In this document: one piece after another, positions 1-64,000 of the stretch
Layout of the letters: the number at the start of each line of letters is the position of its first letter
Numbering within the stretch: position 1 is the first letter of the stretch
From: Escherichia coli
GTDB taxonomy: Bacteria; Pseudomonadota; Gammaproteobacteria; Enterobacterales; Enterobacteriaceae
Direction: 5' to 3' (one strand)
Length of the DNA stretch: 64,000 nt
NCBI RefSeq assembly: GCF_030013595.1
Contig: NZ_CP122768.1
The notes under the pieces: model-generated
Database searches by the model: none
The model's input: only the letters and a program-made list of their open reading frames with translations
Told to the model about the DNA's origin: nothing
Program-made: the position numbers and the translations under genes

Positions 1-12
1 TAAGGAGAACAC

Positions 13-1470
13 ATGAAAACACCCTCACAGCCGCGCGCGATATACTATATCGTGGCGATCCAAATCTGGGAGTACTTCAGTTTTTACGGCATGCGTGCCT
101 TACTCATTCTCTATCTCACCCATCAGCTTGGTTTTGATGATAACCATGCCATCAGCCTGTTCAGCGCATATGCTTCTCTGGTTTACGTTACCCCTATTCT
201 CGGCGGCTGGCTTGCCGACCGCCTGCTCGGCAACCGCACTGCAGTGATTGCCGGCGCGCTGTTAATGACCCTTGGCCATGTGGTGCTGGGCATTGATACA
301 AATTCAACCTTTAGCCTGTATCTGGCGCTGGCAATCATTATTTGTGGCTACGGTTTATTCAAATCAAACATCAGCTGTTTGCTTGGCGAGCTCTACGACG
401 AGAACGATCATCGACGTGATGGCGGTTTTTCGCTGCTGTATGCTGCAGGCAATATCGGTTCTATCGCCGCCCCCATCGCCTGCGGCCTGGCTGCTCAGTG
501 GTATGGATGGCATGTTGGCTTTGCCCTTGCGGGTGGCGGCATGTTTATCGGTTTGTTGATTTTCTTAAGCGGTCATCGTCATTTCCAGTCCACGCGTAGT
601 ATGGATAAGAAAGCGCTCACTAGCGTCAAATTTGCCTTACCAGTATGGAGCTGGTTAGTGGTGATGCTCTGTTTAGCCCCAGTATTTTTTACCCTGCTGC
701 TGGAGAACGACTGGTCCGGATATTTGCTGGCGATCGTTTGCCTCATTGCAGCACAAATCATTGCCCGCATGATGATCAAATTCCCCGAACACCGCCGTGC
801 TCTTTGGCAAATTGTATTGTTGATGTTTGTCGGGACGTTGTTCTGGGTACTGGCACAACAGGGCGGCAGTACCATCAGCTTGTTTATCGATCGCTTTGTG
901 AATCGTCAGGCATTCAATATTGAAGTACCTACAGCACTATTCCAGTCGGTGAATGCCATTGCGGTGATGCTCGCTGGGGTTGTTCTGGCCTGGCTGGCGT
1001 CGCCAGAAAGCCGCGGCAATTCAGCATTGCGCGTCTGGCTGAAGTTTGCCTTTGGCTTACTGCTGATGGCTTGTGGCTTTATGTTGCTGGCATTTGATGC
1101 CCGACATGCAGCGGCTGGCGGTCAAGCGTCAATGGGCGTGATGGTATCCGGGCTGGCGCTAATGGGCTTTGCTGAACTCTTTATTGACCCGGTGGCGATT
1201 GCGCAAATCACGCGTCTGAAAATGTCTGGCGTATTAACCGGTATTTATATGCTGGCAACAGGCGCGGTCGCCAACTGGCTGGCAGGCGTCGTGGCACAGC
1301 AGACGACAGAGTCGCAAATTAGCGGTATGGCAATTGCCGCTTACCAGCGATTCTTTTCTCAGATGGGAGAGTGGACGTTGGCTTGTGTCGCGATCATCGT
1401 GGTATTGGCCTTTGCTACCCGTTTTCTGTTTAGCACGCCGACGAATATGATACAGGAGAGCAACGATTAA
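13..1470 (+). CDS. dtpC: Dipeptide/tripeptide:proton symporter, POT family
   Basis: ORF track 13..1470, 485 aa; polytopic membrane protein matching recalled DtpC/YjdL; AAGGAG RBS at 2..6; lysU immediately downstream as in E. coli. Confidence 0.92.
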
Positions 1471-1706
1471 CTGTCGTAAAAACAATTGGTTATGAATAAA
1501 TTAACTTTCAGTTTATCACACTAGCAAATCGAGATTAATAAGTCATTTAAACCATTTTTATGGTTATTTATTAGTGATATCAACTTGAGGTAAGCGTTAG
1601 TTTCGATAAGATAAACTGAGTTATTAATAGTCGAGGCAGATAATACAGTGTACCGATCTGTCTCTTTATCTACGCTAAATTGAAAGCTGGATTTAGAGGA
1701 ACCAAA

Positions 1707-3224
1707 ATGTCTGAACGAGAAACACGGGGAGCCAATGAGGCTATTGATTTTAACGATGAACTGAGAAATCGCCGCGAAAAACTGGCGGCACTACGTCAGC
1801 AAGGTGTGGCGTTTCCCAATGATTTTCGCCGCGACCATACCTCTGACCAGTTGCACGAAGAGTTTGATGCGAAGGATAACCAGGAACTGGAATCCTTAAA
1901 CATTGAAGTCTCGGTTGCTGGCCGAATGATGACCCGTCGTATCATGGGGAAAGCCTCCTTTGTAACGTTGCAGGATGTCGGTGGCCGTATTCAACTGTAC
2001 GTTGCAAGAGATAGCCTGCCAGAAGGTGTTTATAACGATCAGTTTAAAAAATGGGATCTGGGTGACATTATCGGTGCCCGCGGTACGCTGTTTAAGACGC
2101 AAACGGGTGAGCTTTCCATTCACTGTACTGAGCTGCGCCTGCTGACTAAAGCACTACGTCCTTTACCAGATAAATTCCATGGTCTGCAGGATCAGGAAGT
2201 CCGTTATCGTCAACGTTATCTGGACCTCATCGCTAACGATAAATCCCGTCAAACGTTTGTTGTCCGTTCAAAAATTCTGGCCGCTATCCGTCAGTTCATG
2301 GTCGCGCGCGGCTTTATGGAAGTAGAAACCCCGATGATGCAGGTAATTCCAGGTGGGGCATCTGCTCGCCCGTTTATTACCCATCATAACGCTCTGGATT
2401 TAGATATGTACCTGCGTATCGCGCCAGAGCTGTATCTGAAACGTCTGGTTGTAGGCGGTTTTGAACGGGTATTCGAAATCAACCGTAACTTCCGTAATGA
2501 AGGTATTTCTGTTCGCCATAATCCTGAGTTCACAATGATGGAACTCTACATGGCGTATGCGGATTACCACGATTTGATTGAACTGACAGAGTCACTGTTC
2601 CGCACCCTGGCACAAGAGGTTCTGGGTACCACTAAAGTCACTTATGGCGAGCATGTGTTTGATTTCGGCAAACCGTTTGAAAAACTCACCATGCGCGAAG
2701 CAATCAAAAAATATCGTCCAGAAACCGATATGGCCGACCTGGATAATTTTGATGCCGCTAAAGCATTAGCTGAATCTATTGGTATTACGGTAGAGAAAAG
2801 CTGGGGGCTGGGACGTATTGTCACGGAGATCTTTGATGAAGTGGCAGAAGCACATCTGATTCAGCCAACCTTTATTACGGAATATCCCGCAGAAGTGTCA
2901 CCGCTGGCGCGCCGTAATGATGTTAACCCGGAAATCACCGACCGATTTGAATTCTTCATCGGTGGTCGTGAAATCGGTAATGGTTTTAGCGAATTAAACG
3001 ACGCAGAAGATCAGGCTGAACGTTTCCAGGAACAGGTTAACGCTAAAGCTGCAGGTGACGACGAAGCCATGTTCTATGACGAAGATTACGTGACTGCGCT
3101 GGAATATGGTTTGCCACCAACCGCTGGTCTGGGTATTGGTATCGACCGAATGATTATGCTGTTTACAAACAGTCATACTATTCGCGACGTTATTCTCTTC
3201 CCGGCGATGCGCCCACAGAAATAA
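1707..3224 (+). CDS. lysU: Lysyl-tRNA synthetase, inducible isozyme
   Basis: ORF track 1680..3224 begins at an upstream TTG; the ATG at 1707 gives 505 aa starting [15 protein letters not shown], a class II aaRS. Called lysU rather than lysS from synteny with dtpC and ghoST. Confidence 0.93.
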
Positions 3225-3235
3225 TTTTCACTTTA

Positions 3236-3269
3236 ATGAACGAAGCAGTCAGGCGACTGCTTCGTTCAT
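3236..3269. terminator. 15-bp perfect inverted repeat hairpin between convergent lysU and ghoT
   Basis: atgaacgaagcagtc / loop aggc / gactgcttcgttcat read directly; no strong T-run, so function as a terminator is inferred from position. Confidence 0.4.
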
Positions 3270-3342
3270 CATTCCGCAAATCCAGTTTTGAGGAGAGACG
3301 CTTCGTTTCACGATAACCAGCGGGTCCACTCAACTACAGCTC

Positions 3343-3516
3343 CTAAAAGAGAGAAAAAAGTAATGCCACAGGCAGACTCATTGGCCAGGTTATTCCTACC
3401 AGGAATGCACTAAGTAAACGAATATGTGTTTTCTCATGTGAGATAAACCAGATAATGACAAAGGATATGTTCACACCAATCACATAAAAAATTAATATTT
3501 TAGAGAATAGTGCCAT
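3343..3516 (-). CDS. ghoT: Type V toxin GhoT, small membrane-lytic peptide (57 aa)
   Basis: Not in ORF track (under 60 aa). Hand translation of the minus strand from ATG at 3516 to TAG at 3343..3345 gives MALFSKILIFYVIGVNISFVIIWFISHEKTHIRLLSAFLVGITWPMSLPVALLFSLF; hydrophobic, directly downstream of ghoS. Confidence 0.88.
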   Translation of the reverse strand: MALFSKILIFYVIGVNISFVIIWFISHEKTHIRLLSAFLVGITWPMSLPVALLFSLF

Positions 3517-3543
3517 TTTTTATGTTCTTCTTATCCTTCCTGG

Positions 3544-3840
3544 CTACTTGTAAAACTGACGGAAATAGTCATCAACGGTCATAATGTTGAGGTCAAAGTC
3601 AATATCCGGTAAGTCTAAGCATTTAAGCCTGATTAAATCTTCGATTTCACTTGCGGCTAACGATGTCGTTATTGCGAAGGAGTTTTCATTCAATTGTCGT
3701 GGTATCCCATATTCATCAGCCACGATAGAGGAGAAATTCATATCATACATCAATGATCTTAACCTTAAGAACACTGAGGAATAAGATGATGGATAATCAA
3801 AAGAAACAACATAAGTATTGAACTTGTTTTTACCTTCCAT
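3544..3840 (-). CDS. ghoS: Type V antitoxin GhoS, endoribonuclease specific for ghoT mRNA
   Basis: ORF track 98 aa, ATG start at 3840 preceded by GGAG; sequence matches recalled GhoS/YjdK; ghoT lies 27 bp downstream on the same strand. Confidence 0.9.
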   Translation of the reverse strand: MEGKNKFNTYVVSFDYPSSYSSVFLRLRSLMYDMNFSSIVADEYGIPRQLNENSFAITTSLAASEIEDLIRLKCLDLPDIDFDLNIMTVDDYFRQFYK

Positions 3841-4066
3841 AATATGACTCCTATCAATATTGAACGCTCTGGGGACGCAAAACTTATTAACCCCGATTGA
3901 TGATTCTCATATAGGAGATATTCTTTTTTTTGCTCAGTAAAGGGGATGACTTGGGACAAAAAAACGCGCTCTCTGCCCATTCTTTGTGCATCCCCCTACC
4001 CTTCAGATGCTCACCTGCATCACACCGCGGAGAGCATGAAAAATATTGTGACTCTGTACTCTCCCA

Positions 4067-4339
4067 TCAACTGCGAATATCATCATACTCCCGCGTTTTA
4101 TCAAATTCGTGTTTCGCAAATGGGCATAGTGGGATAATTTTTCGTTTTTCCCGACGCATTTTTTCCACGACTTTCGCAACCAGCTGTTTACCAATCCCCT
4201 GCCCTTTCAGGCTTTCATCGACATCGGTATGTTCGATAATCGCTAAATTCTCTCCGGTCGGCACAAAGACAATTTCAGCGATTTGCTTGCCCTGTTCGTC
4301 ATTAATGTAAAATTTATTGTGGCCTTCGCGTATTTCCAT
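4067..4339 (-). CDS. yjdJ: Small GNAT-family acetyltransferase-like protein
   Basis: ORF track 90 aa, ATG at 4339; motif QGIGKQLV typical of the GNAT acetyl-CoA site; synteny with yjdI. Confidence 0.85.
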
Positions 4340-4350
4340 TTTACCCTCGC

Positions 4351-4581
4351 TTATTTATGACGGTATTTCAGCGCGCCGCTCGGGCACGTATCAATCACTT
4401 TAACCACAGTGGCAACGTCGACTTCATCCGGCATGATCCACGGCTTTCGTTTGAGATTAAATAACTTGCCGTTGCCACGTACGCAATTGCCAGAATGCTG
4501 ACATATCGCAGTATTGAAATAGACATCGATCTTTTCGCCGGTATAACAGCGATAACCCCCGTCCAGTAGCGCCCGATCCAT
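4351..4581 (-). CDS. yjdI: Small cysteine-rich protein of unknown function
   Basis: ORF track 76 aa, ATG at 4581; four Cys (CYTG, CQHSGNC, CPSG) suggest a metal or Fe-S site; 11 bp upstream of yjdJ, likely co-transcribed. Confidence 0.85.
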
Positions 4582-4761
4582 GACCTTCCCTCTCTCATCA
4601 GTATGATTATCGCTATAAGCATAGCCCCGGAATCTTCATACAGCACTGGCAGTTTCCGTTGCCAGAATCTCTTCCCCTATATAGCCAATCATTCTTACTC
4701 CCTTTGAATTACCCGCCTCATCAGAGATAATGCTTAAGAAATTTGTCACACAAGGAAGCTG

Positions 4762-6393
4762 ATGAGACATTCATTGCCCTACCGTATGTTACGCAAACGT
4801 CCGATGAAATTGAGTACCACTGTGATCTTAATGGTCAGCGCGGTACTGTTCTCGGTGCTATTGGTGGTGCATCTGATTTACTTCTCGCAAATCAGTGATA
4901 TGACGCGAGACGGGCTAGCCAACAAGGCGCTGGCAGTGGCGCGTACCCTCGCCGACTCGCCGGAAATCCGTCAGGGCTTGCAGAAAAAACCTCAGGAGAG
5001 CGGCATCCAGGCCATCGCGGAAGCCGTGCGCAAACGCAACGATCTGCTATTTATTGTCGTTACCGATATGCAAAGTCTTCGCTACTCGCATCCTGAAGCC
5101 CAGCGTATTGGTCAGCCATTTAAAGGTGATGACATCCTTAAAGCGCTGAATGGCGAAGAAAATGTCGCTATCAATCGCGGTTTTCTGGCGCAGGCTTTAC
5201 GCGTATTTACCCCCATCTACGATGAAAATCATAAACAAATTGGCGTGGTGGCGATCGGCCTTGAGTTAAGTCGCGTGACCCAACAGATCAATGACAGTCG
5301 CTGGAGCATTATCTGGTCGGTATTATTTGGCATGCTGGTCGGACTGATCGGCACCTGCATTCTGGTTAACGTACTGAAAAAAATCCTTTTTGGCCTGGAA
5401 CCCTACGAAATCTCCACGCTGTTTGAGCAGCGCCAGGCCATGTTGCAGTCTATCAAAGAAGGCGTCGTTGCCGTGGACGATCGCGGTGAAGTCACGCTGA
5501 TCAACGATGCCGCACAAGAATTGCTGAATTACCGTAAGTCGCAGGACGATGAGAAACTGTCGACGCTAAGCCACTCGTGGTCACAGGTGGTAGATGTCTC
5601 GGAAGTGTTACGCGACGGTACCCCGCGGCGCGACGAAGAGATTACGATTAAAGACCGGCTATTACTGATCAACACCGTTCCGGTGCGCAGTAATGGCGTT
5701 ATCATCGGTGCCATTTCAACCTTCAGGGACAAAACTGAAGTACGTAAACTGATGCAGCGACTCGATGGTCTGGTCAACTATGCTGACGCACTTCGTGAAC
5801 GATCCCACGAATTTATGAATAAATTGCACGTGATTCTCGGATTATTGCATCTGAAGAGTTATAAGCAGTTGGAAGATTACATTCTCAAAACAGCCAATAA
5901 CTATCAGGAAGAGATTGGCTCTCTGCTGGGTAAGATCAAATCTCCGGTTATCGCTGGTTTTTTAATCAGCAAGATTAACCGCGCGACCGATTTAGGCCAT
6001 ACGCTGATTTTAAACAGTGAAAGCCAGCTGCCAGACAGCGGCAGTGAAGACCAGGTCGCGACGCTGATTACCACGTTGGGAAATCTGATAGAAAACGCGC
6101 TGGAAGCATTAGGGCCGGAACCCGGAGGCGAAATTAGCGTAACATTGCACTACCGTCACGGCTGGCTGCACTGTGAAGTTAATGATGATGGACCGGGGAT
6201 CGCACCCGATAAAATCGATCACATTTTTGACAAAGGTGTCTCGACAAAAGGAAGCGAGCGAGGCGTCGGTTTAGCACTTGTCAAACAACAGGTAGAAAAT
6301 CTCGGCGGCAGCATCGCCGTGGAATCGGAACCCGGGATTTTCACACAATTTTTTGTCCAGATACCCTGGGACGGGGAGAGGTCGAACAGATGA
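4762..6393 (+). CDS. dcuS: C4-dicarboxylate sensor histidine kinase
   Basis: ORF track 543 aa, ATG start; two transmembrane segments, periplasmic sensing domain, PAS and HATPase motifs (DDGPGI); overlaps dcuR start. Confidence 0.93.
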   Translation: MRHSLPYRMLRKRPMKLSTTVILMVSAVLFSVLLVVHLIYFSQISDMTRDGLANKALAVARTLADSPEIRQGLQKKPQESGIQAIAEAVRKRNDLLFIVVTDMQSLRYSHPEAQRIGQPFKGDDILKALNGEENVAINRGFLAQALRVFTPIYDENHKQIGVVAIGLELSRVTQQINDSRWSIIWSVLFGMLVGLIGTCILVNVLKKILFGLEPYEISTLFEQRQAMLQSIKEGVVAVDDRGEVTLINDAAQELLNYRKSQDDEKLSTLSHSWSQVVDVSEVLRDGTPRRDEEITIKDRLLLINTVPVRSNGVIIGAISTFRDKTEVRKLMQRLDGLVNYADALRERSHEFMNKLHVILGLLHLKSYKQLEDYILKTANNYQEEIGSLLGKIKSPVIAGFLISKINRATDLGHTLILNSESQLPDSGSEDQVATLITTLGNLIENALEALGPEPGGEISVTLHYRHGWLHCEVNDDGPGIAPDKIDHIFDKGVSTKGSERGVGLALVKQQVENLGGSIAVESEPGIFTQFFVQIPWDGERSNR

Positions 6394-7109
6394 TCAATGT
6401 ATTAATTATCGATGACGACGCAATGGTCGCGGAGCTGAATCGCCGATACGTAGCACAAATCCCAAGCTTTCAATGCTGTGGAACAGCCTCGACGCTGGAG
6501 AAAGCCAAAGAGATTATCTTCAATAGCGATACGCCTATCGACCTGATATTGCTCGATATCTATATGCAAAAAGAGAACGGGCTCGATTTACTGCCTGTCC
6601 TGCATAACGCGCGTTGCAAAAGTGATGTGATTGTCATCTCCTCCGCAGCCGATGCGGCAACCATTAAAGATTCGCTGCATTACGGTGTCGTGGATTACCT
6701 GATCAAACCCTTCCAGGCTTCCCGCTTTGAAGAGGCGCTCACCGGCTGGCGGCAAAAGAAAATGGCGCTGGAAAAACATCAGTATTATGACCAGGCCGAG
6801 CTTGATCAGCTAATCCACGGCAGCAGCTCCAACGAGCAGGATCCTCGTCGCTTGCCAAAAGGCTTAACGCCGCAGACGTTACGCACGCTGTGCCAGTGGA
6901 TTGACGCGCATCAGGACTATGAGTTTTCAACCGACGAGCTGGCTAACGAGGTTAACATTTCGCGTGTTTCCTGCCGTAAATACCTCATCTGGCTGGTCAA
7001 CTGCCACATCTTGTTCACCAGTATCCATTATGGCGTCACGGGGCGTCCGGTTTACCGTTACCGTATTCAGGCAGAACACTACTCACTGCTGAAACAATAT
7101 TGCCAATAA
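6390..7109 (+). CDS. dcuR: C4-dicarboxylate response regulator
   Basis: ORF track 239 aa; receiver domain (LIIDDD, LLDIYM) plus C-terminal DNA-binding domain; ATGA overlap with dcuS stop. Confidence 0.93.
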   Translation: MINVLIIDDDAMVAELNRRYVAQIPSFQCCGTASTLEKAKEIIFNSDTPIDLILLDIYMQKENGLDLLPVLHNARCKSDVIVISSAADAATIKDSLHYGVVDYLIKPFQASRFEEALTGWRQKKMALEKHQYYDQAELDQLIHGSSSNEQDPRRLPKGLTPQTLRTLCQWIDAHQDYEFSTDELANEVNISRVSCRKYLIWLVNCHILFTSIHYGVTGRPVYRYRIQAEHYSLLKQYCQ

Positions 7110-7161
7110 CGGATCGCTGGTTATCTGTAAGTAATAATTATTACCGTAATGCAAAATATTC

Positions 7162-7202
7162 CTGGCACAAGTTACATTCTTCATCAGTAAAACTTGTGCC
7201 AG
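7162..7202. repeat. Perfect 12-bp inverted repeat (ctggcacaagtt N17 aacttgtgccag) just downstream of dcuR
   Basis: Read directly; the right arm overlaps a TTGTG-N4-ATCAA motif at 7194..7207 resembling a CRP/FNR-type site. Function not established. Confidence 0.5.
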
Positions 7203-7679
7203 ATCAAATATAATTATCCCTCCATCATCGTTAAAAATTAATATCTCTTCAGATGAACGGTGTTTTTAATTTCAAAACGCTAACAAAAGTTAATTAACTA
7301 TTATGTCACCCGCATTATGTGTATTTTTACCCACAAATGGGTAGATCAGATTAATCTATAAACCTAATGATATCTGCCCTGAGAACAAAAAATAGACCGA
7401 TAAATATCAATAAGATAACAGCAAACAAAACATTAACATCTGCGCAGTACAAACTATAAACCCATCGCCAGAGAGTCATTCTCTCTGAAAAAGCCGCTTA
7501 TCACAGTGCATAAATTTGCCGCTGCTTTAATCAGCCAATATTCACTGTGAGGTATTTGCTAAAGCCGGTAACGACCAAACGGATATTTAGTCAGGCTCTG
7601 AAAACAGTTCATACAAAACAGAACGTGACTGTGATCTATTCAGCAAAAATTTAAATAGGATTATCGCGAGGGTTCACAC

Positions 7680-9020
7680 ATGTTATTTACTATCCAACTT
7701 ATCATAATACTGATATGTCTGTTTTATGGTGCCAGAAAGGGTGGTATCGCGCTGGGTTTATTAGGCGGTATCGGTCTGGTCATTCTGGTCTTCGTCTTCC
7801 ACCTTCAGCCAGGTAAACCACCGGTTGATGTCATGCTGGTTATCATTGCGGTGGTGGCGGCATCGGCGACCTTGCAAGCTTCGGGCGGTCTTGATGTCAT
7901 GCTGCAAATTGCCGAGAAGCTGCTGCGCCGCAACCCGAAATATGTCTCAATTGTCGCGCCGTTTGTGACCTGTACGCTGACCATTCTTTGCGGTACGGGT
8001 CATGTGGTTTACACCATTCTGCCGATCATCTACGACGTCGCTATTAAGAACAACATCCGTCCGGAACGCCCGATGGCGGCAAGTTCTATCGGTGCACAGA
8101 TGGGGATTATCGCCAGTCCGGTGTCGGTTGCAGTCGTGTCTCTGGTTGCGATGCTGGGTAATGTCACCTTTGATGGTCGCCATCTTGAGTTCCTCGACCT
8201 GCTAGCAATCACCATTCCATCGACGTTAATCGGTATCCTGGCGATCGGTATCTTCAGCTGGTTCCGCGGTAAAGATCTGGATAAAGACGAAGAGTTCCAG
8301 AAATTCATCTCCGTACCGGAAAACCGTGAGTATGTTTACGGTGATACCGCGACGCTGCTGGATAAAAAACTGCCGAAAAGCAACTGGCTTGCAATGTGGA
8401 TCTTCCTCGGGGCAATCGCTGTAGTCGCCCTTCTTGGTGCTGATTCGGACCTGCGTCCATCCTTCGGCGGCAAACCGCTGTCGATGGTACTGGTTATTCA
8501 GATGTTTATGCTGCTGACCGGGGCGCTGATTATTATCCTGACCAAAACCAATCCCGCGTCTATCTCAAAAAACGAAGTCTTCCGTTCCGGTATGATCGCC
8601 ATCGTGGCGGTGTACGGTATCGCATGGATGGCAGAAACCATGTTCGGTGCGCATATGTCTGAAATTCAGGGCGTACTGGGTGAAATGGTGAAAGAGTATC
8701 CGTGGGCCTATGCCATTGTTCTGCTGCTGGTTTCCAAGTTTGTAAACTCTCAGGCTGCGGCGCTGGCGGCGATTGTTCCGGTCGCGCTGGCGATCGGCGT
8801 TGATCCGGCATACATCGTGGCTTCAGCACCGGCTTGCTACGGTTATTACATCCTGCCGACTTATCCGAGCGATCTGGCAGCGATTCAGTTTGACCGTTCC
8901 GGCACCACCCACATCGGTCGCTTCGTCATCAACCACAGCTTTATTCTGCCGGGGTTGATTGGTGTGAGCGTATCGTGCGTCTTCGGCTGGATCTTCGCCG
9001 CGATGTACGGGTTCTTATAA
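7680..9020 (+). CDS. dcuB: Anaerobic C4-dicarboxylate:succinate antiporter
   Basis: ORF track 446 aa, ATG start; highly hydrophobic DcuA/DcuB family; preceded by a 570-bp AT-rich control region; fumB downstream. Confidence 0.93.
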
Positions 9021-9097
9021 ATGCACTTTGCGTGCCGCCCGTGACTACGCGGCACGCCATTTTCGAATAACAAATACAGAGTTACAGGCTGGAAGCT

Positions 9098-10744
9098 ATG
9101 TCAAACAAACCCTTTATCTACCAGGCACCTTTCCCGATGGGGAAAGACAATACCGAATACTATCTACTCACTTCCGATTACGTTAGCGTTGCCGACTTCG
9201 ACGGCGAAACCATTCTGAAAGTGGAACCAGAAGCCCTGACCCTGCTGGCGCAGCAAGCCTTTCACGACGCTTCTTTCATGCTCCGTCCGGCACACCAGAA
9301 ACAGGTTGCGGCTATTCTTCACGATCCAGAAGCCAGCGAAAACGACAAGTACGTGGCGCTGCAATTCTTAAGAAACTCCGAAATCGCCGCCAAAGGCGTG
9401 CTGCCGACCTGCCAGGATACCGGCACCGCAATCATCGTCGGTAAAAAAGGTCAGCGCGTGTGGACCGGCGGCGGTGATGAAGAAGCACTGTCGAAAGGCG
9501 TGTACAACACCTATATCGAAGATAACCTGCGCTACTCGCAAAACGCGGCGCTGGACATGTACAAAGAGGTCAACACCGGCACTAACCTGCCTGCGCAAAT
9601 CGACCTGTACGCGGTAGATGGCGATGAGTACAAATTCCTCTGTGTCGCTAAAGGCGGCGGCTCTGCCAACAAAACCTATCTCTACCAGGAAACCAAAGCC
9701 CTGCTGACTCCCGGCAAACTGAAAAACTTCCTCGTTGAGAAAATGCGTACCCTCGGTACTGCAGCCTGCCCGCCGTACCATATCGCGTTTGTGATTGGCG
9801 GTACGTCTGCGGAAACCAACCTGAAAACCGTCAAGTTAGCAAGCGCTCACTATTATGATGAACTGCCGACGGAAGGGAACGAACATGGTCAGGCGTTCCG
9901 CGATGTCCAACTGGAACAGGAACTGCTGGAAGAGGCCCAGAAACTCGGTCTTGGCGCGCAGTTTGGCGGTAAATACTTCGCGCACGACATTCGCGTTATC
10001 CGTCTGCCACGTCACGGCGCATCCTTCCCGGTAGGCATGGGAGTCTCCTGCTCCGCTGACCGTAACATTAAAGCGAAAATCAACCGCGAAGGTATCTGGA
10101 TCGAAAAACTGGAACACAATCCAGGCCAGTACATTCCACAAGAACTGCGTCAGGCCGGTGAAGGCGAAGCGGTGAAAGTCGACCTTAACCGCCCGATGAA
10201 AGAGATCCTCGCCCAGCTTTCGCAATATCCGGTTTCCACTCGTTTGTCGCTCACCGGCACCATTATTGTGGGTCGAGATATTGCACACGCCAAGCTGAAA
10301 GAGCTGATTGACTCCGGTAAAGAACTTCCGCAGTACATCAAAGATCACCCGATCTACTACGCGGGTCCGGCGAAAACGCCTGCCGGTTATCCATCAGGTT
10401 CACTTGGCCCAACCACCGCAGGTCGTATGGACTCCTACGTGGATCTGCTGCAATCCCACGGCGGCAGCATGATCATGCTGGCGAAAGGTAACCGCAGTCA
10501 GCAGGTTACCGACGCGTGTCATAAACATGGCGGCTTCTACCTCGGTAGTATCGGCGGTCCGGCGGCGGTACTGGCGCAGCAGAGCATCAAGCATCTGGAA
10601 TGCGTCGCTTATCCGGAGCTGGGTATGGAAGCTATCTGGAAAATCGAAGTAGAAGATTTCCCGGCGTTTATCCTGGTCGATGACAAAGGCAACGACTTCT
10701 TCCAGCAAATCGTCAACAAACAGTGCGCGAACTGCACTAAGTAA
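9098..10744 (+). CDS. fumB: Class I fumarate hydratase, anaerobic isozyme
   Basis: ORF track 548 aa; [13 protein letters not shown] start; Fe-S hydro-lyase family; called fumB over fumA from dcuB synteny. Confidence 0.93.
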
Positions 10745-10760
10745 CCTCTTCGGCCCAGCG

Positions 10761-10780
10761 CCTGGCAGCATGCTGCCAGG
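10761..10780 (+). terminator. GC-rich palindrome after fumB (cctggcagca/tgctgccagg)
   Basis: Perfect 20-bp palindrome 17 bp after the fumB stop; short T tract a few bases downstream. Confidence 0.4.
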
Positions 10781-10866
10781 TGATCCCCCTGGGCCACCTC
10801 TTTTGCGATTGTAATTTCACGCTTGCTGGTGAATAGTCAGTATTTTCCCTGACTTGCGAACTCACC

Positions 10867-11496
10867 ATGACCCGCACACTCAAGCCGTTAATTCTTAACA
10901 CCGGCGCACTGGCGCTAACGTTAATCCTGATTTATACCGGCATTTCGGCCAATGACAAACTCACCTGGCTGATGGAAGTGACACCGGTGATTATTGTCGT
11001 GCCGCTACTGCTTGCCACCGCTAAACGTTATCCGTTAACGCCGCTGCTCTATACGCTCATTTTCTTTCACGCCATCATCCTGATGGTCGGCGGACAATAC
11101 ACCTACGCGAAAGTCCCCGTTGGTTTTGAGGTGCAGGAATGGCTGGGGTTGAGTCGTAATCCGTATGACAAACTGGGGCATTTTTTCCAAGGGCTGGTGC
11201 CTGCACTGGTGGCACGAGAGATCCTTGTGCGCGGGATGTACGTTCGCGGACATAAGATGGTGGCGTTTCTGGTCTGCTGCGTGGCGCTGGCGATAAGCGC
11301 GATGTATGAATTAATCGAGTGGTGGGCGGCGCTGGCAATGGGTCAGGGAGCGGATGATTTTCTCGGCACCCAGGGCGACCAGTGGGACACGCAATCCGAT
11401 ATGTTCTGCGCGCTGCTTGGCGCATTAACGACGGTGATATTCCTCGCTCGCTTTCATTGCCGCCAGCTACGGCGCTTTGGCTTGATAACCGGATAA
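10867..11496 (+). CDS. yjdF: Inner membrane protein of unknown function
   Basis: ORF track 209 aa, ATG start; multiple hydrophobic helices; position between fumB and melB matches E. coli. Confidence 0.88.
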   Translation: MTRTLKPLILNTGALALTLILIYTGISANDKLTWLMEVTPVIIVVPLLLATAKRYPLTPLLYTLIFFHAIILMVGGQYTYAKVPVGFEVQEWLGLSRNPYDKLGHFFQGLVPALVAREILVRGMYVRGHKMVAFLVCCVALAISAMYELIEWWAALAMGQGADDFLGTQGDQWDTQSDMFCALLGALTTVIFLARFHCRQLRRFGLITG

Positions 11497-11515
11497 CAAC
11501 GTGCGCTTTGTTGAC

Positions 11516-11611
11516 GCCGGATGCGGCGTGAATTCCTTATCCGGTCTACAAAATTTGCAAATCCAAAGCATTACATTAAGACATGGCCTGATAAACATAT
11601 CGCATCAGGCC
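11516..11611. repeat. REP elements (two palindromic units)
   Basis: gccggatgcggcgtgaattccttatccggtctaca (11516..11550) and ggcctgataaacatatcgcatcaggcc (11585..11611) resemble E. coli REP consensus units. Confidence 0.7.
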
Positions 11612-11634
11612 ATTTTCGTTAGCTATTGTCCACG

Positions 11635-12092
11635 TCAGGCTTTCACATCACTCACTGCACCGACCGGAATATCAGCATGAACAGGCTCGGGCGGTACTTT
11701 GCGATATTTATCCAGCAGATGGATCTGGATCCTGCGCAGCGTGCACCATTGAGGCGATAGAAACGGAAGTAGAGAATCAGCGTTACCATGAAAAACAGAG
11801 TCGGTAGAGCAATCATAATAAACTGCATACCTAATAGGGCTTGCGTAGACTGTTCAACATTCGGTACATAGCCAATCATCCCTAACACAACCGCAATGAA
11901 AAAAGCCGCAAAGGCTGAACCGCCCTTCACCACCATAGTCTGCACGGAGTAAGCGATGCTTTCACAGCGTACGTGCAGTTTATATTCACCGTAATCAACG
12001 GTATCTGCCACCATGATGACCTGTAATACCCAGAAAAGCGCCGTTCCCACATTCAGCAAGATACCCGCAATCACAATGAGGACGACGTTGTG
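11635..12092 (-). pseudogene. melB: melB 3' fragment (melibiose:Na+ symporter), separated from its 5' part by IS1 and carrying a 1-bp frameshift
   Basis: Minus-strand translation continues the melB N-terminal fragment across the IS1 target duplication (HNV then [13 protein letters not shown]...). At about 11741..11747 the frame shifts; the alternate frame gives [35 protein letters not shown] and stops at 11635..11637, matching the recalled MelB C-terminus. Confidence 0.8.
12084..12092. repeat. IS1 target site duplication, copy 1 (gacgttgtg)
   Basis: Identical 9-mer directly flanks both IS1 ends (12084..12092 and 12861..12869). Confidence 0.9.
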
Positions 12093-12107
12093 GGTAATGA
12101 CTCCAAC

Positions 12108-12611
12108 TTACTGATAGTGTTTTATGTTCAGATAATGCCCGATGACCTTGTCATGCAGCTCCACCGATTTTGAGAACGACAGTGACTTCCGTCCCAGCCT
12201 TGCCAGATGTTGTCTCAGATTCAGGTTATGCCGCTCAATGCGCTGAGTATAACGCTTGCTGATAACGTGCAGCTTTCCCTTCAGGCGTGATTCATACAGC
12301 GGCCAGCCATCCGTCATCCATACCACGACCTCAAAGGCCGACAGCAGGCTCAGAAGACGCTCCAGTGTGGCCAGAGTGCGTTCACCGAAGACGTGCGCCA
12401 CAACCGTCCTCCGCATCCTGTCATACGCGTAAAACAGCCAGCGCTGACGTGATTTAGCACCGACGTAGCCCCACTGTTCGTCCATTTCAGCGCAGACAAT
12501 CACATCACTGCCCGGTTGTATGCGCGAGGTTACCGACTGCGGCCTGAGTTTTTTAAGTGGCGGAAAATCGTGTTGAGGCCAACGCCAATAATGCGTGCAC
12601 TGGCGCGACAT
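12108..12611 (-). CDS. insB: IS1 transposase ORF InsB (expressed as InsAB' fusion by -1 frameshift)
   Basis: ORF track 167 aa ending ...[18 protein letters not shown], the recalled InsB C-terminus; the frameshift motif ttaaaaaactc lies on the minus strand at about 12546..12557. Confidence 0.9.
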
Positions 12612-12805
12612 CCGACGCCATTCATGGCCATATCAATGATTTTCTGGTGCGTACCGGGCTGAGAGGCGGCGTAAGTGAACTGTAGTTGCCATGTTTTACG
12701 GCAGTGAGAGCAGAGATAGCGCTGATGTCCGGCGGTGCTTTTGCCGTTACGCACCACCCCGTCAGTAGCTGAACAGGAGGGACAGCTGATAGAAACAGAA
12801 GCCAC
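12530..12805 (-). CDS. insA: IS1 InsA, transposition repressor / N-terminal part of transposase
   Basis: ORF track 91 aa [43 protein letters not shown]..., zinc-finger-like CxxC pairs; matches recalled InsA. Confidence 0.92.
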
Positions 12806-12860
12806 TGGAGCACCTCAAAAACACCATCATACACTAAATCAGTAAGTTGGCAGCATCACC

Positions 12861-12869
12861 GACGTTGTG
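12861..12869. repeat. IS1 target site duplication, copy 2 (gacgttgtg)
   Basis: See copy 1; these 9 bp encode H-N-V of melB on the minus strand. Confidence 0.9.
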
Positions 12870-13832
12870 ATAGCTCATTAATGCCATTAACAGGAGAACA
12901 CCACAGCTTAACACCGGAAGAATAGATGCTCCGGCCCATAAAATGCGTCGGGATAATGATTTAACTAAGCGTGGGAAGAATACTAACGTCACCAGATTAG
13001 CAGCTCCCGCATACGACAGATAATAGGGGAACAAATCCGCATCACCGATAACATATGAGAAATAATAGATAGCAAAGCCGGTAATAATATTGCTGGCTAC
13101 ATTATAAGCAAGAGCCATACCCAAGAGGCATGAAAGCTGATCGTTTTTATAAATTAGCGCAACGATGGCTTTAAGTGTCAGATGGCTTCCTTCAGCAGAC
13201 GGTTGATTGTCTGACGAAAAGACTTCATGCACATTGCGCAGAGTGATGATGGTTGAAACAATAAAAAAGGCGATCAGTACCAGAGTGAACATCTGAAAGC
13301 CAAATCCCCGATCGCCACCGCCGACATAATTAACAAATGGTAGCGTCACACCTGCCGTAACAAAGCCTGCCAGACTGGCAAAAAAACGCGGATAAGGAAC
13401 CAGTTGTTCGCGCTCACGTTTATCGAGCGTTATGGTTGGAACCAGCGACCAGAAGGGAATATCCATAATGGTGTAAGTCATGCCCCAGAGGATGTAGGTC
13501 ACGCAAACAAAGACAATCTGAGTAGTACCTTCAAACAGATGCGCACTAAAGAGGAGAAATAAGATTACAGAGTTTGCCAACGTACCGATCAGGATCCAGG
13601 GTTTGAACTTACCCCATCGCGATCGCGTAGCATTTACAATCCATCCCATAATCGGATCGTTAATAGCATCCCAGATCCTCGCCACCAGAAACAAAGTACC
13701 GACCAAACCCACAGACAGCCCGACGACATCGGTGTAGTAATACATGAGGTACATATACACAATGCCGATCGCAAAATCCTTCCCGAACGCTCCAAATCCA
13801 TAACTGAGTTTTGTAGTCATTGAAATGCTCAT
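12861..13832 (-). pseudogene. melB: melB 5' fragment (melibiose:Na+ symporter), truncated by IS1
   Basis: ORF track 12834..13856 (340 aa) runs from the melB start region ([16 protein letters not shown]..., ATG at 13832) to ...LMSYHNV, then reads 8 codons into the IS1 IRL before stopping. Confidence 0.88.
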
Positions 13833-13934
13833 AGGGTATCGGGTCGTTGTTACCAACGCCCGCCTTCTGTTATTGGTATCGTCAGAGGTGTGCGCCGGAA
13901 TAAATCCCCCGGCGCAGTAGCGTTTAGTCGCGTT

Positions 13935-15290
13935 TTAACGGTGCAACCAGCCTGGCAGCCAGTCGCCGTGGGCGGCAATCAGGTCGTCAACAAGAGCATA
14001 TATTTCGTCAATGCCCAGCACGGCGGCAGTATGCGGGTCCATCATCGCGGCGTGGTAAACACGGTCGCGGTTTTCCGTAAGAATGGCTTCGGTCAGCAGC
14101 GTCTGTACGTTGATGTTGGTTTGCATCAGAGCGGCCAGATGCGAAGGTAGCGTACCGACTTTGGTCGGCTGAATGCCATTAGCATCAACCAGACAGGCTA
14201 CTTCCACGCAACATCCTTGTGGCAGGTTATCAATCAAATCATCGTTACGGACGTTGCCGTAAATCACACTCGGCTCGCCAGTCCAGATAGCGTTCATGAT
14301 TGTGCTGGCATATTCCCGTGACGGTTTAATATCAATCCGGGAGGCGTTTTTATACTCCTCCAGCTCTTTATGCCAGTTCGCCAGCTGCTCGACGCAGCGT
14401 TTCGGGTACTCATCCAGCGGTACTTTATAACGCTCAATCAAATCCTCACGACCTGGCTTAATAAACCACGGTGTGTACTCAGCAAAATGTTCTGACGATT
14501 CCGTGACGAAGTAGCCCAGCTTTTTGAACATTTCGTAGCGCACAATATTCTGGCAGCGAGTATTGCCATGAATATTCGGCTTCGGTGCCTGCCCTGCTTC
14601 ATAAGCCGCCAGCAGTTCCGGGTAGAGATTCACGTAACTGCCGTCGGCGGTTTTGCGCTCCAGTTCCAGGTAAAACGCCATATGGTTGATACCTGCACAA
14701 CGGTAACGCAGCGTAGACGGGTCGATATTGAGGTCACGCGCCAGCTCTTCCGCCGTTCCCTGCACCGAATGGCACAGCCCTACCTGTTTGATATGCGGAT
14801 AGCGGGCATACATCGCCCAGGTATTCATCGCCATTGGGTTAACATAGTTGAGCATGGTGGCATCGGGGCAGACTTCCGTCATGTCCTCGCAAATTTGCCA
14901 CAGATGCGGAATGGTACGTAGCGCGCGCATAATACCGCCCGGCCCCAACGTATCGGCAATGGTTTGTTCCAGACCATGCCGCTTACAGACCTCGAAATCA
15001 GTCACCGTGCAAGGTTCATAACCGCCAATCTGAAATGCCACCACGACAAAATCAGCATCCTGTAAGGCTTCTTTCTGTTGGGTGTGGCAGGTGATTTTGC
15101 CGCTGGCCCCTGCTGAATCCATCAGCTTACGCACCACAATGTGCGACTCTTCCAGGCGGGTGGGATCAATGTCCATCAGGGCAATATGCGCCGTTTTCAG
15201 CGCCTCGCGATGGAACACATCACCAAGAATATTTTTAACGAAAATCGTCGAACCAGCGCCGATAAATGTAATTTTGGGTGCAGACATCAT
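13935..15290 (-). CDS. melA: Alpha-galactosidase (melibiase), NAD/Mn-dependent GH4 family
   Basis: ORF track 451 aa, ATG-ATG start at 15290; N-terminal Rossmann motif ITFIGAGS; divergent from melR. Confidence 0.93.
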   Translation of the reverse strand: MMSAPKITFIGAGSTIFVKNILGDVFHREALKTAHIALMDIDPTRLEESHIVVRKLMDSAGASGKITCHTQQKEALQDADFVVVAFQIGGYEPCTVTDFEVCKRHGLEQTIADTLGPGGIMRALRTIPHLWQICEDMTEVCPDATMLNYVNPMAMNTWAMYARYPHIKQVGLCHSVQGTAEELARDLNIDPSTLRYRCAGINHMAFYLELERKTADGSYVNLYPELLAAYEAGQAPKPNIHGNTRCQNIVRYEMFKKLGYFVTESSEHFAEYTPWFIKPGREDLIERYKVPLDEYPKRCVEQLANWHKELEEYKNASRIDIKPSREYASTIMNAIWTGEPSVIYGNVRNDDLIDNLPQGCCVEVACLVDANGIQPTKVGTLPSHLAALMQTNINVQTLLTEAILTENRDRVYHAAMMDPHTAAVLGIDEIYALVDDLIAAHGDWLPGWLHR

Positions 15291-15572
15291 GCAGATCTCC
15301 TAGCTTGCTTGAATAACTTCATCATGGCAGGCGAATCTGCAGAAAACCTCCGGCTTCCAGGTTGAGCATTCCCATAAACTCAGATCCTACGTGAAGCAGC
15401 AGTAAATCTGAGTTTATGGGAATAAATTACCTGAAAAGCAGAGTTTTCGGCCTCAGAATGCTCGGACGGTCCCCTCGCCTCTCTGGGAAGAGAGTGAAAA
15501 CCGTGCTCCCACTCGCAGTCATCCTCCCTCACTCCTGCCATAATTCTGATATTCCAGGAAAGAGAGCCATCC
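15291..15572. promoter_or_regulatory. Divergent melR / melAB control region
   Basis: Intergenic region between divergent melA (minus) and melR (plus); known in E. coli to hold MelR and CRP sites. Individual sites not resolved by eye. Confidence 0.5.
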
Positions 15573-16481
15573 ATGAATAAAGATACGTTTATGTGCAGTA
15601 GCGACGAAAAACAGACCCGCAGCCCGCTATCGCTGTATTCGGAATACCAGCGGATGGAGATTGAGTTTCGCGCACCGCATATCATGCCCACCAGCCACTG
15701 GCATGGTCAGGTCGAAGTGAATGTGCCTTTCGATGGCGATGTGGAATACCTGATCAACAATGAAAAAGTGAATATCAATCAGGGTCATATCACGCTGTTC
15801 TGGGCCTGTACACCGCACCAACTAACAGATACCGGAACCTGTCAGAGCATGGCGATTTTTAATCTGCCGATGCATCTGTTTCTCTCCTGGCCGCTGGATA
15901 AAGACCTGATTAACCACGTCACTCACGGTATGGTGATCAAATCACTGGCGACACAGCAACTTAGCCCGTTTGAAGTGCGCCGCTGGCAGCAGGAATTGAA
16001 CAGTCCGAACGAGCAAATTCGCCAGCTCGCCATTGATGAAATTGGCCTGATGCTCAAGCGATTTAGCCTCTCTGGCTGGGAACCGATTCTGGTCAATAAA
16101 ACCTCGCGCACACACAAAAACAGCGTCTCGCGCCATGCGCAATTTTATGTCAGCCAGATGCTGGGCTTTATTGCCGAAAACTATGATCAGGCGCTGACCA
16201 TCAACGATGTGGCTGAGCACGTCAAACTTAACGCCAACTATGCAATGGGGATATTCCAGCGGGTCATGCAATTGACGATGAAACAGTACATTACCGCGAT
16301 GCGCATCAACCACGTTCGCGCGTTACTGAGCGATACCGATAAAAGTATTCTCGATATTGCCCTGACGGCAGGCTTTCGTTCAAGTAGTCGTTTTTACAGC
16401 ACGTTCGGCAAATATGTCGGCATGTCGCCGCAACAATACCGCAAACTTAGCCAACAGCGCCGCCAGACGTTTCCCGGCTAA
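15573..16481 (+). CDS. melR: AraC-family melibiose operon activator
   Basis: ORF track 302 aa, ATG start; C-terminal AraC-type HTH region. Confidence 0.93.
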   Translation: MNKDTFMCSSDEKQTRSPLSLYSEYQRMEIEFRAPHIMPTSHWHGQVEVNVPFDGDVEYLINNEKVNINQGHITLFWACTPHQLTDTGTCQSMAIFNLPMHLFLSWPLDKDLINHVTHGMVIKSLATQQLSPFEVRRWQQELNSPNEQIRQLAIDEIGLMLKRFSLSGWEPILVNKTSRTHKNSVSRHAQFYVSQMLGFIAENYDQALTINDVAEHVKLNANYAMGIFQRVMQLTMKQYITAMRINHVRALLSDTDKSILDIALTAGFRSSSRFYSTFGKYVGMSPQQYRKLSQQRRQTFPG

Positions 16482-16679
16482 AGACGATATCAGTATCAGC
16501 CAAAAAAATAGTTTAGCCGTCGATAATAAGCAGTGAAAATAATTTAAAATAATCACATAACATATTGTTTATAAAAACAAATATTTCAAAAATGTTTGTT
16601 TTTCACGCGCTTTACAGCCCGAAAAGGCCGGAAGATACTTGCCCGCACCGAAGATTCCTTCATAACCGGGTAAGCAATG

Positions 16680-18947
16680 ATGAAAGTATTAATTGTTGAA
16701 AGCGAGTTTCTCCATCAAGACACCTGGGTCGGTAACGCCGTTGAGCGTCTGGCAGATGCTTTAAGCCAGCAAAATGTTACCGTGATTAAATCCACCTCCT
16801 TTGATGATGGTTTTGCCATTCTCTCTTCAAACGAAGCCATTGACTGCCTGATGTTCAGCTATCAAATGGAACATCCGGACGAACATCAAAACGTCAGACA
16901 ATTGATCGGTAAGCTTCATGAGCGCCAACAAAACGTGCCGGTCTTCCTGTTGGGCGATCGGGAAAAAGCCCTCGCCGCAATGGATCGCGACCTGCTGGAG
17001 CTTGTCGATGAATTCGCCTGGATTCTGGAAGATACCGCCGACTTTATCGCCGGACGCGCCGTTGCCGCGATGACCCGCTACCGCCAGCAACTGTTGCCGC
17101 CACTGTTCAGCGCGCTGATGAAATATAGCGACATCCATGAATATTCCTGGGCAGCACCAGGCCACCAGGGTGGCGTTGGTTTTACCAAAACACCCGCCGG
17201 ACGTTTCTACCATGACTACTATGGTGAAAACCTGTTCCGCACCGACATGGGCATCGAACGAACTTCCCTCGGTTCTTTGCTTGACCATACTGGCGCATTT
17301 GGCGAAAGCGAAAAATATGCTGCACGCGTATTTGGTGCCGATCGCTCCTGGTCGGTAGTCGTCGGTACTTCCGGCTCTAACCGCACCATCATGCAGGCTT
17401 GCATGACCGATAACGATGTCGTGGTCGTTGACCGTAACTGCCATAAATCCATCGAACAAGGCTTGATGCTGACAGGCGCGAAACCGGTCTACATGGTGCC
17501 AAGCCGCAACCGCTACGGCATTATCGGGCCAATCTATCCGCAGGAAATGCAACCTGAAACCTTGCAGAAGAAAATCAGTGAAAGCCCGCTGAATAAAGAC
17601 AAAGCCGGGCAAAAACCGTCTTACTGCGTGGTGACCAACTGCACCTATGACGGCGTGTGTTATAACGCTAAAGAAGCGCAGGATCTGCTGGAAAAAACCT
17701 CCGATCGTCTGCACTTTGACGAAGCCTGGTACGGCTATGCACGTTTCAACCCGATCTATGCCGATCACTATGCCATGCGCGGCGAACCTGGCGATCACAA
17801 CGGTCCTACCGTTTTCGCCACCCACTCCACCCACAAACTGCTGAATGCGCTGTCACAGGCCTCTTATATTCATGTACGTGAAGGTCGTGGGGCGATTAAC
17901 TTCTCCCGCTTCAACCAGGCCTACATGATGCATGCCACCACCTCCCCGCTGTATGCCATCTGCGCATCCAACGACGTGGCGGTGTCGATGATGGACGGCA
18001 ACAGCGGCCTGTCACTGACCCAGGAAGTGATCGACGAAGCGGTTGATTTCCGTCAGGCGATGGCGCGGCTGTATAAAGAGTTCACCGCTGACGGTAGCTG
18101 GTTCTTCAAACCGTGGAACAAAGAAGTCGTCACCGACCCACAAACCGGCAAAACCTATGACTTTGCTGACGCACCAACCAAACTGCTGACCACCGTTCAG
18201 GACTGCTGGGTCATGCATCCGGGCGAAAGCTGGCACGGCTTCAAAGATATTCCGGATAACTGGAGTATGCTCGACCCGATTAAAGTCAGCATCCTTGCTC
18301 CGGGAATGGGTGAAGATGGTGAACTGGAAGAAACCGGTGTTCCGGCGGCGCTGGTCACTGCCTGGCTTGGTCGCCACGGCATTGTGCCTACCCGCACCAC
18401 TGACTTCCAAATTATGTTCCTGTTCTCTATGGGCGTAACCCGTGGGAAATGGGGGACTCTGGTTAACACCCTTTGCTCCTTCAAACGCCACTATGACGCC
18501 AACACACCGCTGGCGCAGGTGATGCCGGAACTTGTTGAACAATATCCTGACACTTACGCGAACATGGGGATTCACGATCTGGGTGACACCATGTTTGCCT
18601 GGCTGAAAGAAAACAACCCTGGCGCACGGTTGAACGAAGCCTATTCCGGCCTGCCGGTGGCGGAAATCACCCCGCGTGAAGCGTACAACGCGATTGTCGA
18701 CAACAATGTCGAACTGGTATCCATTGAAAATCTGCCAGGACGCATCGCGGCAAACTCAGTTATCCCGTATCCGCCAGGAATCCCGATGCTGCTGTCTGGT
18801 GAAAACTTCGGCGATAAAAACAGTCCGCAAGTAAGTTATTTACGCTCGCTGCAATCCTGGGACCATCATTTCCCTGGATTTGAACACGAAACAGAAGGGA
18901 CAGAAATTATTGACGGTATTTACCACGTTATGTGTGTGAAAGCGTAA
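16680..18947 (+). CDS. adiA: Biodegradative (acid-inducible) arginine decarboxylase
   Basis: ORF track 16677..18947 has tandem ATG codons; the second ATG (MKVLIVESEF) gives 755 aa; PLP-dependent fold (STHKLL lysine motif). Confidence 0.92.
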   Translation: MKVLIVESEFLHQDTWVGNAVERLADALSQQNVTVIKSTSFDDGFAILSSNEAIDCLMFSYQMEHPDEHQNVRQLIGKLHERQQNVPVFLLGDREKALAAMDRDLLELVDEFAWILEDTADFIAGRAVAAMTRYRQQLLPPLFSALMKYSDIHEYSWAAPGHQGGVGFTKTPAGRFYHDYYGENLFRTDMGIERTSLGSLLDHTGAFGESEKYAARVFGADRSWSVVVGTSGSNRTIMQACMTDNDVVVVDRNCHKSIEQGLMLTGAKPVYMVPSRNRYGIIGPIYPQEMQPETLQKKISESPLNKDKAGQKPSYCVVTNCTYDGVCYNAKEAQDLLEKTSDRLHFDEAWYGYARFNPIYADHYAMRGEPGDHNGPTVFATHSTHKLLNALSQASYIHVREGRGAINFSRFNQAYMMHATTSPLYAICASNDVAVSMMDGNSGLSLTQEVIDEAVDFRQAMARLYKEFTADGSWFFKPWNKEVVTDPQTGKTYDFADAPTKLLTTVQDCWVMHPGESWHGFKDIPDNWSMLDPIKVSILAPGMGEDGELEETGVPAALVTAWLGRHGIVPTRTTDFQIMFLFSMGVTRGKWGTLVNTLCSFKRHYDANTPLAQVMPELVEQYPDTYANMGIHDLGDTMFAWLKENNPGARLNEAYSGLPVAEITPREAYNAIVDNNVELVSIENLPGRIAANSVIPYPPGIPMLLSGENFGDKNSPQVSYLRSLQSWDHHFPGFEHETEGTEIIDGIYHVMCVKA

Positions 18948-19064
18948 CCACTATTCCGCTGAAGGCGTAATTGTTAAATAACATTACGCCGCCTGGCTTG
19001 AGGCCTTTTAAGTATGGCAACGTTTTCATAAAAATTGCTGCAAACAAAAAATGTCATGCTTTTT

Positions 19065-19091
19065 GCGCGGTCCCACCCCGCGCTTTTTTTT
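19065..19091 (+). terminator. Rho-independent terminator downstream of adiA
   Basis: gcgcgg / loop tcccacc / ccgcgc followed by an 8-T run, read directly. Confidence 0.7.
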
Positions 19092-19282
19092 GCCTGTTAT
19101 TTATCCTTTTTTTAGCCTGTAAAAAAATATGTACATGAGAAATTACTATAAAAATTTGTAATATTAGTAAAACTCGTTATTTTTATGCATGTTTATATTC
19201 ATCATACAATTATATAACCATTTCCCGGTATCGCTTTGCTTTAGCGAGAACTGGTCTTTTATTCGCACTCAGGAGTACATGT

Positions 19283-20044
19283 ATGAGGATTTGCAGCGAC
19301 CAACCTTGTATTGTTTTATTGACTGAAAAAGATGTCTGGATAAGGGTGAATGGGAAAGAACCTATTAGCCTTAAAGCTAACCATATGGCGTTATTAAATT
19401 GTGAAAATAATATTATCGACGTCTCCTCTCTTAATAACACTTTGGTTGCTCATATTAGTCACGACATCATCAAAGATTACCTCCGGTTTCTGAATAAAGA
19501 TCTCTCGCAAATACCAGTATGGCAACGTAGCGCTACGCCCATCCTCACTCTGCCATGCCTGACGCCAGACGTCTTTCGCGTTGCCGCGCAACACAGCATG
19601 ATGCCCGCTGAAACTGAGTCAGAAAAGGAACGAACACGTGCATTATTATTCACTGTGCTATCCCGTTTTCTCGACAGTAAAAAATTCCTTTCACTAATGA
19701 TGTATATGTTACGTAATTGTGTAAGTGACAGCGTTTATCAAATTATTGAAAGCGATATCCACAAAGACTGGAATCTTAGTATGGTAGCCAGTTGTTTATG
19801 TCTTAGCCCGAGTCTGTTAAAGAAAAAGCTGAAAAGCGAAAACACCAGTTATAGCCAAATAATCACCACCTGCCGCATGCGTTATGCCGTAAATGAATTA
19901 ATGATGGACGGTAAAAATATCTCTCAGGTATCACAGTCCTGCGGCTACAACAGTACGTCGTACTTTATTTCTGTCTTTAAAGACTTCTACGGTATGACGC
20001 CTCTGCATTATGTTAGTCAGCACAGAGAACGCACTGTCGCCTGA
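19283..20044 (+). CDS. adiY: AraC-family regulator of the arginine-dependent acid resistance genes
   Basis: ORF track 253 aa, ATG with AGGAG 8 bp upstream; low-GC gene; AraC-type HTH at the C-terminus; between adiA and adiC. Confidence 0.92.
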   Translation: MRICSDQPCIVLLTEKDVWIRVNGKEPISLKANHMALLNCENNIIDVSSLNNTLVAHISHDIIKDYLRFLNKDLSQIPVWQRSATPILTLPCLTPDVFRVAAQHSMMPAETESEKERTRALLFTVLSRFLDSKKFLSLMMYMLRNCVSDSVYQIIESDIHKDWNLSMVASCLCLSPSLLKKKLKSENTSYSQIITTCRMRYAVNELMMDGKNISQVSQSCGYNSTSYFISVFKDFYGMTPLHYVSQHRERTVA

Positions 20045-20180
20045 TTTTTAACCTTAACGAAGAGCTATATTAATAACGGCATCAGCGATAACCTGGTCGA
20101 TAATAATTCAACTATCGAATGCAGGCGTATGATATGACGTAATTTATTGTCACGAAGCTCGCCTTCGCAGGAGTTTAATT

Positions 20181-21518
20181 ATGTCTTCGGATGCTGATGC
20201 TCACAAAGTGGGCTTAATCCCCGTCACCCTGATGGTGTCGGGGAATATTATGGGGTCAGGTGTTTTTCTGTTACCTGCAAACCTGGCCTCCACTGGCGGG
20301 ATTGCCATTTATGGATGGTTGGTGACGATTATCGGTGCGCTGGGGCTCTCGATGGTATACGCCAAAATGTCGTTCCTCGACCCAAGTCCTGGTGGTTCTT
20401 ACGCTTACGCCCGCCGCTGCTTTGGCCCGTTTCTCGGTTATCAAACCAACGTCCTCTATTGGCTGGCCTGCTGGATCGGCAATATCGCCATGGTGGTCAT
20501 TGGCGTAGGTTATTTAAGTTACTTCTTCCCGATTCTGAAAGATCCATTGGTATTAACCATCACCTGCGTCGTGGTGCTGTGGATCTTCGTCCTGCTGAAT
20601 ATTGTCGGTCCGAAAATGATCACCCGCGTGCAGGCCGTTGCCACCGTGCTGGCGCTGATCCCCATCGTCGGGATTGCCGTATTTGGCTGGTTCTGGTTCC
20701 GTGGTGAAACCTATATGGCGGCATGGAACGTCAGCGGCCTGGGCACCTTCGGCGCGATTCAAAGTACCCTTAACGTTACGCTGTGGTCGTTCATCGGTGT
20801 GGAAAGTGCCTCCGTTGCCGCAGGTGTGGTGAAAAACCCGAAACGCAACGTCCCTATCGCCACCATTGGTGGGGTATTGATTGCCGCCGTTTGCTATGTG
20901 CTCTCCACCACCGCGATTATGGGGATGATCCCTAATGCCGCACTGCGCGTTTCTGCCTCGCCATTCGGTGATGCCGCACGGATGGCGTTGGGTGACACCG
21001 CCGGGGCCATTGTTTCCTTCTGCGCAGCTGCGGGCTGCTTAGGTTCACTGGGCGGCTGGACATTGCTGGCGGGTCAAACGGCGAAAGCCGCTGCCGATGA
21101 CGGACTGTTCCCACCAATTTTTGCCCGTGTTAATAAAGCGGGTACACCAGTGGCGGGGCTGATTATCGTCGGTATTTTGATGACCATCTTCCAGCTCAGC
21201 AGCATTTCACCAAACGCGACCAAAGAGTTCGGTCTGGTTTCTTCCGTCTCGGTCATCTTTACACTGGTGCCATATCTTTACACCTGTGCGGCGTTACTGC
21301 TGCTCGGCCACGGTCACTTTGGTAAAGCACGCCCGGCATATCTGGCAGTTACTACCATTGCCTTCCTCTACTGCATCTGGGCCGTGGTGGGGTCCGGGGC
21401 GAAAGAGGTTATGTGGTCATTTGTCACCCTGATGGTCATCACCGCCATGTATGCGCTGAATTACAACCGGCTGCATAAAAACCCGTATCCCTTAGATGCA
21501 CCAATAAGCAAAGATTAA
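20181..21518 (+). CDS. adiC: Arginine:agmatine antiporter (APC family)
   Basis: ORF track 445 aa, ATG start; 12-TM APC transporter; synteny with adiA and adiY. Confidence 0.93.
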
Positions 21519-21544
21519 TTCCCCTTAATCCAGCAAACATAAAA

Positions 21545-21578
21545 GCCAACCTTAAGAACTTAAGGTTGGCTTAATTTT
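21545..21578 (+). terminator. Rho-independent terminator after adiC
   Basis: gccaaccttaag / cttaaggttggc 12-bp inverted repeat followed by ttaattttg. Confidence 0.7.
21559..21575 (+). promoter_or_regulatory. Putative PmrA (BasR) box upstream of eptA (CTTAAG-N5-CTTAAT)
   Basis: Direct repeat of hexamers with 5-bp spacer (cttaag gttgg cttaat) 47 bp upstream of the eptA ATG; fits the recalled PmrA-box consensus YTTAAK-N5-YTTAAK. Confidence 0.6.
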
Positions 21579-21621
21579 GCTTTGCGAGCATATGCGCACT
21601 TTGTTCGATGGAAACACCGTG

Positions 21622-23265
21622 ATGTTGAAGCGCCTACTAAAAAGACCCTCTTTGAATTTACTCGCCTGGCTATTGTTGGCCGCTTTTTATATCTCTATCT
21701 GCCTGAATATTGCCTTTTTTAAACAGGTGTTACAGGCGCTGCCGCTGGACTCGCTGCATAACGTACTGGTTTTCTTGTCGATGCCGGTCGTCGCTTTCAG
21801 CGTGATTAATATTGTCCTGACACTAAGCTCTTTCTTATGGCTTAATCGACCGCTGGCCTGCCTGTTTATTCTGGTCGGCGCGGCTGCACAATATTTCATA
21901 ATGACTTACGGCATCGTCATCGACCGCTCGATGATTGCCAATATTATTGATACCACTCCGGCAGAAAGTTATGCGTTGATGACGCCACAAATGTTATTAA
22001 CGCTGGGATTCAGCGGCGTGCTTGCTGCGCTGATTGCCTGCTGGATTAAAATCAAACCTGCCGCCTCGCGCCTGCGCAGTGTTCTTTTCCGTGGAGCCAA
22101 TATTCTGGTTTCTGTACTGCTGATTTTGCTGGTCGCCGCACTGTTTTATAAAGACTACGCCTCATTGTTCCGCAACAACAAAGAGCTGGTGAAGTCCTTA
22201 AGCCCCTCTAATAGCATTGTTGCCAGCTGGTCATGGTACTCCCATCAGCGACTGGCAAATCTGCCGCTGGTGCGAATTGGAGAAGACGCGCACCGCAACC
22301 CATTAATGCAGAACGAGACACGTAAAAATTTGACCATCCTGATTGTCGGCGAAACCTCGCGGGCGGAGAACTTCTCCCTCAACGGCTACCCGCGTGAAAC
22401 TAACCCGCGGTTGGCGAAAGATAACGTGGTCTATTTCCCTAATACCGCATCTTGCGGCACGGCAACGGCAGTTTCAGTACCGTGCATGTTCTCGGATATG
22501 CCGCGTGAGCACTACAAAGAAGAGCTGGCACAGCACCAGGAAGGCGTGCTGGATATCATTCAGCGAGCGGGCATCAACGTGCTGTGGAATGACAACGATG
22601 GCGGCTGTAAAGGTGCCTGCGACCGCGTGCCTCACCAGAACGTCACCGCGCTGAATCTGCCTGGTCAGTGCATCAACGGCGAATGCTATGACGAAGTGCT
22701 GTTTCACGGGCTGGAAGAGTACATCAATAACCTGCAGGGTGATGGCGTGATTGTCTTACACACCATCGGCAGCCACGGTCCGACCTATTACAACCGCTAT
22801 CCGCCGCAGTTCAGGAAATTTACCCCTACCTGCGACACTAACGAGATCCAGACCTGTACCAAAGAGCAACTGGTGAACACTTACGACAACACGTTGGTTT
22901 ACGTCGACTATATTGTTGATAAAGCGATTAATCTGCTGAAAGAACATCAGGATAAATTCACCACCAGCCTGGTTTATCTTTCTGACCACGGTGAGTCGTT
23001 AGGTGAAAATGGCATCTATCTGCACGGTCTGCCTTATGCCATCGCCCCGGATAGCCAAAAACAGGTACCAATGCTGCTGTGGCTGTCGGAGGATTATCAA
23101 AAACGGTATCAGGTTGACCAGAACTGCCTGCAAAAACAGGCGCAAACGCAACACTATTCACAAGATAATTTATTCTCCACGCTATTGGGATTAACTGGCG
23201 TTGAGACGAAGTATTACCAGGCTGCGGATGATATTCTGCAAACTTGCAGGAGAGTGAGTGAATGA
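21622..23265 (+). CDS. eptA: Lipid A phosphoethanolamine transferase
   Basis: ORF track 21577..23265 begins at an upstream TTG; the ATG at 21622 ([14 protein letters not shown]) gives 547 aa; N-terminal TM helices plus sulfatase-like periplasmic domain; overlaps basR start. Confidence 0.9.
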
Positions 23266-23930
23266 AAATTCTGATTGTTGAAGACGATACGCTGTTATTG
23301 CAGGGATTGATTCTGGCGGCGCAAACCGAAGGCTACGCGTGCGATGGCGTGACAACCGCGCGGATGGCGGAACAAAGCCTTGAGGCCGGTCATTACAGCC
23401 TGGTGGTACTGGATTTAGGGTTACCCGACGAAGATGGACTGCATTTTCTCGCCCGTATCCGGCAGAAAAAATACACCCTGCCGGTACTGATCCTCACCGC
23501 TCGCGATACGCTGACCGACAAAATCGCCGGGCTGGATGTCGGTGCCGATGACTATCTGGTGAAGCCTTTTGCGCTGGAAGAGTTACACGCCCGTATCCGC
23601 GCCCTGCTACGACGCCATAATAATCAGGGCGAAAGTGAGCTGATTGTTGGCAATCTGACGCTGAATATGGGTCGCCGTCAGGTATGGATGGGCGGTGAAG
23701 AGTTGATTCTGACGCCCAAAGAATATGCTCTGCTGTCACGGTTAATGCTCAAAGCAGGCAGTCCGGTGCATCGGGAAATTCTCTACAACGACATCTATAA
23801 CTGGGACAATGAACCCTCGACTAACACCCTGGAAGTGCATATCCACAATCTGCGCGACAAAGTGGGCAAAGCCCGTATCCGCACCGTGCGCGGATTTGGC
23901 TATATGCTGGTCGCGAATGAGGAAAACTAA
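23262..23930 (+). CDS. basR: Two-component response regulator BasR (PmrA), OmpR family
   Basis: ORF track 222 aa; receiver domain ([14 protein letters not shown]) plus winged-helix C-terminus; ATGA overlap with eptA. Confidence 0.93.
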
Positions 23931-23939
23931 TTGAATCTG

Positions 23940-25031
23940 ATGCGTTTTCTGCGCCGACCAATATCGCTGCGCCAACGGCTGATATTGACCATTGGGGCCA
24001 TTTTGTTGGTGTTTGAGCTGATCAGCGTCTTCTGGCTATGGCATGAAAGTACCGAGCAGATTCAGCTGTTTGAGCAGGCGCTACGCGACAATCGCAACAA
24101 CGATCGCCACATCATGCGTGAGATCCGCGAGGCGGTCGCCAGCCTGATCGTCCCCGGCGTCTTTATGGTCAGCCTGACGCTATTTATCTGCTATCAGGCG
24201 GTACGCCGCATCACCCGCCCGCTGGCGGAGCTGCAAAAAGAGCTGGAAGCGCGCACCGCCGACAACTTAACGCCCATTGCCATTCACAGCGCCACCCTCG
24301 AAATCGAAGCGGTGGTTTCGGCGTTAAACGATCTGGTCAGTCGCCTGACCAACACGCTGGATAACGAAAGGTTGTTTACCGCTGACGTCGCGCACGAACT
24401 GCGAACGCCACTGGCGGGGGGGCGTTTGCATCTGGAACTGCTGGCGAAAACGCATCACATTGATGTAGCACCGTTAGTGGCACGGCTTGATCAGATGATG
24501 GAGAGCGTCTCCCAGCTGCTGCAACTGGCGCGTGCCGGACAGTCATTTTCTTCCGGTAATTATCAACATGTAAAACTGCTGGAAGATGTCATTCTCCCCT
24601 CGTATGACGAACTCAGTACCATGCTCGACCAGCGACAGCAAACCCTGCTATTGCCAGAGAGCGCCGCCGACATCACCGTTCAGGGTGATGCAACCCTGCT
24701 GCGGATGTTATTGCGAAACCTGGTAGAAAACGCCCATCGTTACAGCCCGCAAGGCAGCAACATTATGATTAAGCTGCAAGAAGATGGCGGAGCGGTCATG
24801 GCTGTTGAAGATGAAGGACCGGGTATTGATGAGAGTAAATGCGGGGAGTTGAGTAAAGCATTTGTACGTATGGACAGCCGTTATGGCGGGATTGGTCTGG
24901 GGTTAAGTATTGTCAGCCGCATTACACAGTTGCATCACGGGCAGTTTTTCCTGCAAAACCAGCAAGAGACTTCCGGCACGCGGGCCTGGGTACGGCTGAA
25001 GAAAGATCAGTACGTGGCAAACCAGATATAA
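23940..25031 (+). CDS. basS: Sensor histidine kinase BasS (PmrB)
   Basis: ORF track 23931..25031 begins at TTG; the ATG at 23940 (MRFLRRPISL) gives 363 aa; two TM segments, H-box (ADVAHELRTP), HATPase motifs. Confidence 0.9.
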   Translation: MRFLRRPISLRQRLILTIGAILLVFELISVFWLWHESTEQIQLFEQALRDNRNNDRHIMREIREAVASLIVPGVFMVSLTLFICYQAVRRITRPLAELQKELEARTADNLTPIAIHSATLEIEAVVSALNDLVSRLTNTLDNERLFTADVAHELRTPLAGGRLHLELLAKTHHIDVAPLVARLDQMMESVSQLLQLARAGQSFSSGNYQHVKLLEDVILPSYDELSTMLDQRQQTLLLPESAADITVQGDATLLRMLLRNLVENAHRYSPQGSNIMIKLQEDGGAVMAVEDEGPGIDESKCGELSKAFVRMDSRYGGIGLGLSIVSRITQLHHGQFFLQNQQETSGTRAWVRLKKDQYVANQI

Positions 25032-25096
25032 AGAAAGCTGCTGACCACCAGCACGCTGAACACGGTAGTTAAACTTTCATAAACACGGTTTTTCAT
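25007..25096 (-). CDS. pmrR: Small membrane protein PmrR (29 aa), PmrA-regulated
   Basis: Not in ORF track. Hand translation of the minus strand from ATG at 25096 to TGA at 25007 gives MKNRVYESLTTVFSVLVVSSFLYIWFATY; its 3' end overlaps the basS 3' end by 25 bp in antisense. Confidence 0.8.
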   Translation of the reverse strand: MKNRVYESLTTVFSVLVVSSFLYIWFATY

Positions 25097-25140
25097 TGCA
25101 CTCTCCTCCGTTAACCTGGAGGAGAGTATGCGCGTCAGAG

Positions 25141-25157
25141 ATTAAGTGAACCTTAAG
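25141..25157 (-). promoter_or_regulatory. Putative PmrA (BasR) box upstream of pmrR
   Basis: Minus strand reads cttaag gttca cttaat, same half-site architecture as the eptA box, about 45-60 bp upstream of the pmrR ATG. Confidence 0.6.
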
Positions 25158-25166
25158 ACTTCAATT

Positions 25167-25195
25167 GGCCTGATAAGACAGCGTCACATCAGGCC
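25167..25195. repeat. REP-like palindromic unit between proP and pmrR
   Basis: ggcctgataagacagcgtcacatcaggcc read directly. Confidence 0.6.
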
Positions 25196-25207
25196 ATCCG
25201 TTTCAGC

Positions 25208-26710
25208 TTATTCATCAATTCGCGGATGTTGCTGCACCAGGCGGGTACGTTTCGCCTGCAAATCGGCAATCTCGTGGTCAATATCATCGATTTTCTGCTC
25301 GATATTATCGTAATGCTCGACGAGAATTTCCTTCGCTTCCTGTATATCTGACGCCGCCGGTGTCGCACCTTTCAACGGACGATTTGCCGTCTCTTTCATG
25401 GTTACGCCGGTGATTAAACCAACCACCGCCACTACCATCAGGTAATAGGCAGGCATCATCAGATTCTGCGAGCTTTCGACCAGCCAGGCCGCCAGTGTTG
25501 GCGTCAGACCGGCAACCAGCACCGAAATATTAAATGCCGCCGCCAGCGCGCTGTATCGGATATGCGTCGGGAACATCGCTGGCAAGGTAGAAGCCATAAC
25601 GCCCGTAAAGCAGTTAAGGATCACCGCCAGCATCAGTAACCCGGCAAAAATCAGGCCGATGACGTTACTGTTAATCAGAATAAACGCCGGGATCGCCAAC
25701 ACAAACAGTGCAACACTACCAAGAAGCACAAACGGACGACGGCCAAAACGGTCACTCAGCAAGCCCATCACCGGTTGAACAAACAGCATACCGATCATAA
25801 TAGCGATAATAATCAGCACCCCGTGGTCTTCGGAGTAATGCAGGTTATGCGACAAATAACTCGGCATATAGGTCAGCAACATGTAGTAAGTCACGTTGGT
25901 AGCAATTACCAGACCAATACATGTCAACAGGCTGCGCCAGTGTTTGGTGGCAATCTCTTTAAACGAGACTTTCGGGCCATCCTGCAAACCTTCGCGGTCG
26001 CCCTGTTCCAGTTTATCAACATGCTGCTGGAACGCCGGAGTCTCTTCCAGCGCATGGCGCAGGTAAAGCCCGATAATCCCTAACGGCAGAGCAATAAAGA
26101 ACGGAATACGCCAGCCCCAGTCGAGGAAGTTCGCTTCGCCGACAATGGTCGAAATTAACACCACCACGCCCGCACCCAGCACAAACCCGGCAATAGAACC
26201 GAAGTCCAGCCAGCTGCCCATAAATCCACGTTTACGGTCAGGGGAGTATTCCGCAACAAATATCGACGCCCCGGTATATTCACCGCCGACCGAGAAACCT
26301 TGTGCCATCTTACAGATCAACAGCAGAATCGGTGCCCAAATACCAATCGTGTCGTAGGACGGTATTAAGCCAATACAGAAGGTACTGATCGACATAATCA
26401 CAATAGTGATAGCGAGGATCTTCTGGCGACCATATTTATCGCCCAACATACCAAAGAAGAGTCCACCAAGCGGTCGAATCAGAAAGGGAACGGAGAAAGT
26501 GGCAAGTGCAGCAACCATCTGCACGCTGGGGTCAGCCCCCGGGAAAAAAACTTTACCTAATGCGTAAGCAACAAAACCATAAACACCAAAATCAAACCAT
26601 TCCATTGCATTACCCAGTGATGCTGCGGTAATGGCTTTACGCAGTTTACCGTCATCAATAATGGTGACATCACGAAGGGTAATTGGTTTTACTTTTTTCC
26701 TTTTCAGCAT
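25208..26710 (-). CDS. proP: Proline/glycine betaine:H+ symporter, osmosensing MFS transporter
   Basis: ORF track 25208..26743; the ATG at 26710 (MLKRKKVKPITLRD) gives 500 aa; MFS signature and C-terminal coiled-coil tail (DIDHEIADLQAKRTRLVQQH). Confidence 0.92.
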   Translation of the reverse strand: MLKRKKVKPITLRDVTIIDDGKLRKAITAASLGNAMEWFDFGVYGFVAYALGKVFFPGADPSVQMVAALATFSVPFLIRPLGGLFFGMLGDKYGRQKILAITIVIMSISTFCIGLIPSYDTIGIWAPILLLICKMAQGFSVGGEYTGASIFVAEYSPDRKRGFMGSWLDFGSIAGFVLGAGVVVLISTIVGEANFLDWGWRIPFFIALPLGIIGLYLRHALEETPAFQQHVDKLEQGDREGLQDGPKVSFKEIATKHWRSLLTCIGLVIATNVTYYMLLTYMPSYLSHNLHYSEDHGVLIIIAIMIGMLFVQPVMGLLSDRFGRRPFVLLGSVALFVLAIPAFILINSNVIGLIFAGLLMLAVILNCFTGVMASTLPAMFPTHIRYSALAAAFNISVLVAGLTPTLAAWLVESSQNLMMPAYYLMVVAVVGLITGVTMKETANRPLKGATPAASDIQEAKEILVEHYDNIEQKIDDIDHEIADLQAKRTRLVQQHPRIDE

Positions 26711-26973
26711 AGCTTTCCTCGCAGAGTTGGCCCATTTCCGCAAACGCCAGAAAAATCAGCGCGACGGCCGCAAAAGGGGAGCGGGAATTGCAGGATGCAA
26801 TCTCTGTAACAAGCGTAGCGGGTTTGCTTACACCCTCCGGTTAAGGAATGTACAATCAAACCAGTTGACGCCTGAATTGGGCAGTTAATGACCTTTTTAC
26901 CCTACCAGTGTTTAAATTTGTGATCAACTTCACACATGTATTTCGTTTAGGACTCATTGGTGTAACTGATTAT

Positions 26974-27852
26974 TTACACCAGATTTACAGAGAAGATTTC
27001 CTCGACCATTGCCCCCGCCAGACGCTGCGCTGAACAGAGTCGTGGCATCCCCAGTGCGACAGTTCGCCAGCGTTGGGTCACTGACCAGCAAACGGGTTGT
27101 TTATCTGCCGTGGTCCACTTTCCCAGCCAACTTAAAAAATCAGCATGATCCCCGCCCGTCGGAATGGTCGAAGAGGCAAACCACTGATGGTAATAGTGAC
27201 GCGTGGTCGGTGCCGCATTGATACTCTCTGCCAGATGTTGTGTCGCTTTCTCGCGCAAATCACCCAGCAACAACGCCACCGCTTGCGGGCTTCCCAGACG
27301 GCAGGCATCGCCAAATGCCCCCCAGCGCAACTCCTCCAGAACGATAAAACAGCGCCCAGGCAACGACCAGGCGTTATACGCCCCAGCACGCCAGCGGGTA
27401 AAAATTTGCTCGCTCTGTTCACCCGCCTGCACCAGTAGGCCTCGTTGCGTTAACGCCTTTTCCTTCCAGCGACAACGGGCTGAAAACCACTCATACAAGG
27501 CGGCAATTTGCTGGGGGAGCTCAGGGAAAGCAGAGTGCTGGCGGTGATCCATTTTTTGCAGCAGCGCCAGATGCTGCGCGATCTGCGTCAGCGCCAGATG
27601 ACCGGGATCCAGCATCGACGCCAGTTTTTCCACCAATGTCAGACGCAGGCTAAGCGGCGCATTTAACATCCCGCCGTTCGTCCATGCCTGAAGCTGCACA
27701 CGCGCAAGAAGTTCCTGCATCAGTCGTTCACGAAACTGCTGCTGATGGGCTTGTGGATGGCGGGCATCATCGCCCTGCGCCAGATCCACTAAAAAGCGCG
27801 GATGAACCGACTCCAGCACGCGACCGGGGCCGTCCAGTAACGTCTTGGTCAA
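26974..27852 (-). CDS. yjcZ: Uncharacterised protein, co-oriented and start-overlapping with crfC
   Basis: ORF track 292 aa; start is a TTG overlapping the crfC stop (TTGA), suggesting translational coupling. Confidence 0.8.
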   Translation of the reverse strand: MTKTLLDGPGRVLESVHPRFLVDLAQGDDARHPQAHQQQFRERLMQELLARVQLQAWTNGGMLNAPLSLRLTLVEKLASMLDPGHLALTQIAQHLALLQKMDHRQHSAFPELPQQIAALYEWFSARCRWKEKALTQRGLLVQAGEQSEQIFTRWRAGAYNAWSLPGRCFIVLEELRWGAFGDACRLGSPQAVALLLGDLREKATQHLAESINAAPTTRHYYHQWFASSTIPTGGDHADFLSWLGKWTTADKQPVCWSVTQRWRTVALGMPRLCSAQRLAGAMVEEIFSVNLV

Positions 27853-30077
27853 TATCGTTCTGCCGTGAAAAGTGTTTGAATATCATCGCGTAACAGCTGA
27901 GCGTCGGTGTAAATCCAGCTGTGAGTCATCACAGCCTGCTGCAATTGCTGCTGCATCAGCCTGACCACCGATTCATTTTGTTGACGCAGAGCCAGGCTTT
28001 CGCGTAAACGCGTCTGTAATTCCGTCAAACATGAAGCGAACTCAGCGAAAAAAGTATTCATGCCTGCCGTAACAGATTCATCGACCTGCTCTGCCAGAAC
28101 TTTAGCCATTTGTTGGCAATAAAGATCGACTTCTGCGCTTAATGCTCGTTGCAACACACTGTAATCAACCGTCTCTGTCGGGGATTTCTCATTTCCCCGT
28201 CCCCAGTCGGGCTGATTCAACCAGCGCGAAAAAGTCTCACGCACAACGCCTAAACGCGTGCTCTGCTCGTCCGTTGCTTCCTGGCGCGAAATGACTTCAC
28301 TGAACAGCTGGCGAGTGTTGAAGTGGGGAACTACGCCGTGAAAAACAGGAAAATGAAACCCAGGACGAAACCCTGACTCGCTCAATTCCATTTTGATTTG
28401 TTGCTCAATGGGGCGAATAACATCGGTTAACACCCGGCAAAGGGTGGATTCCAGCTCGGCAAAACGCAGCGTAAAGTCGCGACTGATGGTGTTCTGCGCC
28501 GTCTGTAACAGTGTCTCACAGCGGGTACGAATCTCGCTTAACGGCTCCGAATCATCCTGAAACAAGGCGGCAAACTGCGCATTCAGCGCATCTTGCTGTT
28601 GACGCAGAAAGTGGTTGGCGGAGGTCAGGGCCAGCTCGATTTCATGTTTAATCTCGCCGCTCACCTGCGCCTGATTGAGTTGCAATAGCTGCAAACTTTC
28701 TTCGACCTGATGGATATTTTGCCGCAATTGTTCACAAGCGACGTTTAACCCGTGCGCACGAAAATCCAGGTATTCCCGCGCCTGCTGCGCGTAATTCAAC
28801 AGTTTATGCGCGGCAGATCGCAGAGCATACAACGAGGCGTTAGCGTAAGCGGCATGAAGCAACGCCTGAATTGGCTGGGCGAACAGCGAATCTTCCCACA
28901 ACTGATCGGCAGCATGACGAATATGTTCGAGGTCCGCCAGATCGGCATGACGCCAGCGCCTGCCGAGCGCGGCATGGGCAAAATCTTCCACCCAGCGTTG
29001 TTGCTCTGGCGGTGGTAACTTACCGTTGTTGGCTAACTCATGGCGCGCCCGATTCGCCAGGTAGCCCCACATCGACGACACCGGAAATATCTGCTGTGGC
29101 GTAATACAGCCTTTCATCAGCGTCCCGGAAATCAGTGCCCGCACCTGGTCGGCGTCGTCACTGTTACGATCCTGTTGATCGAACTTATTGACCAGCACAT
29201 ACAGCGGCACCGATTGCCCCACCGCCAAAATCGCCTCACGGACCTCTTCATCGGAGATCGATTTCAGTTGCGTATAATCCAGCACCGCCAGTACCGCCGA
29301 GGCGCGAGCCAGCTGCTGGTTAAGCATTTTTTGCAGATGCGGTTGCCCGGCTTCATTTGGCCCGGGGGTATCCAGTAACGTCAACTGACCGGGATAACTC
29401 TCCAGCCCCGCCAGATGGACAAACTCCACTTCAATCACGGGAATATGCTCAATGGCGGCGTAAGCAGAAAAAGGAAAATCGACGTCCAGCGCCTTCGCCA
29501 GTCGCACCAAATCATTCAAACTTTTCAGACAATGAAAAATAGGCTGGGCACCCAGATAATATTTTTCGAAAGCGACGCCATTTTCGATCCGCTGCATAAG
29601 CGCACGCATATCTTTATCTATTTCCAGCACATCGGTCAGATGCTTAATATCGCAATCACGCAGGCGCTGTTGTAATTTTTGAATTAAACAATCGATTGGC
29701 GCGACATGTGAAAAATGCAGTACCGGTTCCTTTTGCCCGGGCGTATGGCGAATAAGCGTCGGCAGCGCAGTCATTGGGCGATTACGATTAGGCAGAACCT
29801 CCGTACCAACAATGGCATTAATGGTGGTTGATTTCCCTGCTTTCATGGTACCGACAATCGCCAGCACCATTTCCAGTCGGGAAATTTTACGCAACTCATT
29901 ATTCAGCATCGCGTGACGTTCGGCGATATTAGGCTGACTCCAGGGTAAAGCCAGTTGTGGCGCATCGTCTCCGGGGACAGAGAGAGGCATTTTTTCCAGT
30001 AACTGCAACTGTTGGCGAGAAAGCTGTAACAGGCGTTCAGCCTCCTGACTTAACTCATACAGGGTCTGTGTGTACAT
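27849..30077 (-). CDS. crfC: Bacterial dynamin-like GTPase (clamp-binding sister replication fork colocalisation protein)
   Basis: ORF track 742 aa, ATG at 30077 (MYTQTLYELSQ); P-loop GTMKAGKST; long predicted coiled-coil regions; recalled as YjdA/CrfC. Confidence 0.88.
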   Translation of the reverse strand: MYTQTLYELSQEAERLLQLSRQQLQLLEKMPLSVPGDDAPQLALPWSQPNIAERHAMLNNELRKISRLEMVLAIVGTMKAGKSTTINAIVGTEVLPNRNRPMTALPTLIRHTPGQKEPVLHFSHVAPIDCLIQKLQQRLRDCDIKHLTDVLEIDKDMRALMQRIENGVAFEKYYLGAQPIFHCLKSLNDLVRLAKALDVDFPFSAYAAIEHIPVIEVEFVHLAGLESYPGQLTLLDTPGPNEAGQPHLQKMLNQQLARASAVLAVLDYTQLKSISDEEVREAILAVGQSVPLYVLVNKFDQQDRNSDDADQVRALISGTLMKGCITPQQIFPVSSMWGYLANRARHELANNGKLPPPEQQRWVEDFAHAALGRRWRHADLADLEHIRHAADQLWEDSLFAQPIQALLHAAYANASLYALRSAAHKLLNYAQQAREYLDFRAHGLNVACEQLRQNIHQVEESLQLLQLNQAQVSGEIKHEIELALTSANHFLRQQQDALNAQFAALFQDDSEPLSEIRTRCETLLQTAQNTISRDFTLRFAELESTLCRVLTDVIRPIEQQIKMELSESGFRPGFHFPVFHGVVPHFNTRQLFSEVISRQEATDEQSTRLGVVRETFSRWLNQPDWGRGNEKSPTETVDYSVLQRALSAEVDLYCQQMAKVLAEQVDESVTAGMNTFFAEFASCLTELQTRLRESLALRQQNESVVRLMQQQLQQAVMTHSWIYTDAQLLRDDIQTLFTAERY

Positions 30078-30478
30078 AGAAAATTCTTCCTTAAAGCAAA
30101 TTTTGTTACTTTTATTTAGCCAGATTGTTTTTGAGTTCTGTTTTCGGCTTTTATAATTACTGCAAGAAATAATTTTATATTTAGAGTGTTGTTTTTTATT
30201 AGAATAAATAACGTCTTCCGATACGTTTAAAACGTCAGAAAGATAAAAATATCATTTGAATTAAAAAAAGAACAAGTAGAGCATTAACCTTATCTTAAAT
30301 AATAAATGGAGGCAAAAAGATTATTTTCTTTTTGCGTTTCCTTTCAAATGAAAACGATCGTCGTCTAAAATCAGCAGTACCCCCGACAAACTCAGGGATT
30401 TTGTGTATAATTGCGGCCTTTTTCGGCAATCTGCCGTTTTTTGGCGCTTTTGCCCTGCTGACTTTTGAGGAAATCCAC

Positions 30479-30814
30479 ATGTCATTACCACACTGCCCAA
30501 AATGCAACTCCGAATACACCTACGAAGATAACGGCATGTACATCTGCCCGGAATGTGCCTACGAATGGAACGACGCAGAACCTGCACAGGAAAGCGACGA
30601 GCTGATCGTTAAAGATGCTAACGGCAATCTGCTGGCTGACGGCGACAGCGTTACCATCATTAAAGATCTGAAGGTGAAAGGTAGCTCTTCGATGCTGAAA
30701 ATTGGCACCAAAGTGAAAAACATCCGCCTGGTTGAAGGCGACCATAACATCGATTGCAAAATCGACGGTTTTGGTCCGATGAAACTGAAATCTGAGTTTG
30801 TGAAAAAGAACTGA
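30479..30814 (+). CDS. yjdM: Zinc-ribbon protein PhnA/YjdM (alkylphosphonate utilisation-associated)
   Basis: ORF track 30332..30814 starts at an upstream alternative codon; the ATG at 30479 ([26 protein letters not shown]) gives 111 aa with a CxxC...CxxC zinc ribbon. Confidence 0.9.
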
Positions 30815-30832
30815 TTGTATTGTGATCGGTAA

Positions 30833-30908
30833 GCCGGATAAGGCGCTCGCGCCGCATCCGGCAACGATGCCGACAGCCTGATGCGACGCTGACCGCGTCT
30901 TATCAGGC
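30833..30908. repeat. REP elements (two units) between yjdM and yjdN
   Basis: gccggataaggcgctcgcgccgcatccggc and gcctgatgcgacgctgaccgcgtcttatcaggc read directly. Confidence 0.7.
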
Positions 30909-30973
30909 TTCCCTCTCATCTGTATAAATTTCGAACTACACTTAACTGGCTTCTCTTAACTGAGGTCACCATC

Positions 30974-31417
30974 ATGCCGTTAAGTCCCTACCTCTCTTTT
31001 GCCGGTAACTGTGCCGACGCAATTGCTTATTATCAACGTACGTTGGGCGCTGAACTGCTCTATAAAATCAGCTTCGGCGAAATGCCAAAATCAGCGCAGG
31101 ACAGCGCCGAGAACTGCCCTTCCGGAATGCAATTTCCCGATACCGCCATCGCCCACGCCAATGTGCGCATTGCCGGAAGCGATATCATGATGAGCGATGC
31201 TATACCGTCAGGAAAAGCCAGCTACTCCGGCTTTACGCTGGTGCTCGATTCGCAACAGGTCGAAGAAGGAAAACGCTGGTTTGACAACCTTGCCGCTAAC
31301 GGAAAAATCGAAATGGCCTGGCAGGAAACTTTCTGGGCGCATGGCTTCGGCAAAGTCACCGATAAATTTGGCGTACCGTGGATGATTAATGTCGTCAAAC
31401 AACAACCAACGCACTAA
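30974..31417 (+). CDS. yjdN: VOC/glyoxalase-fold protein PhnB/YjdN
   Basis: ORF track 147 aa, ATG start; position between yjdM and phnC. Confidence 0.88.
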   Translation: MPLSPYLSFAGNCADAIAYYQRTLGAELLYKISFGEMPKSAQDSAENCPSGMQFPDTAIAHANVRIAGSDIMMSDAIPSGKASYSGFTLVLDSQQVEEGKRWFDNLAANGKIEMAWQETFWAHGFGKVTDKFGVPWMINVVKQQPTH

Positions 31418-31443
31418 CCCGCCGGGAGGGCCGCCCTCCCGCA

Positions 31444-31505
31444 CTGTCATCGAAATCTCGTTAACTCTTCATCCGTTAGTCACTTTTAGTTAACAAAATC
31501 GTCAC
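31444..31505 (+). promoter_or_regulatory. Putative Pho box array of the phnC promoter
   Basis: 11-bp-phased 7-mers resembling CTGTCAT (ctgtcat cgaa atctcgt ...; tagtcac tttt agttaac aaaa tcgtcac) 45-105 bp upstream of the phnC ATG. Exact boxes not verified. Confidence 0.5.
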
Positions 31506-31549
31506 AATAATCCGCCACGATGGAGCCACTTTTTTAGGGAGGCTGCATC

Positions 31550-32338
31550 ATGCAAACGATTATCCGTGTCGAGAAGCTCGCCAAAACCTTCAATCAGCAT
31601 CAGGCGCTGCACGCGGTTGATCTGAACATTCATCACGGTGAAATGGTGGCTCTGCTTGGGCCGTCGGGTTCCGGCAAATCCACCCTTTTACGTCACTTAA
31701 GCGGTTTGATTACCGGCGATAAATCTGCCGGTAGCCATATCGAGCTGCTGGGTCGCACAGTCCAGCGCGAAGGCCGCCTGGCCCGCGATATCCGCAAAAG
31801 CCGCGCCAACACCGGCTACATCTTCCAACAATTCAACCTGGTGAATCGCCTGAGCGTACTGGAGAACGTGCTGATTGGCGCGCTCGGCAGCACGCCATTC
31901 TGGCGCACCTGTTTTAGCTACTTCACCCGCGAGCAGAAACAGCGCGCGTTACAGGCGCTGACCCGCGTTGGCATGGTGCACTTTGCCCATCAGCGCGTTT
32001 CCACCCTCTCCGGCGGACAGCAGCAGCGTGTGGCGATTGCCCGTGCGCTGATGCAGCAGGCGAAGGTGATTCTGGCCGATGAACCCATCGCCTCGCTGGA
32101 CCCGGAATCGGCGCGCATCGTGATGGACACCCTGCGCGACATTAACCAGAACGACGGCATTACCGTGGTCGTCACGCTGCATCAGGTGGATTACGCCCTG
32201 CGCTACTGCGAACGCATCGTCGCCCTGCGCCAGGGGCACGTCTTCTACGACGGCAGCAGCCAACAGTTTGATAACGAACGTTTTGACCATCTCTACCGCA
32301 GCATCAACCGCGTCGAAGAAAACGCGAAAGCTGCCTGA
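31550..32338 (+). CDS. phnC: Phosphonate ABC transporter, ATP-binding subunit
   Basis: ORF track 262 aa; Walker [13 protein letters not shown] signature LSGGQQQR; GGGAGG RBS. Confidence 0.93.
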
Positions 32339-32362
32339 CATCCCCATCATTGAGGAAAACGA

Positions 32363-33379
32363 ATGAACGCTAAGATAATTGCCTCGCTGGCCTTCACCAG
32401 CATGTTCAGCCTCAGCACCCTGTTAAGCCCGGCGCACGCCGAAGAGCAGGAAAAGGCGCTGAATTTCGGCATTATTTCAACGGAATCACAGCAAAACCTG
32501 AAACCGCAATGGACGCCGTTCTTACAGGATATGGAGAAGAAGCTGGGCGTGAAGGTCAACGCCTTCTTTGCCCCGGACTACGCGGGCATTATCCAGGGAA
32601 TGCGCTTCAACAAAGTGGATATCGCCTGGTACGGCAATCTGTCAGCGATGGAAGCGGTGGATCGCGCCAATGGCCAGGTCTTCGCCCAGACGGTCGCGGC
32701 GGATGGATCGCCGGGTTACTGGAGCGTGTTGATCGTCAACAAAGATAGTCCGATCAACAACCTGAACGATCTGCTGGCGAAGCGGAAAGATCTCACCTTC
32801 GGCAATGGCGATCCTAACTCTACCTCCGGCTTCCTCGTCCCTGGTTACTACGTCTTCGCCAAAAACAATATCTCCGCCAGCGACTTCAAGCGCACCGTCA
32901 ACGCCGGGCATGAAACCAACGCGCTGGCCGTCGCCAACAAGCAGGTGGATGTGGCGACCAACAACACCGAAAACCTCGACAAGCTGAAAACCTCCGCGCC
33001 AGAGAAGCTGAAAGAACTGAAGGTGATCTGGAAGTCGCCGCTGATCCCAGGCGATCCGATCGTCTGGCGCAAGAATCTTTCCGAAACCACCAAAGACAAG
33101 ATCTACGACTTCTTTATGAATTACGGCAAAACGCCGGAAGAGAAAGCGGTGCTGGAACGCCTAGGCTGGGCCCCGTTCCGCGCCTCCAGCGACCTGCAAC
33201 TGGTGCCGATTCGCCAGCTCGCACTGTTTAAAGAGATGCAGGGCGTGAAAAGCAATAAAGGGCTGAATGAGCAGGACAAGCTGGCAAAAACCACCGAGAT
33301 TCAGGCGCAGCTGGATGACCTGGACCGCCTGAACAACGCGTTAAGCGCGATGAGTTCGGTGAGTAAAGCGGTGCAGTAA
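32363..33379 (+). CDS. phnD: Phosphonate ABC transporter, periplasmic binding protein
   Basis: ORF track 338 aa with signal peptide (MNAKIIASLAFTSMFSLSTLLSPAHA). Confidence 0.93.
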   Translation: MNAKIIASLAFTSMFSLSTLLSPAHAEEQEKALNFGIISTESQQNLKPQWTPFLQDMEKKLGVKVNAFFAPDYAGIIQGMRFNKVDIAWYGNLSAMEAVDRANGQVFAQTVAADGSPGYWSVLIVNKDSPINNLNDLLAKRKDLTFGNGDPNSTSGFLVPGYYVFAKNNISASDFKRTVNAGHETNALAVANKQVDVATNNTENLDKLKTSAPEKLKELKVIWKSPLIPGDPIVWRKNLSETTKDKIYDFFMNYGKTPEEKAVLERLGWAPFRASSDLQLVPIRQLALFKEMQGVKSNKGLNEQDKLAKTTEIQAQLDDLDRLNNALSAMSSVSKAVQ

Positions 33380-33439
33380 TGTGCTCGATCGGTCCCCTCT
33401 CCCACAGGGAGAGGGAGAAAACATTAAACGGAGCAATAT

Positions 33440-34219
33440 ATGCAAACCATCACCATCGCCCCACCCAAGCGCAGCTGGTTCTCGCTTCTGAGCTGGGCCA
33501 TTGTTCTCGCCGTGCTGGTCGTCTCGTGGCAGGGCGCGGAAATGGCCCCGCTCACGCTGATTAAAGACGGCGGCAACATGGCAACCTTCGCCGCCGACTT
33601 CTTCCCGCCCGATTTCAGCCAGTGGCAGGATTACCTCACCGAAATGGCCGTCACGCTGCAAATCGCCGTCTGGGGCACCGCGCTGGCGGTGGTTCTCTCC
33701 ATCCCCTTCGGTCTGATGAGCGCCGAAAACCTAGTGCCGTGGTGGGTTTACCAGCCCGTACGCCGCCTGATGGACGCCTGCCGCGCCATTAACGAAATGG
33801 TCTTCGCCATGCTGTTCGTGGTCGCCGTCGGCCTTGGCCCGTTCGCTGGCGTGCTGGCGCTGTTTATCCACACCACCGGCGTGCTCTCCAAACTGCTTTC
33901 CGAAGCGGTAGAAGCAATTGAACCCGGCCCGGTGGAAGGTATTCGCGCCACCGGTGCCAACAAGCTCGAAGAGATCCTCTACGGCGTGCTGCCGCAGGTG
34001 ATGCCGCTGCTGATCTCCTACTCCCTCTATCGCTTCGAATCCAACGTCCGTTCGGCCACCGTTGTTGGCATGGTCGGCGCTGGCGGGATCGGCGTCACCC
34101 TGTGGGAAGCGATTCGCGGTTTCCAGTTCCAGCAAACCTGCGCCCTGATGGTGCTGATTATCGTCACGGTCAGCCTGCTGGATTTCCTCTCTCAACGGTT
34201 GCGTAAGCACTTTATCTGA
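33440..34219 (+). CDS. phnE: Phosphonate ABC transporter permease, apparently intact
   Basis: ORF track 259 aa uninterrupted; ABC permease EAA-like region; two tandem near-identical octamers gctggcgt/gctggcgc at 33845..33860 with the reading frame open. Confidence 0.9.
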
Positions 34220-34239
34220 TAAGCGAGGCATTGATATCT

Positions 34240-34965
34240 ATGCACTTGTCTACACATCCGACCAGCTACCCAACACGCTATCAGGAGATAGCCGCAAAAC
34301 TTGAGCAGGAGCTTCGTCAACACTACCGCTGCGGCGACTATCTTCCCGCCGAGCAGCAACTGGCGGCGCGCTTTGAGGTGAACCGCCACACCCTGCGCCG
34401 CGCCATCGACCAACTGGTGGAAAAAGGCTGGGTACAGCGCCGTCAGGGCGTCGGCGTGCTGGTGCTGATGCGCCCGTTCGATTACCCGCTCAACGCCCAG
34501 GCGCGTTTTAGCCAGAACCTGCTGGATCAGGGCAGCCATCCCACCAGCGAAAAACTGCTGTCTGTGCTGCGCCCGGCCTCCGGTCACGTCGCTGACGCGC
34601 TGGGGATAACCGAGGGCGAGAACGTTATCCACCTGCGCACCCTGCGCCGGGTCAACGGCGTCGCGCTCTGTTTAATCGACCACTACTTTGCGGACCTCAC
34701 CCTCTGGCCGACGCTGCAACGCTTCGACAGCGGCTCGCTGCACGATTTTCTGCGCGAGCAAACGGGGATTGCGCTGCGCCGCAGCCAGACGCGGATCAGC
34801 GCCCGCCGCGCCCAGGCCAAAGAGTGCCAGCATCTTGAAATCCCGAATATGTCGCCGCTGCTGTGCGTGCGCACCCTTAACCACCGTGACGGTGAAAGCA
34901 GCCCGGCGGAGTACTCCGTCAGCCTGACGCGCGCCGACATGATTGAATTCACTATGGAGCACTGA
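34240..34965 (+). CDS. phnF: GntR-family repressor of the phn operon
   Basis: ORF track 34231..34965 begins at TTG; the ATG at 34240 (MHLSTHPTSYPTRYQ) gives 241 aa; N-terminal winged HTH, C-terminal UTRA-like domain. Confidence 0.9.
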   Translation: MHLSTHPTSYPTRYQEIAAKLEQELRQHYRCGDYLPAEQQLAARFEVNRHTLRRAIDQLVEKGWVQRRQGVGVLVLMRPFDYPLNAQARFSQNLLDQGSHPTSEKLLSVLRPASGHVADALGITEGENVIHLRTLRRVNGVALCLIDHYFADLTLWPTLQRFDSGSLHDFLREQTGIALRRSQTRISARRAQAKECQHLEIPNMSPLLCVRTLNHRDGESSPAEYSVSLTRADMIEFTMEH

Positions 34966-35418
34966 ATGCACGCAGATACCGCGACCCGCCAGCACTGGAT
35001 GTCCATACTGGCACACAGCCAACCGGCTGAACTGGCAGCCCGCCTGAAGGCGCTGAACATCACCGCCGACTATGAGGTGATCCGCGCCGCTGAAACCGGC
35101 CTGGTGCAGATTCAGGCGCGGATGGGTGGCACCGGCGAACGCTTTTTTGCTGGCGACGCCACGCTCACCCGCGCCGCCGTACGCCTGACTGACGGCACGC
35201 TCGGCTACAGCTGGGTGCTGGGGCGCGACAAACAGCACGCCGAACGCTGCGCGCTGATCGACGCGCTGATGCAGCAAACCCGCCATTTTCAAAACTTATC
35301 AGAAACTCTTATTGCCCCGCTGAACGCTGACCGTATGGCACGCATTGCCGCACGCCAGGCCGAAGTAAACGCCAGCCGGGTCGACTTCTTTACGATGGTT
35401 CGCGGAGATAACGCATGA
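34966..35418 (+). CDS. phnG: C-P lyase core complex subunit PhnG
   Basis: ORF track 150 aa; TGAATG coupling with phnF. Confidence 0.92.
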
Positions 35419-35999
35419 CCCTGGAAACCGCTTTTATGCTTCCCGTGCAGGATGCCCAGCACAGTTTTCGTCGCCTGTTAAAGGCCATGAGCGAGCCGGG
35501 CGTGATTGTCGCCCTGCATCAGCTCAAGCGCGGCTGGCAGCCGCTGAATATCGCCACCACCAGCGTGCTGCTGACGCTGGCCGATAACGACACGCCGGTG
35601 TGGCTTTCTGCGCCATTAAGTAACGATATCGTCAGCCAGAGCCTGCGTTTTCATACCAACGCGCCGCTGGTCAATCAGCCGGAACAGGCGACCTTCGCGG
35701 TAACGGATGAGGCGATTTCCAGCGAACAGCTCAACGCTCTTTCCAGCGGCACCGCTGTTGCGCCGGAAGCGGGCGCGACGCTGATTTTACAGGTCGTCAG
35801 CCTGAGCGGCGGGCGCATGCTGCGCCTTACTGGCGCGGGTATTGCCGAAGAACGAATGATCGCTCCGCAGCTGCCGGAGTGCATTCTGCACGAACTCACC
35901 GAGCGCCCGCACCCGTTCCCGCTCGGCATCGACCTGATCCTGACCTGCGGCGAGCGCCTGCTGGCTATCCCGCGAACCACTCATGTGGAGGTGTGCTGA
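35415..35999 (+). CDS. phnH: C-P lyase core complex subunit PhnH
   Basis: ORF track 194 aa; ATGA overlap with phnG. Confidence 0.92.
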
Positions 36000-37063
36000 T
36001 GTACGTTGCCGTGAAAGGGGGCGAGAAGGCGATCGACGCCGCCCACGCCCTGCAAGAGAGCCAACGCCGGGGCGATACCGATTTGCCCGAACTGAGCGTC
36101 GCCCAGATTGAACAACAGCTTAACCTCGCGGTAGATCGCGTGATGACTGAAGGCGGCATTGCCGACCGCGAACTGGCGGCGCTGGCGCTGAAACAGGCCA
36201 GCGGCGATAACGTCGAAGCAATTTTCCTGCTGCGCGCCTACCGTACCACGCTGGCTAAGCTTGCGGTAAGCGAGCCGCTCGACACCACGGAGATGCGTCT
36301 CGAACGGCGTATTTCAGCGGTTTATAAAGATATTCCCGGCGGCCAGCTGCTTGGCCCAACCTACGACTACACCCATCGCCTGCTCGATTTCACCCTGCTG
36401 GCAAACGGCGAAGCGCCGACGCTGACCACCGCCGACAGCGCACAACAGCCGTCGCCGCACGTTTTCAGCCTGCTGGCGCGTCAGGGGCTGGCGAAGTTTG
36501 AGGAGGATAGCGGCGCACAGCCGGATGACATCACCCGCACGCCGCCGGTTTACCCCTGCTCACGCTCCTCCCGCCTGCAACAATTAATGCGCGGGGACGA
36601 AGGCTATTTGCTGGCGCTGGCCTACTCCACCCAGCGTGGTTACGGACGCAATCACCCGTTCGCGGGCGAGATCCGCAGCGGATATATCGACGTGTCGATT
36701 GTGCCGGAAGAGCTGGGATTTGCGGTGAACGTCGGCGAACTGCTGATGACCGAATGTGAAATGGTCAACGGTTTTATCGACCCGCCGGATGAGCCGCCGC
36801 ACTTCACGCGCGGCTACGGGCTGGTGTTCGGCATGAGCGAGCGCAAAGCGATGGCGATGGCGCTGGTTGACCGTGCGTTGCAGGCTCCGGAGTACGGCGA
36901 GCACGCGACAGGCCCGGCGCAGGATGAAGAGTTCGTGCTGGCGCATGCCGACAACGTCGAAGCCGCAGGCTTTGTCTCGCACCTTAAACTCCCGCACTAC
37001 GTCGATTTCCAGGCCGAACTGGAGCTACTCAAACGTCTGCAACAGGAGCTGAACCATGGCTAA
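35999..37063 (+). CDS. phnI: C-P lyase subunit PhnI (ribosyl-triphosphate phosphonate-forming nucleosidase)
   Basis: ORF track 35879..37063 extends upstream out of context; the ATG at 35999 ([19 protein letters not shown]) overlaps the phnH stop (TGATG) and gives 354 aa. Confidence 0.9.
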   Translation: MYVAVKGGEKAIDAAHALQESQRRGDTDLPELSVAQIEQQLNLAVDRVMTEGGIADRELAALALKQASGDNVEAIFLLRAYRTTLAKLAVSEPLDTTEMRLERRISAVYKDIPGGQLLGPTYDYTHRLLDFTLLANGEAPTLTTADSAQQPSPHVFSLLARQGLAKFEEDSGAQPDDITRTPPVYPCSRSSRLQQLMRGDEGYLLALAYSTQRGYGRNHPFAGEIRSGYIDVSIVPEELGFAVNVGELLMTECEMVNGFIDPPDEPPHFTRGYGLVFGMSERKAMAMALVDRALQAPEYGEHATGPAQDEEFVLAHADNVEAAGFVSHLKLPHYVDFQAELELLKRLQQELNHG

Positions 37064-37901
37064 TCTGAGCGGCTACAACTTTGCCTACCTCGACGAGCAG
37101 ACCAAACGCATGATCCGCCGCGCCATCTTAAAAGCGGTGGCGATCCCCGGTTATCAGGTGCCGTTTGGCGGGCGCGAGATGCCGATGCCGTACGGCTGGG
37201 GAACTGGTGGTATCCAGCTTACCGCCAGCGTGATTGGCGAAAGCGACGTGTTGAAGGTGATTGACCAGGGTGCGGATGACACCACCAACGCCGTGTCGAT
37301 TCGCAACTTCTTTAAGCGCGTGACCGGGGTAAACACCACTGAACGTACGGACGATGCGACGCTTATCCAGACGCGTCACCGCATCCCCGAAACGCCGCTG
37401 ACCGAAGATCAGATCATTATCTTCCAGGTGCCAATCCCGGAACCGCTGCGCTTTATCGAGCCACGCGAAACGGAGACCCGCACTATGCACGCGCTGGAGG
37501 AGTACGGCGTGATGCAGGTGAAACTGTATGAAGATATCGCCCGCTTCGGTCATATCGCCACCACCTATGCTTATCCGGTGAAGGTGAACGGGCGCTACGT
37601 GATGGACCCGTCGCCGATCCCGAAATTCGATAACCCGAAAATGGACATGATGCCCGCCCTGCAGCTGTTCGGCGCAGGGCGCGAGAAGCGCATCTATGCG
37701 GTGCCGCCGTTTACCCGCGTGGAAAGCCTCGATTTCGACGATCACCCGTTCACCGTTCAGCAGTGGAATGAGCCATGCGCCATCTGCGGATCGACCCACA
37801 GCTATCTTGATGAAGTGGTGCTGGATGACGCCGGAAACCGCATGTTTGTCTGCTCCGATACCGATTATTGCCGCCAACAGAGCGAGGCGAAAAGCCAATG
37901 A
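37056..37901 (+). CDS. phnJ: C-P lyase catalytic subunit PhnJ (Fe-S / radical SAM-dependent)
   Basis: ORF track 281 aa; C-terminal Cys cluster CAICGSTHSYLDE...CSDTDYC. Confidence 0.93.
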   Translation: MANLSGYNFAYLDEQTKRMIRRAILKAVAIPGYQVPFGGREMPMPYGWGTGGIQLTASVIGESDVLKVIDQGADDTTNAVSIRNFFKRVTGVNTTERTDDATLIQTRHRIPETPLTEDQIIIFQVPIPEPLRFIEPRETETRTMHALEEYGVMQVKLYEDIARFGHIATTYAYPVKVNGRYVMDPSPIPKFDNPKMDMMPALQLFGAGREKRIYAVPPFTRVESLDFDDHPFTVQQWNEPCAICGSTHSYLDEVVLDDAGNRMFVCSDTDYCRQQSEAKSQ

Positions 37902-38656
37902 ATCAACCGTTACTTTCGGTCAACAACCTGACCCACCTTTACGCGCCGGGCAAAGGCTTTAGCGATGTCTCTTTTGATTTATGGCCGGGGGAAGTGCTAG
38001 GCATCGTCGGGGAATCCGGCTCCGGGAAGACCACGCTGCTGAAATCAATCTCCGCGCGCCTGACGCCGCAGCAGGGGGAAATTCACTATGAAAACCGTTC
38101 CCTCTATGGCATGAGCGAGGCCGACCGCCGTCGCCTGCTGCGCACCGAATGGGGCGTGGTGCATCAGCATCCGCTCGACGGCCTGCGCCGCCAGGTGTCG
38201 GCAGGCGGCAATATCGGCGAGCGGCTGATGGCGACCGGGGCGCGTCATTACGGCGACATCCGCGCCACCGCGCAGAAGTGGCTGGAAGAGGTGGAGATTC
38301 CCGCCAACCGGATCGACGACCTGCCGACCACCTTTTCCGGCGGCATGCAGCAACGTTTGCAGATTGCCCGCAACCTGGTGACGCATCCGAAGCTGGTGTT
38401 TATGGACGAGCCAACCGGCGGGCTGGATGTATCGGTACAGGCGCGCCTGCTCGATCTGCTGCGCGGTCTGGTGGTGGAGCTGAATCTGGCGGTGGTGATT
38501 GTCACCCACGATCTGGGCGTCGCCCGCCTGCTGGCGGACCGTTTGCTGGTGATGAAACAGGGGCAAGTGGTGGAGAGTGGGTTAACCGACCGCGTGCTCG
38601 ACGACCCTCACCATCCATATACCCAGCTGCTGGTGTCATCGGTTTTGCAGAATTGA
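37898..38656 (+). CDS. phnK: C-P lyase-associated ABC-type ATPase PhnK
   Basis: ORF track 37868..38656; the ATG at 37898 ([11 protein letters not shown]) gives 252 aa; Walker [10 protein letters not shown]. Confidence 0.92.
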
Positions 38657-38662
38657 GCCAGT

Positions 38663-38745
38663 GCCGGATACGGCGTAAACGCCTTATCCGGCCGACAAAT
38701 GCGCTCCCCGTAGGTCGGATAAGACGCGTCAGCGTCGCATCCGAC
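38663..38745. repeat. REP elements (two units) inside the phn operon between phnK and phnL
   Basis: gccggatacggcgtaaacgccttatccggcc and taggtcggataagacgcgtcagcgtcgcatccgac read directly. Confidence 0.7.
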
Positions 38746-38766
38746 ACCCGAACCACGAGGCGAAAA

Positions 38767-39447
38767 ATGATTAACGTACAAAACGTCAGTAAAACCTTCA
38801 TCCTGCACCAGCAAAACGGCGTGCGCCTGCACGTCTTACAACGTGCCTCGCTCACCGTCAACGCAGGCGAATGCGTGGTGCTCCACGGCCACTCCGGCAG
38901 CGGCAAATCAACTCTGCTGCGCTCGCTGTACGCCAACTATCTGCCCGATGAAGGGCAAATCCAGATCAAACATGGTGACGAGTGGGTAGACCTGGTCACT
39001 GCACCAGCGCGCAAAGTGGTGGAGATCCGCAAAACCACCATCGGCTGGGTGAGCCAGTTTCTGCGCGTCATCCCGCGTATTTCGGCACTGGAAGTGGTGA
39101 TGCAGCCTCTGCTCGATACCGGCGTACCGCGTGAAGCCTGCGCCGCTAAAGCCGCCCGATTACTGACGCGCCTGAACGTGCCTGAACGCCTGTGGCACCT
39201 GGCACCATCGACCTTCTCCGGTGGCGAACAGCAGCGTGTCAACATCGCCCGTGGCTTTATCGTCGACTACCCCATTCTGCTGCTCGACGAACCTACCGCC
39301 TCGCTGGACGCTAAAAACAGCGCCGCCGTAGTGGAACTGATCCGCGAAGCCAAAGCCCGCGGCGCGGCCATCGTCGGTATCTTCCATGACGAAACCGTGC
39401 GCGAGCAAGTCGCCGACCGCCTGCACCCAATGGGAGTCTCTTCATGA
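38767..39447 (+). CDS. phnL: C-P lyase-associated ABC-type ATPase PhnL
   Basis: The same frame is open from 38149 (ORF track), but the ATG at 38767 ([11 protein letters not shown]) follows the REP-containing intergenic region and gives 226 aa with Walker [10 protein letters not shown]. Confidence 0.9.
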
Positions 39448-40580
39448 TTATCAATAACGTCAAACTGGTGCTGGAAAACGAGGTGGTACACGGTTCTCTG
39501 GAGATGCAGGACGGCGAAATCCGCGCCTTTGCCGAAAGCCAGAGTCACCTGTCAGAAGCAATGGACGGCGAAGGCGGCTGGCTGCTACCGGGGCTGATTG
39601 AGCTGCATACCGATAATCTGGATAAATTCTTCACCCCGCGTCCAAAAGTGGACTGGCCCGCCCACTCGGCAATGAGTAGCCACGACGCGCTGATGGTGGC
39701 GAGCGGCATCACCACCGTGCTGGACGCGGTGGCGATTGGCGACGTGCGCGACGGCGGCGATCGGCTGGAGAATCTGGAGAAGATGATCAACGCCATCGAA
39801 GAGACGCAGAAACGCGGCGTCAACCGCGCCGAGCACCGTCTGCATCTGCGCTGCGAACTGCCGCATCACACCACGCTGCCGCTGTTTGAAAAACTGGTGC
39901 AGCGCGAACCGGTGACGCTGGTGTCGCTGATGGATCACTCGCCGGGCCAGCGCCAGTTCGCCAATCGCGAGAAGTATCGCGAATATTATCAGGGCAAATA
40001 CTCGCTCACCGATGTGCAGATGCAGCAGTACGAAGAGGAACAGCTGGCGCTTGCCGCACGCTGGTCACAGCCTAATCGCGAAACTATCGCCGCAATGTGC
40101 CGCGCGCGACACATTGCGCTCGCCAGCCACGATGACGCCACGCACGCGCACGTTGCCGAATCTCACCAGCTTGGCAGCGTGATCGCCGAATTTCCCACCA
40201 CGTTCGAAGCGGCAGAAGCCTCGCGCAAGCATGGCATGAACGTGCTGATGGGCGCGCCGAATATCGTGCGCGGCGGTTCGCACTCCGGCAACGTGGCGGC
40301 CAGTGAACTGGCGCAGCTTGGCCTGCTGGATATCCTCTCTTCCGACTACTACCCCGCCAGCCTGCTCGATGCGGCATTTCGCGTCGCCGATGACGAGAGC
40401 AACCGCTTTACGCTGCCGCAGGCGGTGAAGCTGGTGACTAAAAATCCGGCGCAGGCGCTTAATCTTCAGGATCGCGGAGTGATTGGCGAGGGCAAACGCG
40501 CCGACCTGGTGCTGGCGCATCGCAAGGGCAACCACATTCATATCGACCACGTCTGGCGTCAGGGTAAAAGGGTGTTCTGA
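39444..40580 (+). CDS. phnM: PhnM, amidohydrolase-family ribosyl-triphosphate phosphonate diphosphohydrolase
   Basis: ORF track 378 aa; ATGA overlap with phnL. Confidence 0.92.
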
Positions 40581-41137
40581 TGACGGGAAAACTGATTTGG
40601 TTAATGGGTCCGTCCGGCTCCGGGAAAGACAGCCTGCTGGCGGAACTCCGCCAGCGGGAACAAACCCAGCTACTGGTAGCGCATCGCTACATCACGCGTG
40701 ATGCCAGCGCCGGAAGTGAAAATCATATCGCCTTAAGCGAGCGGGAGTTTTTTACCCGCGCGGGGCAAAATCTGTTGGCCTTGAGCTGGCATGCTAATGG
40801 TTTGTATTACGGTGTCGGCATTGAGATCGACCTCTGGCTGCACGCCGGATTCGACGTCGTGGTTAACGGCTCACGCGCCCACCTGCCGCAGGCGCGGGCG
40901 CGCTATCAATCGGCGCTGCTGCCCATTTGCTTACAGGTTTCGCCGGAGATCCTGCGCCAGCGCCTGGAAAACCGTGGCCGTGAAAACGCCAGTGAAATTA
41001 ACGCCCGGCTGGCGCGCGCCGCCCGCTATACTCCTCAGGATTGCCATACGCTCAATAATGACGGCAGCCTGCGCCAGTCGGTCGACACGCTGCTGACGCT
41101 GATTCATCAGAAGGAGAAACACCATGCCTGCTTGTGA
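40580..41137 (+). CDS. phnN: Ribose 1,5-bisphosphate phosphokinase PhnN
   Basis: ORF track 185 aa; P-loop GPSGSGKDS; 1-nt overlap with phnM stop. Confidence 0.92.
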
Positions 41138-41558
41138 GCTTCGCCCGGCCACGCAGTACGATACCGACGCAGTTTACGCGCTGATTTGTGAGCTAAAACA
41201 GGCGGAGTTTGACCACCATGCGTTTCGCGTGGGGTTTAACGCCAATCTGCGCGATCCGAACATGCGCTACCATCTGGCGCTGCTGGATGGCGAAGTTGTC
41301 GGCATGATCGGCCTGCATTTGCAGTTTCATCTGCATCATGTCAACTGGATCGGCGAAATTCAGGAACTGGTGGTGATGCCGCAGGCGCGCGGTCTGAACG
41401 TCGGCAGCAAATTACTGGCATGGGCAGAAGAAGAAGCCCGCCAGGCCGGGGCCGAAATGACCGAGCTTTCCACCAACGTGAAGCGCCACGACGCGCACCG
41501 TTTTTACCTGCGTGAAGGCTACGAGCAGAGCCACTTCCGCTTCACCAAGGCGCTGTAA
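41124..41558 (+). CDS. phnO: Aminoalkylphosphonate N-acetyltransferase PhnO (GNAT)
   Basis: ORF track 144 aa; overlaps the phnN 3' end. Confidence 0.92.
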
Positions 41559-41559
41559 C

Positions 41560-42318
41560 ATGAGCCTGACCCTCACACTTACTGGCACTGGCGGCGCACA
41601 GGGCGTTCCCGCATGGGGCTGTGAGTGCGTGGCCTGCGTCAGAGCGCGGCGCTCACCGCAGTATCGCCGCCAGCCATGCAGCGGCGTCGTGAAGTTTAAC
41701 GACGCGATCACCCTGATCGACGCCGGGCTGCACGATCTCGCCGATCGCTGGTCGCCCGGATCGTTCCAGCAGTTTTTGCTGACGCACTACCATATGGATC
41801 ACGTGCAGGGGCTGTTTCCGCTGCGCTGGGGCGTGGGCGATTCGATCCCGATCTACGGCCCGCCGGATGAACAGGGCTGCGACGATCTGTTTAAACATCC
41901 GGGCCAGCTTGATTTCAGCCACACGATGGAACCGTTTGTGGTGTTTGATTTACAGGGGTTACAGGTCACGCCCCTGCCGCTCAACCACTCAAAACTGACC
42001 TTCGGTTATCTGCTGGAAACGGCACATAGCCGGGTGGCGTGGCTGTCTGACACCGCAGGCCTACCGGAAAAAACGCTGAAATTTTTACGCAATAATCAAC
42101 CGCAGGTGATGGTGATTGATTGCAGCCACCCACCGCGCGAGGATGCACCGCGTAATCACTGTGATTTAAATACCGTGCTTGCGCTGAATGAAGTTATCCG
42201 CTCGCCGCGCGTGGTTCTGACCCATATCAGCCATCAGTTTGATGCGTGGCTGATGGAGAACTTACTGCCGTCAGGGTTTGAGGCGGGGTTTGATGGGATG
42301 GAGATTGGGGTGGCGTGA
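41560..42318 (+). CDS. phnP: PhnP, metallo-beta-lactamase-fold cyclic phosphodiesterase
   Basis: ORF track 41512..42318; the ATG at 41560 ([20 protein letters not shown]) gives 252 aa; HxHxDH motif (THYHMDH). Confidence 0.92.
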
Positions 42319-42345
42319 GGGAAAATACCCGCGCCGGCCCCTATA

Positions 42346-42675
42346 TCAACGCCCATACTCATCTTCCATTCTCCGCTCTTCATCCTCCAGTTGCCGACGC
42401 TCCTGATCAAGCTGGCGCTGGCGATCGTCCAGCTGCCTGCGGCGATCTTCAAACTGACGGCGGCGGTCGTCATATTGTCTGCGCCGATCGTCGCTCACTT
42501 CACGCTGCCAGCCGTCGTCGTGCGAATCTTCATAGTCTCGCCCACGGTCAGGGTTATAAGCATCGTTAATCGCCTGCTGAATATTGCCAATGGTGTCGTC
42601 GATAATATCGGCCTGGGCCGGAACGGTAGACAGCGTGAGCAGGGTGAATAAAAGAAATAGCGGAAAGCGTTTCAT
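42346..42675 (-). CDS. yjdP: Small secreted protein with tandem charged DDRRRQ-type repeats
   Basis: ORF track 109 aa, ATG start; signal peptide MKRFPLFLLFTLLTLSTVPAQA, then about six 8-residue acidic/basic repeats (DDRRRQYD, DRRRQFED, ...). Confidence 0.85.
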   Translation of the reverse strand: MKRFPLFLLFTLLTLSTVPAQADIIDDTIGNIQQAINDAYNPDRGRDYEDSHDDGWQREVSDDRRRQYDDRRRQFEDRRRQLDDRQRQLDQERRQLEDEERRMEDEYGR

Positions 42676-42743
42676 TAGCCAACCTCAAAAAGAAACTCTA
42701 TCCACATTAGTCATTACTCATCCATGCAAGTAGTGGACGAATC

Positions 42744-43061
42744 TCAATTTCTCCGCTGCTCTATTGCCGTAATCGCCTCCACGCGTTGTTGATGACGACC
42801 GCCTTCGTACTGCGCGCCCAGCCACGCATCCACAATCATTTTTGCCAGTTCGAGGCCAACCACTCGTGAACCAAAAGCCAGTGCAACTTCACTGGCGTAA
42901 TGCGGATAATCAGTGCGCTCTGACGGCCTGGTTTCTTTATCAATCCCCTCACTCATTGACCATGAATAAAAGGCTGGCACAGCAACGCGGAATCCTGCGG
43001 TGCCAGCGACATGACCGCCCATTGCTCCGGTACGTTTTTTAATAAAAAACACCGGTTGCAT
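42744..43061 (-). pseudogene. rpiB: rpiB-like remnant (ribose-5-phosphate isomerase B family), shortened and rearranged
   Basis: ORF track 105 aa; segments SERTDYPHYAS-VALA and FGSRVVGLELAKMIVDAWLGAQYEGGRHQQRVEAITAIEQRRN match recalled E. coli RpiB (149 aa) but are joined with about 50 residues missing, and the N-terminal 38 residues do not align. Only about 250 bp separate it from the yjcS start. Confidence 0.5.
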
Positions 43062-43313
43062 TGATTAATTGTGCTCAGTATTTGCCGAAGTACAATATAT
43101 ATAATAAATATATAAAACACCTCATATTATTTACAGAAATAATGAATTCGCGTAATTTTCCCTCTTCAGCACAAATGCCTAATAAAATGGCGCGTTCAGC
43201 TCACACTTCTACTTATTAAAGTCGCAATTTCCCAATTATGATAACGCCAGCTTCAAATGACGTATTTTGCATGGGTTACATATTTACGACATAAATGATA
43301 AATGGAGATTTAT

Positions 43314-45299
43314 ATGAATAACTCTCGGTTATTCCGTTTGAGCAGGATTGTTATTGCGTTAACTGCCGCCAGCAGCATGATGGTAAATACCGCTAATGCG
43401 AAAGAGGAAGCGAAAGCCGCCACTCAATATACCCAACAGGTTAATCAGAATTACGCCAAATCATTACCGTTTAGCGATCGTCAGGATTTTGACGATGCCC
43501 AGCGTGGATTTATCGCCCCGCTGCTGGATGAAGGTATTCTGCGTGATGCTAACGGCAAAGTTTACTACCGCGCAGACGATTACAAATTTGATATTAATGC
43601 CGCTGCGCCGGAAACCGTAAACCCCAGCCTGTGGCGTCAGTCGCAAATCAACGGTATTTCTGGCCTGTTCAAAGTCACCGATAAAATGTATCAGGTGCGC
43701 GGCCAGGATATCTCTAACATTACGTTCGTTGAGGGCGAGAAAGGCATTATTGTTATCGACCCGCTGGTGACGCCGCCTGCCGCAAAAGCCGCACTTGATC
43801 TTTACTTCCAGCATCGTCCGCAAAAACCGATTGTTGCTGTTATTTACACCCACAGCCACGCCGACCATTATGGCGGTGTGAAAGGCATTATCTCTGAAGC
43901 GGATGTTAAATCCGGCAAAGTGCAGGTGATCGCTCCGGCAGGCTTTATGGACGAAGCCATCAGCGAAAACGTGCTGGCGGGTAACATCATGAGCCGCCGT
44001 GCGCTCTACTCTTACGGTCTGTTACTGCCGCACAACGCGCAAGGCAACGTGGGCAACGGCCTGGGCGTGACGCTGGCAACCGGCGACCCGAGCATTATTG
44101 CACCGACTAAAACTATCGTCAGAACTGGCGAGAAGATGATTATCGACGGCCTGGAATTTGACTTCCTGATGACTCCGGGTAGCGAAGCGCCAGCCGAAAT
44201 GCACTTCTATATTCCGGCCCTGAAAGCCCTGTGTACCGCCGAGAACGCCACGCATACCCTGCACAACTTCTACACTCTGCGCGGCGCGAAAACCCGCGAT
44301 ACCAGCAAGTGGACCGAGTACCTGAACGAAACGCTGGATATGTGGGGTAACGACGCGGAAGTACTGTTTATGCCGCACACCTGGCCGGTCTGGGGCAATA
44401 AGCATATCAATGATTATATTGGTAAATATCGCGATACCATCAAGTACATTCACGACCAGACCCTGCACCTGGCGAACCAGGGCTACACCATGAATGAAAT
44501 CGGCGACATGATTAAGCTGCCGCCTGCGCTTGCCAATAACTGGGCCAGCCGCGGCTATTACGGTTCTGTCAGCCACAACGCCCGCGCGGTGTATAACTTC
44601 TATCTTGGCTATTACGACGGTAACCCGGCTAACCTGCATCCGTATGGTCAGGTGGAGATGGGTAAACGTTACGTGCAGGCGCTGGGCGGTTCTGCCCGTG
44701 TCATCAACCTGGCGCAAGAAGCGAACAAGCAAGGTGATTACCGCTGGTCGGCAGAACTGCTGAAACAGGTGATTGCCGCCAACCCTGGTGACCAGGTCGC
44801 GAAGAATCTGCAAGCGAATAACTTTGAACAGCTGGGCTATCAGGCCGAGTCCGCCACCTGGCGCGGTTTCTACCTGACCGGCGCGAAAGAGCTGCGCGAA
44901 GGGGTACATAAGTTCAGCCACAGCTCCACCGGTTCCCCGGACACCCTTCGCGGGATGTCGGTCGAAATGCTATTCGACTTTATGGCCGTTCGCCTCGATA
45001 GCGCGAAAGCCGCAGGTAAGAATATCAGCCTGAACTTCAATATGAGCAACGGCGATAACCTCAACCTGACGCTGAACGATAGCGTGCTTAACTACCGTAA
45101 AACGCTGCAACCTGAAGCCAACGCCTCTTTCTACATCAGCCGTGAAGATCTTCACGCCGTGCTGACCGGACAAGCCAAAATGGCGGATCTGGTAAAAGCG
45201 AAGAAAGCCAAAATTATTGGCAATGGCGCGAAACTGGAAGAAATTATTGCCTGTCTGGATAATTTCGATTTGTGGGTGAATATCGTAACCCCAAATTAA
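43314..45299 (+). CDS. yjcS: Secreted metallo-beta-lactamase-fold alkyl/aryl sulfatase-like protein
   Basis: ORF track 43302..45299; the ATG at 43314 (MNNSRLFRL) has GGAG 6 bp upstream; signal peptide; HxHxDH motif ([10 protein letters not shown]); about 661 aa. Confidence 0.9.
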
Positions 45300-45308
45300 T
45301 GCCACTCA

Positions 45309-45345
45309 CTTTTGGGGGCGCTTAAGCCCCCAAAAGTATTTATTT
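45309..45345 (+). terminator. Rho-independent terminator after yjcS
   Basis: cttttgggggc / loop gcttaa / gcccccaaaag 11-bp perfect stem followed by tatttatttt. Confidence 0.75.
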
Positions 45346-45507
45346 TAAAAATACATACAACAAATTAATACATAAAATATATAAGTTATGAATGCGGTGG
45401 CTGAATAAAGCTATTTTTATTCATCGAGAAAATAGCCATACTGACGCCTTCAATGGATATTGATATTCACTACAGATATTGTTCGCAGCAGACAGGATGT
45501 ATTTAAT

Positions 45508-45783
45508 ATGCCAACAGTTCTCTCTCGCATGGCGATGCAACTCAAAAAAACAGCCTGGATAATTCCCGTCTTCATGGTTTCGGGATGCTCATTATCTCCG
45601 GCAATCCCGGTGATCGGCGCTTATTATCCCAGCTGGTTTTTCTGCGCCATTGCCAGCCTTATTTTGACGCTCATCACGAGGCGAATTATTCAGCGGGCAC
45701 ATATCAATCTGGCATTTGTCGGAATTATTTATACCGCCCTTTTTGCTCTCTACGCCATGCTGTTCTGGCTGGCATTTTTCTAA
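45508..45783 (+). CDS. ytcA: Small predicted lipoprotein upstream of mdtNOP
   Basis: ORF track 45460..45783; the ATG at 45508 (MPTVLSRMAMQLKKTAWIIPVFMVSGCSL...) gives 91 aa with a lipobox-like VSGC. Confidence 0.8.
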   Translation: MPTVLSRMAMQLKKTAWIIPVFMVSGCSLSPAIPVIGAYYPSWFFCAIASLILTLITRRIIQRAHINLAFVGIIYTALFALYAMLFWLAFF

Positions 45784-45801
45784 TCTATTTGAGACGCGCT
45801 C

Positions 45802-46833
45802 ATGGAAAGTACGCCGAAAAAAGCTCCTCGCAGTAAATTCCCTGCTCTGTTAGTGGTTGCGTTGGCGCTGGTTGCCCTTGTTTTCGTTATCTGGCGCGTA
45901 GACAGTGCGCCATCAACTAATGACGCTTACGCGTCAGCAGATACCATTGATGTGGTGCCGGAAGTCAGCGGTCGCATTGTAGAACTGGCGGTCACCGACA
46001 ACCAGGCGGTGAAACAGGGCGATTTGCTGTTCCGCATCGACCCGCGCCCGTACGAAGCCAATCTGGCGAAAGCCGAAGCCTCCCTCGCGGCGCTGGATAA
46101 GCAAATTATGCTCACCCAGCGTAGCGTTGACGCACAACAGTTTGGTGCCGACTCGGTTAATGCCACGGTAGAAAAAGCCCGTGCCGCTGCAAAACAGGCC
46201 AGCGATACATTACGCCGCACCGAGCCATTACTGAAAGAAGGTTTTGTCTCAGCGGAAGACGTTGACCGTGCAAGAACGGCGCAGCGCGCCGCAGAAGCCG
46301 ATCTTAACGCCGTTTTATTACAGGCGCAGTCAGCCGCCAGCGCCGTCAGCGGCGTGGATGCATTAGTTGCCCAGCGTGCGGCAGTGGAAGCGGATATTGC
46401 GTTGACCAAACTGCATCTGGAAATGGCGACCGTTCGCGCGCCGTTTGATGGCCGGGTCATTTCCCTCAAAACCTCCGTCGGGCAATTTGCTTCTGCCATG
46501 CGCCCTATTTTTACCCTAATCGACACTCGTCACTGGTACGTGATCGCCAACTTCCGCGAAACCGATCTGAAAAATATTCGCTCAGGTACACCCGCAACGA
46601 TTCGCCTGATGAGCGACAGCGGCAAAACCTTCGAGGGTAAAGTGGATTCGATTGGCTACGGCGTGCTACCGGATGACGGCGGCCTGGTGCTGGGCGGCCT
46701 GCCGAAAGTGTCTCGTTCTATTAACTGGGTCCGCGTTGCCCAGCGTTTTCCGGTCAAAATCATGGTCGATAAACCTGACCCGGAAATGTTCCGCATCGGC
46801 GCTTCGGCAGTCGCTAATCTTGAGCCGCAATAA
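45802..46833 (+). CDS. mdtN: Multidrug efflux membrane fusion protein (HlyD/EmrA-like)
   Basis: ORF track 343 aa; single N-terminal TM then coiled-coil periplasmic domain; 1-nt overlap with mdtO. Confidence 0.9.
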   Translation: MESTPKKAPRSKFPALLVVALALVALVFVIWRVDSAPSTNDAYASADTIDVVPEVSGRIVELAVTDNQAVKQGDLLFRIDPRPYEANLAKAEASLAALDKQIMLTQRSVDAQQFGADSVNATVEKARAAAKQASDTLRRTEPLLKEGFVSAEDVDRARTAQRAAEADLNAVLLQAQSAASAVSGVDALVAQRAAVEADIALTKLHLEMATVRAPFDGRVISLKTSVGQFASAMRPIFTLIDTRHWYVIANFRETDLKNIRSGTPATIRLMSDSGKTFEGKVDSIGYGVLPDDGGLVLGGLPKVSRSINWVRVAQRFPVKIMVDKPDPEMFRIGASAVANLEPQ

Positions 46834-48884
46834 TGAGCGCGCTCAACTCCCTGCCATTACCGGTGGTCAGGCTGCTGGCGTTCTTTCATGAAGAGTTAAG
46901 CGAGCGGCGACCAGGCCGCGTGCCGCAGACCGTGCAACTCTGGGTAGGCTGCCTGCTGGTGATTCTGATCTCGATGACTTTTGAGATCCCTTTTGTGGCG
47001 TTATCACTGGCAGTGCTGTTTTACGGTATTCAGTCGAACGCGTTTTACACCAAATTTGTCGCGATCTTGTTTGTGGTCGCCACGATGCTGGAGATCGGCA
47101 GCCTGTTTTTGATCTACAAATGGTCATACGGCGAACCGTTGATCCGATTGATCATCGCCGGGCCGATCCTGATGGGCTGCATGTTTTTGATGCGCACCCA
47201 TCGGCTGGGACTGGTCTTTTTCGCTGTCGCCATTGTCGCCATTTACGGGCAAACCTTCCCCGCCATGCTCGACTATCCGGAAGTGGTCGTGCGCTTAACC
47301 CTGTGGTGTATCGTTGTCGGCCTCTACCCGACGTTATTGATGACGTTAATCGGCGTGCTGTGGTTTCCCAGCCGCGCTATCACGCAGATGCATCAGGCGC
47401 TTAATGATCGGCTTGATGATGCCATTAGCCACCTGACGAACAGCCTCACACCGCTACCCGAAACGTGGATTGAAAGAGAGGCGCTGGCGCTGCAAAAACT
47501 CAATGTCTTTTGCCTCGCGGACGATGCCAACTGGCGAACTCAGAGCGCATGGTGGCAAAGCTGCGTGGCAACGGTAACCTACATTTACTCGACGCTGAAT
47601 CGCTACGCTCCCACCTCTTTTGCTGATTCTCAGGCAATTATTGAATTTCGGCAAAAATTAGCCTCAGAAATCAACAAACTGCAGCATGCCATTGCCGAAG
47701 GTCAGTGCTGGCAAAGCGACTGGCGGATCAGTGAAAGTGAAGCGATGGCGGCACGGGAATGTAACCTGGAGAATATCTGCCAGACGTTATTGCAACTGGG
47801 TCAGATGGACCCGAATACGCCGCCAACGCCCGCCACCAAACCGCCATCAATGGTCGCCGACGCTTTTACCAATCCAGACTATATGCGCTACGCGGTAAAA
47901 ACGCTGCTCGCCTGTTTGATCTGTTACACCTTCTACAGCGGCGTGGACTGGGAAGGCATTCACACCTGTATGCTGACCTGCGTGATCGTCGCTAACCCAA
48001 ATGTTGGTTCGTCGTATCAGAAAATGGCGCTGCGTTTTGGCGGTGCCTTCTGCGGTGCAATTCTGGCGCTGTTATTCACGTTACTGGTCATGCCCTGGCT
48101 GGACAATATTGTCGAATTGCTATTTGTGCTGGCACCGATTTTCCTGTTGGGCGCATGGATTGCCACCAGCTCTGAACGCTCTTCTTATATCGGCACACAG
48201 ATGGTGGTCACCTTCGCGCTCGCCACGCTCGAAAACGTTTTTGGCCCGGTGTACGACCTGGTGGAAATTCGCGATCGCGCCCTGGGTATCATCATTGGTA
48301 CCGTGGTGTCCGCGGTGATTTACACCTTTGTCTGGCCTGAAAGTGAAGCGCGCACACTGCCCCAAAAACTGGCTGGCGCGCTGGGTATGTTGAGTAAAGT
48401 AATGCGGATCCCACGCCAGCAGGAAGTCACAGCTCTGCGCACTTATTTGCAAATTCGTATAGGTCTGCATGCGGCGTTTAATGCCTGTGAAGAGATGTGC
48501 CAACGCGTGGCGTTGGAGCGTCAACTGGACAGCGAAGAACGCGCTTTACTGATTGAACGTTCGCAAACGGTTATTCGTCAGGGCCGCGATATTCTTCACG
48601 CCTGGGATGCAACCTGGAACTCGGCGCAGGCGCTGGATAACGCACTACAGCCGGACAGAGCAGGTCAGTTTGCCGACGCACTGGAGAAATACGCCGCCGG
48701 TCTGGCAACCGCACTCAGCCGTTCTCCTCAAATAACGCTTGAAGAAACACCCGCCTCGCAGGCCATCCTGCCCACCTTATTAAAACAGGAGCAACACGTC
48801 TGCCAGCTTTTCGCCCGCTTGCCAGACTGGACAGCCCCGGCATTAACGCCCGCCACGGAACAGGTACAAGGAGCCACGCAATGA
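46833..48884 (+). CDS. mdtO: Multidrug efflux inner-membrane component (FUSC/aromatic acid exporter-like)
   Basis: ORF track 683 aa; two hydrophobic blocks separated by a soluble region; ATGA overlap with mdtP. Confidence 0.9.
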   Translation: MSALNSLPLPVVRLLAFFHEELSERRPGRVPQTVQLWVGCLLVILISMTFEIPFVALSLAVLFYGIQSNAFYTKFVAILFVVATMLEIGSLFLIYKWSYGEPLIRLIIAGPILMGCMFLMRTHRLGLVFFAVAIVAIYGQTFPAMLDYPEVVVRLTLWCIVVGLYPTLLMTLIGVLWFPSRAITQMHQALNDRLDDAISHLTNSLTPLPETWIEREALALQKLNVFCLADDANWRTQSAWWQSCVATVTYIYSTLNRYAPTSFADSQAIIEFRQKLASEINKLQHAIAEGQCWQSDWRISESEAMAARECNLENICQTLLQLGQMDPNTPPTPATKPPSMVADAFTNPDYMRYAVKTLLACLICYTFYSGVDWEGIHTCMLTCVIVANPNVGSSYQKMALRFGGAFCGAILALLFTLLVMPWLDNIVELLFVLAPIFLLGAWIATSSERSSYIGTQMVVTFALATLENVFGPVYDLVEIRDRALGIIIGTVVSAVIYTFVWPESEARTLPQKLAGALGMLSKVMRIPRQQEVTALRTYLQIRIGLHAAFNACEEMCQRVALERQLDSEERALLIERSQTVIRQGRDILHAWDATWNSAQALDNALQPDRAGQFADALEKYAAGLATALSRSPQITLEETPASQAILPTLLKQEQHVCQLFARLPDWTAPALTPATEQVQGATQ

Positions 48885-50347
48885 TCAATCGTCAACTTTC
48901 ACGCCTGCTGTTGTGCAGCATTCTCGGCAGCACGACGCTGATTTCCGGCTGTGCCCTGGTACGTAAGGATTCTGCGCCTCATCAACAGCTCAAACCGGAA
49001 CAAATCAAACTGGCCGATGATATTCATCTTGCCAGCTCCGGTTGGCCGCAGGCGCAGTGGTGGAAACAACTCAATGACCCGCAGTTGGATGCACTGGTCC
49101 AACAGACGCTAAGTGGTTCACACACCCTCGCCGAAGCGAAACTGCGGGAAGAAAAAGCGCAGTCGCAGGCCGATTTGTTAGATACCGGTTCACAGTTGCA
49201 GGTGGCAGCGTTAGGGATGCTTAACCGCCAACGCGTCTCGGCGAACGGCTTTTTAAGCCCTTATGCGATGGATGCGCCCGCACTGGGGATGGACGGGCCG
49301 TACTATACGGAAGCCACAGTCGGTTTGTTTGCCGGACTGGATCTTGATTTGTGGGGTGTGCATCGCTCAGCGGTTGCCGCCGCCATTGGCGCGCATAATG
49401 CCGCGCTGGCAGAAACCGCAGCAGTAGAGCTATCGCTGACCACGGGCGTAGCGCAGCTTTATTACAGTATGCAGGCCAGCTATCAGATGCTCGATCTGTT
49501 AGAACAAACTCGCGATGTGATTGATTACGCGGTAAAAGCGCACCAGAGTAAAGTGGCGCACGGTCTGGAAGCGCAAGTGCCTTTCCACGGCGCGCGGGCA
49601 CAGATTCTGGCGGTCGATAAACAAATTGCTGCCGTTAAAGGGCAAATCACCGAAACGCGAGAATCTCTGCGCGCATTGATTGGCGCGGGAGCCAGCGATA
49701 TGCCGGAGATCAAACCGGTGGCATTACCGCAAGTCCAGACCGGTATTCCGGCGACACTCTCTTATGAGTTGCTCGCCAGACGCCCGGATCTGCAAGCGAT
49801 GCGCTGGTATGTTCAGGCGTCATTAGATCAGGTGGATTCCGCGCGGGCGCTGTTCTATCCGAGCTTTGATATCAAAGCGTTTTTCGGCCTGGATTCTATC
49901 CACCTGGATACCTTATTCAAAAAAACCAGTCGCCAGTTTAACTTTATCCCGGGTCTGAAATTGCCGCTGTTTGACGGTGGACGGTTGAATGCCAATCTCG
50001 AAGGCACTCGCGCCGCCAGCAACATGATGATTGAACGTTACAACCAGTCAGTGCTGAATGCGGTGCGCGACGTTGCCGTCAACGGCACGCGTCTGCAAAC
50101 GCTCAACGACGAGCGAGAGATGCAGGCTGAACGCGTGGAAGCAACGCGCTTCACCCAGCGCGCTGCCGAGGCCGCCTATCAACGCGGCTTAACCAGCCGC
50201 TTACAGGCCACTGAAGCCCGGTTGCCAGTACTTGCCGAAGAGATGTCATTACTGATGCTGGACAGCCGCCGGGTGATCCAAAGCATTCAGTTGATGAAAT
50301 CGCTGGGCGGCGGGTATCAGGCGGCTCCCGTCGTCGAGAAAAAATAA
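48881..50347 (+). CDS. mdtP: Outer membrane efflux channel (OMF/TolC-like lipoprotein)
   Basis: ORF track 488 aa; signal peptide plus lipobox (LISGCAL). Confidence 0.9.
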   Translation: MINRQLSRLLLCSILGSTTLISGCALVRKDSAPHQQLKPEQIKLADDIHLASSGWPQAQWWKQLNDPQLDALVQQTLSGSHTLAEAKLREEKAQSQADLLDTGSQLQVAALGMLNRQRVSANGFLSPYAMDAPALGMDGPYYTEATVGLFAGLDLDLWGVHRSAVAAAIGAHNAALAETAAVELSLTTGVAQLYYSMQASYQMLDLLEQTRDVIDYAVKAHQSKVAHGLEAQVPFHGARAQILAVDKQIAAVKGQITETRESLRALIGAGASDMPEIKPVALPQVQTGIPATLSYELLARRPDLQAMRWYVQASLDQVDSARALFYPSFDIKAFFGLDSIHLDTLFKKTSRQFNFIPGLKLPLFDGGRLNANLEGTRAASNMMIERYNQSVLNAVRDVAVNGTRLQTLNDEREMQAERVEATRFTQRAAEAAYQRGLTSRLQATEARLPVLAEEMSLLMLDSRRVIQSIQLMKSLGGGYQAAPVVEKK

Positions 50348-50355
50348 AATGTCTG

Positions 50356-50377
50356 CCGCGTGATGGCTGTCACGCGG
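50356..50377 (+). terminator. Hairpin after mdtP (ccgcgtga / tcacgcgg)
   Basis: 8-bp stem, 6-nt loop, followed by a T-rich stretch; also lies within the expected fdhF upstream activating region. Confidence 0.5.
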
Positions 50378-50476
50378 TATTTCGTTTCGTCACGTCAAAA
50401 CTGACGACAGCCTGTTTTTCGTCAGAGTTTTGAATAAATAGTGCCCGTAATATCAGGGAATGACCCCAAATAAAAT

Positions 50477-50493
50477 GTGGCATAAAAGATGCA
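50477..50493 (+). promoter_or_regulatory. Sigma-54 (-24/-12) promoter of fdhF
   Basis: tGGcataaaagatGCa: GG and GC elements with correct spacing, about 50 bp upstream of the fdhF ATG; fdhF is a known RpoN/FhlA-dependent gene. Confidence 0.75.
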
Positions 50494-50544
50494 TACTGTA
50501 GTCGAGAGCGCGTATGCGTGATTTGATTAACTGGAGCGAGACCG

Positions 50545-52692
50545 ATGAAAAAAGTCGTCACGGTTTGCCCCTATTGCGCATCAGGTTGCAAAATCAACCT
50601 GGTCGTCGATAACGGCAAAATCGTCCGGGCGGAGGCAGCGCAGGGGAAAACCAACCAGGGTACCCTGTGTCTGAAGGGTTATTATGGCTGGGACTTCATT
50701 AACGATACCCAGATCCTGACCCCGCGCCTGAAAACCCCCATGATCCGTCGCCAGCGTGGCGGCAAACTCGAACCTGTTTCCTGGGATGAGGCACTGAATT
50801 ACGTTGCCGAGCGCCTGAGCGCCATCAAAGAGAAGTACGGTCCGGATGCCATCCAGACGACCGGCTCCTCGCGTGGTACGGGTAACGAAACCAACTATGT
50901 AATGCAAAAATTTGCGCGCGCCGTTATTGGTACCAATAACGTTGACTGCTGCGCTCGTGTCTGACACGGCCCATCGGTTGCAGGTCTGCACCAATCGGTC
51001 GGTAATGGCGCAATGAGCAATGCTATTAACGAAATTGATAATACCGATTTAGTGTTCGTTTTCGGGTACAACCCGGCGGATTCCCACCCAATCGTGGCGA
51101 ATCACGTAATTAACGCTAAACGTAACGGGGCGAAAATTATCGTCTGCGATCCGCGCAAAATTGAAACCGCGCGCATTGCGGACATGCACATTGCACTGAA
51201 AAACGGCTCAAACATCGCGCTGTTGAATGCGATGGGTCATGTCATTATTGAAGAAAACCTGTACGACAAAGCGTTCGTCGCTTCCCGTACAGAAGGCTTT
51301 GAAGAGTATCGTAAAATCGTTGAAGGCTACACGCCGGAGTCGGTTGAAGATATCACCGGCGTCAGCGCCAGTGAGATTCGTCAGGCGGCACGGATGTATG
51401 CCCAGGCGAAAAGCGCCGCCATCCTGTGGGGCATGGGTGTAACCCAGTTCTACCAGGGTGTGGAAACCGTGCGTTCTCTGACCAGCCTCGCGATGCTGAC
51501 TGGTAACCTCGGTAAGCCGCATGCGGGTGTAAACCCGGTTCGTGGTCAGAACAACGTGCAGGGTGCCTGCGATATGGGCGCGCTGCCGGATACGTATCCG
51601 GGCTATCAGTACGTGAAAGATCCGGCTAACCGCGAGAAATTCGCCAAAGCCTGGGGCGTGGAAAGCCTGCCAGCGCATACCGGCTATCGCATCAGCGAGC
51701 TGCCGCACCGCGCAGCGCATGGCGAAGTGCGTGCCGCGTACATTATGGGCGAAGATCCGCTGCAAACTGACGCGGAGCTGTCGGCAGTACGTAAAGCCTT
51801 CGAAGATCTGGAACTGGTCATCGTTCAGGACATCTTTATGACCAAAACCGCGTCGGCGGCGGATGTTATTTTACCGTCAACGTCGTGGGGCGAGCATGAA
51901 GGCGTGTTTACTGCGGCTGACCGTGGCTTCCAGCGTTTCTTCAAAGCGGTTGAACCGAAGTGGGATCTGAAAACGGACTGGCAAATCATCAGTGAAATCG
52001 CCACCCGTATGGGTTATCCGATGCACTACAACAACACCCAGGAGATCTGGGATGAGTTGCGTCATCTGTGCCCGGATTTCTACGGTGCGACTTACGAGAA
52101 AATGGGCGAACTGGGCTTCATTCAGTGGCCTTGCCGCGATACTTCAGATGCCGATCAGGGGACTTCTTATCTGTTTAAAGAGAAGTTTGATACCCCGAAC
52201 GGTCTGGCGCAGTTCTTCACCTGCGACTGGGTAGCGCCAATCGACAAACTCACCGACGAGTATCCGATGGTACTGTCAACGGTGCGTGAAGTTGGTCACT
52301 ACTCTTGCCGTTCGATGACCGGTAACTGTGCGGCACTGGCAGCGCTGGCTGATGAACCTGGCTACGCACAAATCAATACCGAAGACGCCAAACGTCTGGG
52401 TATTGAAGATGAGGCATTGGTTTGGGTGCACTCGCGTAAAGGCAAAATTATCACCCGTGCGCAGGTCAGCGATCGTCCGAACAAAGGGGCGATTTATATG
52501 ACCTACCAGTGGTGGATTGGTGCCTGTAACGAGCTGGTTACCGAAAACTTAAGCCCGATTACGAAAACGCCGGAATACAAATACTGCGCCGTGCGCGTCG
52601 AGCCGATCGCCGATCAGCGCGCCGCCGAGCAGTACGTGATTGACGAGTACAACAAGTTGAAAACTCGCCTGCGCGAAGCGGCACTGGCGTAA
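50545..52692 (+). CDS. fdhF: Formate dehydrogenase H, selenocysteine-containing molybdoenzyme (in-frame UGA at 50962..50964 read as Sec)
   Basis: ORF track splits this into 50545..50964 and 51013..52692 in the same frame; the only interruption is TGA at 50962..50964 (...NNVDCCARV-U-HGPSVAGLHQSVGNG...); N-terminal Fe-S Cys motif CPYCASGC; total 715 codons. Confidence 0.93.
50962..51005 (+). other. Selenocysteine UGA codon plus downstream SECIS stem-loop
   Basis: tga cacggcccatcggttgcaggtctgcaccaatcggtcggtaatggc: a hairpin-forming segment immediately 3' of the in-frame UGA, matching the recalled fdhF SECIS. Confidence 0.85.
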
Positions 52693-52706
52693 TACAGTCC
52701 TTTCTA

Positions 52707-52733
52707 CAGCCTCCTTCCGGAGGCTGTTTTTTT
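52707..52733 (+). terminator. Rho-independent terminator of fdhF
   Basis: cagcctcc / ttcc / ggaggctg followed by ttttttt. Confidence 0.85.
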
Positions 52734-52785
52734 ATCCATTCGAACTCTTTATACTGGTTACTCCCTACCCAATCGTATTATCAAA

Positions 52786-53475
52786 ATGAAAAAAATTATC
52801 GCATTGATGTTGTTTTTGACATTCTTTGCCCACGCGAACGACTCCGAGCCTGGCAGCCAGTATTTAAAGGCAGCAGAAGCCGGGGACCGACGCGCACAAT
52901 ATTTTCTTGCCGACAGCTGGTTTAGCTCCGGCGATTTGAGCAAAGCCGAATATTGGGCACAGAAAGCCGCCGACAGCGGTGATGCTGATGCCTGCGCGCT
53001 GTTGGCGCAGATCAAAATCACCAATCCGGTCAGTCTGGACTATCCACAAGCAAAAGTTCTTGCAGAGAAAGCGGCGCAAGCGGGCAGTAAAGAAGGTGAA
53101 GTAACGCTGGCGCATATTCTGGTAAATACTCAAGCGGGTAAACCGGATTATCCAAAGGCAATTTCGCTGTTAGAAAACGCCTCGGAAGATCTGGAGAACG
53201 ACTCTGCCGTCGATGCCCAAATGCTGCTTGGTTTGATTTACGCCAACGGCGTGGGCATTAAGGCCGACGATGACAAGGCAACCTGGTATTTCAAACGCAG
53301 CTCTGCGATTTCACGAACCGGTTATTCCGAGTACTGGGCGGGAATGATGTTCTTAAACGGTGAAGAAGGTTTTATCGAGAAGAACAAACAAAAGGCGCTG
53401 CACTGGCTGAACCTGAGCTGTATGGAAGGGTTTGATACCGGGTGTGAAGAGTTTGAAAAATTAACTAACGGTTAA
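52786..53475 (+). CDS. yjcO: Periplasmic Sel1/TPR-like repeat protein
   Basis: ORF track 229 aa; signal peptide; repeated 36-residue Sel1-like units (AQYxLAxxWFSSGD, AxxLLGLIYANGVG, ...). Confidence 0.88.
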   Translation: MKKIIALMLFLTFFAHANDSEPGSQYLKAAEAGDRRAQYFLADSWFSSGDLSKAEYWAQKAADSGDADACALLAQIKITNPVSLDYPQAKVLAEKAAQAGSKEGEVTLAHILVNTQAGKPDYPKAISLLENASEDLENDSAVDAQMLLGLIYANGVGIKADDDKATWYFKRSSAISRTGYSEYWAGMMFLNGEEGFIEKNKQKALHWLNLSCMEGFDTGCEEFEKLTNG

Positions 53476-53478
53476 GGT

Positions 53479-53513
53479 AGGCCTGATAAGACGCGTTAAG
53501 CGTCGCATCAGGC
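53479..53513. repeat. REP element between convergent yjcO and gltP
   Basis: aggcctgataagacgcgttaagcgtcgcatcaggc read directly. Confidence 0.7.
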
Positions 53514-53521
53514 ATCCACAC

Positions 53522-53547
53522 ATTGCCGGGTGGATATCCCCGGCAAT
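53522..53547. terminator. Hairpin between convergent yjcO and gltP (attgccggg / cccggcaat)
   Basis: 9-bp stem with 8-nt loop immediately 3' of the gltP stop; possible bidirectional terminator. Confidence 0.5.
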
Positions 53548-53553
53548 CTTCAA

Positions 53554-54867
53554 TTATTGATCCGCAGTTTTATCAAATTTGCCCAGCACTTCGCGCTCAT
53601 AAGCCAGCGCTTTCTTACGGTCAAATTTGTGTTCCCACTTGGCAATCACCAGCACCGCCAGCGCATTACCCACCACGTTCAGCGCAGTACGCGCCATGTC
53701 GAGGATACGGTCAACACCGGCAATAAACGCCAGACCTTCCAGCGGGATCCCTACGCTGCCCAGCGTTGCCAGCAGCACCACAAACGACACGCCCGGCACG
53801 CCAGCAATCCCTTTCGAGGTCACCATCAGCGTCAGCACCAGAATGATTTCCTGCCAGATGGACAGGTCAATGCCATACAACTGCGCGATGAAGATAGCGG
53901 CAATACTTTGATACAGCGTCGAACCATCAAGGTTAAAAGAGTAACCGGTCGGCACCACGAAACTGGTGATCGACGCCGGTGCACCGTAGGCTTCCATCTT
54001 CTCAATAATTCGCGGCAACACGCTTTCAGAGCTGGCAGTGGAGTACGCCAGAATCAGCTCATCTTTCAGAATACGAATCAGGATCCAGACGCTTAACCCG
54101 CACAGGCGCGCCACAATTCCCAGCACTACCAGCGCGAAGAACAGAATGGCGAAATGCACCAGCAGCACCAGTTTCGCCAGTGGCCACAGAGAAGAGAAAC
54201 CAAAGTTAGCCACCGTCACCGCAATCAGCGCAAACACACCCACCGGCGCATAACGCATCACCATGTGAGTCACTTTAAACATGGTTTCAGAGATGGAGCG
54301 GAACACGGTCACCAGCGGTTCACGATGCGTCGCGGGCAGGGAGGAAAGCCCCAGACCAAACAGCACCGAGAAGAAGATGATCGGCAGCATTTCGCCTTTC
54401 GCCATCGACGCCACAATGTTCGTCGGCACCAGCGACAAAATCGTGCCCATAATGCCGTGAGAACTGCTTTGTACCGCTTCCGTAGTGCTCTGATATTTCG
54501 AGATATCGACGGTCGCCAGCTGCGACATATCCACCCCGGCACCGGGCTGGAAGACGTTCGCCAGAGTGATCCCCAAAATGATGGCGACGGTGGTGATCAC
54601 CTCGAAGTAAATAATGGTTTTCGCACCAATACGCCCGAGCTGTTTGGCATCACCAACACCCGCGATACCCACCACCAGCGTGGAGATCACAATCGGCACA
54701 ACAATCATTTTGATCAGATGGATGAAGATATCACCCGCCGGAGAGAGCAAATTGACGACCAGCCAGTCGCGGCTGTCGCTATGGTAGTGCAGGTAGCTTC
54801 CCAGGAGAATGCCCAGCACCATAGCAAACAGAATCTGCCAGGCCAGGCTGAATTTTATATTTTTCAT
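53554..54867 (-). CDS. gltP: Glutamate/aspartate:proton symporter (DAACS family)
   Basis: ORF track 437 aa, ATG start; typical dicarboxylate/amino acid:cation symporter hydrophobic profile. Confidence 0.93.
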   Translation of the reverse strand: MKNIKFSLAWQILFAMVLGILLGSYLHYHSDSRDWLVVNLLSPAGDIFIHLIKMIVVPIVISTLVVGIAGVGDAKQLGRIGAKTIIYFEVITTVAIILGITLANVFQPGAGVDMSQLATVDISKYQSTTEAVQSSSHGIMGTILSLVPTNIVASMAKGEMLPIIFFSVLFGLGLSSLPATHREPLVTVFRSISETMFKVTHMVMRYAPVGVFALIAVTVANFGFSSLWPLAKLVLLVHFAILFFALVVLGIVARLCGLSVWILIRILKDELILAYSTASSESVLPRIIEKMEAYGAPASITSFVVPTGYSFNLDGSTLYQSIAAIFIAQLYGIDLSIWQEIILVLTLMVTSKGIAGVPGVSFVVLLATLGSVGIPLEGLAFIAGVDRILDMARTALNVVGNALAVLVIAKWEHKFDRKKALAYEREVLGKFDKTADQ

Positions 54868-55208
54868 CAGAATAACTTCCTCAATGGAGCGCCGTTCCCC
54901 GTTCAGAAACGCGAGAACGTGACATACTGCCAGGGCATGAATTGTGTTGCGTTGGTTTGTAGATTTTTTTAACGCTTATGATCAGTATCATTTGCGCGGT
55001 ATGTTGCGCAACCCTTTAACAACAGAGCTTTTCGCTGCATTAATGCATAATAACGCGAGTTTATGGCAGGATTAATGAATAACCATTTGTTATAGAAAGA
55101 TTTTTATTTGTTTAATCTGCAATAATACTGATTAGTGATTATTTTGGGCATATGTTCATTCGATTATTTTTTATGCAACTCAATAACATAATCTCCATCA
55201 CCAGATGA

Positions 55209-55805
55209 TTAATCTGATCTCCGCTGCAACAATTTCGCCATATTAATCGACTCGACCAGCTGTGTCCTGTTGATCCGGGGTGAGTTGAGATCCATCACTT
55301 TTTGCCATAGTTCGATGGCTTGCGCGTAATTCGCCTGCATAAACGCATCGGAAGCCAGCAGCATCAGAGCGGTGATTTCGTTAGAGTCCAGCGCGAGGGC
55401 TTTGTCGATCATTGCGCGAGTCTGGGCGGTCATATGCTGGCTGGCCTGGTAATAAAGCACCGTCGCCAGCGCCGCATACAGTTCAGCGTTCTCACCACGT
55501 AGTTGCAACGCCTGACGGTACGCCAGCAGCGAATTGCTGTAATCGTTTTGCCACAGATAATACTCGCCCAGTAACGCCCATTGTTCGCTGTTTTGTGGAT
55601 TAGTGCGGATTTTATCCTGCAATGCCTGAAGCTGCGCTTTCGGGGTTTGCTGGCTGGCAAACTGATGTAGCGGATCGCGCTGACGCTGATACTCCGCACG
55701 TACCGCCTGCCATTTTGGACTTAACAGATAACTGCCGACACAGAGAAATACCATCAAAATCGTGAGTGTTGTCAGCATTTTCACCGGTATTTGAGGCTGT
55801 TTCAT
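55209..55805 (-). CDS. nrfG: Formate-dependent nitrite reductase complex, TPR-containing heme lyase accessory protein
   Basis: ORF track 55209..55871; the ATG at 55805 ([11 protein letters not shown]) overlaps the nrfF stop and gives 198 aa; TPR repeats. Confidence 0.9.
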
Positions 55806-56185
55806 CGCTTCGCCCTCACTCGCCAGAGGATCAGTATCATCAGCAGTAACAACACCACTGGCAGCGCCCACAACACCAGCGTCTGACCCGTTAACGGTGG
55901 GTTATAGCGAACAAAATCTCCGTAGCGTTCGGTCATCCAGCCAATGATTTCGACTTCACTTTTCCCCTCTTCCACCATGCTGTAAACCTGATGGCGCATA
56001 CTGACTGCCACCGGCGCATTGGATTCCAGTAAGTTCTGATTTTGGCACTGCGGACAACGTAACTGGCTGGCAATATTTAACGCCTGTTGCTGTTGTTGCG
56101 GATTGGCGAATTGCCAGGTGTCTACAACCTGAGCGCGCGCAAAACAGGTAAATAACAGCAGTAGCGTGAGAAGTCCTTTATTCAT
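55802..56185 (-). CDS. nrfF: NrfF, CcmH-like heme lyase subunit (CxxC thiol-disulfide motif)
   Basis: ORF track 127 aa; signal peptide plus LRCPQC motif; overlaps nrfE 3' end. Confidence 0.9.
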
Positions 56186-57836
56186 CGCGCTTCCTCCCCC
56201 GCCATCCGCTTAACAATGCGCCCGCAATCATCAACAATCCTCCCCCCCAGATCCAGCGCACACCGCTTTGTACATACAAACGAAAAGCGTAACGATCCGG
56301 CCCAGTTTTCTCCCCCATGACCGCATACCAGTCATGGATGCCGTTCCAGCGAATTGACGGTTCCATCATTTGCTGACGGCGTGCTTCATAAAAACGCCGC
56401 TCCGGCGTCAGTTCACCAATGCGTTGCTGATGGTCAAACAGTGCCACTATCGCTTTTTCGCTGGTGTAATTGCCTCTGGCTTGCAGATCGAGACGCTCAA
56501 AACGGAAGGTGTATCCTGCCAGCGTCACCTGCTGACCCGGCTGTAAATTCAGGCTGATCTCCTGACGGCTGACGCTGGAGACCACGATCCCCGCGGCAAA
56601 TAACAGCACGCCCGCATGCGCCAGCAGCGCCGGAAGCTGCACGCGTTTGCCAGAGACAAACGTCGCCAGCACAATCACCACCAGCATCAACAGACCAAAC
56701 GGTAACGTCGCGCGGTTAAAATACGGCGCGCCAACGGAGAGGCGTCCCCAGCCCAGCAGGCCGTAAATCATCGGATAAAGCGTTCCCACCAGCACGATCA
56801 GGAGCACTGCGCAAAACAGCAACAGCGTAGCGAGGATTAACATTTCCCGCGATAACCCCGAAAAATGCACCGCCGGGCCACCGTCCCGCGCTCGCCAGCC
56901 ATACAGAGCCAGAGACGCAAGGCTAATCAGTGCAAACAGGCTGAACAACGGCACGGCGCGGACGTTATCCAGCGCGAACGCATGAACCGAAACCAGAATG
57001 CCAGAACGGACAATTAAGGTACCCAGCAGCGACAGCATCAGAGTAACTATCGCCAGTAACAGCGACCAGTGGCGGAAAATCCCCCGCTGGCGTGTCAGGG
57101 ACAAACTGTGCAGCAGCGCAGTGGCAGAAAGCCAGGGTAATAAAGAGGCGTTTTCCACCGGATCCCAGAACCACCAGCCGCCCCAGCCCAGTTCGCAATA
57201 GGCCCACCAGGAACCGAGGATGATCCCCGCCGTTAATGCCCCCCAGCCTGGTAGTGCCCAGCGCCAGCAAATTCGGGCGCAGGCACCATCAAACTCGCTG
57301 CGCAGTAAACTCGCCAGCGCCACGCTCGCCGCCACCATCAAACCGCCATACCCGAGATAAAGCAGCGGCGGATGGAAGATAAGACCGGGATGTTGCAGCA
57401 TCGGATTGAGATCGCGGCCTTCGATTGCTGGTGGAAATATCCGCACGAAGGGATCGGACCACAGCACTACAAACAGTAGCAGTGCGGCGAGCATGAGAGA
57501 TAAAACGGCTAGCGTCAGCGGAAATAGCGGATCGGTTTGCTGCCGATAATGCCAGGCAAACAGCGCGCTCCAGGCGGAAAGCAACAGCACCCAAAGCAGC
57601 AGCGAACCTTCATGACCGCCCCACACCGCCGCCAGTTTGAGTTCCCACGACAGCAGGCTGTAGCTATGTTGGGCGACATAAATGACCGAGAAATCGCTGA
57701 TGAGAAAACAATACGTCAGTACGCCAAAGGCGAGCAGCAGGAGCGCGAACTGCGCCAGAATGCCGATGCAAGTGAGTCGCATCATGGCAGGCCAGCGCAA
57801 CCGCACTCCCGCGAAGGCCGTCAACGGGGTCAACAC
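56178..57836 (-). CDS. nrfE: NrfE, CcmF-like heme lyase for the NrfA CWSCK heme site
   Basis: ORF track 56178..57860 (560 aa from TTG); a GTG at 57836 gives 552 aa, the length I recall for NrfE. Start is uncertain by a few codons. Polytopic, with the CcmF-type WGGxWFWD motif. Confidence 0.85.
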   Translation of the reverse strand: MLTPLTAFAGVRLRWPAMMRLTCIGILAQFALLLLAFGVLTYCFLISDFSVIYVAQHSYSLLSWELKLAAVWGGHEGSLLLWVLLLSAWSALFAWHYRQQTDPLFPLTLAVLSLMLAALLLFVVLWSDPFVRIFPPAIEGRDLNPMLQHPGLIFHPPLLYLGYGGLMVAASVALASLLRSEFDGACARICWRWALPGWGALTAGIILGSWWAYCELGWGGWWFWDPVENASLLPWLSATALLHSLSLTRQRGIFRHWSLLLAIVTLMLSLLGTLIVRSGILVSVHAFALDNVRAVPLFSLFALISLASLALYGWRARDGGPAVHFSGLSREMLILATLLLFCAVLLIVLVGTLYPMIYGLLGWGRLSVGAPYFNRATLPFGLLMLVVIVLATFVSGKRVQLPALLAHAGVLLFAAGIVVSSVSRQEISLNLQPGQQVTLAGYTFRFERLDLQARGNYTSEKAIVALFDHQQRIGELTPERRFYEARRQQMMEPSIRWNGIHDWYAVMGEKTGPDRYAFRLYVQSGVRWIWGGGLLMIAGALLSGWRGRKRDE

Positions 57837-57915
57837 GTTGACCCCGAGACTTAACAACAACGCCAGAAAACCGACTTCAGGAAGGAATACGTCCAGAAAC
57901 CACCTCTGTTCTGGC

Positions 57916-58872
57916 TTACGCCACCGTTAACTGCCCGGCGTAGAGAATGAAAAAACGCAGCATCAACACGCCGACCAGGCTGGCCCCACACGCCGCCAGC
58001 ACAGCAGGAATGCCGGAACTGCGATTGACCCACGGTTTGAGCAACATTGGCACAATCAGCCCCAGCCCGGCGACACCAAGCCAGAACCACCACGTCCAGA
58101 AACCGCCGCCCAATGCCGCCACCAGCGCACGCACTTTACCGTCATCGCCCAGGGCCAGTCCGACAAAAAACGCCACCAGCAGGAAGATTTCGCCCCATAC
58201 CACAGGGATCTCCATACGGTGTACAAAGTGCGCTTCCATGGAATGCGGGTTACTGCGTTGGCGTATCGCCATGGCGATCAGCGCCACCGCCGCACCGGAC
58301 GAGATGCCGGAGAAGAGGAACAACACCGGCAGGATCGGGTTATTGAGGAACGGATACGATTTCAGCGCCGATAGCAGAAAGCCGGTATAAGCCCCCAGCA
58401 GCACCGCCAGCACCAGCATCAATGTTTCCAGTCCGCGATGAACGGGCGTCAGCAGGCTCAGAACCTTTTGCACGATCCCCAGCTTCGGCAACCAGCGTTG
58501 TTGCAGGGCAAGCAAATCATGTTCAAAGATTTTCGCCAGCCACAGTACCAGCACCACCATGTAAAGCTGAAACAGCATCACCCCCATCGACATCACCGAG
58601 GTAAAACTGTAGTGGAACATCAGCTTCCAGAAGGTCCACGGTCTTGTCAGGTGGAAGACGAGGATCAACAGACCGAGGATCACCGCGCCCGGCCCGACAA
58701 TCAGCGTGGTGCGCAGCAACGTGCTGTCTGCACCGCCCGCCTGCGGGTAGACGCGACGTAACATCACGGCCAGCGTCACCAGACCAGCAGAAATACCAAT
58801 CAAAAACAGGTAGATGGCAATCGGCCAGTCCCACACCAGCGATTCAAAATGAAATGCGGAAGTCTGCGTCAT
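57916..58872 (-). CDS. nrfD: NrfD, integral membrane quinol-oxidising subunit
   Basis: ORF track 318 aa, ATG at 58872 overlapping the nrfC stop; 8 hydrophobic helices. Confidence 0.9.
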   Translation of the reverse strand: MTQTSAFHFESLVWDWPIAIYLFLIGISAGLVTLAVMLRRVYPQAGGADSTLLRTTLIVGPGAVILGLLILVFHLTRPWTFWKLMFHYSFTSVMSMGVMLFQLYMVVLVLWLAKIFEHDLLALQQRWLPKLGIVQKVLSLLTPVHRGLETLMLVLAVLLGAYTGFLLSALKSYPFLNNPILPVLFLFSGISSGAAVALIAMAIRQRSNPHSMEAHFVHRMEIPVVWGEIFLLVAFFVGLALGDDGKVRALVAALGGGFWTWWFWLGVAGLGLIVPMLLKPWVNRSSGIPAVLAACGASLVGVLMLRFFILYAGQLTVA

Positions 58873-59540
58873 TGGCTCACCTCCCCGTATTTAAACGGTA
58901 CGCGGTACAGCTTCGGTTTGGTTCCCAGCGCCAGCTTGTAGCGGTAAGTGGGCTTCTGGCGCAGCAGTTGCGAAATCTCACTGTTGGGATCGTCCAGATT
59001 GCCAAACGTCAGCGCCTTCGTCGGGCAAGCCTCAACGCACGCGGGCAGCTTACCGGCCTGCAAATTGGTCTTACGGCAGAAATCGCATTTGTCCGCTGTC
59101 TTCGTGACCGGATGGATAAAGCGCACGCGGTACGGACAGGCGGCGATGCAGTACTGACAACCGACGCAGAGATCCGGATTAACATCGACAATCCCGCTGG
59201 CAGCGTCGCGAAAAGACGCACCGGTCGGGCAGACGTCAACGCACGGCGCATGATCGCAGTGCTGGCAAGACTTACGGAAAAAGCGATATTTCACATCAGG
59301 AAATTCGCCCTGCGGCTCGCTACGAATAATCGTCAGGCGCGAGACGCCTTCCGGCACCTTGTTCACTTCCCGACAAGCATCCATACAGGCGGTACAGCCG
59401 ATGCATAACGACTCGTCATGCACCATGCCGTAACGCACCCCATTGATATTCAACGTTTTCGCCACCACGCGTCCTGCGGTGCCGCTGACGGCTGCCAGCA
59501 CGCCGACGCCGGTGAGAAACTGGCGACGAGACCAGGTCAT
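58869..59540 (-). CDS. nrfC: NrfC, 4Fe-4S ferredoxin-type subunit with Tat signal
   Basis: ORF track 223 aa; twin-arginine motif SRRQFL; four CxxCxxCxxxCP clusters. Confidence 0.92.
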
Positions 59541-60103
59541 GGCTGCTCCTTAAGCAACGGAACAGACGCTGGGTTAAAGTTCGGATTGGTACGCTGATCG
59601 CTGTGGCAATCGACGCAAATCTTAATCCGTCCTTTGTCACTTAACGTCTGCATCGTATCTTGCTGTGGATGCAGGGAATGGCAGCTGGCGCACGCCACTT
59701 TGGTTACGTGGACATCGTGTGGCCAGAACGCTTTTTGCAACTGTTCCGGCAGATGGCAGGACATACAGACGCTGTTCTGCTCTCCAACCTTGTACATCGG
59801 CTCGTTAAAGCGCATCACATCTTTCACCCCTTCGCGGTGTTGCGGTGATGGCTGGCCGTGACAGTTGGTGCAGGTGACCGGCAGTTTGTTATTCGGGTTG
59901 ATAACGGAAGCATGTTTGCCATGCATACCTTCGGTATCTGGTTTATGGCAGTCCAGACAGGCGGCATCCGGGTTACGCTGCTGGGTAACTTCGTAGCGAT
60001 CACCAGATGCCTGCGCCGCAGGGGTAGCGGTAATTCCGTTCAGGCTCCACAACAGGCCCGACGCCAGCACCCCGGCAGTTAATAACGAACGTAATACGCT
60101 CAT
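59537..60103 (-). CDS. nrfB: NrfB, pentaheme c-type cytochrome
   Basis: ORF track 59537..60109; the ATG at 60103 (MSVLRSLL) gives 188 aa; five CxxCH motifs. Confidence 0.92.
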
Positions 60104-60147
60104 ATTCACTCCATTGTGTTTTCCGCCCCTTGCGAGGCGGAACGGGG

Positions 60148-61626
<1,479 letters not shown>

Positions 61627-61711
61627 TTATTGTTTTTCACGACAGTAACCGCACCTACACTGTCATGACATTGCTCGCCCCTATGTGTAACAAATAACCA
61701 CACTGTGAATG

Positions 61712-61725
61712 TTGTCTTTAATCAA
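61712..61725 (-). promoter_or_regulatory. Putative FNR site of the nrfA promoter (TTGAT-N4-GACAA on the nrfA strand)
   Basis: Minus strand reads ttgattaaagacaa, an FNR-type inverted repeat with one imperfect half-site, about 130 bp upstream of the nrfA ATG. Confidence 0.6.
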
Positions 61726-61743
61726 TTGTAAGTGCATGTAAAA

Positions 61744-61759
61744 TACCACTTTAGAGTTA
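61744..61759 (-). promoter_or_regulatory. Putative NarL/NarP 7-2-7 heptamer pair upstream of the nrfA FNR site
   Basis: taccact tt agagtta: inverted TACYYMT-like heptamers with a 2-bp spacer, centred about 33 bp upstream of the FNR site centre. Confidence 0.55.
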
Positions 61760-61976
61760 GTCAGTATCTTCCTCTTTTTCAACAGCATGCATAACTGCAT
61801 GTTCCTCAAAGAATTAATCAACTTTTGTTGCTGACCTTCAAAAATTACCCTGCCGTTTATTTGCACAATTCTACTTTTGCGTGATCTGTCGCCCAAATAC
61901 TAAACAAAACTGCCAATACCCCTACATTTAACGCTTATGCCACATATTATTAACATCCTACAAGGAGAACAAAAGC

Positions 61977-63935
<1,959 letters not shown>

Positions 63936-63944
63936 CCCACAATT

Positions 63945-63980
63945 GCCGGATGCGGCGTATAACGCCTTATCCGGTCTACA
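63945..63980. repeat. REP element downstream of acs
   Basis: gccggatgcggcgtataacgccttatccggtctaca read directly. Confidence 0.7.
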
Positions 63981-64000
63981 CGCCCCTTTCTTTATAGTGG

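Follow-up and report, generated by a model that had tools for sequence, protein, structure and literature searches.

The locus raises the question of what a dynamin-like GTPase and a smaller partner protein, encoded by two overlapping genes, do together. It lies in a 64-kb stretch of Escherichia coli DNA, the whole of which is called the window here. The original prediction took the partner to have no assigned function and considered the pair a candidate for membrane remodelling or defence. The analysis leads to another answer: with high probability, these genes form rdcA-rdcB (crfC/yjdA-yjcZ), a core operon of E. coli, with the DgcE-activation mechanism described for it in the literature. The two genes and their junction were located as follows:

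27849-30077, minus strand: rdcA (crfC/yjdA, orthologue of b4109), encoding a dynamin-like GTPase of 742 aa; open reading frame with an ATG start
26974-27852, minus strand: rdcB (yjcZ, orthologue of b4110), encoding an all-alpha partner of 292 aa; open reading frame with a TTG start
27849-27852, minus strand: TTGA start/stop overlap, consisting of the rdcB TTG and the rdcA TGA; read directly

The bases at 27849-27852 are tcaa on the plus strand and TTGA on the coding strand, giving an overlap of 4 nt. CrfC matched the NCBIfam equivalog NF007368 ('clamp-binding protein CrfC') over residues 1-742 of 742 with 1595 bits, at a cutoff of 1146, and the Pfam domain Dynamin_N was found at residues 72-277 (2.6e-18). 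YjcZ matched Pfam PF13990 (YjcZ) over residues 21-287 (E 4.7e-143, 476 bits). Judged by these NCBIfam and Pfam matches, both open reading frames are real genes rather than chance ones. The description of the first product as a dynamin-like P-loop GTPase of the CrfC/YjdA type is thereby confirmed, as is that of the second as a 292-residue YjcZ whose TTG start overlaps the crfC stop codon. Over 3104 nt the window is collinear with b4109-b4110 of K-12, with 45 differences (98.6% nucleotide identity), of which 9 amino acid differences in RdcA and 11 in RdcB result. It had also been stated that nothing is seen here beyond the known K-12 gene pair, and this holds: the pair is an already known, characterised K-12 locus, and its novelty is low.

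The view that the partner has no assigned function could not be maintained. YjcZ was renamed RdcB in 2019 as an RdcA-binding co-activator of the diguanylate cyclase DgcE (PMC6510439). A function is thus assigned to the partner: together with RdcA it switches on DgcE, an enzyme of biofilm signalling. RefSeq agrees: in E. coli genomes it annotates crfC and 'diguanylate cyclase regulator RdcB', and it uses the names rdcA/rdcB, "regulators of diguanylate cyclase", for the pair. According to Pfiffer et al. (2019, PMC6510439), RdcA has two binding partners, RdcB and the MASE1 domain of DgcE, and RdcA-RdcB, RdcA-RdcA and RdcA-MASE1(DgcE) interactions were seen in two-hybrid assays (PMC6510439). DgcE-dependent production of c-di-GMP, CsgD and curli needs both RdcA and RdcB, and knockouts of rdcA, rdcB and dgcE have identical, non-additive phenotypes (PMC6510439). 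The three genes were recovered independently in a 2026 transposon screen, where rdcA, rdcB and dgcE were enriched among low-c-di-GMP mutants and rdcA and rdcB appeared as positive regulators of c-di-GMP (PMC13031359). Like rdcAB, the dgcE gene (MASE1-PAS-GGDEF-EAL) is core: of 5426 complete E. coli genomes, 5416 carry it. It lies about 2 Mb away, outside the 64-kb window, and the presence of DgcE in this strain is therefore presumed.

In the mechanism given in the literature, the soluble dynamin-like GTPase RdcA self-associates and binds RdcB tightly. Nucleotide-free RdcA docks on MASE1, the domain by which DgcE is embedded in the membrane, and this docking is proposed to pair two DgcE molecules, so that their GGDEF domains make c-di-GMP. 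By way of PdeR-DgcM-MlrA, this c-di-GMP induces csgD, curli and cellulose, and by way of YcgR it brakes the flagellar motor. [quoted passage not shown] A drop in cellular GTP as cells enter stationary phase is the proposed input signal. RdcB is an obligatory co-activator, for which a GTPase-activating or nucleotide-release role has been suggested.

The residues on which GTP binding and hydrolysis would depend could be placed on the window:

29826-29852, minus strand: codons of the P-loop (G1) GTMKAGKST, residues 76-84 including K82; read from the sequence
29769-29771, minus strand: codon of T103, the catalytic threonine of G2; placed by motif alignment

The motifs of CrfC, namely GTMKAGKST (76-84), T103, DTPG (236) and NKFD (297), are all present, and the G1-G4 motifs, K82 and T103 are invariant in 79 out of 79 orthologues. 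RdcA carrying K82A is functional, and the T103D variant is dead and can neither activate nor bind DgcE (PMC6510439). For the C-terminal half of CrfC (about 400 residues), no Pfam domain was found.

Conservation of the pair was assessed on species loci found by a genome scan with an enterobacterial YjcZ alignment, using the 80 best enterobacterial species loci. In all 80 of these best-matching loci a crfC homologue lies directly upstream of yjcZ; co-conservation had been set beforehand as the refuting test for the pair, and the pairing was not refuted. Salmonella and Klebsiella have no locus among the 80 best matches. Within E. coli, rdcAB is core, with the pair in 5417 of 5426 genomes (99.8%). 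The order yjdM-rdcA-rdcB-proP is kept on the yjdM side in 78 and on the proP side in 68 of the 80 best species loci, and in the window yjcZ is followed by a 263-nt spacer and then by proP. In other genera rdcB and proP are about 1.7 kb apart; a third operon gene hidden in this gap was considered and rejected, because the gap consists of kdgT on the opposite strand. A patatin homologue was found in none of the 80 orthologous species loci.

The TTG start of rdcB is supported by the N-terminus MTxxLLDGPGR, which is conserved from residue 1, and by the alignment of the homologous starts. In the 80 best species loci the yjcZ start is ATG in 77 and TTG in three, the Escherichia loci, and no alternative in-frame start upstream of yjcZ was present in any of these 80. 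Structure prediction of YjcZ, which had been proposed as a check, gave a confident AlphaFold2 model (pLDDT 90.1) that is all helical and was built on 57 diverse sequences. It supersedes a first, poor model based on 23 close sequences (pLDDT 68). No solved structural analogue was found, and the model matches none of the solved folds, those of GAPs and GEFs included. When the diverse YjcZ alignment was used as a profile against PDB sequences, only coiled-coil compositional matches came up.

With regard to expression, two further features are relevant:

28077-28104, minus strand: intragenic FliA (sigma-28) promoter in rdcA driving rdcB, TAAAGTTC-N11-GTCGATGA(A); 28-mer match
30078-30478, minus strand: AT-rich intergenic region between the divergent rdcA and yjdM, with the rdcA Shine-Dalgarno sequence and presumed promoter; from the sequence

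The rdcA ATG is preceded by the Shine-Dalgarno sequence AAGGAAG, and upstream of rdcA there is a sigma-70-like match, TTGAAA-16-AATAAT at 30347..30320 (minus strand), which is a match to the consensus only. Downstream of yjcZ a terminator scan gave nothing convincing, and no Rfam match was found in the region 26500-30600. At the rdcA-rdcB junction, the overlap of start and stop codons is kept in 76 of the 80 best species loci. ATGA, the form found outside Escherichia, occurs in 72, TTGA in three (Escherichia) and TGATG in one, and the other four have TAA-nn-ATG. This conserved overlap makes translational coupling of rdcB to rdcA plausible on sequence grounds. With an overlap of 4 nt between the cistrons, ribosomes ending rdcA may reinitiate at the rdcB TTG, a weak start codon with a poor Shine-Dalgarno sequence. 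Structure-gated coupling of rdcA to rdcB was also considered and rejected: RNA folding showed no start-occluding fold at the junction, which is no more structured than its shuffles, with the TTG in an unpaired stretch, and the z value of -0.63 therefore gives no support to this form of coupling.

The 28-mer at 28077..28104 (minus strand) is identical to the published '(yjdA)yjcZ' FliA ChIP-seq site, listed in Table 2 of PMC4183435, and FliA-dependent activity of the yjcZ promoter has been reported with lacZ fusions (bioRxiv 10.1101/188474). Of 79 species loci among the best matches, about 68 have the FliA motif at an unchanged offset (-252), with synonymous positions conserved as well. A FliA promoter once predicted upstream of yjdA was incorrect according to Fitzgerald et al. 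(PMC4183435), who also reported normal motility upon deletion of yjcZ alone, a point that counts against the preferred reading. The promoter inside rdcA would give an extra, rdcB-only transcript when the flagellar class 3 genes are on. A transcript from the FliA promoter does not include the start of rdcA, so ribosomes must be able to begin de novo at the TTG, which speaks against translational coupling. The internal rdcB promoter may have a stoichiometric purpose.

The family title under which CrfC is filed points to another function, and the motif concerned could be read in the window:

29943-29957, minus strand: beta-clamp-binding motif 41-QLALP of CrfC; motif according to PMC6374313, read in the window

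CrfC would then be mainly a chromosome factor, binding the beta clamp through QLALP, holding sister forks and ensuring nucleoid equipartition, with YjcZ as an unrelated or accessory passenger. The NCBIfam equivalog title 'clamp-binding protein CrfC' is in line with this, and 41-QLALP, which fits the clamp-binding pattern QL[x]L[x] with the essential Q41, is present in the window CrfC. Both deletion of crfC and the Q41A substitution give anucleate cells, and CrfC foci are located at the nucleoid poles (Ozaki et al. 2013; PMC6374313). However, QLALP with Q41 was found in E. coli only and is missing from the other 78 of the 79 orthologues aligned, so that it is a species-level feature; the position is occupied by PLTLPW in other Escherichia species and by V[LQ]PLHF in most other genera. 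The N-terminal 60 residues of CrfC are also the least conserved (47%, versus 83% for the G domain), whereas the partner gene (80/80 best loci) and the GTPase motifs (79/79) are universally conserved. Moreover, Pfiffer et al. noted that clamp binding is GTP-independent, that the in vivo data come mostly from plasmid expression and that the knockout grows normally (PMC6510439), and the clamp-binding model leaves the obligatory YjcZ partner unexplained. As the main function of CrfC, this reading is therefore doubtful. Clamp binding may instead be a lineage-specific moonlighting role of CrfC, and as such it would be compatible with DgcE activation.

The other function to be weighed is that of the original prediction, in which rdcAB would be an anti-phage or membrane-stress module, with a dynamin-like remodeller or sensor and an adaptor, comparable to Eleos, DynA and the patatin triads. 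In its favour, genes 1 and 2 of a dynamin-YjcZ-patatin operon encode homologues of RdcA (34% identity) and RdcB (30% identity) over the full length, and all nine distant YjcZ relatives sampled sit in such triads, with neighbours including toxin-antitoxin pairs and HEPN, bpMoxR/VWA, WYL and NERD-helicase genes. This patatin-linked context of the YjcZ family had already been flagged in a 2026 paper, which regards the triads as putative phage-defence systems of the dynamin type and describes their up-regulation in lysogens (PMC12922286). Weak PADLOC matches of CrfC to LeoA (23.6 bits, G-domain residues 230-313 only) and LeoBC (23.6 bits, residues 231-566) were also obtained. On the other hand, these matches of about 24 bits are partial, and YjcZ gave no PADLOC match at E<=1 and no PHROGs match. 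The rdcAB locus carries no patatin or other effector gene, as rdcB is followed by proP, and it is a core pair in fixed synteny, with the frequencies given above. RdcA has been described as soluble and without a membrane-binding motif (PMC6510439, PMC6374313), and a phage phenotype for rdcAB has not been reported in the literature. A defence or membrane-stress role of this locus is thus very improbable, and the candidate status given to it was not upheld; the preferred reading remains that of RdcAB as activators of DgcE.

The defence idea does fit a paralogue of the pair, the dynamin-YjcZ-patatin operon at other sites in E. coli genomes, rather than the locus of this window. About 48% of E. coli genomes (2614 of 5426) carry this paralogue, on CP4-44-like islands; it is not in the window. 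PGAP names the island YjcZ-like proteins 'RdcB family' too. PADLOC has no model for the triad. In such a triad, a complex of the GTPase and YjcZ could respond to a cue from the membrane or from infection by licensing the phospholipase effector. Patatin-linked, defence-like neighbourhoods were seen for nine of nine distant family members sampled, and all 80 best enterobacterial chromosomal loci are without patatin. It is conceivable, although unlikely, that rdcAB is a domesticated remnant of such a mobile conflict (anti-phage) system, in which the Enterobacteriaceae lost the patatin and rewired the output to the MASE1 domain of DgcE. If this were true, RdcAB might still turn phage or envelope insults, besides GTP levels, into a c-di-GMP/biofilm response. 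The wider YjcZ-patatin context is of moderate interest for the fields of defence systems and c-di-GMP signalling. The window locus itself is of little consequence, as a textbook K-12 pair whose function question was answered in 2019.

Comparison with K-12 RdcA/RdcB showed identity in the lengths of 742 and 292 aa, the TTGA overlap, the yjdM and proP flanks and the FliA 28-mer. Differences within the pair are only allelic, and the nearby yjdM-yjdN spacer is about 500 bp shorter here. The island triad (PAI-CFT073-aspV, 'island 8' and CP4-44-like elements) encodes a dynamin paralogue with 34% identity (E 6e-122) and a YjcZ-like protein with 30% identity. The order and 4-nt overlaps of its genes 1 and 2 are as in rdcAB, and the LEELRWGxFGD signature of YjcZ is retained. 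It differs by a third, overlapping gene for a patatin phospholipase, which is absent from the window locus. The triad is carried on mobile islands and also occurs in other Gammaproteobacteria, e.g. Methylomonas, Pontibacterium and Moraxellaceae, whereas the window locus is core and syntenic. Eleos (LeoA/LeoBC; Millman et al. 2022; ETEC LeoABC, Michie et al. 2014) shares with rdcAB the dynamin-family G domain and the organisation as an operon of several genes. In Eleos, however, both partners are dynamin-like GTPases, whereas the partner in rdcAB is an all-alpha protein without a P-loop, and rdcAB shows neither the Eleos profile nor the features of an accessory defence island. The bacterial dynamin-like proteins BDLP of Nostoc (PDB 2J68), DLP1/2 of Campylobacter (5OWV) and DynA of B. 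subtilis share with RdcA the Dynamin_N domain, the G1-G4 motifs and self-association. In sequence, RdcA resembles BDLP (2J68) only around the P-loop (residues 71-124, E 1.8e-6). Unlike these proteins, RdcA is soluble and without a membrane paddle according to the literature, and its output is the activation of a cyclase by protein-protein contact, not the fusion or fission of membranes.

The lengths, coordinates and start/stop overlap of the original prediction, which had left out the strand, were all confirmed by the ORF listing and the sequence. rdcA (also crfC or yjdA), encoding a dynamin-like GTPase, and rdcB (yjcZ), encoding its partner, are consecutive ORFs on the minus strand. The features of the operon are as follows.

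27849..30077, minus strand: rdcA ORF, ATG start, 742 aa (ORF listing and raw sequence)
26974..27852, minus strand: rdcB ORF, TTG start, 292 aa (ORF listing and raw sequence)
27849-27852, minus strand: TTGA overlap, four bases shared by the rdcB TTG and the rdcA TGA (plus-strand tcaa)
29943..29957, minus strand: beta-clamp motif QLALP, CrfC residues 41-45, the published motif with essential Q41
28104..28077, minus strand: intragenic FliA site, 28-mer TAAAGTTCTGGCAGAGCAGGTCGATGAA, verbatim as in PMC4183435, 252 nt upstream of the TTG
~28059..28061, minus strand: in-frame ATG, CrfC M673, ~15 nt downstream of the FliA -10 element

The pair is flanked by proP and basS on one side and by yjdM (phnA), yjdN, phnC and phnD on the other, which is the K-12 order. 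The yjdM-yjdN spacer (window 30815..30973) measures 159 bp against 657 bp in K-12 MG1655, an indel of ~500 bp beside the locus. CrfC matched the NCBIfam equivalog NF007368 'clamp-binding protein CrfC' with 1595 bits (cutoff 1146) and carries Pfam Dynamin_N on residues 72-277, while YjcZ is a full-length member of PF13990 'YjcZ-like' (E 4.7e-143). A megablast of 26700-30400 found the region in 5417 of 5426 complete E. coli genomes, with the two genes labelled 'crfC' and 'rdcB: diguanylate cyclase regulator RdcB family protein'. The MG1655 counterparts, rdcA (b4109) and rdcB (b4110), are each named 'regulator of diguanylate cyclase' and have the identical 4-nt overlap; the 3104 nt are collinear with K-12, with 45 nucleotide differences and 9 and 11 amino acid changes in RdcA and RdcB, respectively. 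The feature is real and correctly placed; it is the rdcA-rdcB (crfC-yjcZ) operon, characterised in earlier work and already known. In some E. coli assemblies one protein of 438-442 aa carries both Dynamin_N and YjcZ domains and is 97-99% identical to YjcZ residues ~82-292, which looks like an in-frame deletion that fused the N-terminal part of RdcA with the C-terminal part of RdcB.

That no function is assigned to the partner no longer holds in view of knockout and two-hybrid work from 2019 and a screen from 2026. Pfiffer, Sarenko, Possling and Hengge (PLoS Genet 2019, PMC6510439), starting from Girgis et al., reported that deletion of yjdA and/or yjcZ is an exact, non-additive phenocopy of a knockout of dgcE, which lies outside the window and encodes a diguanylate cyclase; macrocolony matrix, CsgD, csgB::lacZ and cellular c-di-GMP were scored. 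In their two-hybrid assays RdcA bound itself, RdcB (tightly) and the N-terminal MASE1 domain of DgcE, and RdcB bound neither itself nor DgcE. RdcA-K82A did not bind GTP and retained full activity; RdcA-T103D bound GTP without hydrolysing it, was inactive and lost the DgcE interaction. The authors concluded that the activating form of RdcA is nucleotide-free and suggested RdcB as a GTPase-activating or nucleotide-release factor (PMC6510439). In the 2026 FRET-sorting transposon screen dgcE, rdcA and rdcB were independently enriched among low-c-di-GMP mutants (PMC13031359). The best-supported mechanism, an assignment we hold with high confidence, is that the RdcA-RdcB complex would activate DgcE in a GTP-gated manner. 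Another FliA target located outside the window, ynjH, was reported to be strongly associated with RdcA/RdcB-DgcE in a c-di-GMP screen (PMC13031359, PMC4183435).

The same GTPase has been described as CrfC, which binds the beta clamp via 41-QLALP (Q41A being defective) and keeps sister forks colocalised (Ozaki et al. 2013, PMC6374313), a role regarded by Pfiffer et al. as possible moonlighting (PMC6510439). A scan with one genome per species yielded the best 80 loci encoding YjcZ relatives, all from Enterobacteriaceae or from assemblies under other labels carrying enterobacterial sequence (among the genera Escherichia, Citrobacter, Enterobacter, Kosakonia, Leclercia, Lelliottia, Phytobacter, Trabulsiella, Yokenella, Pluralibacter, Superficieibacter, Atlantibacter and Franconibacter). 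In 80/80 loci listed, the gene immediately upstream, in the same orientation, is a crfC homologue, so that the pair is co-conserved, as the original prediction had proposed to check. Synteny is fixed, with a divergent yjdM upstream in 78/80 loci and proP downstream in 68/80. Many non-Escherichia genera carry the unrelated gene kdgT (2-keto-3-deoxygluconate permease) between rdcB and proP, on the strand opposite to rdcB, as at L005:7925-8935 and L037:7913-8908 on Citrobacter and Enterobacter contigs; it is absent from this position in Escherichia, the window included.

In an alignment of the window CrfC with 78 full-length orthologues drawn from these loci, the G1 P-loop GTMKAGKST, T103, DTPG and NKFD were invariant (79/79). 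QLALPW occurred only in the window (E. coli) sequence, with PLTLPW in two other Escherichia species and V[LQ]PLHF at this position in most other genera. Non-Escherichia orthologues were on average 47% identical to the window CrfC in residues 1-60, against 83% in the G domain and 53% in the C-terminal half. With QLALPW in one of these 79 sequences and the GTPase motifs in all, the Q41-dependent clamp motif is recent and lineage-restricted, and both the GTPase and its partner are ancient. Of the two functions, that of RdcAB is thus favoured as the conserved one, although E. coli CrfC may still bind the clamp.

The junction reads ATGA in 72 of the 80 loci, TTGA in three (Escherichia), TGATG in one and TAA-nn-ATG in four; the start/stop overlap is ancestral. 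Since conservation of YjcZ begins at residue 1 and no alternative upstream start was found in the 80 loci, the TTG start is real; in Escherichia alone it has replaced an ancestral ATG. It has no good Shine-Dalgarno (…CACGGCAGAACGATATTGACC…), and the junction RNA fold is nothing unusual (z = -0.63), with the TTG unpaired. Overlap, weak TTG and poor Shine-Dalgarno form the classical arrangement for termination-reinitiation coupling, which we infer here from sequence.

Fitzgerald et al. 2014 located a FliA ChIP-seq site within yjdA that drives yjcZ and called an earlier FliA promoter prediction upstream of yjdA wrong (PMC4183435); FliA-dependent activity was confirmed by a lacZ fusion (bioRxiv 10.1101/188474). 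The motif TAAAG[CT]TT-N11-GTCGAT is kept at the identical offset in about 68/79 species loci with a variable spacer, and such a score is rare in shuffled sequence (13 of 300 shuffles had at least 12/16 matches). Some of the conserved letters fall on third-codon positions, an argument that the promoter as such is under selection. Given the overlapping cistrons and this independent internal promoter, rdcB is produced in two ways, as the second gene on the rdcA mRNA and on a sigma-28 transcript of its own. These two conserved elements would together set rdcB expression, likely tuning the RdcB:RdcA ratio while flagellar class 3 genes are on. M673, kept in 74/79 CrfC orthologues, might, speculatively, be an internal start through which ribosomes are still passed on to rdcB when the FliA promoter is used, or merely a conserved residue.

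Structure prediction of YjcZ, also proposed originally, gave a confident fold, although no match to a known one in PDB or BFVD. The AlphaFold2 model, built from 57 diverse family members, is all-helical (pLDDT 90.1, pTM 0.90); W154, W177, G178, G181, P253 and P270 are invariant in this alignment, within the signature LEELRWGxFGD. Foldseek matches were insignificant against PDB (best E 0.53, TM ~0.2) and the viral BFVD (best E 0.94), and a sequence-profile search of PDB returned coiled-coil noise only. The modelled fold thus has no recognisable solved analogue in these databases, and a known GAP/GEF fold is unsupported. Similarity of CrfC to solved BDLP is limited to the P-loop region (2J68, E 1.8e-6).

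Among 1.84 billion cluster representatives, searched exhaustively, 199 clusters belonged to the YjcZ family, many of them of ~300 aa and 22-35% identity. Genomic context was examined for nine representatives (identity <=32%), including Methylomonas koyamae, Pontibacterium granulatum and a Moraxellaceae MAG. In 9/9 a patatin-like phospholipase gene follows immediately downstream and, where sequence extends that far, a Dynamin_N gene lies upstream, usually with 4-nt overlaps. Several of these triads neighbour PhdYeFM/PIN, HicAB, HEPN, bpMoxR+VWA, a WYL regulator or NERD/UvrD helicase. PGAP names the triad YjcZ proteins 'diguanylate cyclase regulator RdcB family', probably an over-propagated name on patatin-linked proteins. 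One cluster of 4088 members is from E. coli, of which 2614/5426 complete genomes carry the triad, here composed of a dynamin family protein of 794 aa, an RdcB family protein of 301 aa and a patatin-like phospholipase of 356 aa. It lies on a CP4-44-like island adjoining antirestriction, DUF932, yeeT and cbeA/cbtA genes and is absent from the 64-kb window.

The remark that such pairs may be defence modules in other contexts is apt for this island paralogue, given the triad contexts and a published account that lists it as a putative phage-defence system of dynamin type, with strongly raised expression in Kapi1 lysogens (PMC12922286), but not for the window locus. A defence role for the window rdcA-rdcB failed on every criterion tested, the pair being core, syntenic and effector-less; neither patatin nor another additional operon gene occurs in any of the 80 orthologous loci, and CrfC gave only ~24-bit, partial matches to LeoA/LeoBC. 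It seems improbable that the core pair arose by domestication of a mobile dynamin-YjcZ-patatin conflict system with loss of the patatin, maybe keeping an infection/envelope-sensing input. PADLOC v2 has no model for the triad. Compared with the window proteins, the E. coli triad dynamin is 34% identical to CrfC over its full length (E 6e-122) and the YjcZ-like protein 30% identical to YjcZ, and the authors of PMC12922286 likewise reported the triad as ~30% identical to core RdcAB.

Follow-up and report, generated by a model that had tools for sequence, protein, structure and literature searches.

The region from 31444 to 31549 of the window (the whole 64,000-nucleotide stretch of Escherichia coli DNA that was analyzed, to which all coordinates refer) holds, with a probability that we set at about 0.9, the promoter of phnC, a sigma-70, PhoB-activated promoter of the phn operon for phosphonate uptake and C-P lyase. 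This promoter is already well studied, work on the K-12 allele has established its identity and its PhoB dependence, and its PhoB array is real, conserved, and ordinary for its promoter class. A PhoB-activated promoter had been proposed here in a sequence-only reading of the window, and the proposal was borne out by published PhoB binding and phoB-dependent phnC RNA in K-12.

The region forms part of the 132-bp yjdN-phnC intergenic region of E. coli. On its upstream side, yjdN (147 aa) ends at 31417, and on its downstream side lies phnC (31550 to 32338, + strand), a 262-aa open reading frame for the phosphonate ABC transporter ATPase and the first gene of the phn operon. The yjdN-phnC junction (31300 to 31700) was present in 5,414 of 5,426 complete E. 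coli genomes, and the downstream gene carried the phnC annotation in 5,400 E. coli genomes. By sequence reading, the Shine-Dalgarno element of phnC is AGGGAGG at 31536 to 31542 (+), which ends 7 nt 5' of the ATG. An Rfam search of 31418 to 31549 returned no match to a known RNA family. Elsewhere in the window, Rfam matches were obtained for naRNA4/CssrE, a nucleoid-associated noncoding RNA, between yjdM and yjdN (30832 to 30909, +; 85.5 bits compared to a gathering threshold of 59.5), for the sRNA STnc630 (25000 to 25165, -; 181 bits), and for the SECIS_2 selenocysteine insertion element (50957 to 51011, +; 87 bits).

The phnC promoter in K-12 and in the window

In K-12, PhoB has been located in vivo on ATTAACCAAATCGTCACA by ChIP-chip (PMC3465305) and ChIP-seq (PMC10294691), and both genome-wide studies reported one 18-mer only at phnC. 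The published phnC RNA level was 32,470 in the wild type and 13 in a phoB deletion strain (PMC10294691), that is, a phoB dependence of about 2,500-fold for the K-12 allele. Sigma-70 occupancy at phnC was >2-fold lower in the phoB deletion strain, and Pi starvation induced phnC 81-fold in O157:H7. A KD of 1.7 μM was obtained for the phnC promoter by EMSA (PMC6194859), and BLI data have also been published (PMC6194859, PMC4447250). Among the five Pho promoters tested by Gao and Stock, phnC had the highest off-rate and the latest onset (PMC6194859, PMC4447250), and its ChIP-seq score was 2, compared to 38 for pstS (PMC10294691). The ChIP-seq peak center for phnC was reported at MG1655 position 4325211 (PMC10294691); with the MG1655 phnC start at 4325165, this corresponds to window position 31504, in the downstream half of the promoter-proximal Pho box. 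The peak position, for which support of occupancy further upstream had been expected, thus gave none, the center being on the proximal box. In the accessible literature, we found no footprint or mutagenesis of the upstream phnC units.

Alignment to the published K-12 promoter (Gao and Stock 2018, PMC6194859; MG1655) also agreed with the identification, with six substitutions in 135 bp and none at a TGTCA-core position. Two of these lie at non-core positions of the proximal box (31489 and 31495), unit 2 of the half-site array has another two, and a spacer and the hairpin 3' of yjdN have one each. The K-12 phnC promoter has the same locus and architecture, and its -10 hexamer, 5' untranslated region, and Shine-Dalgarno element are identical to those of the window. 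With the substitutions at 31489 and 31495, the proximal box scored 14.8 bits with our PhoB matrix (see below), compared to 12.9 bits in K-12. The window allele (31418 to 31552) is in the minority, with 391 of 5,396 records at least 99% identical to it, and most E. coli are K-12-like.

A separate observation was made in E. coli UPEC69 (NZ_CM136998.1, L083:1480-1560), a single assembly in which the yjdN-phnC gap is only 39 bp. Here, a 93-bp deletion (corresponding to window 31412 to 31504) between the imperfect direct repeats CAATAA(C/T)CCGCC appears to have removed the hairpin and every Pho-box unit, with the -10 hexamer kept, which predicts that the phn operon of this strain would not be PhoB-inducible.

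Proximal Pho box, -10 hexamer, and putative start site

An 18-mer PhoB matrix was built from the 58 ChIP-seq sites of Fitzgerald et al. 2023 (PMC10294691, Table 1), with phnC excluded. Across both strands of the 64 kb, the top match of this matrix was 31489 to 31506 (GTTAACAAAATCGTCACA), with 14.8 bits compared to a training median of 15.5, and this 18-mer is the window allele of the published K-12 PhoB site. The promoter-proximal Pho box itself (31488 to 31505, +) consists of units 5 and 6 of the array, AGTTAAC aaaa TCGTCAC. As in other Pho boxes, these are two direct TGTCA-type heptamers with a 4-bp A/T spacer and an 11-bp period; the upstream half has the noncanonical TTAAC. The box would span -40 to -23 and thereby replace a -35 element.

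The -10 hexamer CACGAT (31516 to 31521, +), of which CA..AT is invariant across genera, lies 10 bp 3' of the Pho box. The same 10-bp gap was measured in MG1655 at pstS (CTGTCAC + 10 bp + TATTTT) and phoA (TTGTCAC + 10 bp + TATAGT), as well as at phoB (CTGTCAT + 10 bp + CATAAT; sequence as published), using in each case the hexamer that we take to be the -10 of the reference promoter. A consensus scan of 31444 to 31549 gave no sigma-70 promoter with a -35 element, which is to be expected where transcription depends on an activator, and on this result a canonical sigma-70 promoter in the region was rejected. The putative transcription start is A31528 (+), which lies 7 nt 3' of the -10 hexamer and is invariant in the alignment of enterobacterial promoters. 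A start at this position would give a 22-nt leader with AGGGAGG.

Phased PhoB half-sites upstream of the proximal box

A 7-mer half-site matrix was made from both halves of the 58 ChIP-seq sites. In the region, the heptamers of a single 11-bp register start at 31444, 31455, 31466, 31477, 31488, and 31499, the last one ending at 31505, 44 nt 5' of the ATG at 31550, and five of the six are half-site-like. Unit 1 (CTGTCAT, 31444 to 31450, +; predicted -84 to -78) is a perfect distal half-site, which scored 9.1 bits and was in the top 0.03% of the window. Unit 2 (ATCTCGT, 31455 to 31461, +) is in register and is no half-site, with -9.1 bits, at about the 30th percentile of window positions. Units 3 and 4 make up an upstream Pho box, TCTTCAT ccgt TAGTCAC (31466 to 31483, +; predicted -62 to -45), with 3.7 bits for unit 3 (31466 to 31472; top 1%), 5.0 bits for unit 4, and 6.2 bits for the 18-mer as a whole (top 0.07%). 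The two halves of the proximal box, units 5 and 6, scored 4.0 and 7.4 bits.

The coordinates given for the heptamer array in the sequence-only reading were right, and four of its five heptamers (ctgtcat, tagtcac, agttaac, and tcgtcac) held up. The fifth, atctcgt, was the nonmatching unit 2, and the matching tcttcat had been missed. Its wider claim of multiple Pho boxes, although it had one unit wrong and lacked another, was strengthened by the phasing statistics and by conservation across genera. Between 31400 and 31545, five + strand half-sites were in the top 2%, all in one phase; a sixth such 7-mer, CATCATG (31546), is not in this phase and runs into the ATG. Phased sums over three, four, and six units each ranked first among approximately 128,000 window positions, and when the 132-bp intergenic region was shuffled 3000 times with its dinucleotides preserved, at most three phased half-sites arose, compared to the five observed. 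An alternative register through CTGTTAG (31473 to 31479 in the K-12 allele) was also considered and rejected, since it runs 4 bp off the phase of the array, lacks conservation (CCGTTAG in the window), and is at odds with the ChIP-derived motif.

Phased arrays were also recovered with this matrix at pstS (four half-sites) and at ugpB (with gaps), so that phnC shows the usual pattern of a multi-box Pho promoter. Both pstS (two tandem boxes) and ugpB (three) have 11-bp-phased half-sites upstream of the box that replaces the -35, and, as at phnC, some members of the arrays are weak or missing. At phnC, however, units 1 and 6, at the two ends of the array, are the best half-sites, and the proximal box is much weaker than the best box of pstS (14.8 compared to 23.7 bits). 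Footprints have been obtained experimentally at pstS and ugpB.

Conservation of the array across genera

A PhnC scan with one genome per species gave 80 loci. At all 26 enterobacterial loci, and at 41 of the 54 loci from Vibrio, Pseudomonas, and others, the 150 bp preceding phnC contained a box scoring 10 bits or more; the corresponding proportion among coding control blocks was less than 1%. The best box was nTTAAC..AA..GTCACA at all 25 enterobacterial loci other than Hafnia, and at these loci its distance to the ATG was 41 to 45 nt.

An alignment of 21 Enterobacteriaceae sequences was free of gaps from unit 1 through the -10 hexamer to about 31528, with gaps only in the leader just 5' of the ATG, and conserved cores alternated with variable spacers. 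The TTCA of unit 3, the TAAC of unit 5, both spacer A's of the proximal box, the CA..AT of the -10 hexamer, and the C, the A, and the final A of GTCACA in unit 6 were invariant in all 21 sequences; the remaining bases of TTAAC and GTCACA were kept in at least 90% of them. For unit 4 (G..AC), the A was found in 21 of 21, and at least 90% had the G and the C. Sequence differences in unit 2 occurred between E. coli alleles as well as between genera, and the spacers were variable too. The noncanonical TTAAC was present in 25 of 26 Enterobacteriaceae sequences, the exception being one Citrobacter with ATAAC.

Mean half-site scores were calculated for 26 sequences at 100 offsets, and they were above 0 at -55, -33, -22, -11, and 0. 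Besides these five register offsets, only +24 was positive (1.3 bits), out of phase and downstream, near the -10 hexamer. Unit 1 was kept as TGTCAT/C in 21 of the 26 sequences and was absent in Buttiauxella (L017), Cedecea (L080), Enterobacter sp. R1 (L047), LSJC7 (L019), and a related MAG (L018). It was present in Shimwellia (L021) and in an Enterobacter MAG (L067), where no yjdN was detected upstream.

Outside the enterobacteria, many phnC genes of Pseudomonas and Stutzerimonas (among loci L030 to L079) were preceded by strong Pho boxes, such as GGTCACGCAAGTGTCACG. The boxes lie about 65 to 105 nt upstream of phnC in these genera, and the box-to-ATG distance is approximately constant at 94 to 102 nt. 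PhoB control of phnC therefore looks more widespread than the "few species" of PMC10294691.

A conserved hairpin at the 3' end of yjdN

A GC-rich hairpin without a U tract lies at the 3' end of yjdN (31423 to 31441, +). Its 8-bp stem is formed by CGGGAGGG (31423 to 31430) and CCCTCCCG (31434 to 31441) around a CCG loop (31431 to 31433); the sequence-only reading had recognized the structure and placed it slightly wrong, at 31421 to 31442. The hairpin folds at -15.9 kcal/mol, with a z-score compared to shuffles of only -1.4 because the stretch is GC-rich. It resembles Rho-independent terminators in its GC-rich 8-bp stem, its short loop, its location directly after the stop codon, and the accompanying drop in RNA. 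It differs from them in that the stem is followed by CACUGUCAUCG instead of a U tract and in that the terminator scan called no + strand terminator at the hairpin. A canonical intrinsic terminator in the region was rejected on these grounds.

Hairpins with other stem sequences were found at the same place in Citrobacter, Kluyvera, Enterobacter, Leclercia, Silvania, and others, and 3 of the 7 consensus pairs showed changes on both sides. In RNA-seq of the phoB deletion strain, values of 485/448 for yjdN and 15.7/9.4 for phnC have been published (Fitzgerald et al. Table S1, PMC10294691), so that RNA falls about 37-fold from the first gene to the second, or about 66-fold when counted per base. 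Nearly all yjdN transcripts must therefore be stopped or removed before phnC, and the hairpin is the obvious candidate for this barrier, whether intrinsic, Rho-assisted, or dependent on processing. It may stabilize the 3' end or act together with Rho. The earlier suggestion that the hairpin may terminate yjdN thus has partial support, from the conserved structure and the strong RNA barrier, but any such terminator, lacking a U tract, would be noncanonical.

In Enterobacter sichuanensis, Lelliottia, and E. quasihormaechei (L013 to L015), the yjdN hairpin is replaced by a REP-like palindrome, GCGCCCGGTGGCGCTGCGCTGACCGGGCCTAC. The palindrome is located about 100 to 150 nt upstream of phnC and is directly followed by the conserved CTGTCATC; the E. 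quasihormaechei (L015) variant is TTGTCATC.

Proposed mechanism and alternative explanations

Under phosphate limitation, PhoB is phosphorylated by PhoR, and PhoB~P dimers bind head-to-tail on 22-bp Pho boxes, each with two 11-bp units and a TGTCA-like core. At phnC, as is established for K-12, PhoB~P on the proximal box (31488 to 31505) recruits RNA polymerase to the weak -10 hexamer CACGAT; PhoB acts here in the place of a -35, via sigma region 4, and transcription would start at about 31528. The hairpin would mark the 3' end of yjdN and help to insulate the promoter against read-through. The proximal box appears to be intrinsically weak because its upstream half has an invariant TTAAC in place of TGTCA, and it would be flanked, in strict helical phase, by the second box (31466 to 31483) and the distal lone perfect half-site (31444 to 31450). 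These upstream units probably raise PhoB occupancy cooperatively, in the manner of pstS and ugpB. Judging from the near-invariance of TTAAC, weakness seems to be a conserved property of the site, and a conserved weakness fits with the late, high-threshold phnC induction reported by Gao and Stock. We tentatively propose, at somewhat under even odds, a conserved three-box array in which the proximal box is held weak by selection and is compensated by the second box and the distal half-site two helical turns upstream, an arrangement that would set a late, high-threshold switch-on of phosphonate use.

It could also be hypothesized that only the proximal Pho box works and that the phased heptamers upstream of it, as accidental or decayed relatives, play no part in activation. 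The ChIP-seq center coincides with the proximal box, whereas heavy occupancy of the distal units would be expected to displace it upstream, each genome-wide study reported one 18-mer, units 3, 4, and 5 are weak (about 3.6 to 5.0 bits), and unit 2 is no site; furthermore, Buttiauxella, Cedecea, Enterobacter sp. R1, LSJC7, and the related MAG have units 3 to 6 without unit 1. Decayed or accidental relatives would, however, not be expected to show an invariant TTCA in unit 3 and, in unit 4, a G..AC that at least 90% of the 21 sequences share, next to variable spacers. There are also no indels across the Pho-box array, so that the helical phase is kept, unit 1 is retained where the flanks have diverged, and none of the 3000 shuffles gave the array. 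We consider a single working box unlikely, though still a serious contender.

The conservation of unit 3 reaches 3 to 4 bp upstream of the half-site core, and conserved upstream blocks such as AACTCTTCA (31463 to 31471) might instead serve a role unrelated to PhoB, as an alpha-CTD/UP-like contact or as the site of a second regulator. Against this, every conserved block is in the PhoB register and each is positive with the half-site matrix, we found no report in the literature of another factor at the phnC promoter, and the region was not flagged as H-NS bound (PMC10294691), making such a role improbable. Finally, the phasing could be a chance pattern in an AT-rich intergenic region, where single weak heptamers (3.6 to 5 bits) are found at about 1% of positions. 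Chance phasing was refuted by the shuffles (0 of 3000), the window-wide ranks (first of approximately 128,000 positions), and the conservation across genera, and we give it practically no weight compared to a conserved array of PhoB half-sites.

Significance

For the window strain, the result has little weight beyond annotation: the strain has an intact PhoB-controlled phn promoter and an apparently intact phnE. The phnE frame (33440 to 34219, +; 259 aa) is uninterrupted, phnE being cryptic in E. coli K-12 through an 8-bp insertion, and the window strain is probably able to use phosphonates. A modest addition to what has been published is that enterobacterial genera share both the phased half-sites upstream of the proximal box and the weak TTAAC half of that box. 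The conservation of these elements is in keeping with an earlier proposal in the literature, by which PhoB sites of low affinity set the late timing of phosphonate gene induction.

Follow-up and report, generated by a model that had tools for sequence, protein, structure and literature searches.

The phn operon of Escherichia coli is known in a functional and in a cryptic state, and the state of phnE distinguishes them. Strain K-12 is cryptic owing to an 8-bp insertion in phnE, and a revertant was found to have deleted 5'-GCTGGCGT at ORF positions 407-414; BL21, an E. coli B strain, is phnE+, a functional gene is carried by 'the vast majority' of isolates, and transport of phosphonate (and Pi) by PhnCDE has been reported for a phnE+ K-12 strain (Stasi et al. 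2019, PMC6469041). The deletion of the octamer has been put down to replication slippage between direct repeats, occurring at high frequency (Moreau and Loiseau 2016, PMC4759930). The alleles designated phn(EcoB), phn(EcoK0) and phn(EcoK+) were described likewise by Hove-Jensen et al. 2012, and phosphonate, once imported, feeds a pathway of PhnGHIJKLM, PhnP and PhnN (PMC3463581). The distinction between cryptic and functional phnE has been known since 1991 and is repeated in passages of current papers (PMC6469041, PMC4759930, PMC3463581). Regarding regulation, the phn operon is strongly dependent on PhoB: a PhoB site with the motif ATTAACCAAATCGTCACA was mapped by ChIP-seq upstream of phnC in MG1655, and phnC RNA levels were 32,470 in the wild type and 13 in a phoB deletion (Fitzgerald et al. 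2023, PMC10294691).

Here we describe the phn locus within a stretch of 64,000 nucleotides of DNA, referred to as the window. The data indicate that the window is very probably E. coli chromosome with a complete phnCDEFGHIJKLMNOP operon, in which phnE is of the ordinary, functional phnE+ type.

Results

The phnE allele of the window

The gene and its repeat tract are located as follows.

33440..34219, + strand: phnE, permease subunit, 259 aa; uninterrupted ORF with a match to TIGR01097
33845..33860, + strand: tandem octamers GCTGGCGT GCTGGCGC, codons 136-141; the slippage tract that has three copies in K-12

An earlier note on this DNA had described phnE as an uninterrupted ORF of 259 codons with two tandem octamers in frame. 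Both descriptions proved exact in position and frame: the ORF runs from ATG to TGA over 780 nt with no internal stop, and the octamers, at 33845..33852 (GCTGGCGT) and 33853..33860 (GCTGGCGC), begin at ORF nucleotide 406 in frame 0 and code for A136-G-V-L-A-L141. No other GCTGGCGY octamer was found in the whole gene, so that exactly two copies are present at ORF positions ~406-421, as in alleles of the phn(EcoB)/phn(EcoK+) type. The encoded protein scored 311.3 bits against a cut-off of 216.7 with the NCBIfam equivalog profile TIGR01097, residues 16-258 covering profile positions 8-251 of 252. In addition, the phnE DNA was 100% identical to a RefSeq phnE annotated as intact (WP_001193496.1) in E. 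coli HCP5S3_I2, and the genes directly upstream, phnC and phnD, both exceeded their own equivalog cut-offs.

As a sequence feature, the octamer pair is not unusual. Tandem 8-mer pairs with no more than one mismatch number 21 in the window, vs 15.2 ± 4.1 in shuffled sequences; with the tract at chance level by itself, its meaning comes solely from the known biology of K-12. A scan of the operon for sigma-70 promoters and terminators gave nothing over background, and one 'terminator-like' match in it was the octamer tract itself. No family was found in an Rfam scan of 31300..43400.

For comparison, we used the phnE genes of a K-12-type O16:H48 strain, PG20180053, and of the E. coli B derivative Nico21(DE3). 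In PG20180053 the gene is 788 nt long, contains three octamers, GCTGGCGT GCTGGCGT GCTGGCGC, and is flagged as a 'frameshifted' pseudogene, whereas that of Nico21(DE3) is intact, with 780 nt and two octamers. These records bear out what the earlier note had stated, namely that K-12 phnE is broken by an additional copy of an 8-bp repeat and that E. coli B has the functional allele; the literature agrees on BL21 being phnE+ and also on the reversion of K-12 through slipped-strand loss (PMC6469041, PMC4759930). In the alignment that the note had proposed, the window phnE, with two octamers against three in K-12, aligned with the B allele and did not contain the additional octamer of K-12. An octamer count in K-12 equal to that of the window and a hidden frameshift in phnE were both looked for, and neither was found.

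Translation of the K-12 allele showed that the frame departs after residue 140 and reaches a stop about 49 codons further on. When one octamer was removed from this allele in silico, a 259-aa protein was recovered that differs from the PhnE of the window at residue 21 alone. The comparison with the B protein gave the same picture, with 258 of the 259 residues equal and I21V as the sole change. At the nucleotide level, 26 synonymous and one non-synonymous differences were counted in the window gene in the comparison with the B allele or with the K-12 allele minus one octamer.

As read from the sequence, the octamer tract falls in the central part of the permease, and the final membrane segments and, around residues 155-185, an EAA-type loop are placed downstream of it. 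We take the region around residues 155-185 to be the cytoplasmic EAA-type loop of ABC importer permeases. Since loop and last helices follow the octamers, a shift of +8 would remove the portion through which PhnE couples to PhnC. In the presence of two octamers, the frame continues through all of PhnE, including the EAA-type loop and the C-terminal membrane helices, and a PhnE of full length would allow PhnCDE to assemble and to import phosphonates. On the other hand, the third octamer of K-12, with its early stop, costs this half of the permease and leaves the pathway cryptic.

Distribution of phnE alleles among E. coli genomes

Of 5,426 complete E. coli genomes, 5,394 had a match to the phnE DNA, with identities of 95-100%. 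The alleles were typed with a 144-nt query taken from K-12, with the tract at its centre, and were separated by match length and identity band. Two copies of the octamer were present in ~81% of the 5,394 matching records (~4,385, as 136-nt matches in the 80-95% bands) and three copies in ~19% (~1,009, as 144-nt matches, of which 999 were at least 99% identical and 10 more were 95-99% identical to the query). One record had four copies, seen as a 152-nt match in a 796-nt phnE annotated as frameshifted (NZ_CP139125.1, strain YZ22PE244, a pig-farm isolate). The window thus has the majority allele, and an intact phnE is the norm in E. coli and not a distinguishing feature. Among the matches listed, the carriers of three copies included laboratory strains and also isolates of human, chicken, duck, dog, cucumber and river origin. 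The frameshift allele of K-12, found in ~19% of complete genomes, human, poultry and environmental isolates included, is therefore no laboratory artefact.

This copy-number variation also bears on a different reading, according to which the two-octamer tract is a contingency switch in wild strains that flips often between an ON state with two copies and an OFF state with three, in which case the ON state of the window would be a mere snapshot. Several features of the tract agree with such a switch: it is a tandem repeat inside an ORF, its 8-nt unit is not a multiple of three, and two, three and four copies occur naturally among complete genomes. Furthermore, K-12-type flanks carry alleles with two (136 nt, 94.4%), three (144 nt) and four copies (152 nt), and slippage from OFF to ON is frequent in K-12 (PMC6469041, PMC4759930). 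The flanking sequences, however, speak against frequent flipping. A synthetic query, in which three copies were set between the flanks of the window, matched no record at 99% identity or more; it matched 1,006 records at 95% or more, and the best 40 of the 1,006 all had 97.2%, as K-12-type flanks would be expected to give. Together with the near-identity of 999 of the ~1,009 three-copy records to K-12 over 144 nt, which fits one haplotype and not recurrent switching, this distribution makes the three-copy frameshift allele look like a single inherited haplotype. Recurrent independent switching across lineages was not found, the three-copy alleles being confined to K-12-type flanks, and the lack of such an allele on the haplotype of the window argues against recurrent phase variation. 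In addition, two copies are a poor substrate for slippage compared with three, and tandem 8-mer pairs of such quality occur at chance frequency. We consider a contingency switch highly improbable, and an ordinary functional allele is retained as the preferred reading of this locus.

The phn operon and its spacers

The other genes of the operon are listed below; scores are given against the cut-off of the family model.

31550..32338, + strand: phnC, phosphonate ABC transporter ATP-binding subunit, 262 aa; NF007438, 606 bits vs 365; dN/dS 0.09
32363..33379, + strand: phnD, periplasmic phosphonate-binding protein, 338 aa; TIGR03431, 376 bits vs 261; protein identical to K-12
34240..34965, + strand: phnF, GntR-type regulator, 241 aa; NF007486, 518 bits vs 363
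34966..35418, + strand: phnG; TIGR03293, 178 bits vs 89
35415..35999, + strand: phnH; TIGR03292, 204 bits vs 91.5
35999..37063, + strand: phnI; Pfam PF05861, 1-350 of 354 residues, E = 7e-155
37056..37901, + strand: phnJ, C-P bond-cleaving radical SAM subunit; Pfam PF06007, E = 4.5e-151
37898..38656, + strand: phnK; TIGR02323, 411 bits vs 303
38767..39447, + strand: phnL; TIGR02324, 371 bits vs 256
39444..40580, + strand: phnM; NF011981, 806 bits vs 375
40580..41137, + strand: phnN; NF007485, 358 bits vs 153
41124..41558, + strand: phnO; NF007530, 315 bits vs 142
41560..42318, + strand: phnP, phosphoribosyl cyclic phosphodiesterase, full length, with L116Q; TIGR03307, 423 bits vs 272

The presence of all 14 phn genes, from phnC to phnP, had been noted before, and each of them is of full length and matches its family model. 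They occupy 31550..42318 in canonical order and the same orientation, with proper starts and stops, K-12 lengths and no internal stops. Twelve exceeded NCBIfam equivalog cut-offs; PhnI and PhnJ had no NCBIfam match, so Pfam models were used for them. In the comparison with K-12, dS values of 0.10-0.25 and dN/dS values of 0-0.14 were obtained across the 14 genes (0.012 for phnE), which is the pattern expected of genes under purifying selection. PhnJ contains G32, C241, C244, C266 and C272, which we take to be the catalytic Gly and the Cys cluster of the radical SAM mechanism.

The spacer between phnD and phnE differs from that of the reference strains and contains one feature.

33393..33418, + strand: GC-rich hairpin CCCCTCTCCC aca GGGAGAGGG in the phnD-phnE spacer; from the alignment, with a fold of -24 kcal/mol and z = -3.8

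K-12 and B have a REP pair of 105 nt between the two genes; the window has instead a spacer of 60 nt with the hairpin (33380..33439), and this short form is present in ~1,502 of 5,426 genomes (~28%). The hairpin formed by CCCCTCTCCC and GGGAGAGGG may resemble the 'boxC' repeat of E. coli. Downstream of it, phnE has kept its GGAG ribosome-binding site, and we expect the change in the spacer to be without effect.

Other spacers of the region were also inspected. A 110-nt gap inside the operon separates phnK from phnL (38657..38766) and has an equal length in K-12; the peptide translated there in ORF 38149..39447 is presumably typical of REP/BIME elements. Downstream of the operon (region 42319..43310), the phnP-yjdP spacer is 28 nt in the window vs 146 nt in K-12. 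Past yjdP, a 318-nt rpiB remnant is all that is annotated in the nearest genome, with yjcS directly after it, and alsR, which comes next after rpiB in K-12, has no counterpart in this region.

The upstream region of phnC

One site was assigned upstream of the operon.

31489..31506, + strand: orthologue of the PhoB-bound site upstream of phnC, GTTAACAAAATCGTCACA; 16/18 bases of the MG1655 ChIP-seq motif ATTAACCAAATCGTCACA

For the Pho-box-like promoter of the earlier note, consensus matching gave no support: scanning the window with CTGTCAYN4CTGTCAY and up to three mismatches gave 12 matches vs 12.4 expected, which is the level of chance. The consensus scan being uninformative, the promoter claim rests on orthology with the K-12 region upstream of phnC. 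The sequence GTTAACAAAATCGTCACA belongs to an 11-nt phased array of heptamers, the first of which, at 31444..31450, is a perfect CTGTCAT. The spacer between yjdN and phnC, 135 nt long, is equal to that of K-12 and B at 129 of the 135 positions, and two of the six substitutions fall within the mapped PhoB motif. The variant found in the window is common to 391 records at an identity of at least 99%. By homology with the site mapped in MG1655, this region would function as the phnC promoter.

Nearest genome and private substitutions

The nearest genome was that of E. coli HCP5S3_I2 (NZ_CM149870.1), from pig faeces in the UK, with 6 mismatches in 24,780 aligned bases. In that genome yjdN, phnC to phnP and yjdP are all annotated as intact by PGAP. 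The genes from phnC to phnO are identical in the two sequences, and the sole difference within phn is base 41906, where codon 116 of PhnP has changed from CTG to CAG, so that the window has Q116 and HCP5S3_I2 has L116.

The L116Q substitution allows a reading in which the ORFs are intact and the strain is nonetheless phosphonate-negative or slow. According to it, L116Q cripples the cyclic phosphodiesterase and phosphorus is trapped as 5-phosphoribosyl 1,2-cyclic phosphate, a form of crypticity reached by a route other than phnE. The substitution is private: of the 5,272 E. coli records that matched a 61-mer query, not one has this base. We aligned the PhnP orthologues of K-12, Citrobacter, Klebsiella, Thiothrix, Marinobacter, Methylibium and Photobacterium, and in these seven sequences, down to 44% identity, column 116 is Leu or Ile, within the motif KHPG[L/I]LDF and between the invariant G115 and L117; the solved K-12 PhnP (3G1P) also has Leu at this position. 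It has to be added that phnP is required for phosphonate use, since phnP mutants obtain no usable phosphorus from phosphonate and a lowered phnP expression slows growth (PMC3463581). Against these points, residue 116 is not one of the aligned columns with invariant His, Asp or Cys, the substituted protein still scores 423 bits against its cut-off of 272, and enzymes often remain partly active after a single polar substitution. It may also be that the source assembly has a sequencing error at this base. Altogether, we regard an operon silenced through PhnP as unlikely. If true, L116Q would be a second, undescribed natural route by which the operon is silenced despite a 'working' phnE. The reading that we prefer is still that of a functional operon.

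Other differences between the window and HCP5S3_I2 lie outside the operon. In pmrB/basS (23931..25031, + strand), base 24421 gives codon 164 as GGG (Gly), vs GTG (Val) in both the nearest genome and K-12. This V164G change, in the numbering of the 366-aa RefSeq protein, corresponds to V161G in the classical 363-aa numbering and lies in TPLAG[G]RLHLE, adjoining the His box; its 61-mer was found in 4 of 5,394 complete genomes. V161G has been reported in colistin-resistant E. coli from pigs, with an MIC of 16 mg/L in the presence of this change alone (PMC5702452). The strain may thus be chromosomally resistant to colistin. A second private change in PmrB, at base 24961, is R344Q (classical R341Q), where the nearest genome and K-12 have Arg. 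On the other hand, codon 517 of crfC (28529) is Arg in the window and in K-12 and Cys in HCP5S3_I2, so this difference is private to HCP5S3_I2 and not to the window.

Discussion

A functional phn operon would operate in the strain as follows. Under phosphate starvation, PhoB would activate the phnC promoter, PhnCDE would bring phosphonate into the cell, and the products of phnG to phnP would turn it into PRPP-linked phosphate. A phosphonate-positive phenotype is likely, and the prediction for phosphate starvation is growth on methylphosphonate or aminoethylphosphonate, together with uptake of Pi via PhnCDE.

The finding as such is already known: the polymorphism is well documented, and the window shows the common form of it. 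The allele is carried by about four fifths of sequenced E. coli, and the finding has little weight beyond correct annotation.

Comparison with known systems

The locus resembles the phn(EcoK0) allele of K-12 in its location, in the order of the genes and in the sequence and position of the octamers. The difference lies in the third copy of GCTGGCGT in K-12, with the resulting shift of the frame after residue 140 and a premature stop, a copy that the window does not have. The phn(EcoB) allele of B/BL21 shares with the window the two octamers, the 780-nt ORF, the protein of 259 aa and the order of the flanking genes. It is set apart by 21 nucleotide differences of synonymous type plus I21V in the window phnE, by the phnD-phnE spacer (60 nt with the GC hairpin in the window, 105 nt with the REP pair in B) and by the 6 substitutions upstream of phnC in the window.

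Follow-up and report, generated by a model that had tools for sequence, protein, structure and literature searches.

A REP doublet between phnK and phnL of the Escherichia coli phn operon, probably a mobile element in a pre-existing gap

Between phnK and phnL of the Escherichia coli phn operon lies a stretch of 110 bp that contains two REP palindromes. This locus raises the question of whether the palindromes are there to control the operon, or whether they occupy a place that a mobile element could enter without breaking anything. A preliminary description of the locus had favored the former; that is, it proposed that the REP pair may set different stoichiometries for phnC-K and phnL-P. We examined this question in a window of 64,000 nucleotides of E. 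coli DNA (the whole stretch analyzed, from contig NZ_CP122768.1), and we compared the spacer with those of other E. coli genomes and of other Proteobacteria.

The phnK-phnL spacer and its two palindromes

The phn operon lies on the plus strand and runs from phnC (31550) to phnP (42318). The phnK coding sequence extends from 37898 to 38656 on this strand and encodes 252 aa, with its TGA stop codon at 38654-38656. For its start we adopted that of RefSeq phnK of an identical strain, mapped to the window; the longest ORF for phnK in the ORF list (37868-38656) has a TTG start. The phnK translation showed 99.6% identity to PhnK of K-12. The phnL coding sequence, also on the plus strand, extends from 38767 to 39447 (226 aa; ATG at 38767-38769), and its homologues align from residue 1. 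The spacer between the two genes occupies positions 38657-38766, exactly the 110 nt given in the preliminary description, and the K-12 junction is likewise 110 nt long. Besides this one, true gaps in the operon are found at phnC-phnD (24 nt), phnD-phnE (60 nt), and phnE-phnF (20 nt). Among the remaining junctions, overlap is seen in seven, direct abutment in one, and a gap of 1 nt in one, in agreement with the earlier statement that most phn genes overlap or abut each other.

The Shine-Dalgarno sequence of phnL, GAGG, is located at 38757-38760 on the plus strand, 6 nt 5' of the ATG and inside the 3' block of the spacer (CGAACCACGAGGCGAAAA). This block is common to the REP and BoxC alleles described below, and it is like the junction that other genera have in basal form (GAGGCCAACATG). 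Since the block with its GAGG is kept at the 3' end of the spacer, the REPs can be regarded as having been inserted after the stop codon and ahead of the Shine-Dalgarno sequence. A longer PhnL was also considered, from an ORF at 38149-39447 that crosses the spacer in the phnL frame, and it was rejected, because the alignment of the homologues begins with the ATG of position 38767, which has a good Shine-Dalgarno sequence.

On the opposite strand, another ORF crosses the spacer (38502-38936, minus strand, in the window; 412-687, minus strand, in another E. coli locus), and in some RefSeq E. coli genomes it is annotated as a "hypothetical protein". The supplement of a published RNA-seq study contains a 481-nt opposite-strand segment at the corresponding place in K-12 (4315582-4316062, old coordinates). 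This antisense ORF is probably spurious.

The first palindrome, REP-A, is a Y-type unit at 38663-38696 on the plus strand. It consists of GCCGGATACGGCGTAAACGCCTTATCCGGC and the tail CGAC, and it formed a hairpin in both the RNA and the DNA folds. Its arms (38663-38676 and 38679-38692), detected by an inverted-repeat search, are 14 nt long and 93% complementary, and the stem begins 6 nt past the phnK stop codon. Comparison of alleles showed that the tail is CGAC in this lineage as against CTAC in K-12 and five other strains. Because CGAC replaces the CTAC tail, REP-A may no longer be recognizable to the transposase. The second palindrome, REP-B, is a Z2-like unit in the inverted orientation (38710-38745, minus strand), with its GTAG head at 38710-38713 and the inner stem GCGACGCTGACGCGTC. 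The arms of REP-B found by the same search (38714-38727 and 38732-38745) are also 14 nt long and are 86% complementary; its outer stem, GTCGGAT/ATCCGAC, is a compensatory variant of the canonical GCCTGAT/ATCAGGC. The two units are mutually inverted, with their tails facing each other, and the tail-to-tail linker between them (AAAATGCGCTCCC, 38697-38709) is 13 nt long and has no IHF consensus.

The RNA fold of the spacer reached about -49 to -49.9 kcal/mol (z = -3.86) and the DNA fold reached -27.9 kcal/mol (z = -3.98), and in each case 0 of 200 shuffled sequences folded as well. In the minimum-free-energy RNA structure, the pairing extended into the stop codon of phnK, and the G and A of its UGA were paired. 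A pattern search for the IHF consensus gave no match in the spacer, and a consensus scan found no sigma-70-like promoter there. An intrinsic terminator, that is, a GC-rich hairpin with a T run, was absent from the plus strand between 38300 and 39100, and a T run follows neither hairpin.

We then compared both units with the REP family. A strict Z2-type REP consensus with three mismatches allowed missed both of them, owing to their loop length and stem variants. This pattern was replaced by blastn-short and alignment, and five further REPs were found in the 64-kb window (at about 11516-11544, 30833, 30876, 53477-53513, and 63944-63974), for a total of seven copies. In the alignment, REP-A fell among the Y-type copies (63941, 30866 on the minus strand, and 11513), and REP-B, which has a Z2-type inner stem, lined up with those of type Z2 (30873 and, on the minus strand, 53516). 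The seven copies formed one hairpin with 98.9% of the cells paired and 17 invariant columns; compensatory changes on both sides were seen in four of the 13 pairs, and the register-shifted controls were all paired at 47% or less. Aligned with the five other REPs of the window, both spacer units conformed to the family consensus that we used, an imperfect palindrome of about 35 nt (GCC(G/T)GATG.CG.CG...CG.C.TTATC(C/A)GGCCTAC). As the end tetranucleotide, REP-B has GTAG, and REP-A has CGAC, not CTAC. The pair is wholly extragenic, lying within the 110-nt spacer and starting 6 nt after the phnK stop codon, and the 91-nt core of the spacer occurs in at least 40 places per genome in 5,425 of 5,426 E. 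coli genomes. Both palindromes thus proved to be REPs, as the preliminary description had held, and to belong to the family that is spread over the E. coli genome. A second REP pair is present at 30833-30912, between yjdM (phnA) and yjdN, just 5' of the phn operon.

REPIN doublets are mobilized by the RAYT transposase TnpA-REP. The spacer pair, a Y-type and a Z2-like unit joined tail-to-tail, is a doublet of the BIME-2-like or REPIN-like kind; elements of this kind are already known, and this one is orthologous to the K-12 spacer. With E. coli REP/BIME-2 it shares the palindrome consensus, the GTAG/CTAC end (in REP-B), the extragenic site after a stop codon, the inverted arrangement of Y and Z2-like units, the short linker without an IHF site, and the high genomic copy number. 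In contrast to BIME-2, which typically forms multi-unit arrays, the phnK-phnL spacer holds a single pair with a 13-nt linker, and both the variant outer stem of REP-B and the CGAC of REP-A differ from the standard REP. BIME-1, which consists of Y and Z1 units and a long linker with an IHF site, does not match, in view of the 13-nt linker, the lack of IHF, and the long Z2-type inner stem. Since there is a single Y/Z2-like pair, with no IHF site, promoter, or T-run terminator, we classified it as BIME-2-like or REPIN-like, and neither as BIME-1 nor as an intrinsic terminator.

An Rfam scan of 37500-40000 gave nothing beyond noise and matches to naRNA4 (RF02564), whose scores of 40.9, 39.0, and 29.5 bits were under the gathering threshold of 59.5. 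This nucleoid-associated ncRNA family is presumably derived from REP325, and it resembles the spacer only in the REP sequence that the two have in common. At phnK-phnL, no repeat_region is entered in the feature table of K-12 RefSeq. A REP or BIME in a well-studied operon is routine, and the chief value of the finding is a correct annotation.

The same slot in other strains and genera

We counted the alleles of the spacer over 5,426 complete E. coli genomes. The REP-pair allele was present in 4,839 of them (~89%), and a 176-nt BoxC allele, with two inverted BoxC palindromes in place of the REPs, in 546 (~10%). Together these two alleles account for 5,385 of the ~5,396 genomes that have the locus, which leaves at most ~11 genomes otherwise. 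A rare 136-nt allele is the REP-pair form with a 26-bp internal duplication. Bachellier et al. (1997) are said to have described polymorphism of BIME and BoxC among natural isolates.

In strain E22, an example of the BoxC allele (spacer at 458-633 of its locus), the palindromes are inverted triplex motifs of type B and type A, and the RNA of the BoxC pair folded at -99 kcal/mol (z = -8.1). The blocks of the BoxC allele match those in Table 1 of PMC4666352, where they are called the BoxC / PIT / TMECO triplex motif. This is a sequence family separate from the REP pair, but it fills the same slot in about a tenth of E. coli and, like REP, it is an intergenic palindrome tied to local sequence variability (PMC4666352). 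PIT elements had neither promoter nor terminator activity in earlier work (PMC4666352).

The preliminary description had regarded the absence of the REP from otherwise identical operons with the same expression as evidence against its proposal. Operons of this kind exist, at least with respect to sequence: the 546 genomes carry BoxC instead, and the phnK and phnL flanks of one BoxC-allele strain were no more divergent than those of REP-allele strains among themselves.

Over the test region, the window was 100% identical to strain HCP5S3_I2 and only ~95% identical to K-12. The phnK-phnL region of this strain (38300-39100 and its flanks) is unusually divergent: an identity of at least 99% over its 801 nt was found in 7 of 5,400 records, and most showed 93-97%. 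Pairwise differences between strains in the coding flanks of the spacer reach 5-8%.

The phnD-phnE spacer (33380-33439, 60 nt) also contains a hairpin of a repeat family, which the preliminary description had missed. It is a BoxC-type hairpin at 33393-33418 on the plus strand (CCCTCTCCC-ACA-GGGAGAGGG), that is, a BoxC half-element. Its core (33395-33415) had a fold z-score of -4.18, and it begins ~15 nt past the phnD stop codon. The window's allele of this spacer occurs in 1,505 of the 5,426 E. coli genomes, and K-12 has two REPs there instead of BoxC. The phnD-phnE slot thus shows the same alternation of REP and BoxC as the phnK-phnL slot.

For the comparison with other genera, 80 species-level loci encoding PhnK relatives were collected, and their junctions were measured by tblastn and ORF tracing. 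phnK and phnL did not overlap in 77 of 81 proteobacterial loci, and the median distance between them was +21 nt, whereas the medians of the I-J, J-K, and L-M junctions were all -4 nt. Several Enterobacteriaceae had a K-L junction of only 7-10 nt, with essentially just the stop codon, GAGG, and ATG, as in TAAGAGGCCAACATG of Citrobacter sp. FP75 and TAAGAGGCGAACATG of Leclercia; the junctions of Cedecea neteri, Hafnia, and an Enterobacter MAG were similar. These results show that the K-L gap is older than the REPs and represents an ancestral non-overlapping junction. K-L is the single junction of the phnG-P block that is generally without translational coupling in Proteobacteria, and its basal form is ~7-20 nt. 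The idea that the REP itself creates the discontinuity between phnK and phnL was rejected, because the gap is ancestral.

The same junction has received structured inserts in several other genera. Genus-specific palindromes of the REP type were found in Enterobacter cloacae (56 nt), E. asburiae (160 nt, three units), Kluyvera (67 nt), Pluralibacter (103 nt), Citrobacter werkmanii (107 nt), Cedecea sulfonylureivorans (81 nt), and four Pseudomonas species (82-152 nt). Structured inserts to which no REP family was assigned were found in Erwinia persicina (107 nt) and Stutzerimonas xanthomarina (190 nt), and the 298-nt spacer of Pseudocitrobacter has four BoxC units. All the inserts in other genera begin 4-12 nt past the stop codon, and those with a doublet had fold z-scores from -4.5 to -10.4. 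In total, about 15 of 81 species had structured inserts at K-L. Expansions at other junctions of the same loci were unstructured, and among the I-to-N junctions structured inserts recur at K-L only.

The preliminary description had called for a comparison of this spacer among Enterobacteriaceae, and the outcome is divided: some members do with 7-10 nt and no hairpin, which speaks against its proposal, while others carry REP types of their own, which speaks for it. As a whole, the occupant of the K-L slot is interchangeable: E. coli has a REP pair, its duplicated variant, or a BoxC pair there, and other genera have REPs of their own. The REP pair is neither a terminator nor a promoter, nor is it needed as a specific sequence.

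Several loci differed in other ways. Two loci of Rhodobacteraceae have ~1 kb between phnK and phnL, presumably due to the insertion of an extra gene, and in several alphaproteobacterial loci phnL and phnM are separated by 0.5-1.5 kb. In Pseudocitrobacter faecalis DSM 27453 (spacer at 3260-3557 of the locus), PhnK shares 99% and PhnL 97% identity with the proteins of the window, and the two are far nearer to these than are the PhnK and PhnL of other genera outside Escherichia. Such closeness suggests that the phn cluster was recently exchanged horizontally between P. faecalis and E. coli.

What the REP pair may do in the operon

We think it probable, at about 0.72, that a mobile REP doublet was inserted in a pre-existing permissive gap between phnK and phnL, and that its side-effects, if any, are modest and it is not an engineered stoichiometry switch. 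A mobile palindromic element would have entered between the phnK stop codon and the phnL Shine-Dalgarno sequence, and would later have been exchanged, with nothing broken. Its two hairpins would block 3'-to-5' exonucleases on the polycistronic phn mRNA and thereby give longer-lived phnC-K decay intermediates. The 110 structured nucleotides would part phnK from phnL, so that ribosomes would initiate on phnL independently, at the free Shine-Dalgarno sequence of that gene; a nearly coupled K-to-L translation would be replaced in this way, and some attenuation of the Rho type might occur. The first stem lies 6 nt past the UGA, which is within the range of less than 16 nt, and it might lower the efficiency of phnK termination or translation. 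An effect on phnK termination is plausible because the first hairpin lies so close to the stop codon and its pairing reaches the G and A of UGA. Judging from the general literature on REPs, the effects on mRNA decay, on K-to-L coupling, and on phnK termination are plausible, and any net effect would probably be modest.

The textbook role of REP is that its hairpins protect the upstream mRNA and dampen downstream expression. This is the very mechanism that the preliminary description invoked, and works on it are cited in PMC12306157. If it operates here as a selected punctuation, the REP pair would stabilize the phnC-K mRNA, attenuate phnL-P, and set the protein levels of the two halves of the operon. 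We regard this explanation as unlikely, but it survives better than the other rivals. Both E. coli alleles are very stable (-49 kcal/mol for REP and -99 kcal/mol for BoxC), and few if any E. coli genomes have a possible empty slot. In addition, the structured K-L inserts of the ~15 species include unrelated REP families of Pseudomonas, and the expansions of other junctions lack structure. On the other hand, close relatives do with 7-10 nt and no hairpin, the type of element is interchangeable, and the gap predates the REPs.

Published transcript data bear on the same point. A fermentation transcriptome table gives similar values for phnK (10.15) and phnL (11.41) in a column with high phn expression (PMC10080781), which does not favor a punctuation between them. 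In strand-specific RNA-seq of MG1655, a single phnC-P transcript was found at 2 h and 4 h of phosphorus starvation (PMC3734233); that is, the transcript is full length on induction. In the same study (PMC3734233), coverage fell along the operon under phosphorus starvation, a phnGHIJK transcript was assembled from the heat-shock sample, and a phnLMNOP transcript was assembled from time 0, all of which would suit a punctuation. However, the two shorter transcripts come from low-expression samples, and their boundaries at low coverage could reflect either a REP effect or poor mapping of reads in the repeat.

As for the products of the operon, PhnM-P are soluble enzymes. In Phn(GHIJKL)2, the ATPases PhnK and PhnL, bound 1:1, sit on the core complex as a double dimer, and neither of them can be dispensed with (PMC9947105). 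Since PhnK and PhnL pair 1:1 in this complex, a step in dosage between them is no obvious requirement. A position 3' of a binding-protein gene is a classic REP site, as at malE and hisJ. The intercistronic REPs of malEFG and hisJQMP (Higgins 1982; Newbury 1987) likewise lie inside a polycistronic operon, where protection of the upstream mRNA is expected, and they follow a binding-protein gene whose product is needed in excess. The phn counterpart of those REPs is the phnD-phnE slot, whose analogous hairpin 3' of the binding-protein gene is a point in favor of punctuation. In contrast, the phnK-phnL REPs separate two ATPase subunits that bind 1:1. A literature search for phnK/phnL together with REP found nothing relevant.

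The proposal that the REPs set the stoichiometry of phnC-K and phnL-P is thus partly supported: it stands as a generic possibility, to which the retention of stable hairpins and the sub-transcripts of low-expression samples lend some weight. As a statement about this operon it is not demonstrated, and it is weakened by the comparative data, that is, by the ancestral gap and the interchangeable occupant, in addition to the full-length phnC-P transcript and the 1:1 ratio of PhnK to PhnL.

A related idea is that K-L, and likewise D-E, is a convergently kept "hairpin slot", in which a stable RNA hairpin after the phnK stop codon is selected and its family is irrelevant. Candidates for such a hairpin are REP, BoxC, and the REP-type palindromes of the four Pseudomonas species. 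The purpose of such a slot could be to uncouple the synthesis of PhnK and PhnL or to protect the phnC-K segment of the mRNA. It would explain both the near-absence of empty slots in E. coli and the unrelated palindromes at the same spot in distant genera; the former could mean that the hairpin is selected and not merely tolerated. We consider this idea doubtful, and selection for some hairpin at K-L, of whatever form, improbable on the whole, though compatible with the data. The data are equally compatible with K-L being the only landing site, together with the known targeting and turnover of intergenic repeats. A neutral model can account for the recurrence of structured inserts at K-L alone in no other way than by the availability of the gap. 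The recurrent inserts may be independent gains, or they may go back to an ancient BIME that has turned over and been lost differently in each genus, and both histories fit the data.

Liang, Rudd and Deutscher (2015) reportedly described a stalling mechanism for REPs close to a stop codon. A mainly translational explanation would follow this line: REP-A near the UGA would stall terminating ribosomes, and tmRNA-mediated rescue would lower the output of PhnK. We give this explanation little credence. According to the rule summarized in PMC12306157, a REP less than 16 nt from a stop codon lowers translation of the upstream gene via ribosome stalling, and the distance of 6 nt is within that limit. 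The pairing of the G and A of UGA in the minimum-free-energy structure and the position of the inserts of other genera, 4-12 nt after the stop codon, point in the same direction. REPs within 15 nt of a stop codon reportedly down-regulate translation of the upstream gene (Liang, Rudd and Deutscher 2015, PMID 25891074); the closeness is the same here, where it is set by the narrow basal gap. That is, a gap of ~9 nt with the Shine-Dalgarno sequence at its 3' end forces any insert to lie near the stop codon, and the closeness is therefore not evidence of design. In addition, the phn genes are absent from the RepRanger supplements.

A role at the level of DNA appears very unlikely. According to this explanation, the pair would be a site for gyrase or nucleoid proteins that eases supercoiling in the induced 11-kb operon, or would be a source of nucleoid-associated REP RNA. 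The combination of Y and Z2-like units, closely spaced and free of an IHF site, does resemble BIME-2, gyrase cleavage of BIME-2 appears in the reference list of PMC12306157, and both hairpins match naRNA4 below threshold. However, the Y and Z2 units form a single pair here, the matches to naRNA4 reach 39-41 bits against the gathering score of 59.5, and BoxC replaces the REPs in 10% of E. coli while relatives have no element at all.

Finally, chance palindromes in a GC-rich spacer have practically no probability, as the general GC-richness of the region is all that speaks for them and they are already refuted by the shuffled sequences, of which none folded as well, by the compensatory changes within the family, and by the 40 or more copies per genome.

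The natural variants of the K-L spacer in E. coli (REP pair, 26-bp duplication, and BoxC pair), the REP and BoxC variants at D-E, and the empty junctions of related genera would allow a clean test of the effects of intra-operon REPs on mRNA stability and protein ratios, in a 14-gene operon with a known complex stoichiometry.

Other features of the operon and its surroundings

In K-12, the pseudogene phnE1 is annotated as starting (ATGCCGGATGCGG...) within a REP of the phnD-phnE spacer (11231-11336 of the locus; NC_000913.3 ~4323230-4323335), 51 nt upstream of the ATG that matches the start of the intact phnE of the window. This annotated start is probably an artefact. In the window, phnE is intact (33440-34219, 259 aa), while phnE of K-12 is a pseudogene through an 8-bp duplication. 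Since its phnE is intact, the strain of the window is probably able to use phosphonates.

K-12 has a BoxC pair directly 3' of phnP (2220-2333 of the locus), which is TMECO no. 22 of PMC4666352, whereas in the window phnP and yjdP are just 27 nt apart (42319-42345). Further downstream, rpiB seems to be truncated (105 aa as compared with 149 aa in K-12), and yjcS follows it directly (42744-45299 in the window). The genes alsRBACEK, which lie between rpiB and yjcS in K-12, have apparently been deleted in this strain.

Follow-up and report, generated by a model that had tools for sequence, protein, structure and literature searches.

A published setting for the gene described here is the response of Escherichia coli K-12 to a LolCDE inhibitor, in which the Rcs regulon dominates and in which RpoS, Cpx and sigma-E genes also take part (PMC5105897). 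In these experiments yjdP was induced 9.5- and 10.6-fold, together with osmB, bdm, wca, rcsA, ivy, mliC and yjbEFGH, and the co-induced genes include spy and cpxP (PMC5105897). The published RcsB box reads TN(G/A)GAN4TC(T/C)NA, and the rprA site that was crystallised with RcsB, cctATTGAGAcgaaTCTGAtcg / ccTATTGAGAcgaaTCTGAtcg, lies at -53 to -33 (PMC7913699). Imipenem raised the read count of yjdP from 478 to 672 (1.4-fold), and the upstream rpiB went from 96 to 61 reads (PMC6286996 Table S2). A CsiR ChIP peak and a 0.28-fold repression upon CsiR induction are also listed for yjdP. Published RNA-seq data thus show transcription and regulation of the gene, and lack of expression, which an initial annotation of this DNA had named as a reason to give up its reading, is not borne out. 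The searchable literature mentioning yjdP holds no paper on the gene itself and none containing 'DDRRRQL', in agreement with the initial statement that the product has no established function.

On the protein side, YjdP invites comparison with leucine zippers and other two-stranded coiled coils (GCN4, Fos), with single alpha-helix (SAH, ER/K) domains and with the small helical envelope proteins Spy, CpxP and Lpp. We describe here yjdP in a stretch of 64,000 nucleotides from an E. coli genome (NZ_CP122768.1), called the window throughout. What is new is a candidate RcsB-type promoter site, strictly conserved at a fixed position in about 20 genera. Its use lies in giving context to a core gene, which this conserved site and the published stress induction would place in the Rcs response.

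The yjdP gene, its surroundings and its distribution

The open reading frame (Table 1) is the catalogued E. coli gene yjdP, and nothing of substance sets it apart from the K-12 gene. Its translation is identical to the sequence quoted initially. It belongs to the NCBIfam family NF041443, "DDRRRQL repeat protein YjdP" (DDRRRQL_YjdP, an equivalog), with 148.2 bits (E=7.2e-44, curated cutoff 90) and protein residues 1-103 aligned to profile positions 1-101 of 101. RefSeq annotates yjdP between phnP and a truncated rpiB in E. coli chromosomes that are 99.9% identical over the 1.9-kb neighbourhood, and both lines of evidence uphold the name that had been assigned. A Pfam-A scan gave no PF28054 row for the window protein; precomputed PF28054 (YjdP) is present in all 120 homologues listed, among them ones 98-99% identical to the window YjdP, and the contig tables carry PF28054:YjdP. 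Of 5426 complete E. coli genomes, 5404 carry it. Compared to K-12 YjdP (b4487), the window protein is of equal length and has one substitution, H52 in place of R52. Both the gene and its heptad repeat are already known, the "DDRRRQL" repeat being the basis of the official NCBI name, and since they stand in the reference annotation, their discovery itself adds nothing new.

Table 1. Features of the yjdP locus, with positions counted from the first nucleotide of the window.
Feature	Position	Strand	Remarks and basis
yjdP coding sequence	42346-42675	minus	ATG start, 109 codons and TGA (42346-42348); ORF list, NF041443, annotation
Heptad-repeat tract, residues 62-109	42349-42492	minus	Tandem Repeats Finder, autocorrelation, AlphaFold, orthologue alignment
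Acidic low-confidence linker, residues 42-61, PDRGRDYEDSHDDGWQREVS	42493-42552	minus	AlphaFold, charge count, alignment
N-terminal amphipathic helix of the mature protein (predicted), residues 23-41, DIIDDTIGNIQQAINDAYN	42553-42609	minus	alignment, predicted helix
Signal peptide (predicted), residues 1-22, MKRFPLFLLFTLLTLSTVPAQA, then D	42610-42675	minus	sequence inspection, homologue alignment
Shine-Dalgarno sequence GAGG	42683-42686	minus	7 nt upstream of the yjdP ATG; read from the sequence
Predicted -10 hexamer TAATGT (TAnnnT)	42704-42709	minus	fixed 23 nt from the box in 75 upstream sequences
RcsB-box-like site TGAGATTCGTCCAC, family consensus ATTTGAGATTCCTCCGCTAC	42733-42746	minus	centre at about -42.5 from the predicted start
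Truncated rpiB remnant, 105 aa	42744-43061	minus	upstream, co-directional, outside the yjdP unit; BLASTP against K-12 RpiB

K-12 yjdP occupies the same place between rpiB and phnP and has the same promoter block. The window strain differs from K-12 by the absence of the als operon and by a yjdP-phnP spacer of 27 nt against about 146 nt. In BLASTP against K-12 RpiB, the C-terminal 43 aa of the rpiB remnant are identical, a 53-aa internal deletion follows from the alignment and the N-terminus is unrelated. The rearranged rpiB locus beside yjdP had therefore been recognised correctly: rpiB is truncated and the als operon is gone. Throughout the family, yjdP and the end of the phn operon (phnP) are convergent, or else, in genomes with a reduced phn, yjdM is nearby. 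As upstream neighbour E. coli has rpiB, Citrobacter, Entomohabitans and EHEC-type strains have a hybrid histidine kinase, Buttiauxella has an SSF transporter, and other relatives have a nitroreductase or other genes (for example one for a 771-aa protein); yjcS-yjdP is also the insertion site of island OI167 (PMC10128022). yjdP is a stand-alone, single-gene locus. Since the upstream neighbour varies between genera and phnP is convergent, no functional partner can be deduced from the neighbourhood. An Rfam scan of 41500-44000 returned nothing but a chance match (Mcr7, 15.5 bits against a threshold of 380). Folding of the 27-nt yjdP-phnP spacer was not significant on either strand (z about -1.8 on both), and a terminator scan around yjdP gave no convincing candidate.

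An exhaustive profile search over 1.84 billion representatives gave 58 matches, 33 of them below 1e-10 and many of them fragments. The weak and distant ones (P0154-P0176) are unrelated, generic coiled-coil or repeat proteins and were set aside. Members already named, together with one scanned genome for each species, yielded at least 80 loci, of which 75 full-length orthologues were analysed. These loci come from about 20 genera, and all of those listed are Enterobacteriaceae: Escherichia, Citrobacter, Enterobacter, Klebsiella oxytoca, Raoultella, Kosakonia, Kluyvera, Leclercia, Lelliottia, Buttiauxella, Cedecea, Yokenella, Pluralibacter, Pseudocitrobacter, Phytobacter, Trabulsiella, Atlantibacter and Entomohabitans, with Cronobacter from a separate listing. 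No yjdP of Salmonella or K. pneumoniae is among the loci listed. The phylogenetic distribution that had been proposed as a check thus gives, for these loci, a family of Enterobacteriaceae.

The substitution pattern shows that yjdP truly encodes a protein and that purifying selection on it is strong. Synonymous sites are saturated against equal-length orthologues from Citrobacter and Trabulsiella (pS 0.68-0.91), with pN of 0.10-0.18 over the whole gene and of only 0.03-0.055 in the repeats; dN/dS is 0.05-0.24. The least constrained part is the signal peptide (dN/dS 0.3-0.5), as expected for such a peptide. Some orthologues have a Cys within it.

A charged heptad-repeat helix in the predicted YjdP protein

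The N-terminus of YjdP has the motifs of a Sec/SPase I signal, namely K2/R3, the hydrophobic core FPLFLLFTLLTLSTV and AQA followed by D, and AxA followed by D or N is present in 71 of 75 orthologues. The signal peptide claimed initially is well founded at this level, and by motif inspection YjdP would be a Sec-exported periplasmic protein. The window protein has neither a lipobox nor a Cys, and no Cys occurs after residue 25 in any of 80 orthologues, which argues against a lipoprotein processed by SPase II. The mature protein of 87 aa contains 28 D/E and 19 R/K (54% charged residues, pI 4.6, net charge -9, GRAVY -2.27), so that the description as highly charged holds. Its first segment, a predicted amphipathic helix with hydrophobic residues at 3-4 spacing, contains the most invariant protein block of the family (D23 I24 I25 D26 I29 G30 N31 I32 Q33 Q34 A35 I36 D38 A39 Y40); pLDDT is about 40 here in the mature construct, from which the signal peptide had been removed. 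A linker with a net charge of -4 comes next; AlphaFold assigns no secondary structure to residues 41-54, at pLDDT 51-59. Between genera the linker varies in length and sequence, remaining D/N-rich with one aromatic residue kept. Beyond it, AlphaFold predicts one continuous helix over residues 55-108 (about 54 residues) with pLDDT 83-96, and above 90 over the repeats, in line with the helical structure that had been suggested.

The repeats had been described as about six consecutive units of eight residues. Tandem repetition is real and the copy number was right, as there are six full units; the period is seven residues, or 21 nt. In the window protein the heptads read DDRRRQY DDRRRQF EDRRRQL DDRQRQL DQERRQL EDEERRM, followed by a partial EDEYGR tail. 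Within residues 62-108, self-identity is 0.625 at lag 7 (z=7.8, reached by 0 of 2000 shuffles), 0.515 at lag 14 and 0.50 at lag 21, against only 0.31 (z=2.25) at lag 8. Tandem Repeats Finder reports a 21-nt unit in 3.5 copies with 75% matches at 42420-42492. Blocks of eight residues therefore shift one residue out of register per block. The periodicity as such, on whose failure in alignment the initial reading was to be abandoned, is strongly supported.

With the hydrophobic residue set at position d, the 75 orthologues show a strict pattern. Position a is R (53%), Q (22%) or E (14%), b is R in 93%, c is Q (73%) or R (26%), and d is L (74%), Y (16%) or otherwise F, M or I, that is, hydrophobic in about 100% of heptads. 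Acidic residues occupy e (D/E 86%) and f (D/E 78%), and g is R (55%) or D/E (38%). The mean net charge per heptad over the orthologues runs +0.5, +1.0, +1.1, 0, 0, -1.7; the conserved gradient from basic to acidic reads +1, +1, +1, 0, 0, -2. The number of in-phase heptads, proposed as a further check, is six in 72 of the 75 full-length orthologues, five in one and seven in two, and allelic variants with five or eight exist. The fixed number of heptads, the Arg ladder at position b and the graded charge point to a surface for specific binding and away from filler sequence.

YjdP shares with leucine zippers a long helix without interruption, in which Leu or an aromatic residue recurs every seven residues through six heptads, position e is acidic and position g is mostly basic. 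It differs in position a, which is Arg, Gln or Glu, so that half of the canonical core is absent; there is no homology, and leucine zippers are nuclear whereas YjdP is predicted to be periplasmic. A canonical coiled coil or leucine zipper, with hydrophobic residues at both a and d, can be rejected on this pattern, and the missing position-a core argues against YjdP as a classical coiled coil. The core pattern resembles that of Fos, which is not known to homodimerise. The family profile found tropomyosin as its best PDB sequence match (E=0.026, not significant), and sub-threshold coiled-coil-like Pfam matches (DUF7900 with E=0.029, and others) were rejected as compositional. Foldseek against the PDB found no match with either the monomer or the tethered dimer model.

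With SAH domains YjdP shares a seven-residue charge periodicity and a dense ladder of i,i+3 and i,i+4 ion pairs. There are 37 attractive pairs in the helix compared to 21.3+/-3.5 in shuffles, and only 4 repulsive pairs compared to 20.0+/-3.4; the Fourier peak of the charge pattern lies at a period of 7-7.5 residues with an amplitude of 0.37-0.40. These features are what would be expected if YjdP were a monomeric charged single alpha-helix that serves as a stiff periplasmic spacer or tether and does not zip to itself, a reading that we find tenable and somewhat doubtful. In its favour, R and D/E alternate round the helical wheel, Arg at g and a flanks the single Leu, the monomer alone is modelled with confidence, and alleles range from 5 to 8 heptads. 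Against it stands the hydrophobic residue that recurs every seven positions in about 100% of heptads, a seam that SAH domains normally lack, and the helix is Asp-rich, not Glu-rich, which is atypical of stable single alpha-helices. YjdP also differs from SAH domains in having Arg only (no Lys) and in its predicted secretion. Six heptads in 72 of 75 species and the very low pN of the repeats exceed what a generic spacer needs, and a tethered two-copy model packs two helices antiparallel, the tether being an artificial one of 30 residues that favours hairpins. Thus, the predicted helix is only partly SAH-like: it has the ion pairs and it also has the hydrophobic seam that such domains lack. It combines an SAH-like salt-bridge ladder with the Leu seam of a leucine zipper, without a hydrophobic position a.

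Spy, CpxP and Lpp are, like YjdP, small, helical and charged, and the export predicted for YjdP is a further likeness; spy and cpxP are moreover induced together with yjdP in the same envelope-stress experiment. A chaperone of the LTxxQ (CpxP/Spy) type was rejected, with no Pfam LTXXQ match up to E=10. Mature Lpp has 58 residues, close to the length of the YjdP helix. Lacking a lipobox and Cys, YjdP has no lipid anchor, and it lacks the 3-4 hydrophobic core of Lpp.

The promoter region and a candidate RcsB site

When the upstream regions of eight divergent loci are aligned, two islands of identity stand out from otherwise unalignable DNA. The first contains TTGAGA-N4-TCC, located about 72 nt upstream of the ATG in all 80 loci. 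A script search for TNRGA-N4-TCY at 71-75 nt upstream of the ATG recovered it in 79 of 80; the locus without a scored box (L093) and another with its box scored at -58 (L069) have miscalled start codons, and the box is present in each. A 19-bp block, A(T/A)TTGAGA(T/A)TCCTCCGCTAC, shows little or no variation among 75 distinct upstream sequences from about 20 genera. Some 15 nt with almost no information follow, and the flanks are randomised. Further downstream, the second island reads TT..tTAncgT, with T-A...T kept in 69-71 of the 75 sequences, and CCAG follows another 7 nt on. The TAnnnT element fits a -10 hexamer, and transcription is predicted to start at about 42697, some 22 nt upstream of the ATG, where the conserved CCAG is located. 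The putative promoter has a poor -35 and would depend on an activator site centred near -42.5. No yjdP promoter came up in a generic sigma-70 scan, in keeping with a weak -35.

Whichever gene is the upstream neighbour in a given genus, the box is present and keeps its distance to the ATG. An O145 strain illustrates this: it has unrelated DNA upstream of the box, which is again located at -71. In the window the rpiB remnant has as its stop codon the TGA contained in the box, and this TGA is the rpiB stop in E. coli as well.

The block fits eight of the nine specified positions of the published RcsB box; the last one, A, is C in 73 of the 75 sequences. The RcsB consensus is weak, with about two full matches expected by chance per 64 kb. 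The strict form has 0 matches within the 64-kb window, and the relaxed pattern has a single one, at yjdP. The likeness to the rprA box of Salmonella and E. coli is closer. ATTGAGA-N4-TC(T/C) is common to both, with the same left half and spacing, and both boxes lie at about -49 to -36 and overlap a weak -35, the start in the case of yjdP being predicted. The right halves differ, with TCCGC in the yjdP family (TCCAC in the window) against TCTGA in rprA. A similar sequence, TAAGATTAGTCC, is found in the bdm-osmC intergenic region, between two Rcs-induced genes. RcsB boxes are placed just upstream of the -35 or overlap it, and relative to the predicted start the yjdP box has such a place, 23 nt upstream of TAnnnT. 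Going by sequence and position of the site, the Rcs envelope-stress regulon would include yjdP as a direct target, and a conserved RcsB-type site fits the published induction of about 10-fold by the LolCDE inhibitor. We hold direct activation of yjdP by RcsB through this candidate box to be quite likely.

Induction under envelope stress could also run via RpoS or another regulator, with the upstream block binding a factor other than RcsB. Many RpoS genes (osmY, katE, otsBA, poxB) are indeed in the LolCDE-inhibitor set, CsiR is listed with both a ChIP peak at yjdP and repression of the gene, and the final A of the RcsB consensus is missing, so that the strict form is unmatched in the window. 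We nevertheless consider this improbable: the block occupies the place of a class II activator in lieu of a recognisable -35, it has ATTGAGA-N4-TC in common with the RcsB-complexed rprA site at the same promoter position, and the family is found, among the loci listed, only in Enterobacteriaceae, which possess Rcs. To our knowledge, the yjdP block is also unlike the consensus sites of sigma-E, sigma-32, CpxR or PhoB.

A proposed role in the envelope

Taken as a whole, we regard it as probable that yjdP encodes a protein with a Sec signal and a six-heptad helix that acts as an Rcs-induced periplasmic rod. Damage to the outer membrane, to lipoprotein sorting or to peptidoglycan would activate Rcs, and RcsB bound at the predicted box near -42.5 would switch on a promoter that has a poor -35. 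The mature product may then be a non-enzymatic rod of fixed length, about 8 nm, in the periplasm. Interleaved Arg and Asp/Glu would stiffen the helix by i,i+3/i,i+4 salt-bridge ladders, and one Leu or aromatic residue per heptad would form a thin hydrophobic seam along it. The gradient from basic to acidic could allow antiparallel self-pairing or docking on a partner, and the conserved N-terminal helix would probably offer a second contact surface. A more specific version takes YjdP as a periplasmic effector encoded by a core gene and activated directly by RcsB; its fixed six-heptad helix of about 8 nm, similar to Lpp in length, would be a secreted, charged single helix or half-zipper that docks on an envelope partner or pairs antiparallel with itself by means of the charge gradient. 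We consider this version rather unlikely. The partner might be a sensor domain or another coiled coil, Lpp being one example. If true, it would be the first described periplasmic protein of such structure, with a part in protection from envelope damage or in its signalling.

The structured rod has to be weighed against an intrinsically disordered polyampholyte, a hydrophilin- or LEA-like protectant or ion buffer in which composition, and not structure, matters. Its high hydrophilicity, with more than half of the mature residues charged, the co-induction of yjdP with osmotic and desiccation-related genes and the lack of both a Foldseek PDB fold match and a significant sequence match would suit such a protein. 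Garay-Arroyo et al. reportedly set the hydrophilin criterion in 2000 as Gly above 6% together with high hydrophilicity. Mature YjdP has 4 Gly in 87 residues, or 4.6%, at a GRAVY of -2.27, and a hydrophilin/LEA-like assignment was rejected on this ground. Conservation is moreover extreme position by position (b as R in 93%, d hydrophobic in about 100%, pN as low as given above), the helix is predicted with pLDDT above 90, and the register is held across six heptads in 72 of 75 species. Constraint on single residues and a fixed number of heptads speak against a disordered protectant defined by its composition alone, and we find this reading quite improbable next to the structured rod.

Length variants of the repeat do occur in frame. 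E. coli alleles of 102 aa have one heptad fewer and arose by at least two different deletions (P0039/P0030 and P0026), and P0039 is present on at least 1000 contigs; the O145:H28 protein has 109 aa and is not of this kind. An E. albertii allele of 123 aa has two additional heptads. That the 21-nt repeats form a slippage-prone contingency tract for adaptive length variation, as these alleles might suggest, is nonetheless very improbable, because the tract has no frame-shifting, homopolymer or short-unit stretches and exactly six heptads are kept in 72 of 75 species. The DNA units are only 75% alike and use different Arg codons, which indicates that the repeats are old and held by selection at the protein level, with no slippage hot spot.

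A truncated rpiB and the missing allose operon

Upstream of yjdP lies a truncated rpiB gene. Compared with K-12 RpiB, its last 43 residues at the C-terminus are identical, an internal deletion removes 53 residues, and the N-terminus is unrelated. None of the alsRBACEK allose operon is found at the rpiB-yjcS locus in the window, and because the entire operon is absent, yjcS adjoins the rpiB remnant. Of 5410 complete E. coli genomes, 1570 share the 1.9-kb arrangement around the remnant. The yjcS-yjdP interval has been described as the insertion site of an island, OI167 in EHEC (PMC10128022). In several genera and in EHEC-type E. coli, at the yjdP loci of Citrobacter (L007/L008), Entomohabitans (L005) and E. 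coli O145:H28 (L013), yjdP is directly preceded by a co-directional gene for a hybrid sensor histidine kinase/response regulator. This gene is probably the LmvK-type kinase of OI167.

Features at the yjdP locus
Feature	Position	Strand	Basis
ORF overlapping yjdP	42234-42473	-	
ORFs overlapping yjdP	42315-42651	+	
Convergent yjdP-phnP spacer, 27 nt	42319-42345		
TGA stop of rpiB remnant	42744-42746	-	
rpiB remnant, 105 aa	42744-43061	-	comparison with K-12 RpiB
yjcS	43302-45299	+	

Regulatory input to yjdP

The predicted activator site of yjdP, a conserved RcsB-like box, overlaps the 3' end of the preceding gene, the rpiB remnant, whose TGA stop codon forms part of the first half-site core (TGAGA). 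CsiR is a possible second regulatory input: ChIP-seq in E. coli K-12 lists a genic CsiR peak for yjdP, and yjdP expression was 0.28-fold upon CsiR induction (PMC5217608).

The yjdP-phnP spacer and overlapping reading frames

The spacer between the convergent yjdP and phnP genes is 27 nt in the window. Its length is about 146 nt in K-12 (L012), for which a G-quadruplex/hairpin element in the spacer is listed in one paper. The O145:H28 spacer measures about 76 nt and contains GC-rich REP-like repeats. The 27-nt spacer yielded no convincing terminator for yjdP or phnP (folding z about -1.8). Several ORFs of 79-86 aa share DNA with yjdP, either in a different frame or on the opposite strand; they are unsupported as genes and arise as by-products of a repetitive, GC-rich pattern of codons. 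In Citrobacter europaeus (L007/L008, 5487-6157), yjdP and phnP are separated by an inserted gene pair for a HigB-like toxin and an HTH antitoxin.

Follow-up and report, generated by a model that had tools for sequence, protein, structure and literature searches.

The D-allose locus of Escherichia coli K-12, rpiB-alsRBACEK, has been described by Kim et al. 1997 and Poulsen et al. 1999 (as cited in PMC2808357). E. coli W lacks the als genes and does not use D-allose (PMC3032704), and EAEC 042 shows a 'complete absence' of rpiB, rpiR and alsBACEK and likewise does not use the sugar (PMC2808357). In EHEC O157:H7, the island OI167 consists of lmvK/lmvR and lmuKAIZYX and includes a D-lyxose/mannose isomerase (PMC10128022). 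For the RpiB enzyme of E. coli, Cys66 is the catalytic base and His99 serves in ring opening, with the H99N substitution losing 26-fold in kcat; Asp10 and His11 are the residues homologous to RpiB Asp9 and His10 (PMC4783025). Here we analyse a 64,000-nt stretch of E. coli DNA from contig NZ_CP122768.1 (hereafter, the window), in which the spacer between yjdP and yjcS is very probably a fixed deletion allele of rpiB-alsRBACEK that arose once, within a diverged als allele, and was spread by recombination.

From the window sequence and the PGAP annotation, the yjdP-yjcS spacer measures 638 bp, in line with the roughly 640 bp given in an earlier note on this DNA. The two genes lie 7,270 bp apart in K-12 MG1655, where rpiB is annotated on the minus strand and alsR-alsBACEK on the plus strand. 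The K-12 gene order given in the note (yjdP, rpiB, alsR, alsB, alsA, alsC, alsE, alsK, yjcS) agrees with that annotation. The surroundings are collinear, with phnN, phnO, phnP and yjdP on the left and yjcS, ytcA and mdtN on the right, and strain 2012C-4221 is 100% identical to the window across the 1,055 bp tested. The note had also proposed a comparison with B-lineage genomes: BL21(DE3) is als+ and arranged like K-12, so the B lineage resembles K-12 and not the window. Within the left flank, phnN, phnO and phnP are seemingly intact in the window. Elsewhere, phnO is annotated as frameshifted in O157:H7 strain 2571 (L003:10724-11159) and phnE as frameshifted in K-12 (L002:2968-3755), the latter being the well-known phn defect of K-12.

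Table 1. Features of the yjdP-yjcS spacer and its flanks in window coordinates, with the K-12 segments onto which they map.
Feature	Window	Strand	K-12	Remarks
yjdP	42346..42675	-		Conserved left flank, common to all alleles; PGAP; 98.3% identity to K-12
yjdP-yjcS spacer	42676..43313			638 bp
105-codon ORF	42744..43061	-		Sole sizeable ORF in spacer; RefSeq WP_064225838.1, 'RpiB/LacA/LacB family sugar-phosphate isomerase'
rpiB codons 105-149 and stop codon	42744..42881	-		137/138 nt as K-12; single difference synonymous
Junction 1	42872..42881			One copy of a 10-bp near-repeat kept
rpiB codons ~28-51 (ORF codons 37-60)	42882..42953	-		11/72 nt differ from K-12
Junction 2	42950..42955			rpiB codon ~28-29 joined ~15 nt before alsK stop codon
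alsK last ~15 nt, stop relic and terminator hairpin	42954..43011	+		Stop relic TGA at 42963-42965; ~70-77% identity to als+ alleles
alsK terminator hairpin arms	42973-42980 and 43000-43007			
78-bp scar-only segment	43012..43089			Holds ORF start and ORF codons 1-17
yjcS upstream region	43090..43313	+		Common to all alleles; first ~65 bp (to ~43155) strongly allele-specific, remainder ~98% as K-12
yjcS (alkyl sulfatase)	43314..45299	+		Conserved right flank; PGAP start 43314
Mapped segment	42346-42881		12001-12536	98.3% identity
Mapped segment	42872-42951		12686-12765	87.5% identity
Mapped segment	42960-43011		19323-19374	77% identity
Mapped segment	43090-43400		19376-19687	93.6% identity

When the spacer is mapped piecewise and base by base onto K-12, it resolves into two rpiB fragments on the minus strand and, bordering the shared upstream region of yjcS on its left, the alsK stop and terminator on the plus strand, all in the original order and orientation (Table 1). 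Since fragments of both ends of the rpiB-als interval are present, the spacer derives from an als+ state, and the deletion scar that the earlier note had suspected is borne out by these remnants. The 3′ fragment of rpiB is identical to K-12 at 138/138 positions in a second scar haplotype. The 5′ fragment carries six amino-acid changes relative to K-12 in the window copy, and scar-specific nonsynonymous changes fall at conserved RpiB residues (G34E/D and W36R). The stem of the alsK terminator hairpin is retained through a paired T>C / A>G change. The 78-bp segment to its right is missing from both the K-12-type and the O157-type alleles and has no copy elsewhere in E. coli genomes.

Two junctions account for what is missing, and short direct repeats, which the note had suggested looking for at the deletion points, are clear at one of them. 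At junction 1, K-12 carries CAAAAGCCAG at 12527-12536 and CAACAGCCAG at 12686-12695, a 10-bp near-repeat matching at 9/10 positions and spaced 159 bp apart. The 159 bp lost here include Cys66, Thr68, His99 and Asn100 and amount to exactly 53 codons, so that the reading frame is kept. Junction 2 shows microhomology of at most 3-4 bp, with the exact breakpoint blurred by divergence of the surrounding core, and removes ~6.55 kb of the K-12 sequence: rpiB codons 1-27, the divergent rpiB/alsR promoter region, alsR, alsB, alsA, alsC, alsE and nearly all of alsK. An IS-mediated deletion was considered and dropped, as a repeat element was found at neither junction: the core with its 78-bp segment is a single-copy sequence (median 1, maximum 2 places per genome) confined to this locus, and an Rfam scan of 42300-43400 at E <= 1 returned zero matches.

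A terminator consensus scan of the locus returned a single terminator-like hairpin, which lies exactly at junction 1 (42877-42896, minus strand, GCCAGTG-AAGTTG-CACTGGC followed by TTTTGG). Its palindrome already belongs to rpiB; the 159-bp deletion placed the T-run beside it. The resulting hairpin is probably incidental, or the palindrome may have promoted slippage.

The scar is not peculiar to one strain. Among 5,426 complete E. coli genomes, 3,380 (62%) are als+ as scored by the presence of alsK, 1,568-1,569 (29%) carry the scar and 411 (7.6%) carry the O157-type island OI167 with its D-lyxose/mannose isomerase, the three alleles together making up 98.8% of the set. BL21(DE3), 536, UTI89 and ST131 strains are als+.

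The other occupants of the slot have features of their own. In O157:H7 strain 2571 (L003:12394-21544), the OI167 slot holds a hybrid histidine kinase, an ABC transporter, D-lyxose/mannose isomerase, an aldolase, a kinase and a response regulator. The right boundary is equal in all three alleles (about window 43090-43094), and the motif GAATCTCAATT is found near window 42740-42750 in every allele; its TCA is the rpiB stop codon in the als-type allele and lies at the end of the annotated histidine-kinase gene in the OI167 allele. Escherichia sp. MOD1-EC7003 (L007:9634-10001) has a 5′ fragment of phnO (equivalent to window 41165-41296) joined, 13 bp away, to the shared upstream region of yjcS. 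The join lies at GAAGTGAAAG, a motif also present at the right end of the OI167 allele, suggesting that this is a fourth state, derived from an OI167-type allele by a more extensive deletion that took phnP and yjdP with it. Lesions are also seen within als operons (NZ_CP038791.1, NZ_CP142708.1): PF9285 has IS1 inside alsK, and in T28R nothing of alsK is left beyond its first 90 bp, both independent of the scar. Beyond Escherichia, a Pluralibacter MAG combines yjdP, an rpiB-like 3′ part and OI167-like genes (L027:562-1195 and 6800-9634), and a Citrobacter sp. has OI167-like genes upstream of yjcS (L019:5230-8948). The yjdP-yjcS slot seems to act as a hotspot for cassettes of sugar-utilisation genes throughout the Enterobacteriaceae.

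Both junctions are common to 9/9 aligned scar copies, from which it follows that the scar arose once. The eight complete scar genomes have identical junctions and zero indels across 971 bp, while L073, a third haplotype encoding a 74-aa form, has the same two junctions plus a 1-bp deletion that causes a frameshift; since then the scar has split into at least three haplotypes. On both sides, to the left as far as junction 1 and to the right from about 43155 onward, the sequence is 98-100% identical to als+ E. coli, and the 274-bp core in between (42882-43155) is diverged by 12-30%, an estimate based only on segments of 62-72 bp. The 5′ piece of rpiB differs from K-12 and E. whittamii at 11/72 nt and from a divergent Escherichia (L009) at 8/72, and the alsK-tail/hairpin piece differs from every als+ allele at 16-19/62 nt, compared with 2-11/62 among the als+ alleles themselves, including two sister-species alleles. 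The mosaic rpiB that the note had offered as a possibility holds in one sense: compared with rpiB of present-day E. coli, the 3′ 138 bp show 99-100% identity and the 5′ fragment has 11/72 differing nucleotides.

The same scar could have originated recently within E. coli from a K-12-like als operon, its core having diverged by fast neutral decay; several core differences are indeed scar-specific nonsynonymous changes at conserved RpiB residues, as decay predicts, and the compared segments are short. We nevertheless consider a recent origin improbable. Scar haplotypes differ from one another by only ~4% in the core, against 15% (rpiB piece) and 26-31% (hairpin piece) from all E. coli als alleles, distances that exceed those of K-12 to the alleles of its sister species (L008 and L009), and no two alsK alleles of E. 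coli fall below 95% identity. In addition, the core has states in common with L009 (CGC at codon 40 and Glu49, the Glu in 'ASEVA'), and the paired change in the hairpin stem is compensatory. This pair hints either at divergence while the hairpin was still a working terminator or at residual function, and we count it against our main reading.

A progenitor, an als+ allele with the 78-bp segment, was not found in the fetched outgroups or in metagenome contigs, which also counts against our main reading. A short-word blastn search for the 78-bp segment and the hairpin in all fetched outgroup loci gave zero matches. When metagenome contigs were scanned for an intact als allele with a scar-type terminator (CGTTTTTTN{15,45}GGCACAGCAACGC), 11 matches were returned, none resembling the scar, als or yjcS; these are chance matches. 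A YjcS scan of genome contigs from several Escherichia lineages and other Enterobacteriaceae, in which outgroup sampling is incomplete (E. albertii, E. fergusonii, E. marmotae and the E. coli representative fall outside the set), likewise contained the scar or a scar-like als allele in none.

In the history that we favour, a deletion allele of diverged origin, an als+ ancestor would have lost ~6.55 kb by an illegitimate join of rpiB codon ~28 to a point ~15 nt before the alsK stop. Another 159 bp would also have gone from inside the remaining rpiB, between the two 10-bp near-repeats, the two deletions being placed in this order only provisionally. The survivors would be the two pieces of rpiB, the terminator hairpin of alsK and the 78 bp specific to this allele. 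By then, the als allele involved would already have diverged from that of present als+ E. coli, so that the event could have fallen either ahead of the species' own diversification or within a sister lineage. The deletion allele would then have persisted, and homologous recombination in the conserved flanks, yjdP/phn on one side and yjcS on the other, would have carried it from lineage to lineage. Such recombination would homogenise the flanks up to the first point of heterology, and would thus explain the contrast between sequence identical to that of als+ strains as far as junction 1 and a core that is 12-30% diverged.

A bolder extension of this history, which we regard as unlikely, is that the scar is an ancient allele that predates the radiation of E. 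coli or came in by introgression from a sister Escherichia, and has been kept beside als+ and OI167 as a long-lived and possibly balanced three-way polymorphism in sugar use, with the 274-bp core as its fossil record. In a rarer variant of this idea, the retained hairpin and the 3′ end of rpiB would have been kept for the expression of yjdP or yjcS.

The spacer contains the 105-codon ORF reported in the earlier note, and its composition was largely as described there. ORF residues 61-105 are identical to K-12 RpiB 105-149, so the C-terminal match stands, although it spans 45 residues rather than 43. The internal segment SERTDYPHYAS-VALA lies in the alignment of ORF residues 38-62 with RpiB 29-53; the roughly 50 residues said to be missing between the two matches correspond to the 53 codons of junction 1. 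As noted before, the N-terminus does not align: residues 1-36 have no RpiB counterpart and are the antisense of the alsK tail, the terminator and part of the 78-bp segment. The ORF thus owes its existence solely to an in-frame loss of 159 bp and to 36 further codons that chance has left open through the alsK-terminator antisense and the 78-bp segment. Descent from rpiB is clear from the 137/138 nt of codons 105-149, the 61/72 nt of codons 28-51 and the match of ORF residues 59-105 to PDB 1NN4 (E = 2e-32); the first and last of these exclude a chance resemblance.

Despite this descent, the enzyme's active site is gone. Cys66, Thr68 and His99 fall inside the gap (RpiB ~53 to 105), and the N-terminal strand and loop bearing Asp9 and His10 are missing with RpiB residues 1-27. 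On the NCBIfam models, the ORF scores below every cutoff (TIGR01120, 77.2 against 138.65 bits; TIGR00689, 61.5 against 88.3; NF004051, 51.2 against 135), compared with 255.7, 211.1 and 202.9 for K-12 RpiB, and its match to Pfam PF02502 is confined to model positions 102-138 of 138. A full-length gene distinct from and unrelated to rpiB, which would have spoken against the note's reading, is contradicted by an ORF made of rpiB fragments with the catalytic residues lost.

Could the ORF nonetheless encode a functional small protein, in which the C-terminal helices of RpiB and a de novo N-terminus are under selection to modulate RpiA/RpiB-type oligomers or for some other role? It is intact (318 bp) in 8/8 fetched complete genomes, which counts against a dead ORF; searching public proteins with the scar-specific N-terminal part recovers a main cluster of 912 members; the last 45 residues of the protein do not vary; and PGAP calls a CDS. 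Set against this, codons 1-60 have eight variable sites in the eight complete genomes, six of them nonsynonymous, at a variant density (~4%) to be compared with 5-7% in yjdP and in the non-coding DNA upstream of yjcS. The public versions include multiple, independently damaged ones. One form ends at 51 aa through a nonsense change (14 member sequences), and at least 24 contigs carry the 74-aa frameshift form; others have lost 5 or 10 codons in frame, are frameshifted at the C-terminus or have had the N-terminus replaced. No Shine-Dalgarno sequence was found before the ATG (43062-43080 reads ACTGAGCACAATTAATCAA on the coding strand), and a promoter consensus scan gave one promoter-like site, against a mean of 2.1 in shuffled sequence, and none upstream of the ORF on its own strand. 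The catalytic residues, moreover, are missing. The 3′ 138 bp of rpiB, with only one variable site, could be read as constrained, but we attribute this invariance to identity to, and exchange by recombination with, als+ strains, in which the stretch is coding.

We therefore rejected a functional small protein, on the substitution pattern and the broken variants, as very unlikely. With mostly nonsynonymous changes in codons 1-60, and with nonsense, frameshift and in-frame-deletion variants, the ORF shows no constraint. Together with the scores below cutoff, these observations indicate that the ORF, judged from its sequence, is a pseudogene that RefSeq annotates as a protein, decaying yet open in most carriers. 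In every scar genome inspected, PGAP calls the fragment an intact CDS (WP_064225838.1, WP_001183282.1, WP_001183287.1). Naming it an isomerase is likely a systematic mis-annotation of a pseudogene.

That the compact locus is ancestral, with K-12 having gained rpiB-als and O157 having gained OI167 by insertion, has almost no probability left: an island-free yjdP-yjcS spacing of ~300 bp in Kluyvera and a slot that accepts different sugar islands speak for it, but two rpiB fragments and the alsK stop and terminator, in als-operon order, would be impossible in an empty site, and E. whittamii and the divergent Escherichia L009, both of them sister lineages, are als+. The spacer thus holds rpiB and alsK remnants between its flanks, which excludes the ancestral state without allose genes that the note had offered beside a deletion. 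E. whittamii (L008) and L009 have the K-12-like order at 93% and 91% identity, and Escherichia lineage L066 carries OI167. In Kluyvera (L013:9365-10001 and L014:9397-10001), the phn operon, yjdP and yjcS are collinear. Since Kluyvera is island-free and the outgroups are varied, the slot varies across the family, and its deeper ancestral state may have been empty. The Kluyvera spacer also has a palindromic motif, GGAGGAATCTCAATTCCTCC, that resembles the surroundings of the E. coli rpiB stop codon (window ~42735-42760).

The scar is a common presence/absence polymorphism, and als loss, as well as rpiB loss in EAEC 042, has already been published. With the scar in ~29% of genomes, als absence on record and a dead ORF, the finding is an ordinary one and its biological significance small. 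Scar carriers should be unable to use D-allose and should lack RpiB as a back-up for RpiA; the allele would explain why about three in ten E. coli strains, probably including that of the window, are without D-allose growth or this back-up. For annotation the scar has some practical bearing, as RefSeq names the 105-aa fragment an RpiB/LacA/LacB family isomerase in ~1,500 complete genomes. Stripped of the catalytic residues and scoring under the family cutoffs, the fragment should not enter metabolic reconstructions as an rpiB. The diverged core beside near-identical flanks is a tidy example of how a deletion allele may be carried through a species by flank recombination. The remaining curiosity, mildly interesting, is the age and source of that core, which points to an old or imported allele.

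Compared with the known systems, the scar most closely resembles the rpiB-als locus of K-12, with which it has in common the yjdP-yjcS slot, the 99-100% identical 3′ 138 bp of rpiB and a recognisable alsK stop and terminator. It differs from that locus in lacking ~6.7 kb through two deletions, so that zero als genes survive and the rpiB remnant is without codons 1-27 and 53 internal codons, including that of the catalytic Cys66, and in having a strongly diverged core and 78 additional bp. Like the scar, E. coli W and EAEC 042 are als-negative, a likeness drawn from reported gene absence, as the passages reporting it describe no rpiB or alsK remnant; the scar is the common als-negative form, at 29% of complete genomes. 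OI167 can take the place of the scar in this slot and ends at the same right boundary, but its gene content is entirely different and it has nothing in common with the scar core. Finally, the ORF descends from the rpiB gene of the RpiB/LacA/LacB family (PF02502; PDB 1NN4, 2VVR). Unlike the enzymes of this family, it keeps only ~70 of 149 residues, is without the catalytic residues and scores below curated thresholds; it is a fragment of the family and not a member enzyme.
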